In this document: positions 1-25,211 of the stretch, in pieces
Numbering within the stretch: the stretch's first letter is position 1
How the letters are laid out: every line of letters begins with the position of its first letter
From: Octopus sinensis
Lineage: Eukaryota
DNA: 25,211 bases
NCBI RefSeq assembly: GCF_006345805.1
Contig: NW_021824827.1
Location: 1-25,211, forward strand
Reading direction: 5' to 3'
Notes under the pieces: model-generated
What the model was told of the DNA's origin: nothing
The model's input: the letters and a program-made list of their open reading frames with translations, nothing else
Databases searched by the model: none
Made by a program: the position numbers and the translations under genes

Positions 1-325
1 ATGCAGGAGCACCGCCTTTAGTCGAACAAATCGACCCCAGGGCTTATTCTTTGTAAGCCTGCTACTTATTCTATCGGTCTTTCGCCGAACCGCTAAGTTA
101 CGGGGGTGTAAACACACCAGCATCAGTTGTCAAGCGATGTTGGGGGGACAAACACAGACATACAAACATATGCACACACATACATACATATATATATGTA
201 TATACGACGGGCTTCTTTCAGTTTCCGTCTATCAAATCCATTCACAAGGTTTTGGTCGGCCCGAGGCTATAGTAGAATACACTTACCTGAGGTGCCACGC
301 AGTGGGACTGAACCCGGAAATGTGG
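1..325 (-). mobile_element. tRNA-derived SINE family 1 (CORE-like), head truncated
   Basis: Same sequence as 3151-3557, 4520-4936 and 18445-18848; CORE-like motif CACCTTGGGCAAGTGTCTT in the family. Confidence 0.85.
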
Positions 326-588
326 TATATAAATGATAAGATCGTTATTGAAATACCGATCTTACAAGGTGGCCAGCATGGGAATTAAAACCTTCGAAGG
401 TAATAAATATTATTAAAATTTAATTTAGGTATCTAAGAGATACCACGCTGGAAATAGGAGCCAAAACTTGACTCTAAAACCACATTAAACCTTCATACAG
501 CATTAGGAGAGAAGTCAAAGAGACAAAATAAACTAGCAAAAAAAAAAAACAAAATACTGGATAATCCTGATCCCGGATTCTGGCTCTT

Positions 589-645
589 CATAAGAAATGC
601 TCTGCCTTCATCAGTGGAATATACTCAGTTACCACATAAATACAG

Positions 646-712
<67 letters not shown>

Positions 713-936
713 CTATAATATATATGTATATATATATATATTTGTATTTATGTGCTATCTGAGTATATTACATGATGAAAGGCAGATCATTTCTCTCTCA
801 TATGTATATAGAGCATAAGAAATGCTTTACCTTCATCAGTGGAATATACTCAGATAGCACATAAATACAAATATATATATTTGTATTTATGTGCGGAGTA
901 TATTCCACTGATGAAGACAGAGCATTTCTTATGCTC
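589..936. repeat. Two adjacent foldback elements with TA-repeat loops; arms carry CTGATGA plus a stem-II hairpin (Penelope-like ends)
   Basis: Arms at about 589-642/744-795 and 811-936 (GAGCATAAGAAATGCT...AGCATTTCTTATGCTC). Confidence 0.6.
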
Positions 937-948
937 GTATATACATAT

Positions 949-997
<49 letters not shown>

Positions 998-1047
998 GGG
1001 AAAAATTTAGAAATAAAGACAAATGGATAGATAGATAGATAGATAGT

Positions 1048-1113
<66 letters not shown>

Positions 1114-1629
1114 TGTTGCAATACTGAGAGAAACAGTGAATGGAAAGTTTAATAGCGAATGTTGCACGCATTACCTTAACCTTGAAAATAAGTTAAAAGA
1201 AATAAAATGTTGCACCAAGAACAATAACAGCAACAACAATGAAGTGAACTAACTTGAAAGTCGTTACGATAAAGAAAAGAAGAAACAAGCCTTTATTGTG
1301 CAACTTTATAATCTTTATTGAAAAGACGCAACAATATGGATTCTTTTCGTTTCGTGTTTGTGTGAGTGTTTTTGTGTATACGTGTGTGTGGTATTTTTGT
1401 TTAATTTTCTGTTGTGCTGATGTGAAAAGTAAGCGGGGTGGTGGTGGTAGCCTGCGCCTTTATTATTTTTTGTAAAGCACCCGGAACTGATGGATGTGAG
1501 TTGCGAGGGGTGGAGAGGAAATAGTTATCCTCGAGCCAGTGTTCGAACCTGAGTGATTTCAGTAACTCTATGAGTCCAGGGTGGCGGATTGGAAGAATCA
1601 TTATGTCGTCGGGGAAGGGGGTGTGGGAA

Positions 1630-1810
1630 ATGTATGGCGATTTGCTCCTCTTCTTTTCATTCTGAGTTCAAACCTCGCCGACGTCAACTTATTCATTTAT
1701 TCCTCAGAGATCGATAAAATAAAATAAGTCAGGTACTTCGATTGGTGGCATCGACTAACCCCCGCATCCCTTCAAAATCACTGGCTTTGTGGCTAAAATA
1801 GGAACAACAG
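1630..1810 (+). mobile_element. Old, degenerate SINE family 2 copy (similar relics at 13480-13625 and 15510-15650 on the minus strand)
   Basis: ttctgagttcaaacctcgccgacgtcaact...gatcgataaaata resembles the family core. Confidence 0.55.
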
Positions 1811-2204
1811 CAGCGTGAACCTACTTATGGTGGTGGAGGGGAGGCAAAACCAGACAGCGGCTTAGGTTTTCGCTGGTGATTAGTTTCCGGCCAGCCTTGA
1901 TCGAACAGATCCTCCAAACGTGACCATCTAGTTTGTTTTAAAATACTGCTTACGTAATTCTATGCCTTATTCGAATTTTTCTTTAAAGACGGCAGGATAT
2001 GTGTGTGTGTGTGTGTGTGTGTGTTTGTATATGTGAGTGTATACCTGTATGTGTTTGTGTATTTCTTTCTGTATGCTTCTGCGTTTGTTTCTTTTTCTTG
2101 GTTCTTCTCACTTTCACTGAAAGAGTAAAGAAAAGGTTCAAATTTGATAGCCAAAAAAAAAAAAAAACAGCAACAACGCAAATATATATAATACTTTCAA
2201 CAAT

Positions 2205-3014
2205 AATCTCAAGACCTGAAATTTGCGTGGAGGGTTAAGTCGATCACATCGGCCCAGTACTAATTTATCAATTCTTAAAGGTAAAATTGACCTCGGCGGA
2301 ATTTGAACTGAGGACGTAGCGTCTGATGAAATATGGCTAAGCATTTTGCCCAGCGTGCTAACGATTCTTATTTCTTTACTACCCACAAGGGGCTAAACAT
2401 AGAGGGGACAAACAAGGACAGACAAAGGGATTAAGTCGATCACATCGGCCCAGTACTAATTTATCAATTCTTAAAGGTAAAATTGACCTCGGCGGAATTT
2501 GAACTGAGGACGTAGCGTCTGATGAAATATGGCTAAGCATTTTGCCCAGCGTGCTAACGATTCTTATTTCTTTACTACCCACAAGGGGCTAAACATAGAG
2601 GGGACAAACAAGGACAGACAAAGGGATTAAGTCGATTACATCGACCCCAGTGCGTAACTGGTACTTAATTTATTGACCCCCGAAAGGATGAAAGGCAAAG
2701 TCGACCTCGGCGGAATTTGAACTCAGAACGTAGCGTCTGATGAAATATGGCTAAGCATTTTACCCTAGGTGCTAACGATTCTTATTTCTTTACTACCCAC
2801 AAGGGGCTAAACATAGAAGGGACAAACAAGGACAGACAAACGGATTAAGACGATTACATCGACCCTAGTGCGTAACTGGTACTTAATTTATCGACCCCGA
2901 AAGGATGAATGACAAAGTCGACCTCGGCGGAATTTGAACTCAGGACGTAGCGACAGGCGAAATATCGCTAAGCATTTTGCCCGGCGTGCTAACGATTCTA
3001 TCAGCACGGCTCCT
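2205..3014 (-). mobile_element. SINE family 2 (tRNA head, Meta-domain-like centre), 4-unit head-to-tail array
   Basis: ttaagtcga-type anchors at 2235, 2431, 2627 and 2845 (periods 196, 196, 218); central GTCGACTTTGCCTTTCATCCTTTCGGGGTCGATAAATTAAGTACCAG on the minus strand. Confidence 0.88.
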
Positions 3015-3150
3015 TCAATAAATATTTATAACAACAACAAATGAAAATAAACAAAACGAAATATAAATGAAATTTAAAAAATGACAAGCAATGTTTTTGA
3101 AATTTGTGTTTACTCAGTGAGTATATTTATGTAGGCGTATATACTCTTAC

Positions 3151-3557
3151 TCTTTACTCTTTTACTGTTTCAGTCATTTGACTGCGGCCATGCTGGAGCA
3201 CCACCTTTAGTCGAGCAAATCGACCCCAGCACTTATTCTTTGTAAGCCTAGTACTTATTGTTTCGGGCTGTTTTGCCGAACCGCTAAGTAACGGGGACGT
3301 AAACACACCAGCATAAATTGTCAAGTGATGTTGTGGGGACAAACACAGACGCACAAACATGTACACACACACAATACATATACATACATATATACGACGG
3401 GCTTCTTTCAGTTTCCGTCTACCAAATCCACTCACAAGGCTTTGGTTGGTCCGAGGCTATAGTAGAAGACACTTGCCAAAGGTGCCACGCAGTGGGACTG
3501 AACCCGGAACCATGTGGTTCGTAAGCAAGTTACTTACCACACAGCCACTCCTGCGCC
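3151..3557 (-). mobile_element. SINE family 1, full length
   Basis: Head GGCGCAGGAGTGGCTGTGTGG (A box) and GGTTCAGTCCC (B box), CORE-like segment, internal CA/TA microsatellite. Confidence 0.9.
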
Positions 3558-3671
3558 TATGTAAATATTGTCTCCCTAAGTTGAAAATCCTCGGTTTCTA
3601 GAACATCTCTGTCTGTCGTAGCCTGAATTTAGTACTCTAAGGGCCTTTGGCAAACTGCTTTGAGTGTGTAG

Positions 3672-3769
3672 ATGTAACGGGATGGTGATTCTGCTACTGT
3701 TAAAGTGGTTGACAATCCCTTTAAAACGGCAACTACTTTAATAGTAGCAGAATCACCATCCCACTACAT
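3672..3769. repeat. About 98-bp hairpin (MITE-like)
   Basis: GGGATGGTGATTCTGCTACTGTTAAAGTGGTTG pairs with CAACTACTTTAATAGTAGCAGAATCACCATCCC. Confidence 0.8.
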
Positions 3770-3954
3770 ATACTTTACATATCGTCTGAGGAAACGCAAT
3801 TAGATCTCATAATGTAGGGAAACAGTTGCATAACGAAGTACCTGCACGCCTGGAGAACTACGTTGCGTGGAAACAATTGTAGAGATTAAATAAAATAAAT
3901 GTCCAACCGTACTCCTTGTTGACACTAATTTTTTCAACTATATATATGTGCATA

Positions 3955-4002
<48 letters not shown>

Positions 4003-4019
4003 ACACACACACACACACA

Positions 4020-4478
4020 CTGGTGAATGGATTTCTGAATTGTTTTCATGTTTTGAATGGTAAAGTCTCCATAATCAGGGTAAAACCAAATCTCGATTGT
4101 ATAATGGCAATGCTCAATGAGAGCGTTCGCAGAATAGTAAAATTTATTCTATCCAAACCACCAACTGGTCACCCTTGTCAGAGCTAAACCATCAACTGGC
4201 CACTTTTGTCAACCATAACCGTTTGTCGTGAGATTTATAATGCTGCATACCTTGAGGCGACTTCTATTGGTGAGCCTTTCTTGTCAACATTAATGAACGG
4301 AAAAAAAATGGTGTCCAATCTGTCAAAATTTCATAGTGGCTCAATGTAACAATAACATCTTCTCTGATACTCCTTTCCGTCTGCCAAATCCACTCACAAG
4401 GCTTTGGTCGGCTCGAGGCTATAATAGAAGGCACTTGCCCAAGGTGTCACGCAGTGGGAATGAAAACCCGAACCATGC

Positions 4479-4523
<45 letters not shown>

Positions 4524-5575
4524 CCTCTCTTTTACTCTCTTACTTGTTTCAGTCATTTGACTGTGGCCATGCTGGAGCAGCCGCGCCTTTAGTCGAGCAA
4601 TCGACCCAGACTTATTCTTCGTAAGCCTAGTACTTATTCTATCGGTCTCTTTTGCCGAACCGCTAAGTTACGGAACGTAAACACACCAGCATCGGTTGTC
4701 AAGCGATGTTGGGGGGACAAACACAGACACACTAACTTATACACACACATACATATATATATATACATATATACGACGGTCTTCTTTCAGTTTCCGTCTA
4801 CCAAATCCACTCACAAGGCTTTGGTCGGCTCGAGGCTATAGTAGAAGACACTTGCCCAAGGTGCAACGCAGTGGGATTGAACCCGGAACCATGTGGTTCA
4901 TAAGCAAGCTACTTACCACACAGCCACTCCTACGCCTATAATGATGTATCATCATCATCAACATCATCATATTTTGCCTTTTTACTCACTCCGGGTCGAG
5001 TTTTTTTTCTGGCGACAATCTGGAGAATCCTTCAGCCCTGGCTGTTTGATCCATACCGTGAAGCCAGGAGGTGGCTCTGCGATGATTTGGACAACCATAT
5101 CACGGAATTCTTTTGGCCCTTTTTCTACATAACAGAAATAATGCCAAAAATTAACTGATTATTTTGGCTGGTCATATCTGTTCTCTGGTTCCTTGGTGAA
5201 AACACAACCTTCCAGGACCATAATATACCGATTGATTCGGTTAATGTTAATTAAAACCGGTACAAATAGCACAAAAGTAAAGTAGAGAACATGGGTTGGT
5301 CCCTACAATCACTGGATCTCAATACAATTGGACATTTATGGTGCATTATGGAGCATCAATTAACAAGCTGCTTCTTCTATCATGGTCGCTAAAAGAGCTA
5401 AAATCGGTTTTACTTGAAAAACAGTTATGAATTCGCCTTACAAACTGTTCAGAAGCTGCATGAAACAATTCTTCGACATATAAAAGTGACTAAATCAAAG
5501 GTGAACCATCTCTGTGCTAAATAATAAAATTGCCGTTTAGTAAGGTATTTCCATTATTTCGTCCAACCTTTGTAC
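4020..5575 (+). pseudogene. Tc1-family transposase relic interrupted by SINEs
   Basis: ...NNIFSD before the SINE, then WRQ...CLIHTVKPGGGSAMIW, FQDHN and W...SLDLNTIGHLW-like motifs; many stops and frameshifts. Confidence 0.7.
4375..4936 (-). mobile_element. SINE family 1: partial copy (about 4375-4460) plus full copy (about 4520-4936)
   Basis: Near-identity to the other copies. Confidence 0.88.
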
Positions 5576-5641
5576 ATACAGACGGTCAACAGATAAACAG
5601 ATACGTAGATCGATCGACAGGCAGATGTTTTTCGCTTAGTT

Positions 5642-5647
5642 TTTATT
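5642..5647 (-). terminator. Candidate polyadenylation signal AATAAA for the mucin-like gene
   Basis: tttatt on the + strand just beyond the MITE nest, about 80 nt from the stop if 5686-6353 is removed; ATTAAA variants also occur inside the nest. Confidence 0.35.
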
Positions 5648-5685
5648 ATTATTTTCTTCTTTTTTTTTTTGTAATCTTCCATGTA

Positions 5686-6353
5686 CGAGGGGTGGGGTGA
5701 AAAGTGTTCCTGGCTTTAGGGGCATAACAAAACGCTTGGTTGGAGGCCCAACCTTCTGAGTTCTTTTACAGGGGTTAGAAAAACTGAAGGATCGCTGCAA
5801 TAGGTGTGTCAAAGGTCGAGCAGAGATGGCTAACGCGTACACTACCGTCAGAAATTAATTAGCACCCTTGATTTGCTCTTCACTCAAGGTATGTGCTGTC
5901 ACCTAGTGGCCATATCTCGAACTATTGCTTTGTTGCGAGTTCACTGTTGCGCAGAAACGATGACGTAACTTTGTTTGCAGAGCAGTTGAGAGAGTCTACA
6001 CACCTTATGATGTTGACATAGCAGTGCAACAACAACTTGGAGTGCGGATGCAGACAAATTCCTTTGTTTAATAGATATAGGTAGCGCCACCGAAATCACA
6101 AACAAACCATACTAAGTTTTCTCATCGCGTAAGACGTTTTGAAACAGCTCATAGGTTAATTGATTTAACCTATTTAATGTAGAAATTTGAGAAGTGCTAA
6201 TTAATTTCTGACGCAAGTGTATATCGCGTTTGTCATCCACTATCGCTTGACCGTCGTGCTCTGAGAAGGGAATATACTGAATGAAGCCATAATTAATTGG
6301 TCCTCCTGTATTTTTCTGTTACTCAAAGCCAGGAACTTTTCAGCATCCCTTCG
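5686..6353. mobile_element. Mariner-type MITE containing nested insertions
   Basis: TIRs CGAGGGGTGGGGTGAAAAGTGTTCCTGGCTTT and (rc) CGAAGGGATGCTGAAAAGTTCCTGGCTTT; TA at the left flank. Confidence 0.75.
5840..6219. mobile_element. Tc1-like MITE, 380 bp, TA target duplication
   Basis: 26-bp TIRs CACTACCGTCAGAAATTAATTAGCAC and CACTTGCGTCAGAAATTAATTAGCAC (24/26); TA on both sides. Confidence 0.85.
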
Positions 6354-6393
6354 TGCAAAGAGGGCTGTATTTGCCATTGCTGGACAGCTTTCA

Positions 6394-6420
6394 TCATAAA
6401 AATACTGGATTCGAGCTGGA
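6394..6420 (-). CDS. Putative terminal exon SSSNPVFL-stop
   Basis: Strong acceptor ttgttgttgttatttacag| at 6421; phase 0 gives a TGA at 6396-6394. Total CDS is 765 nt (254 aa plus stop). Confidence 0.6.
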   Translation of the reverse strand, partial: SSSNPVFL

Positions 6421-6483
6421 CTGTAAATAACAACAACAACAATAAGAACAAAAATTCAATAAACTTCGTAGCAATACAATTAC

Positions 6484-6641
6484 CGGTTTTAAGACACAGC
6501 ATGCTAAGTTCTTATTTTCACACTCATGAATCGGGTCCTCCACGAAGATACCATATGGGCAGCCACCCTTAGACGTCATTTTCGGTAGACAAAAGTTAGG
6601 AATAGGTAGGTTAAGTCCAGGAATTTTTGTACATTGATTAC
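6484..6641 (-). CDS. Exon 4: 6-Cys domain (G)NQCTKIPGLNLPIPNFCLPKMTSKGGCPYGIFVEDPIHECENKNLACCVLKP, beta-defensin-like spacing
   Basis: Acceptor ttttttatag| in phase 1 matching exon 3; donor CCG|GTAATT in phase 0; 158 nt; pattern C-x13-C-x9-C-x12-C-x6-CC. Confidence 0.82.
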
Positions 6642-6679
6642 CTATAAAAAAAACCGAGAGGAACAACAATAATTATTAT

Positions 6680-7448
6680 CCTTTCTATTATAGGAACAAG
6701 GACTAAAATTTTTGGGGGCAAGGGAGATAGTCGATTATATCGACCCCAGTGCGTAACTGGTACTTAATTTATCGACCCCAAAAGGATAAAAGGCAAAGTC
6801 GACCTCGGCGGAATTTGAACTCAGAACGTAGCGGCAGACGAAATACCTATTTCTTTACTACCCACAAGGGGCTAAACACAGAGGGGACAAACAAGGGCAG
6901 ACAAATGGATTAAGTCGATTATATCGACTCCAGTGCATAACTGGTACTTGTTTAATCGACATCGAAAGGATGAAAGGCAAAGTCGACCTCGGCGGAATTT
7001 GAACTCAGAACGTAAAGGCAGACGAAATACCTATTTTTTTTACTACCCACAAGGGGCTAAACACAGAGAGGACAAACAAGGAAAGACAAACGGATTAAAT
7101 CGATTATATTGACCCCAGTGCGTAACTGGTACTTGTTTAATCGAACCCGAAAGGATGAAAGGCAAAGTCGACCTCGGCGGAATTTGAACTCAGAACGTAG
7201 CGGCAGACGAAATACCTATTTCTTTACTACCCACAAGGGGCTAAACACAGAGGGGACAAACAAGGGCAGACAAATGGATTAAGTCGATTATATCGACTCC
7301 AGTGCATAACTGGTACTTGTTTAATCGACATCGAAAGGATGAAAGGCAAAGTCGACCTCGGCGTAATTTGAACTCAGAACCTAGCGGCAGGCGAAATACC
7401 GCTAAGCATTTCGCCCGATGTGCTAACGTTTCTGCCAGCTCGCCGCCT
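6680..7448 (-). mobile_element. SINE family 2, 4-unit array filling intron 3 of the mucin-like gene
   Basis: Periods 184, 185 and 184 bp; a single intact head at about 7448 with A- and B-box-like motifs. Confidence 0.9.
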
Positions 7449-7487
7449 TCTTCTCACCTCTCATTACTATTCACTAGAATAACTTAC

Positions 7488-7868
7488 CTGGCATTTCTGT
7501 CGTGGTGGTCGGTAGCACCATGGTTGTCGTTTGCATAGTGGTGGTGGTAGTCGGTTCCGGGGTGGTGGTCGGTTCTGGAGTGGTAGTCGGTTCCGGAGTG
7601 GTGGTCGGTTCCGGAGTGGTGGTCGGTTCCGGAGTGGTTGTCGGTTCCGGAGTGGTGGTCGGTTCCGGAGTGGTTGTCGGTTTCGGTGTGGTGGTCGGTT
7701 CCGGAGTGGTTGTCGGTTTAGGAGTGGTGGTTGGTTCCGGTGTTGTGGTAGTAGTGGTGGGAAGAGTTGTCGTAGGAGCTGGGATTGTAGTGGTGTACTT
7801 TTCAACGCAGTAATAAATGGACATGGTTCTGTCTGGACATACGTATAATGCATCCGTACAGTTGTCGA
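7488..7868 (-). CDS. Exon 3: (F)DNCTDALYVCPDRTMSIYYCVEKY followed by Thr/Pro-rich mucin-like stalk with 11 P[E/K]PTTT repeats
   Basis: Acceptor atatatttag| and donor CAG|GTAAGT; 381 nt, phase 1-1, open (overlaps track ORF 7474..7824); N-C-T glycosylation sequon. Confidence 0.88.
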
Positions 7869-7943
7869 CTAAATATATTCCCGAACATTTATAACCGGGC
7901 TCAAAACACTGAGGACCTGAAAAAAAAGTTTATGAGGAGATTG

Positions 7944-7960
7944 ACAGACAGATAGACAGG

Positions 7961-8032
<72 letters not shown>

Positions 8033-8057
8033 CAGACAGATAGATAGATAGATAGAC

Positions 8058-8088
<31 letters not shown>

Positions 8089-8089
8089 C

Positions 8090-8130
<41 letters not shown>

Positions 8131-8285
8131 CATAGATAGATATATAGATAGGTAGATAGTAGATAGATAGACAGATAGATAGATAGACAGATAGATAAGA
8201 TAAATAGACAGACAGACAGATAGATAGATAGATAGACAGATTAGATAGATAGATAGATAGATAGAGATAGATAGATAGATAGATA
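7944..8285 (+). repeat. (GATA)n/(GACA)n microsatellite (others at 1026-1112 and 9121-9275)
   Basis: Seen directly. Confidence 0.97.
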
Positions 8286-9120
8286 AGTTTCTTATTGGCC
8301 ACACAGGGCTGCACACAGATGGGACAAATTAACAAGGTAGAGCTTTTCTTTTGGGGGATGAAAAAAAAAGTGGCGTAGGTTTTCGATCAAAAGGGATCGT
8401 AAAAGGGAAAAAACAAAGAAAAAAAGGAAAAGAAACAAAAGAAAAGAAAAAGAAAAAAGAAGAAAAAAGAGGAAAAAAACGATCAATAGGAATCTTGTAT
8501 CACAGTGTCATGATGTACGGTGTAAAAGGGGGAGCAGATAAAGTTTATCCGTGGGAAGAAAAGCCTACGAAAAAGACCACGGTAACCTCGGTCAATATTG
8601 TTATACGTTACCACATTTGTTTGCAAGTGGGTAACCCTCAATTTCTGGGTTCATAGGATTATGCTCAAGGTGGCTTCGTCATTCATACGTGCCATCCTTG
8701 CTACATTCACCCATCTTTTTTTAAAACATTCGCTAGACAAAACTTGCCTCTCTACTCTCACTTTCCTTTTCAAGTGGTACTTGAAGAAGTTGATGAGAGA
8801 TTGACCAGAGAGGAAAGTGTTTGTCTCCAATCCTTTCAGACGCGTCCACCAGATACATTCTTTCGCCATAGCCACAAGGATGATAAAAGTAGCTCTTCCT
8901 TCCCGTTTGAAGGAAGGAGGCGTGACAATATTGACGATATTGGCCCGAAAGTCGTCCCGAACAGGCGGGTCAGGTATTCCTCGTCGACGTCCAGGTTCGC
9001 CCCGAGCTCGTCGTCGTACCTCCCCTCTACTAATCCCCTATAGAATGCTTGGGTTGTGATGGAGTCTCTCAGGGTCGATCCGGGGCGGCAGAGTTGCTTG
9101 AGAGCAACGCGACACTCGTG
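8286..9120 (-). mobile_element. 5'-truncated Tx1-like (L1 clade) LINE 3' end, frameshifted
   Basis: Degenerate ORF2 C-terminus (track ORFs 8836..9369 in part and 8651..8875, e.g. MAKECIWWTRLKGL...KRWVNVARM), T-rich 3'UTR, both ends abut (GATA)n. Family assignment is from recalled motif similarity. Confidence 0.65.
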
Positions 9121-9121
9121 G

Positions 9122-9165
<44 letters not shown>

Positions 9166-9173
9166 CATATATA

Positions 9174-9215
<42 letters not shown>

Positions 9216-9230
9216 GAGAGAGAGCGAGAG

Positions 9231-9276
<46 letters not shown>

Positions 9277-9309
9277 CCACCATACCACACAAATATACGC
9301 ACACGCGCA

Positions 9310-9495
9310 GTCACACGTACACGTATACGATTGGCTTCCGCACAGTTTCCTTCTATGAAATCCCCTCACAAGGCTTTGGTTGACTCGTGTCTATAGTAGA
9401 GTACACTTACCTAAAGTGCCGTGCAGCGGGACTGAACCCGGAACCGCGTGGTTGAAAAGCGAGTTTCTTAAACATGCACCTTATGTTTACGCCTA
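9310..9495 (-). mobile_element. Diverged SINE family 1 variant (5' half)
   Basis: cacaaggctttggttgac...gggactgaacccggaacc motif shared with the family. Confidence 0.75.
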
Positions 9496-9525
9496 CAGAA
9501 TGTATAATTATAGTAACTAAACAAC

Positions 9526-10176
9526 GGATCTTTTCTTTTTGAACGGCAAATGTCAACACAATTTCTAGTGAACTAAACACTTTTAAACTTCGTATACTGG
9601 TAGAATGTGTTTATAAAACATCATTTTCTCTTAGTTTTATTGAGAAAATTCTATAGTTTGTAAGATATTTCGTCTGAAAATCCGAGCATTTCGGCAATTT
9701 TAACCAATAGATTACCTCCATTCAACTAAAATCATTTGCTGCGTCTAAAACTGAGACAACATCCTGTAACTAACCTTAAACCTCCCCCCTAACCCTAACC
9801 CTAACCCTAATTTATTTTTCTTAATCGTTAAATTAATTTAATTCCATTGCTTTAGTTTTTTTACTCGCGTAACAATTAAATTAATTTAACAATTAAGAAA
9901 AAAAAATTAGGGTTAGGGTTAGGGTTAGGGGGGAGGTTTAGGGTTAGTTACAGGATGTTGTCTCAGTTTTAGACGCAGCAAATGATTTTAGCTCAAAAGT
10001 GAGCATAGGATTGGTTAAAATTCGAAAAATTAAACTACGTTAAACAAACAAATTACAATTTTCTCAAGAAAGCCAAGAGAAAAAAATGTTTTATTTTGAC
10101 ACATTCTACTAGTATACGAAATTTTAAAGTGTTTAGTTAACTAGAAATTGTCTGCCGTTCAAAAGGAAAAGATCCC
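9526..10176. mobile_element. About 650-bp palindromic non-autonomous element with (CCCTAA)n/(TTAGGG)n in its arms
   Basis: Termini GGATCTTTTCTTTTTGAACGGCA and TGCCGTTCAAAAGGAAAAGATCC; arms pair along most of their length. Confidence 0.85.
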
Positions 10177-10296
10177 AAAAAACGATAACGAAAGCTTGAC
10201 TAGCCATGTTTAGCTTCTTACCCAGACAAAAAAAAAAAAAAAAAAGTTAGAGAAAAAAACACAGACTTCTGTTAAATCTGATATAGAGGTACTTAC

Positions 10297-10434
10297 AAAT
10301 TGGGCCAGTACGTGGAACTTCTAAAACACATTTAAATTGCCCATTTTCGACACACACAACAGTGGCACCTTTTGACAGACAATCCGGAAATGGTTGTGTA
10401 CAATCGTAAGTTGGTAAGGAGCATTTTGCTGGAC
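10297..10434 (-). CDS. Exon 2: Cys-rich domain (C)PAKCSLPTYDCTQPFPDCLSKGATVVCVENGQFKCVLEVPRTGPI
   Basis: Acceptor atattttcag| and donor T|GTAAGT; 138 nt, phase 1-1, open, non-repetitive and Cys-rich (within track ORF 10247..10462). Confidence 0.85.
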
Positions 10435-10578
10435 CTGAAAATATCACATAAATGATTGTCAAATATATATATATTGATAAAAGTGGTAAGACAACAAAAG
10501 AATGAAAGAGACCTCGTTATTATGTAAATAGAAGACTTTATCTGTAAATGTAATATGTGACAATTATTTGGTAGCCAT

Positions 10579-10639
10579 GATAAAACTCCGAGTTTCAGAT
10601 GTCGGGGTGGAAATCCACGCCGCCATCTCTTCAGTTATC
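10579..10639 (-). ncRNA. Minimal type I hammerhead ribozyme motif (Penelope-like type)
   Basis: GATAA-CTGAAGA-long stem II (GATGGCGGCGTGG/CCACCCCGACATC)-T-GAAA-CTCGGAG-TT-TTATC; 5-bp stem I, near-palindromic stem III, GUU cleavage triplet. Confidence 0.7.
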
Positions 10640-10664
10640 CGGCCAACGGAAAAAATGCTATGAA

Positions 10665-10793
10665 GATGACCGTAAAACAAAGGGTAATTACTGTGTGATT
10701 GTCCGTTATTAAGACAAAAGTGCTATTTGAATGACCGCTAGGGGGTAAAATTGAACATTTTCCCTTTGTTTAAACGGTCATTCTCATAGCATT
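10665..10793. repeat. Short inverted-repeat element (MITE-like)
   Basis: ATGCTATGAAGATGACCGTAAAACAAAGGG pairs with CCCTTTGTTTAAACGGTCATTCTCATAGCAT. Confidence 0.75.
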
Positions 10794-10951
10794 ATATATA
10801 TATATGGAGAGTTTACGAAAAAGAGAAAAGTCGAAGACAGGTGGTGTACAAAACAAACAGATGTATTAGTATAACGCTCAGGAATAGAAAAAGTCTTTTA
10901 CGTTTCGAGCCTATATATATATATATATCTATATATGCATGTATATATGCA

Positions 10952-10997
<46 letters not shown>

Positions 10998-11053
10998 TAG
11001 TGAATTGAAGAAATGGAGTTGAACGAAGATTGAACAGAAATCGTTTTATTGCA

Positions 11054-11133
11054 TTCTACACGTGTTTCGAAAGGCACAATTTACCAAATTCCGATTGAAT
11101 AAGGAGACCATATTGTGTCTTTCTCTTCAGGAA
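11054..11133 (-). ncRNA. Minimal type I hammerhead ribozyme motif with intact core
   Basis: TTC-CTGAAGA-GAAAGACACAAT...ATTGTGCCTTTC-GAAA-CACGTG-TA-GAA; 11/12-bp stem II, palindromic stem III ACACGTGT, GUA triplet, 3-bp stem I. Confidence 0.72.
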
Positions 11134-11285
11134 GAAATAGGAAATCCGTTGGAAAAAACAAAAACAGAACAGAGGCGGAGCAAAACAAATCGAACGAGGC
11201 TCCTAAGAGCCCATGGCCAAACTTTTGATTAATCTGCAACAAGATTATTCATCTTTCTATTTCACAATATATATATATATATAAT

Positions 11286-11329
<44 letters not shown>

Positions 11330-11582
11330 TATACTAATACGATAAAACTTTTTCGAAAAAAATTATTTTCCCCCAAATTTATCAATGGCCAACATGTTAA
11401 AAAATACCTTTAAAGGTTAAATTATAAAACAATTCTAAATAAGGGCAAACAAAAAAATTCTAATGCCAAATATGCCGAAAAATTGGACATATTGTCCATT
11501 AACCATATAATTTTTCACAATACGCACGCTACTCGAAAAAAGGGGACAGAAATTTCTAGAAACTTTAGAAATTGTTTGTTGT

Positions 11583-11628
11583 TAACAACGTTTCGGCTGA
11601 TATACCCTACAACCTTCATCTGGTGCTT
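11583..11628 (-). ncRNA. Degenerate hammerhead motif in a Penelope-like terminal repeat
   Basis: CAGATGA-AGGTTG...CAGCC-GAAACGTT; U4A core change and a disrupted stem I. Confidence 0.45.
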
Positions 11629-11652
11629 TGGGAAAATTTTCTTTCCTAAGGT

Positions 11653-11674
11653 ATTATTATTATTATTATTATTA

Positions 11675-11715
<41 letters not shown>

Positions 11716-11945
11716 CATTATTATTACTATTATTATTATTATCATTATCATTATAGTGAGAGAGCAGTGCATGCCATCATCCAGTGACACTGGGTAAAAT
11801 ATACGAAGCCGTGTATACCCATCATGGCTACCCGTCTGATAAAGGTACACCAGGCACTTGCATCACAACCATATGTGCACGACATGGTGATCTTACATCA
11901 AGATAAACAGTGCTTGACCTTGCAGGTGGGGCCCAGTTAGAATTT
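11653..11945 (-). mobile_element. Shorter, inverted copy of the 24095-24700 element with (AAT)n tail
   Basis: Direct alignment of the two copies. Confidence 0.75.
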
Positions 11946-12106
11946 AATATATATATTATATATATATATATATAATATATATATAATATATATATATATA
12001 TTATATATATATATATACATATATACATATAATATAAATACATATATACAATATATATATATATATACATATAATATATACATACATATATAATAATATA
12101 CATACC

Positions 12107-12154
<48 letters not shown>

Positions 12155-12210
12155 TATATTATAATATACATATATAATTCTACATGTATGTAATATATGT
12201 ATATATATAC

Positions 12211-12243
<33 letters not shown>

Positions 12244-12273
12244 TATGTATGTATATATATTGTATATATATAC

Positions 12274-12334
<61 letters not shown>

Positions 12335-12480
12335 CATATATATATATATTAAATATGTATGTATATATATGTCTATAGATATATATATATACATATATAA
12401 TATATATATATATATATATACATATCTACTATACTATATAGATATCATATATATGTATAATATATACATATATATATACA

Positions 12481-12522
<42 letters not shown>

Positions 12523-12632
12523 TATATACATATATATATATATAATATATATATATCTATATATATATATATATATCTATATATATATATCTTATATATA
12601 TATATTATATATATATATATATATATATTAGT

Positions 12633-12928
12633 GGTGGCACATGGCCTAGTGGTTACACAGCATTGGAACTCGCGGTCGAGGGATCGTGGGTTCGAATTTG
12701 AGATGTGTGTGTTTTATGAGCAAAACACGCAGTTCCAGCGGAAGATAATGGCAAACTTCTGCTGACTCTTTCGCTACAACTTTCTCTCACTCTTTCCTCC
12801 TGCATCTCGCAGCTCACCTGCGACGGACCGGCGTCCGTCCAGGTGGGGAACTTATGCACCAAGGAAACCGGGAAATCGGCCCTTATGAGCCTGGCGTGGC
12901 TCGAGAAGGAACAGGAACAAACAAACAA
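12633..12928 (+). mobile_element. tRNA-derived SINE family 3
   Basis: A box TGGCCTAGTGG, B box GGTTCGAATT, 3' (AAAC)n tail, embedded in TA repeats. Confidence 0.75.
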
Positions 12929-13305
12929 TATATATATATAAGTAATATTAGATGGTAAATGATCTTAATTTTCTTTCCCTTCGAGAATTTATCCCTAATT
13001 AGTGGTTTGAGCTGTTTACTGTTCTTTCTAGCGCAAGGGTTTCCTATGATGGAAGCCTCTTAATGTGTTTTAATGTACACGATATTATATATATATATAT
13101 ATATATGTTATATATTTGTATGTATATATATAATATTATATATATATGTAATATATATATGTTTTTATATATAATGTAATATATATATGTATATATATAT
13201 ATATGTATATATATATATAAATTGTGTATATATATATGTATATATATATAATAAATATGTATATATATATAAATATGTATATATATATATATATATATAA
13301 TATAA

Positions 13306-13354
<49 letters not shown>

Positions 13355-13376
13355 ACATACTACATACATACATACC

Positions 13377-13428
<52 letters not shown>

Positions 13429-13665
13429 TATATATATATATATATATATACTTGTGTGGCGGATGAACAGTCGACTGTGCCGGCCTGTGTGTGTACTTTA
13501 CCCTAACCTATTTTTATCGACCTCTGAAAGATGAAAACGGCAAAGCTGACATCGTTAGGATTCGAACTCAGAATTTACATTTACGTTTACATTGGGATAT
13601 GCCAATCCTTCCACCAACTCTTCCAAATCAAACATATAATAGCTATAAGAAATCATCTAACTTAC

Positions 13666-13726
13666 ATGAAGCCAAAGCCGAGCAGAAAATTCCACACAGA
13701 AGTAGGAAATATATTGTTTGTGACAT
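13666..13726 (-). CDS. Exon 1 (coding part) of secreted Cys-rich/mucin-like protein: signal peptide MSQTIYFLLLCGIFCSALA-S, phase-1 end
   Basis: ATG at 13726-13724, 20 codons forming a hydrophobic core ending in A-L-A, then T|GTAAGT donor at 13665. The phase-1 T joins GT of the next exon to give Cys. Not in the ORF track frame. Confidence 0.8.
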
Positions 13727-13820
13727 TATTCTGGCGTTGGTAGTTTCTTGCAAATGAAATAGCCTTTCGCTTCTTGGGCGTTCGAAGGAAATACAGAACC
13801 AAAAGATAAAGCAACTGGTA

Positions 13821-13845
13821 CTCCCTTTTAAATAAGAATATATTA
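13821..13845 (-). promoter_or_regulatory. TATA-like box (TATTTAAAAG) or, alternatively, a splice acceptor about 100 nt upstream of the ATG
   Basis: Motif at 13834-13825. The two readings cannot be told apart from sequence alone. Confidence 0.25.
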
Positions 13846-13904
13846 CAACACACTATTGATTACGCTGTGTCTAATTAGCAGATGTCAAGTGGTGTGTATG
13901 TCTC

Positions 13905-13943
<39 letters not shown>

Positions 13944-14053
13944 TTGTGCGTGATGTGTGTAGGGTGTTCATGTGTTAAATTAAATATTTATATCTACGAA
14001 TAAAGAACTGTTGCCCCCCCCCAGTATGTTTCTGTTACGTATGTATGAATGTA

Positions 14054-14104
<51 letters not shown>

Positions 14105-14121
14105 GGTATACATACATACAT

Positions 14122-14154
<33 letters not shown>

Positions 14155-14204
14155 GTATGTGTATATACATACATGTATATTATGTATGTGCGTGCGTGGT
14201 GGTG

Positions 14205-14243
<39 letters not shown>

Positions 14244-14348
14244 TTGTGTGCATCTATATATATATATATGTATGTATATATGCATATATATATATATATT
14301 ATATACGTATATGATATCTATAGATGTATATTTGTATATACGTGTACA

Positions 14349-14411
<63 letters not shown>

Positions 14412-14779
14412 ATACACACATATACACATATACACACAAATGTATATGTATGTGTGTGTATGGGGAGGTGTGTGTGTATGTATATATATATATATATATA
14501 TATATGTAGTTTACTCTATATTGTTTGTTGTGTATTCACGTAAACACATACGTGTATATATGTGAGTATATGTGTCAGCGTCTATTCGTGTTACTGCGTG
14601 ACTGTGTCTAAGAGCTAAGGTTGTATACGTACGTGTATATATGTCTTTATATTTATTCATATCTGTATAAACGATAATCTTTTCCACAATTGGATTCTCT
14701 GTCCGAGAACAATAGCAGACAACAGCGTCAGACGTAAGGATTCTAATTAACTGGTCTTCGGTGTATTCCTTTCGCGCGC

Positions 14780-14819
<40 letters not shown>

Positions 14820-14926
14820 CGGTGTTTGGGTGTGCGTGACTTCAGCCGTTCGAGATGGCGGCCTTTAGAACCAGCAGTTGTAATAGCGGTTGTGTAAAGC
14901 AATCTTAGTTTTATTTACATTTAAAA

Positions 14927-15002
14927 TGATGATGACGACGACGACGATGACGATGACGACGATGATGACGATGATGATGATTATGATGATGATGATGATG
15001 AC

Positions 15003-15041
<39 letters not shown>

Positions 15042-15143
15042 AATGACGATGATGATGATGATGATGATGATGGTGATGGTGATGATGATGATGACGATGA
15101 TGATGATGATGACGATGATGATGATGATGATGATGATGATGAA

Positions 15144-15176
<33 letters not shown>

Positions 15177-15455
15177 TGATGACGATGATGATGATGATGA
15201 CGATGATGATGATGATGATGAAGATGATGATGACGATGATGATGACGATGATGACGATGATGATGATGATGATGATGACGACGATGATGATGATGATGAT
15301 GCCTCTGATGGTAACGACGACGGTGATGACAATGATGACGCTGCTGATGATGATAATGACGATGATGATGATGATGATGATGATGACGATGATTATGATG
15401 ATGATGGCGATAATGATGAGACGACTAGGACTATGATAATGATGATGATGATGAT
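14927..15455 (+). repeat. (GAT)n/(GAC)n trinucleotide array
   Basis: Seen directly. Confidence 0.97.
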
Positions 15456-15651
15456 ATATAATAATTATTTCAAATTCTGGCGCAAGTTTTGCATTTTTCT
15501 TCTTTTTGGAAGTTGGTAGTTGGTCGACACTCGACCCATACCCCCACCCAGTACTTTATTTTTTCGAACCCCGAAAGAATAAAATACAAAATTTGACCTC
15601 ACGGAATTTGAACTCAGAATGCGATGATCTGGAAGAAATGTCGTGACCCAT

Positions 15652-15801
15652 TTTTACCTCCGTCTTCGCTTAGTCGGAGGTATTGTTTTCAGTCGTATTT
15701 GTTTGTTTGTTCGTTTGTCCGTGGACAAGATATCTCAAGAACCACAGGATGGATTTGGATTAAACTTTCAGGGATATTTGGCCTCGTGACTAACACAAAC
15801 T
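15652..15801 (+). mobile_element. Helentron/DINE-1-like (HINE) 5' fragment
   Basis: Hairpin ACCTCCG/CGGAGGT at 15656-15681, GTTT microsatellite, then GGATTTGGATTAAACTT; assignment from recalled architecture. Confidence 0.45.
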
Positions 15802-16250
15802 GGATCTTTTCGGTTTGACCGGCAGTTTTTTCCTAGCGGTGTCATATGAAATTGTCACCCATAATTATGACCCTAGTATCGATCTATTGCATTTCAATCT
15901 GTTTTAGGGTTAGGGTTAGAGTTAGGGTTAGTTAGGGTTATGGATAGGGTTAGGTTTAGGGGTGGGGGAAAGGGTATCTTTTTTTCTTCAGAAATGTAAA
16001 TAAACCCAATCTGTTTCTTAAACTAGGGACATATTCATACAGCACAGAATGTTTTCACCTCAATAGACGTCATTGATTGCTTGAAATTGCAGAAATTGAA
16101 GAAAAACACCAACAAATATCTTACAAACTATAGAATTTTCTCAATAAAGCCAAGAGAAAAAGATGTTTTATAAACACATTCTACCAGTATACGAAGTTTA
16201 AAAGTGTTTAGTTACGTGGAAATTATTTTAAAAAACTGCTGGTCAATTTT
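15802..16250. mobile_element. Related element with the same termini and TTAGGG repeats but a different left arm
   Basis: Starts ggatcttttcggtttgaccggcag; 16110-16240 matches the arm of 9526-10176. Confidence 0.7.
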
Positions 16251-16336
16251 TGAGAGCGGTCAGGTTCATTTTTAGTATTTCTCTGAGTGCTCTTGTTGTC
16301 TTCTGTTTTAAATTTCTGCTAGGATATATTTTAAAT

Positions 16337-16533
16337 CAATAATTTTATTACTCGTTTCAAATTTTGTCACAAGGCCAATAATTTCAGTGGCGGGAGTAAG
16401 TCGATAACAACGACTTCAGTGTTCAACGGGTACTTATTTTATCGACCCCGAAACGATGAAAGGCAAAGTTGACCCTGGTTGAATTTGAACTCAGAGCGTC
16501 GGAAGATATGCCGTAAAGCATTTTTTTACGATC
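16337..16533 (-). mobile_element. 5'-truncated SINE family 2 copy with about 20-bp target-site duplication
   Basis: Direct repeat ctgctaggatatattt(t)aaat at 16316-16336 and 16534-16553. Confidence 0.7.
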
Positions 16534-16574
16534 CTGCTAGGATATATTTAAATTAGTAATCTGATAACTGTTTG

Positions 16575-18020
16575 AAGGCAGCGAGCTGGCAGAATCGTTA
16601 GCACTTCAGGAAAATGCTTAGCGGCACTTGGTAGGTCTTTACGTTCTGGGTTCAAATTCCGCCGAGGTCGACTTTGCCTTTCATCCTTTCGGGGTCGATA
16701 AATTAAGTACCAGTTACGCAACTGGGGTCGATATAATCGACTTAATCCGTTTGTCTGTCCTTGTTTGTCCTCTCTGTTTTTAGCCTCTTGTGGTAGTAAA
16801 GAAATAGGTATTTCGTCTGTCTGTACCTTCTGAGTTCTATTTCCGCCGAGGTCGACTTTGTCTTTCATCCTTTTGGGGTCGATAAATTAAGTACCAGTTG
16901 CGTACTGGGGATCGATCTAATCGACTAGCCTCTTCCCGCAAAATTTCGGGCCTTGTGTCTTGAGTAGAAAAGAATAATAAATTAATAATTATCCCTCCTA
17001 AGATTTGGCAGAGAAGGAGACTAGTCCATTTTATTCGAAACCCGTGTTCAACTGGTACATAGTTTTTCGACCCCGAAATGATGAAAGACAAAGTAAACCT
17101 CAGCGGAATTTGAACGCAAAACTTAAAGGGCCGGAAGAAATGCTACGGATGATTGTGTCTGATGCGCTAAAAGATTCTGCCAGCTGACCGCCTTATTAAC
17201 AACAACAACCCTTTTTAATATAGGTACAAGGCCTGAAGTTTTGGGTGTTGGGGCTAGTCGATTACATCGATTCTAATGCGTAACTGGTACTTATTTATTC
17301 AACTCCGAAAGGATGAAAACCAAAGTCGACCTCAGCGGAATTTGAACTCAGAACGTAAAGACGGACGAAATGCTGCTAAGCATTTTGCACGGCGTGTTAA
17401 CGACTCTGCCAGCTCACCGCCTTAACGATAATGACAATCCTTTGTACTATAGGCAAAAGGCCTGGAATTTGTTGGGAGGGATCCAGTCGATTACATCGAC
17501 ACCATGGCTCAACTGCTACTCATTTTATCGATCCCGTAAGGGTGGAAGGGAAAGGTGACCTCTGTGGAATTTGAACTCAGAACGTCAAGGCAGACGAAAT
17601 GCTGCTAAGCATTTTGTCCAGTGTGCTACCATTAATAATCATAATAATCCTTTCAACTAAAGGTACAAGGCCCGAAATTTTTGGTGAAGGTGACAAGTCG
17701 ATTACATCGGCCCTAGAACGCAACCGGTACTTAATTTATCGACCCCGAAAGGATGAAAGGCAGAGTCGACCTCGGCGGAATTTGAACTCAGAACGCAGCG
17801 ACAGGCGAAATACCTATTTCTTTAAGGACAGACAAACGGATTAAGTCGATTACATCGACCCCAGTGCGTAACGGGTACTTAATTTATCGACCCTGAAAGG
17901 ATGAAAGGCAAAGTCGACCTCGGCGGAATTTGAACTCAAAACGTAACAGCAGACGAAATACCTATTTCTTTATTGCCCACAAGGGGCTAAACATAGAAGG
18001 GACAAACAAGGACAGACTAA
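16575..18020. mobile_element. Pile-up of about 8 SINE family 2 units (a + strand dimer at 16575-16985, then minus-strand copies)
   Basis: Repeated gaaaggatgaaaggcaaagtcgacctcggcggaatttgaactcagaac core in both orientations. Confidence 0.88.
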
Positions 18021-18370
18021 GGGACTTTGATATCAGCATTAATTCAAGCCTATTTTCGTTAATATTCAGCTAAAATGCGAAGAGTTAAATGATCGATATT
18101 GTAAATATTTATCAATGTCACAATGTATTTAGAAGTACGTGAGATTTCTGCTTGGACTGTCTTTCACTTCAGAACAGATGTCGAGAAAACAAAAGAAAAA
18201 CTTAAGATGGCTGCCTTAACAGCTTCTGCAGTTAATACTAATGTCAACAGTAAGATAATGATTTGTTGTTTTGATTGTCATTTATAACCAAGGAGTTTGT
18301 TTGTATGTGATATACATACACGCCCATACACATATTCACAATTAATTATAGATGTGTGTGTGTGTGTGTA

Positions 18371-18445
18371 CAGTAATACCTCCACTATCGCGGGTGTTAT
18401 GTCCCAAAACCCGCGATAGGTGGAAATCTGCAAAGTAGATATTTA
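18371..18445. mobile_element. Tigger-like terminal fragment
   Basis: TA|CAGTAATACCTCCACTATCGCGGG...CCCGCGATAGGTGG; resembles the reverse complement of the 23220-23249 end. Confidence 0.6.
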
Positions 18446-18848
18446 CTCATTTACTCATTTACTTGTTTCAGTCATTTGACTGCGGCCATGCTGGAGCACC
18501 GCCTTTAGTCGAGCAACTCGACCCCGGGACTTATTCTTTTTGTAAGCCCAGTACTTATTCTATCGGTCTCTTATGCCGAACCGCTAAGTAACGGGGACGT
18601 AAACACACCAGCATCGGTTGTCAAGCAATGCTAGGGGAACAAACACAGACACACAAACACACACATATATATATATACATATATACGACAGGCTTCTTTC
18701 AGTTTCCGTCTACCAAATCCACTCACAAGGCATTGGTCGGCCCGGGGCTATAGTAGAAGACACTTGCCCAAGATGCCACGCAGTGGGACTGAACCCGGAA
18801 CCATGTGGTTGGTTAGCAAGTTACTTACCACACAGCCACTCCTGCGCC
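18445..18848 (-). mobile_element. SINE family 1, full length
   Basis: Near-identity to 3151-3557. Confidence 0.9.
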
Positions 18849-19018
18849 TATATCTATATATTTATATATAAACTGTTTTTAACATTTTCTTATTATTATC
18901 AAAGAACGTATATATGTATTGGAATCTTTTATGCCTAATATTTTAATGAACTTTTTAATTTTTTAATATTTTCCCAAGATTTTTCCTTGTAAATTGTTTT
19001 TAACATGTTCTTATTATT

Positions 19019-19337
19019 GGTTGGCATCCTTTCTGTCTCGGGAGACAATGGAGTTGCGCATGAAGTAGTCTAGTCCGGCTTTTATATTTCATGTCCTGAT
19101 ACATTTCCTGCTGTGGCTGTGTAGTCCTATCCTGGACAAACTCTCCCTCTGGCAGGTACCGCAAATGTAGCGAAGACTGTTCCTGGCTGGTTGTAGTGCC
19201 ATAGTCTCTTGTTTACGTCTCTTCCTTTCTTTCCATTTCTCCTCTCTCTCTCTCTGTCACTCCTTTGTATTCCCTCTTTTACGGTACGTCGCCATTCTCC
19301 ACGGTTGCCGGCAACTGCCTCCCAACCGCTAATATTG
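19019..19337 (-). mobile_element. 5'-truncated RTE-like LINE 3' end with 14-bp TSD
   Basis: WEAVAGNRGEWRRTVKEGI resembles the RTE ORF C-terminus; TSD atgttcttattatt at 19005-19018 and 19338-19351. Confidence 0.75.
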
Positions 19338-19483
19338 ATGTTCTTATTATTATCAAAGAATGTATATATGTATTGTAATATTTTGTGACAACCAGTACCT
19401 AACACAACAAAGCTTTTACATGTTACTTTTGACAATCTTTTTCAAGTGAATAAACATCTTTCAAAATGCATTTTCAAACCTTC

Positions 19484-19529
<46 letters not shown>

Positions 19530-19530
<1 letters not shown>

Positions 19531-19655
19531 TAAATGGCCTGCTCGCTTAGCCAGCGGGGTGGCGTCATTCGAAGGCTAAAACAATGCGAACGCATTGTGA
19601 CCAGCGATGTGTAACTACATCTGATGGACTAGTCGGTCACGTGATCACGTGACGT
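19530..19655. repeat. Short interspersed-repeat-like fragment between TA arrays
   Basis: Single copy in the window, bounded by TA repeats; recognised only from memory as a common repeat. Confidence 0.35.
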
Positions 19656-19683
19656 GATATATATATATATATATATATGTATG

Positions 19684-19750
<67 letters not shown>

Positions 19751-19779
19751 GTATGTAATATATATATATTATATATATG

Positions 19780-19830
<51 letters not shown>

Positions 19831-19849
19831 ATATATATATATTTGTACT

Positions 19850-19940
<91 letters not shown>

Positions 19941-19942
<2 letters not shown>

Positions 19943-20165
19943 TTCTTTACTACCCACAAGGGGCTAAACACAGAGGAGACAAACAAGGACAGACAAACGG
20001 ATTAAGTCGATTACATCGACCCCAGTGCATAACTGGTACTTAATTTATCGACCCCGGAAGGATGAAAGGCAAAGTCGACCTCGGCGGAATTTGAACTCGG
20101 AACGTAACGGCAGACGAAATACGGCAACGCATTTCGCCCGGCGTGCTAACGTTTCTGCCAGCTTA
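19941..20165 (-). mobile_element. SINE family 2 monomer
   Basis: Same core; tail abuts a TA repeat. Confidence 0.88.
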
Positions 20166-20414
20166 ACTTTCTGTTGCTTCCTTTCTGCTTTTTATCACCA
20201 CATTCTCCCTCTTTGTTTCTCTCTCCTTTCTCTCTCACTTTCCCACTCGCTTACTCTTCACTTCTCTCGGACTCCCCCTTGCTTTTTCTTACTCTCTATC
20301 TTTTTCTATCTCTCTCCCATTTATAAACAACAAAAGATCTTGAGTAAGTTGAGAAATAAAATATTTTGAAATTTCAATCATAAATATCAGGCAGTGACAA
20401 CGGAAAGGTCTGCT

Positions 20415-20467
20415 TCAAGGCAGACAGCAAAACACTAACATTTTATAGGGACAGACGAACTTGCGAG
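20415..20467 (-). CDS. Candidate terminal exon (A)RKFVCPYKMLVFCCLP-stop
   Basis: Acceptor atgtttttattcag|; phase 1 matches exon A; C-x7-CC then TGA at 20417-20415. Confidence 0.38.
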
Positions 20468-20528
20468 CTGAATAAAAACATTGGAAACCAAAGTTTGAGG
20501 GGATAGAATCTGAGGATAGTAGAGTCAC

Positions 20529-20617
20529 CATGGCTGGCATTTCTTAACGACGGACAGCAACGTAGTGGCAGTTTAACGGCTGGCGTAAAACTTTGAACTT
20601 GATGTAAAAGAAAATTC
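20529..20617 (-). pseudogene. Degenerate tandem copy of exon A (pseudo-exon B)
   Basis: Aligns to 20666-20761 including both splice sites; 7-nt deletion, in-frame TAA and lost Cys codons. Confidence 0.45.
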
Positions 20618-20665
20618 CTAAACACCAAGTTTTGAAGTGATTTTTTCTCACGACAGTAGACTCAC

Positions 20666-20761
20666 CATAGCAAGCATTCAAAACTTCTTCATCATGGACG
20701 GCAACACATTGATGATTTAAAAGCTGGCACAAATTTTTTAGTTTGATGTAACAGAGAATTC
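20666..20761 (-). CDS. Candidate exon A of a small Cys-rich peptide: (G)ILCYIKLKNLCQLLNHQCVAVHDEEVLNACY
   Basis: tttag| acceptor (weak pyrimidine tract) and G|GTGAGT donor; 96 nt, open only in phase 1-1; 4 Cys. Confidence 0.42.
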
Positions 20762-20997
20762 CTAAATACCCGCTTCTGTAAATTTTAATCCCCTTCAAGC
20801 CCCATTTAGACCTCTTTTCACGTTTTGGTTAATATAACCCGATTTCATTCGGGTCTACTCGGGCCACATTTTATAAGATGATGAATTTTGTCCTAGAGGT
20901 CGCACCTTTCATTTGAGGAAAAAGATAGTTGTCATGCAAATTCGCCAGCACTTTTAACATAGGTGTGCATATTTTCAGCTCAACCAACCACATAATG

Positions 20998-21035
<38 letters not shown>

Positions 21036-21081
21036 TATATATATCTACGCATTAAATATATATATATGTACTTATATACGC

Positions 21082-21110
<29 letters not shown>

Positions 21111-21115
<5 letters not shown>

Positions 21116-21691
21116 GTAAAGTATAGAAACCATCTTATCATGGCTAACCACATTGGGGAGGGGTGTTACTGTAGCTTTATAGCCCCAAGAGATCTTCATC
21201 TCAAGCTGGCTTTAGACACAATATCAGTGTCCTTGGAGTATTTGCAAAGGGAGGCCATCCCTTCCTCGCAAGCCTGAGTGATACGCTCGAACTAGTTTCG
21301 GGATTGTTGTCCCTCGTCAACGGGCGGTAACCACCAGGTAGCGATGAAAGTGAAGGCTTCTTTGCAAATTATATATAAGTTTTTCTAATGGCGTCTGCCA
21401 CTGATGTCGAAAAACGAACAGTAAGCATAATTAAATCTCAGAATGAGATTGAAACAGTAATCGCTCGATAATGTAAAGTATAGAAGCCATCTTATCATGG
21501 CTAACCACATTGGGGAGGGGGTGTTACTGTAGCTTTATAGCCCCAAGAGATCTTCGTCTTAAGCTGGCTTTAGACACAATATCAGTGTCCTTGGAGTATT
21601 TGCAAAGGGAGGCCATCCCTTCCTCGCAAGCCTGAGTGATACGCTCGAACTAGTTTCGGGATTGTTGTCCCTCGTCAACGGGCGGTAACCA
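21111..21691 (-). mobile_element. 1.6-copy tandem repeat (357-358 bp period) with one hammerhead motif per copy; retrozyme-like or Penelope pseudo-LTR
   Basis: 21111-21333 and 21468-21691 differ by 3 substitutions and 1 indel; hammerhead motifs at 21284-21326 and 21642-21684. Confidence 0.65.
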
Positions 21692-21792
21692 TCTGATTCA
21701 TAATATTTGTAAATATCTGATTCATAATATTTGTTCTCATGATTTTATGGTGGTGGTGGCAATGATAATTCTCTTTATGAATGCAGACATAC

Positions 21793-21828
<36 letters not shown>

Positions 21829-21833
<5 letters not shown>

Positions 21834-22065
21834 CAGCGCTGGCGAAGGAAAGATAGTAGACGCTATCAAATGACGTTATAGAGAGAGTGAAAGGAAGGGA
21901 GGAGAGAGAGAGAGATGGAGGAATACAGGCAGACAATAGAATGCGATGGCGGCGAGGGAAAGATAATAGACGCTGTGAAACGACGTTATAGATAGAAAAT
22001 GATGGGAAGGGAGGAAAGAGAGTGAGTGATGGAGGAAGACAGATACATAAAAGAATGAGAGTAGA
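21829..22065 (+). repeat. Purine-rich imperfect dimer of about 115 bp following (GA)n
   Basis: gaaagata(g/a)tagacgct...gacgttataga occurs twice. Confidence 0.65.
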
Positions 22066-22389
22066 CTTGTCATAGTGCGTTTTTGGCCCTAGCAACGACA
22101 CCTTTATAACCTAGCCCACTCGCATCCTCACCTCATTTTACATGTCCCTGTAAATTTTGGAGTCAATCAGACGGGATCTAGTGGCCTTTAACCCATTCTC
22201 AATGCCAAAACCAGACAAATAAACAAACTTTTCGCATTTCAGAATTATAATATATATATATATATATATACCATTTAAATTTTATACATATATAAAATGT
22301 ATATAAATATATATATGTTATTTTTACAATTTGTATATATATTTATTTCATTATTTCTATATATTTAATCTTCTATAAACTCTCCCTAC

Positions 22390-23249
22390 ACTCTTAGGAG
22401 TACTTGTGTCTTCTTTTTTTTTTTGTGGGTGAGGAACTTAGTGATGGGCAGTTACTGGCGCTGTCTTTTCTTCTGTGTAAGGAGGTTTTTATAAACTTCT
22501 ATGGCTCCGTCGATTGCATTTCTGAACTGCAACGCACGAATCATCCGGGGGTCACAATCTTCCGCCATTTTCTGAAGTTCTTTTCCCGTTTTTGCTAGAG
22601 ATGTGAGGCGTTCTAGTGATAGGCCGCCCCTGGATCCTCTTGTTCTTCTTACCACCCGTTTCGCTATCTTCTTAAAAGTCACTTTTGCCGTCACCCTTAC
22701 ATATCTTTCATCCTTCTTGATGTAGCGAACGGTAGATTCATTGATGCCGTAATGGCGGACTACACCCGCAACCTTCATCCTTTCTTAAGCATGTCGAGGA
22801 GTCTCACCTTCTCTGCTATAGAAAGCATCTTCCTCTGGCACTTGGTTCACAGCCAGAAGCCTTAGAATGTGCAGAACGTTCAGGCGACATCGTAGGGCTT
22901 GAAATAAATTCACAATTCTACACAAAAATGCAAAACAACACCACAGACTCGCCTCCCGGGTTTGGTTTTCCATAAAGTATGTGCGATTCTTTGTTTACCC
23001 CTCTTCGGTACATTACGTATTTTCTTTTAATATATTTTAATTAATGTATTTTATTTATTAATGTTAAGTGTGAAGATGATTATTTTATCACAGAAACAGT
23101 TAGAAACTAAAAAAATATAAATACCTATCGGCCGCAGAAACCCTCGATATACTAGGAGTCCGCGATATAAATTTACATATACTAATCAGAAAAATCCGCG
23201 ATGTACTGGAGGCGCGATAGGTGAACAGCGACATAGTGAGTGATTACTA
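22390..23249 (-). pseudogene. Internally deleted Tigger/pogo transposon; transposase relic from ATG at 22890
   Basis: N-terminal HTH-like RKMLSIAEKVRLLDMLK..VVRHYGINESTVRYIKKDE fused to C-terminal LQFRNAIDGAIEVYKNLLTQKKRQRQ*LPIT; frameshifts; Tigger-like terminus near 23249. Confidence 0.8.
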
Positions 23250-23251
23250 TG

Positions 23252-23456
23252 CACATACATACATACATACATACATACATACACACACACACATAGATAC
23301 ATGCATACATACATACATACATACATACATACATGCATGTATGCATGCATACATACATACATACATACATACATACATACATACATACATACATACAGAG
23401 ATACATACATACATACATACATACATACATACATACATACATACATACATACATAC
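23252..23456 (+). repeat. (ACAT)n tetranucleotide array
   Basis: Seen directly. Confidence 0.97.
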
Positions 23457-23636
23457 CCTGTTGTTGATGAGGAAATTCCAAAGAAGGAACCTTGGATCTA
23501 GGTTAGAAACCGGTTCTTTCTCTATGAGCAAGAAATCTTGAAATAAACTGAATAATGACATGCATACATACAAAAATATTCTGTTGTTGAAATTCTAATG
23601 AGGAGGCCTTGGATCTAGCTTAGAAATGGCTCTTTT

Positions 23637-24025
23637 AGGAATGGTCGTGTGTCGCTTGAAGACCGACCTCGTTCGACCTCCCACACGAATGAAAACATCC
23701 CGAAAATTCATGAACAGAACCCGGAGGACCCTCATCGAACAACTGACGAACTTGTTGACATGATTGGTGTGTCCTGGAGTTTCTGCCAACGAAGTTTGAG
23801 CGAAGAGTTGCGAATGAAAAGAGTTGGGGCAATATTTGTGCCTCGCTTGCTTACGGGAGATCAAGAAGCAGTCACATCTGAATGAGGGATCCCTCTTGCT
23901 CACTCTCCCTTTCTTCTTGTTCCTGTTCCCTGCGACTTTATTTTTGTTCCCCCCAAACGAAAAATATCCTAAAAGGAAAACGTTTTGCAGATGTGGAAGA
24001 AGTGAAGAAAAAACGTTTTTGGTTC
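23637..24025 (+). pseudogene. Internally deleted mariner transposase relic
   Basis: SLEDRPRSTS...RTTDELVDMIGVSWSFCQRSLSEELRMKRVGAIFVPRLLT, then degenerate CDF-LFP and KGKRFADVEEVKK motifs. Confidence 0.8.
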
Positions 24026-24094
24026 CACACATGTACCGGGGGTTAATAATTGTTTTTGTTTAATAATTACAGATATTTATAATAATAATAATGA

Positions 24095-24700
24095 TGCAGT
24101 ACCAGGCAGTGGCTCTCATGGCTTCTGATCTTAACTGATTGGAAGTGTTATCATGTGCATTGTTTTGTCTTGGTATAAAAGATGGGCTACAGCAAATATT
24201 CTGCTCAATACCACAGATTTGCTTGTCAGTTGTTTGACCTTAACTACTTGAGCATGTCCCTTAGTGGCTGACGATATGTGCATCTCTGATCACGAGCAGA
24301 AGTAGTGGGGGAGCATCATAACCGTGTGTTGAAAGGAATTCTTTGGGGTTTGAATAATTCACCTCTGGAAACATGGGTGGTTCTTTCAACATCCTTAAAC
24401 AACCCTTATTCAGGGACCTTTTGAGCGGGATGGGCTACTCAACCTGAAGAAAATTCTAACTGGGCCCCACCTGCAAGGTCATGCGCTGTTTATCTTGATA
24501 TGAGATCACCATGTCGCGCACATATGGTTGTGATGCATGTGCCTGGTGTACCCTTATCAGACGGGTAGTCATGATGGGTATATTGGGCTTCGTATATTTA
24601 ACTCCAGTGTCACTTTGATGGCATGCACTGCTCTCTCACTCAATAATAATAATAATAATAAATAATAATAATAATAATTATAATAATTATAATAATAAAT
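24095..24700 (+). mobile_element. Non-LTR retroelement 3' region ending in an (AAT)n tail
   Basis: Its last about 190 bp match 11756-11945 in reverse complement; both copies end in AAT repeats and differ in 5' truncation. Confidence 0.7.
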
Positions 24701-24729
24701 AATGTAATAATAATGATGATGAGATGATG

Positions 24730-24781
<52 letters not shown>

Positions 24782-24879
24782 AATAATAAAATAATAATAA
24801 TAATAATAATAATATAATTATAATAATAATAATAATAATAATAAAATAATAGTAATAATAATAATAATAATAATGATGG

Positions 24880-24910
<31 letters not shown>

Positions 24911-24926
24911 AATAATAATAATAATG

Positions 24927-24990
<64 letters not shown>

Positions 24991-25211
24991 GAAGAAGAAG
25001 AAGAAGAAGAAGGCTTGTTGATGGTGAAACGTTAATGAGTTTGTGGGTTGATGAGGTTAGCAGAATAGTAATAAATAATTGCACCATTAAGACCACCAGC
25101 ACCGCCCCACCACCGCCGACACAACCACCAGCACCGCCACCACCACTACCACCACTACCAATACCACCATCACCACCACCACCACTACCAAAACCGCCAT
25201 TACCAATACCA
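24643..25211 (+). repeat. Compound (AAT)n/(GAT)n/(GAA)n array followed by degenerate (CAC)n
   Basis: Seen directly. Confidence 0.95.

Follow-up and report, generated by a model that had tools for sequence, protein, structure and literature searches.

The minus strand of the analysed window, a 25,211-nt stretch of Octopus sinensis DNA (assembly GCF_006345805.1, contig NW_021824827.1), carries a five-exon gene model with a coding sequence of 813 nt that is free of frame breaks and yields a spliced product of 270 amino acids. Judged from its sequence, this is probably a real, unannotated gene, which would encode a small (approximately 250 aa when mature), soluble, non-polymerising and taxon-restricted mucin-like secreted glycoprotein. 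A predicted signal peptide, two cysteine-rich ends and a Thr/Pro spacer of approximately 100 residues give support to the 'dumbbell' design of the original prediction, although the cysteine content of the head and the length of the product differ from what had been proposed.

Gene structure

The coordinates of the exons, introns and domains are collected in Table 1. Every splice site conforms to AG/GT, with donors of the sequence GTAAGT (three introns) or GTAATT (one intron), acceptors ending in ttttcag, ttttttttcag, ttttttttatag and ttatttacag, and intron phases of 1, 1, 1 and 0. The canonical sites and phases claimed earlier are borne out; the length of 254 aa is replaced by the 270 aa counted here. 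Exon 1 codes for MSQTIYFLLLCGIFCSALAS and the first base of Cys21. The Cys codon that had been noted at the junction of exons 1 and 2 is split T/GT by the phase-1 intron as described, and the junction of exons 2 and 3, which had gone unremarked, splits a Cys codon in the same way. Shuffled extracellular modules typically show such a split of the opening Cys codon at a phase-1 intron. Upstream, the reading frame is closed by a stop 44 codons before the ATG, and a second TGA directly follows the stop codon in exon 5. The TATA-like element and the ATTAAA motifs, both known from consensus matches, are placed as would suit the two ends of a gene.

Only two open exons of the form AG...GTRAGT with at least five Cys occur in the window, and these are on the same strand as the gene, adjacent to each other and phase-compatible. 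Two such Cys-rich open exons arose in 2 of 200 composition-preserving shuffles, under criteria that leave the signal-peptide exon, collinearity and the third Cys-rich exon out of account. No paralogue of the gene was found within the window.

The surroundings of the gene are very repeat-rich. The open reading frames of intron 2 gave no Pfam match, and the repeat family of the SINE-like unit in intron 3 is also present at the O. bimaculoides locus L001.

Table 1 Features of the gene model and its flanks, in the order of transcription (positions in the window)
Feature	Position	Strand	Description
TATA-like element TATTTAA	13828-13834	-	108 nt upstream of ATG; consensus match only; possible core promoter
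Exon 1 (CDS part)	13666-13726	-	ATG at 13726-13724; donor GTAAGT, phase 1
Intron 1	10435-13665	-	3231 nt; mainly (AT)n microsatellites and dispersed repeats
Exon 2	10297-10434	-	Phase 1-1 exon; head block A
Head block A	10297-10434 (exon 2)	-	C-PAKCSLPTYDCTQPFPDCLSKGATVVCVENGQFKCVLEVPRTGPI; 6 Cys including split first codon
Intron 2	7917-10296	-	2380 nt; (AGAT)n arrays, palindromic element with 123-nt arms, degenerate repeat ORFs
Exon 3	7488-7916	-	Head block B and stalk; donor GTAAGT, phase 1
Head block B	7795-7916 (exon 3, 5′ part)	-	C-PQCFEPGYKCSGIYLVDNCTDALYVCPDRTMSIYYCVEKY; 6 Cys including split first codon
Stalk (PTS or mucin domain)	7488-7794 (exon 3, 3′ part)	-	102 aa, Thr/Pro/Glu
Stalk core	7546-7743	-	Eleven tandem units of 18 nt, each coding for TPEPTT or TPKPTT
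Intron 3	6642-7487	-	846 nt; nearly all tandem copies of a 184-nt SINE-like unit
Exon 4	6484-6641	-	Tail domain; donor GTAATT, phase 0
Tail domain	6484-6641 (exon 4)	-	G-NQCTKIPGLNLPIPNFCLPKMTSKGGCPYGIFVEDPIHECENKNLACCVLKP; spacing C-13-C-9-C-12-C-6-CC
Intron 4	6421-6483	-	63 nt, in frame, stop-free; pyrimidine-rich 3′ end
Exon 5 (CDS part)	6394-6420	-	SSSNPVFL, then TGA at 6394-6396
ATTAAA	6173-6178	-	Candidate polyadenylation signal, 216 nt past stop; consensus match only
ATTAAA	6067-6072	-	Second candidate, from pattern search; consensus match only

Signal peptide and cysteine-rich head

The predicted signal peptide has a hydrophobic core, which comprises the highest Kyte–Doolittle window of the protein (residues 5–23), and A-L-A at positions −3 to −1, features that support the cleavable signal peptide proposed earlier; a basic n-region is missing. 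The spliced product has no other hydrophobic segment. Since it possesses neither a transmembrane segment nor a GPI-like tail, it is taken to be secreted rather than anchored.

Beyond the signal peptide, the head contains 12 Cys arranged as two six-Cys blocks, with spacings of 3-6-6-8-7 in block A and 2-6-8-6-9 in block B, in place of the single nine-Cys domain that had been predicted. Aligning the two blocks superimposes five of the six Cys at an identity of 29%, a similarity that is not significant against shuffles (244/2,000). The single-sequence AlphaFold2 model of block A is of poor confidence (pLDDT of 62) and comprises a short helix and a β-hairpin. The sole N-x-T sequon of the protein, N85-C-T, is located in block B.

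Thr/Pro stalk

The stalk of about 100 residues named in the original prediction is confirmed at 102 aa, comprising 54 Thr (53%), 27 Pro (26%) and 10 Glu, with a net charge of −8.8. Tandem Repeats Finder assigns its core a period of 18 and 11.4 copies. Codon position 3 accounts for 91 of the 109 pairwise differences between the units, which are not independent of one another; every one of these 91 is synonymous. The antisense frame of the repeat (VVGSGV) is just as synonymous, and the synonymous pattern therefore does not pick a strand; the 18-nt minisatellite is open in three minus-strand and two plus-strand frames. A long Thr/Pro tandem-repeat stretch combined with a predicted signal peptide places the protein among mucin-type PTS proteins, which form a compositional class and not a homology family. 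From this composition, dense O-glycosylation of the stalk would be expected.

Tail domain and searches for relatives

The tail is encoded by a separate exon, which follows a phase-1 intron. Its six Cys and CC pair agree with the original description, but the pair does not end the protein, being located 12 residues before the C terminus. With five Lys and Arg against four Asp and Glu, the domain is close to neutral (+0.3 at pH 7.5; pI of 7.8). Its single-sequence AlphaFold2 model is of moderate confidence (pLDDT of 77) and contains three β-strands.

Neither the full product nor its head or tail matched any Pfam family at E ≤ 10, and a sequence search of the PDB returned no match. Foldseek searches with the AlphaFold models gave no significant match, and for the tail no defensin was matched at an E value below 7. 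Among 5.8 billion proteins, a word-indexed search found nothing related to the gene product, and an exhaustive HMMER search with the tail against 1.84 billion representatives found nothing credible. As a control, the database of 5.8 billion proteins was ascertained to contain the NCBI Octopus bimaculoides proteins. The searches thus uphold the statement that no family is recognisable, and descriptions of the gene as unannotated-looking and lineage-specific fit the finding that a database with O. bimaculoides proteins yields nothing related.

Alternative interpretations

Intron 4 is in frame and contains no stop, so both the count of five exons and the absence of a transmembrane segment rest on a predicted splice: all five exons can be located on the minus strand, but their number hinges on this intron being removed, and the claim of no transmembrane segment is true of the spliced product only. 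When retained, the intron codes for VIVLLRSLLNFCSYCCCCYLQ, a hydrophobic, Cys-rich insert of 21 aa, and an open reading frame of 91 aa (6394–6669) reads straight across it. The resulting 291-aa form acquires a second hydrophobic window (Kyte–Doolittle value of 1.85 over 19 aa, at residue 255). If the intron were kept in all or some transcripts, the product could be a type I surface mucin in which the tail is followed by the hydrophobic stretch VIVLLRSLLNFCSYCCCCYL, with a cluster of Cys that could be palmitoylated, and by 9 cytoplasmic residues at the end. Such a membrane-tethered form is distinctly improbable. The uninterrupted frame and the new hydrophobic window speak for it, as does the intron 4 donor, GTAATT after CCG, which is the weakest among the four; however, its 63 nt resemble an intron, beginning with GT, running through a long T-rich tract and ending in CAG, and the CCCC run is the (TTG)n pyrimidine tract translated in frame. 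Moreover, an Arg interrupts the hydrophobic stretch, and the five additional Cys of the insert make the total odd.

The six-Cys tail raises the question of a host-defence effector, in which the Cys-rich ends would be active, as a β-defensin-like or clip-like tail or a protease-inhibitor-like head, and the stalk would be a mere spacer or pro-region. β-Defensins and the C-terminal domain of big defensins have a spacing of approximately C-x(4–8)-C-x(3–5)-C-x(9–13)-C-x(4–7)-CC, and both are strongly cationic, three-stranded antiparallel sheets with disulfides C1–C5, C2–C4 and C3–C6. The tail shares the CC pair, C3–C4 and C4–C5 loops (12 and 6) within this range, three predicted strands and an exon of its own after a phase-1 intron, whereas its C1–C2 and C2–C3 loops (13 and 9) are far longer, its charge is about zero and it is attached to a mucin stalk. 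Membership of the β- and big defensins is rejected on these two loops, the charge and the lack of a Pfam, PDB or Foldseek match; the earlier label 'defensin-like' does not hold as a family assignment and is a resemblance in Cys pattern only. As Pfam defensin, CLIP, WAP, Kazal, TIL and antistasin families gave no match at E ≤ 10 either, and dibasic processing sites are absent from the stalk flanks, a defence role is quite unlikely. It is also unlikely that the locus is non-functional, be it a pseudogene, a young proto-gene or a chain of chance reading frames around the 18-nt minisatellite. The lack of homologues in protein searches, including the database that holds O. bimaculoides proteins, is compatible with this, as are the several open frames of the minisatellite and the repeat-rich setting, but short repeat-containing genes are often missed by automated annotation, and four intact splice-site pairs of compatible phase without an internal stop or frameshift, a predicted signal peptide at the start, an even number of Cys in each set (18 in all) and the rarity of such exons in shuffles (2/200) argue for a gene.

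Comparison with known systems

[quoted passage not shown] The octopus gene has in common with them the signal peptide, the Cys-containing ends, the Pro/Thr repeat middle and a phase-1 intron at that end of the gene which encodes the signal peptide. In contrast, its intron is at codon 21, past the signal peptide, it has five exons, its ends are far richer in Cys (12 and 6) and the sequences are unrelated. A regular-expression search found no IRxC[L/V]C in the 270-aa product, and membership of this family is rejected on the missing motif, the intron position and the exon count.

Vertebrate MUC7 exemplifies the small soluble mucins that do not form gels; it is a monomeric secreted mucin of a few hundred residues, with PTS repeats between short non-repetitive ends, very few Cys and no VWD, C8, TIL or CTCK polymerisation domains. 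The octopus protein resembles it in its PTS domain, in its apparently small, monomeric and secreted design and in that no polymerisation domains were found; unlike MUC7, both of its ends are dense disulfide modules, and no homology was detected. A gel-forming mucin is rejected, with no Pfam match to VWD-C8-TIL or the C-terminal cystine knot at E ≤ 10 and an even number of Cys in each end.

The clip domain is known from arthropods, where it is linked to a C-terminal trypsin-like protease domain. The tail is similar in its six-Cys pattern with a CC pair and in being a small β-sheet domain at one end of the protein, but its first loop is longer and a serine-protease domain is absent; PF12032 gave no match, and the protein stops 12 residues past the CC pair, which rejects this assignment. 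The arrangement of Cys-rich modules spaced by a Thr/Pro stretch, presumably O-glycosylated in the octopus protein, also recalls the insect peritrophin-type intestinal mucins, in which chitin-binding domains flank the mucin region. The octopus Cys blocks, however, are of approximately 40 aa with a different Cys spacing, and a peritrophin-A (CBM14) mucin is rejected, as neither head nor tail matches CBM14 at E ≤ 10.

Proposed mechanism and significance

The product is best read from its sequence as a monomeric, secreted protein. Its signal peptide would be cut after Ala19, and the 18 Cys (12 and 6) would be expected to pair as intradomain disulfides; with an even number in each end, no thiol would then be free for polymerisation. 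Golgi GalNAc-transferases would glycosylate the 54 Thr of the stalk, turning it into a stiff, acidic bottle-brush of approximately 25 nm that keeps two compact binding modules apart. In a secretion such as mucus, glue or an egg or gland product, the protein may serve as a lubricating or hydrating spacer, and possibly also as a bivalent bridge linking matrix components or surfaces. A more far-reaching and less likely version of this reading is that head blocks and tail represent two undescribed types of disulfide-rich domain restricted to octopods, which a glycosylated rod would connect to form a bivalent cross-linker. The protein could then be a dedicated component of a secretion specific to cephalopods, for instance egg-festoon cement, the adhesive mucus of suckers or skin, or the product of a gland.

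Taxon-restricted secreted genes of the Cys-rich or mucin-like kind are common in animal genomes, and the present gene, though plausible, is a fairly ordinary case with no bearing on any long-standing open question; automated annotation seems to have passed it over. If expressed, it would add a short, easily overlooked gene to the octopus secretome, and its two compact Cys-rich modules without detectable relatives would qualify as possible new domain families. The gene could serve as a marker or handle for the biology of cephalopod mucus, adhesives or egg coats.

Gene model and product

Reading positions 6000-14200 and translating the minus strand recovered the five-exon gene model of the original prediction. 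The coding sequence comprises 813 nt with phases 1, 1, 1 and 0, and its product has 270 residues rather than the 254 first assigned. Pattern searches located a TATA-like TATTTAA 108 nt 5′ of the ATG, and ATTAAA motifs 216 and 322 nt 3′ of the stop. The mature polypeptide has a computed mass of approximately 26.9 kDa and a pI of 4.6, and the predicted tryptic peptides of the product include GATVVCVENGQFK, CVLEVPR and IPGLNLPIPNFCLPK. Its architecture is that of a secreted protein.

Features of the gene and its surroundings (a slash marks the splice junction)
Feature	Position	Strand	Context	Details
Exon 1	13726-13666	-		ATG start; encodes MSQTIYFLLLCGIFCSALAS; 3′ end T/GTAAGT
Exon 2	10434-10297	-		acceptor ttttcag; initial GT completes TGT Cys codon; 3′ end T/GTAAGT
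Exon 3	7916-7488	-		acceptor ttttttttcag; initial GT completes second split Cys codon; 3′ end G/GTAAGT
Exon 4	6641-6484	-		preceded by ttttttttatag; 3′ end CCG/GTAATT
Intron 4	6421-6483	-		63 nt; part of 91-aa ORF
Exon 5	6420-6394	-		acceptor ttatttacag; terminates at TGA
Antisense ORF	7502-7813	+	over stalk minisatellite	(VVVGSG)n; internal ATG at 7520; without splice or signal context
184-nt SINE-like tandem array	6729-7400		fills intron 3	3.6 copies, 91% matches
Same SINE-like family, recurring	about 2630-2960, 16400-18000, 20005-20120
Near-perfect palindrome	9721-9996		intron 2	123-nt arms, 96% complementary; 30-nt loop
(AGAT)87	7938-8285		intron 2	starts 21 nt from exon 3 acceptor
(TAGA)38	9122-9275		intron 2
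(AT)349	11947-12628		intron 1
(AT)190	13082-13450		intron 1
152-nt dispersed repeat, two copies	11794-11945, 24451-24602		first copy in intron 1	opposite orientation, 92% complementary
Trinucleotide arrays, ATC/ATT/GAT-type	14815-15440, 24630-25000			artefactual poly-Ile/Ser/Asp/Met ORFs, 150-200 aa
Degenerate mariner-like transposase fragment	23619-23882	+		recognised by eye; Pfam negative
Tc1-like fragment	4881-5129	+		by eye; Pfam negative
HTH-like ORF	22455-22784	-		by eye; Pfam negative
Likeness to tRNA-derived SINE head	12630-12710			by eye; GGTTCGAAT-type box

Head, stalk and tail

The head, which follows the signal peptide, contains 12 Cys residues in two blocks, and not nine as originally counted. 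Block A (exon 2) and block B (5′ part of exon 3) have similar Cys spacings (C-3-C-6-C-6-C-8-C-7-C and C-2-C-6-C-8-C-6-C-9-C), and each starts at a phase-1 exon boundary. When aligned, they match at five of six Cys and have the start CP..C..P.Y.C in common; their similarity is not significant against shuffles (244/2000). From spacing and exon phase, the blocks are likely, if unproven, to be two copies of one module. The tail exon (exon 4) reads C-13-C-9-C-12-C-6-CC and then VLKP, followed by SSSNPVFL from exon 5. The number of Cys is even at each end of the product, and the computed net charges are -2.9 for the head, -8.8 for the acidic, mucin-type stalk and about +0.3 for the tail.

The stalk, encoded by the 3′ part of exon 3, has 102 residues (54 Thr, 27 Pro and 10 Glu) and holds eleven 18-nt units coding TPEPTT or TPKPTT. 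Among these eleven units, 91 of the 109 pairwise differences fall at codon position 3, all 91 synonymous. This pattern argues for coding constraint and does not discriminate strand, because the antisense frame VVGSGV has its wobble positions in common with the TPEPTT frame and is equally 'synonymous'. The splice sites set the strand, as does continuity with the Cys-rich open reading frames.

Family and fold searches

The original prediction recognised no family, and none emerged from the Pfam, PDB, word-index, tail phmmer or Foldseek searches. Pfam at E ≤ 10 gave no match for head or tail, and a rescan of the head was likewise empty; across scans of the whole protein, head and tail, the sole match was of the stalk to Trypan_PARP (E = 0.51), which is sub-threshold and compositional. 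The PDB was searched by sequence with the head, with the tail and with a profile in which the head blocks formed two rows, and nothing meaningful came back. Signal peptide, head and tail together had no match at E ≤ 10 in a word-indexed search of 5.8 billion proteins. The head was covered by word index, Pfam and PDB; for the tail exon, 1.84 billion representatives were searched exhaustively with phmmer. The two matches of this phmmer search, P0001 (E = 7.7e-9) and P0002 (E = 7.5e-6), are tandem 57-aa-repeat proteins (MESCPSHCETSATRQSLRKL...) and were rejected as spurious relatives: they align over 34 residues at about 24 bits per repeat with one of four Cys kept, and they reach significance because four to six weak repeat matches are summed. 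Neither scanning metagenomes nor searching full texts for peptide strings gave a match, and by tblastn the window contains no paralogue of head, tail or signal peptide. As a database control, the mariner-like ORF found one protein, the uncharacterized LOC106874918 of Octopus bimaculoides (62% identity; records from NCBI and UniRef), which is its only database relative; the large protein database therefore contains an annotated octopus proteome.

AlphaFold2 modelled the tail exon alone with a pLDDT of 77 and three β-strands (16-20, 33-35 and 46-51), the third containing the CC pair. Foldseek found nothing for this model in the PDB (best E = 6.6-7, including a plant defensin at probability 0.02). 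Head block A, modelled with Gly replacing the split first Cys, has a short helix and a hairpin (pLDDT 62); a likeness to scorpion helix-hairpin toxins was rejected (best Foldseek E = 1.4, probability 0.1).

Small soluble mucins such as MUC7 are close in design to the product, as are insect peritrophin-mucins. The closest analogues in design are the Drosophila glue mucins Sgs3 and Sgs1, which likewise combine a signal peptide and PTS repeats with conserved ends that contain Cys (PMC10835880). The Sgs family is defined by an IRxC[L/V]C motif and an intron that interrupts the signal peptide at residue 10 (PMC10835880). Membership fails on both, as the product lacks the motif and the gene's intron is not at that residue. 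Clip, gel-forming mucin and CBM14 memberships were ruled out by Pfam and architecture.

Genomic surroundings

The window is very rich in repeats, comprising SINE-like families, microsatellites, a palindromic element and trinucleotide arrays; dispersed repeats overlap none of the five exons. Its SINE family is also present at 75-88% identity in the 20-kb O. bimaculoides locus around LOC106874918, whose matches to the window overlap no exon. From this and from the relative of the mariner-like ORF, the window is octopod-like. The palindrome, with some three to four CCCTAA/TTAGGG telomere-like units in each arm, has the appearance of a foldback element or MITE. Rfam and ARAGORN detected nothing in the window, including no tRNA, and Pfam gave no match above threshold for eight other ORFs in introns and flanks. 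No other convincing gene was seen in the window. A bacterial promoter and terminator scan of the window is irrelevant for a eukaryote. The long intron microsatellites could hinder assembly and annotation of this gene.

Alternative explanations and proposed mode of action

That the locus is non-functional, or a chance chain of open reading frames, is unlikely. A screen of the whole window on both strands for open exons of non-repetitive sequence, bounded by AG...GTRAGT and with at least five Cys, yielded only exons 2 and 3, which are neighbouring, on the same strand and compatible in phase. Two such exons were reached in only 2 of 200 block-wise shuffles of the window, a test that required neither collinearity, phase compatibility, a signal-peptide exon nor a third Cys-rich exon. 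The Cys-rich ends could also be the active parts of a host-defence effector, which we regard as quite unlikely; loop lengths and charge speak against calling the tail defensin-like, as do the sequence models.

A membrane-tethered isoform would arise by retention of intron 4. This segment has the look of an intron: it opens with GT, runs through a (TTG)n/T-rich tract and closes with CAG. The last splice is not inferable from frame logic, because the segment is in frame and stop-free. Retention would insert VIVLLRSLLNFCSYCCCCYLQ (21 aa), a hydrophobic window rivalling the signal peptide in strength, in which CCCC is the (TTG)n pyrimidine tract read in frame. Because this insert is hydrophobic, the earlier claim of no transmembrane segment is conditional on the splice: it stands for the spliced 270-aa product, and the 291-aa product would gain a second hydrophobic window. 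Intron 4 could possibly allow a switch between soluble and tethered isoforms; as an account of the gene, the tethered form is improbable.

We consider it fairly probable that the gene encodes a real secreted mucin-like glycoprotein. Its signal peptide would be cut after A-L-A, and nine intradomain disulfides would form, leaving no free thiol and hence a monomeric protein, not a gel-forming polymer. The 54 stalk Thr, if densely O-glycosylated, would hold the stalk as an extended rod, and the two ends may serve as binding modules, so that within a secretion the protein would act as a hydrated spacer or a bivalent bridge. We regard assignment to any one tissue or ligand as far less certain. On sequence grounds, the gene is well formed, apparently unannotated and taxon-restricted; it is small and mucin-like, and its two disulfide-rich ends are unclassified. 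An object of this kind is not surprising, and it would be reasonable to consider the gene for annotation and for secretome or proteome study.
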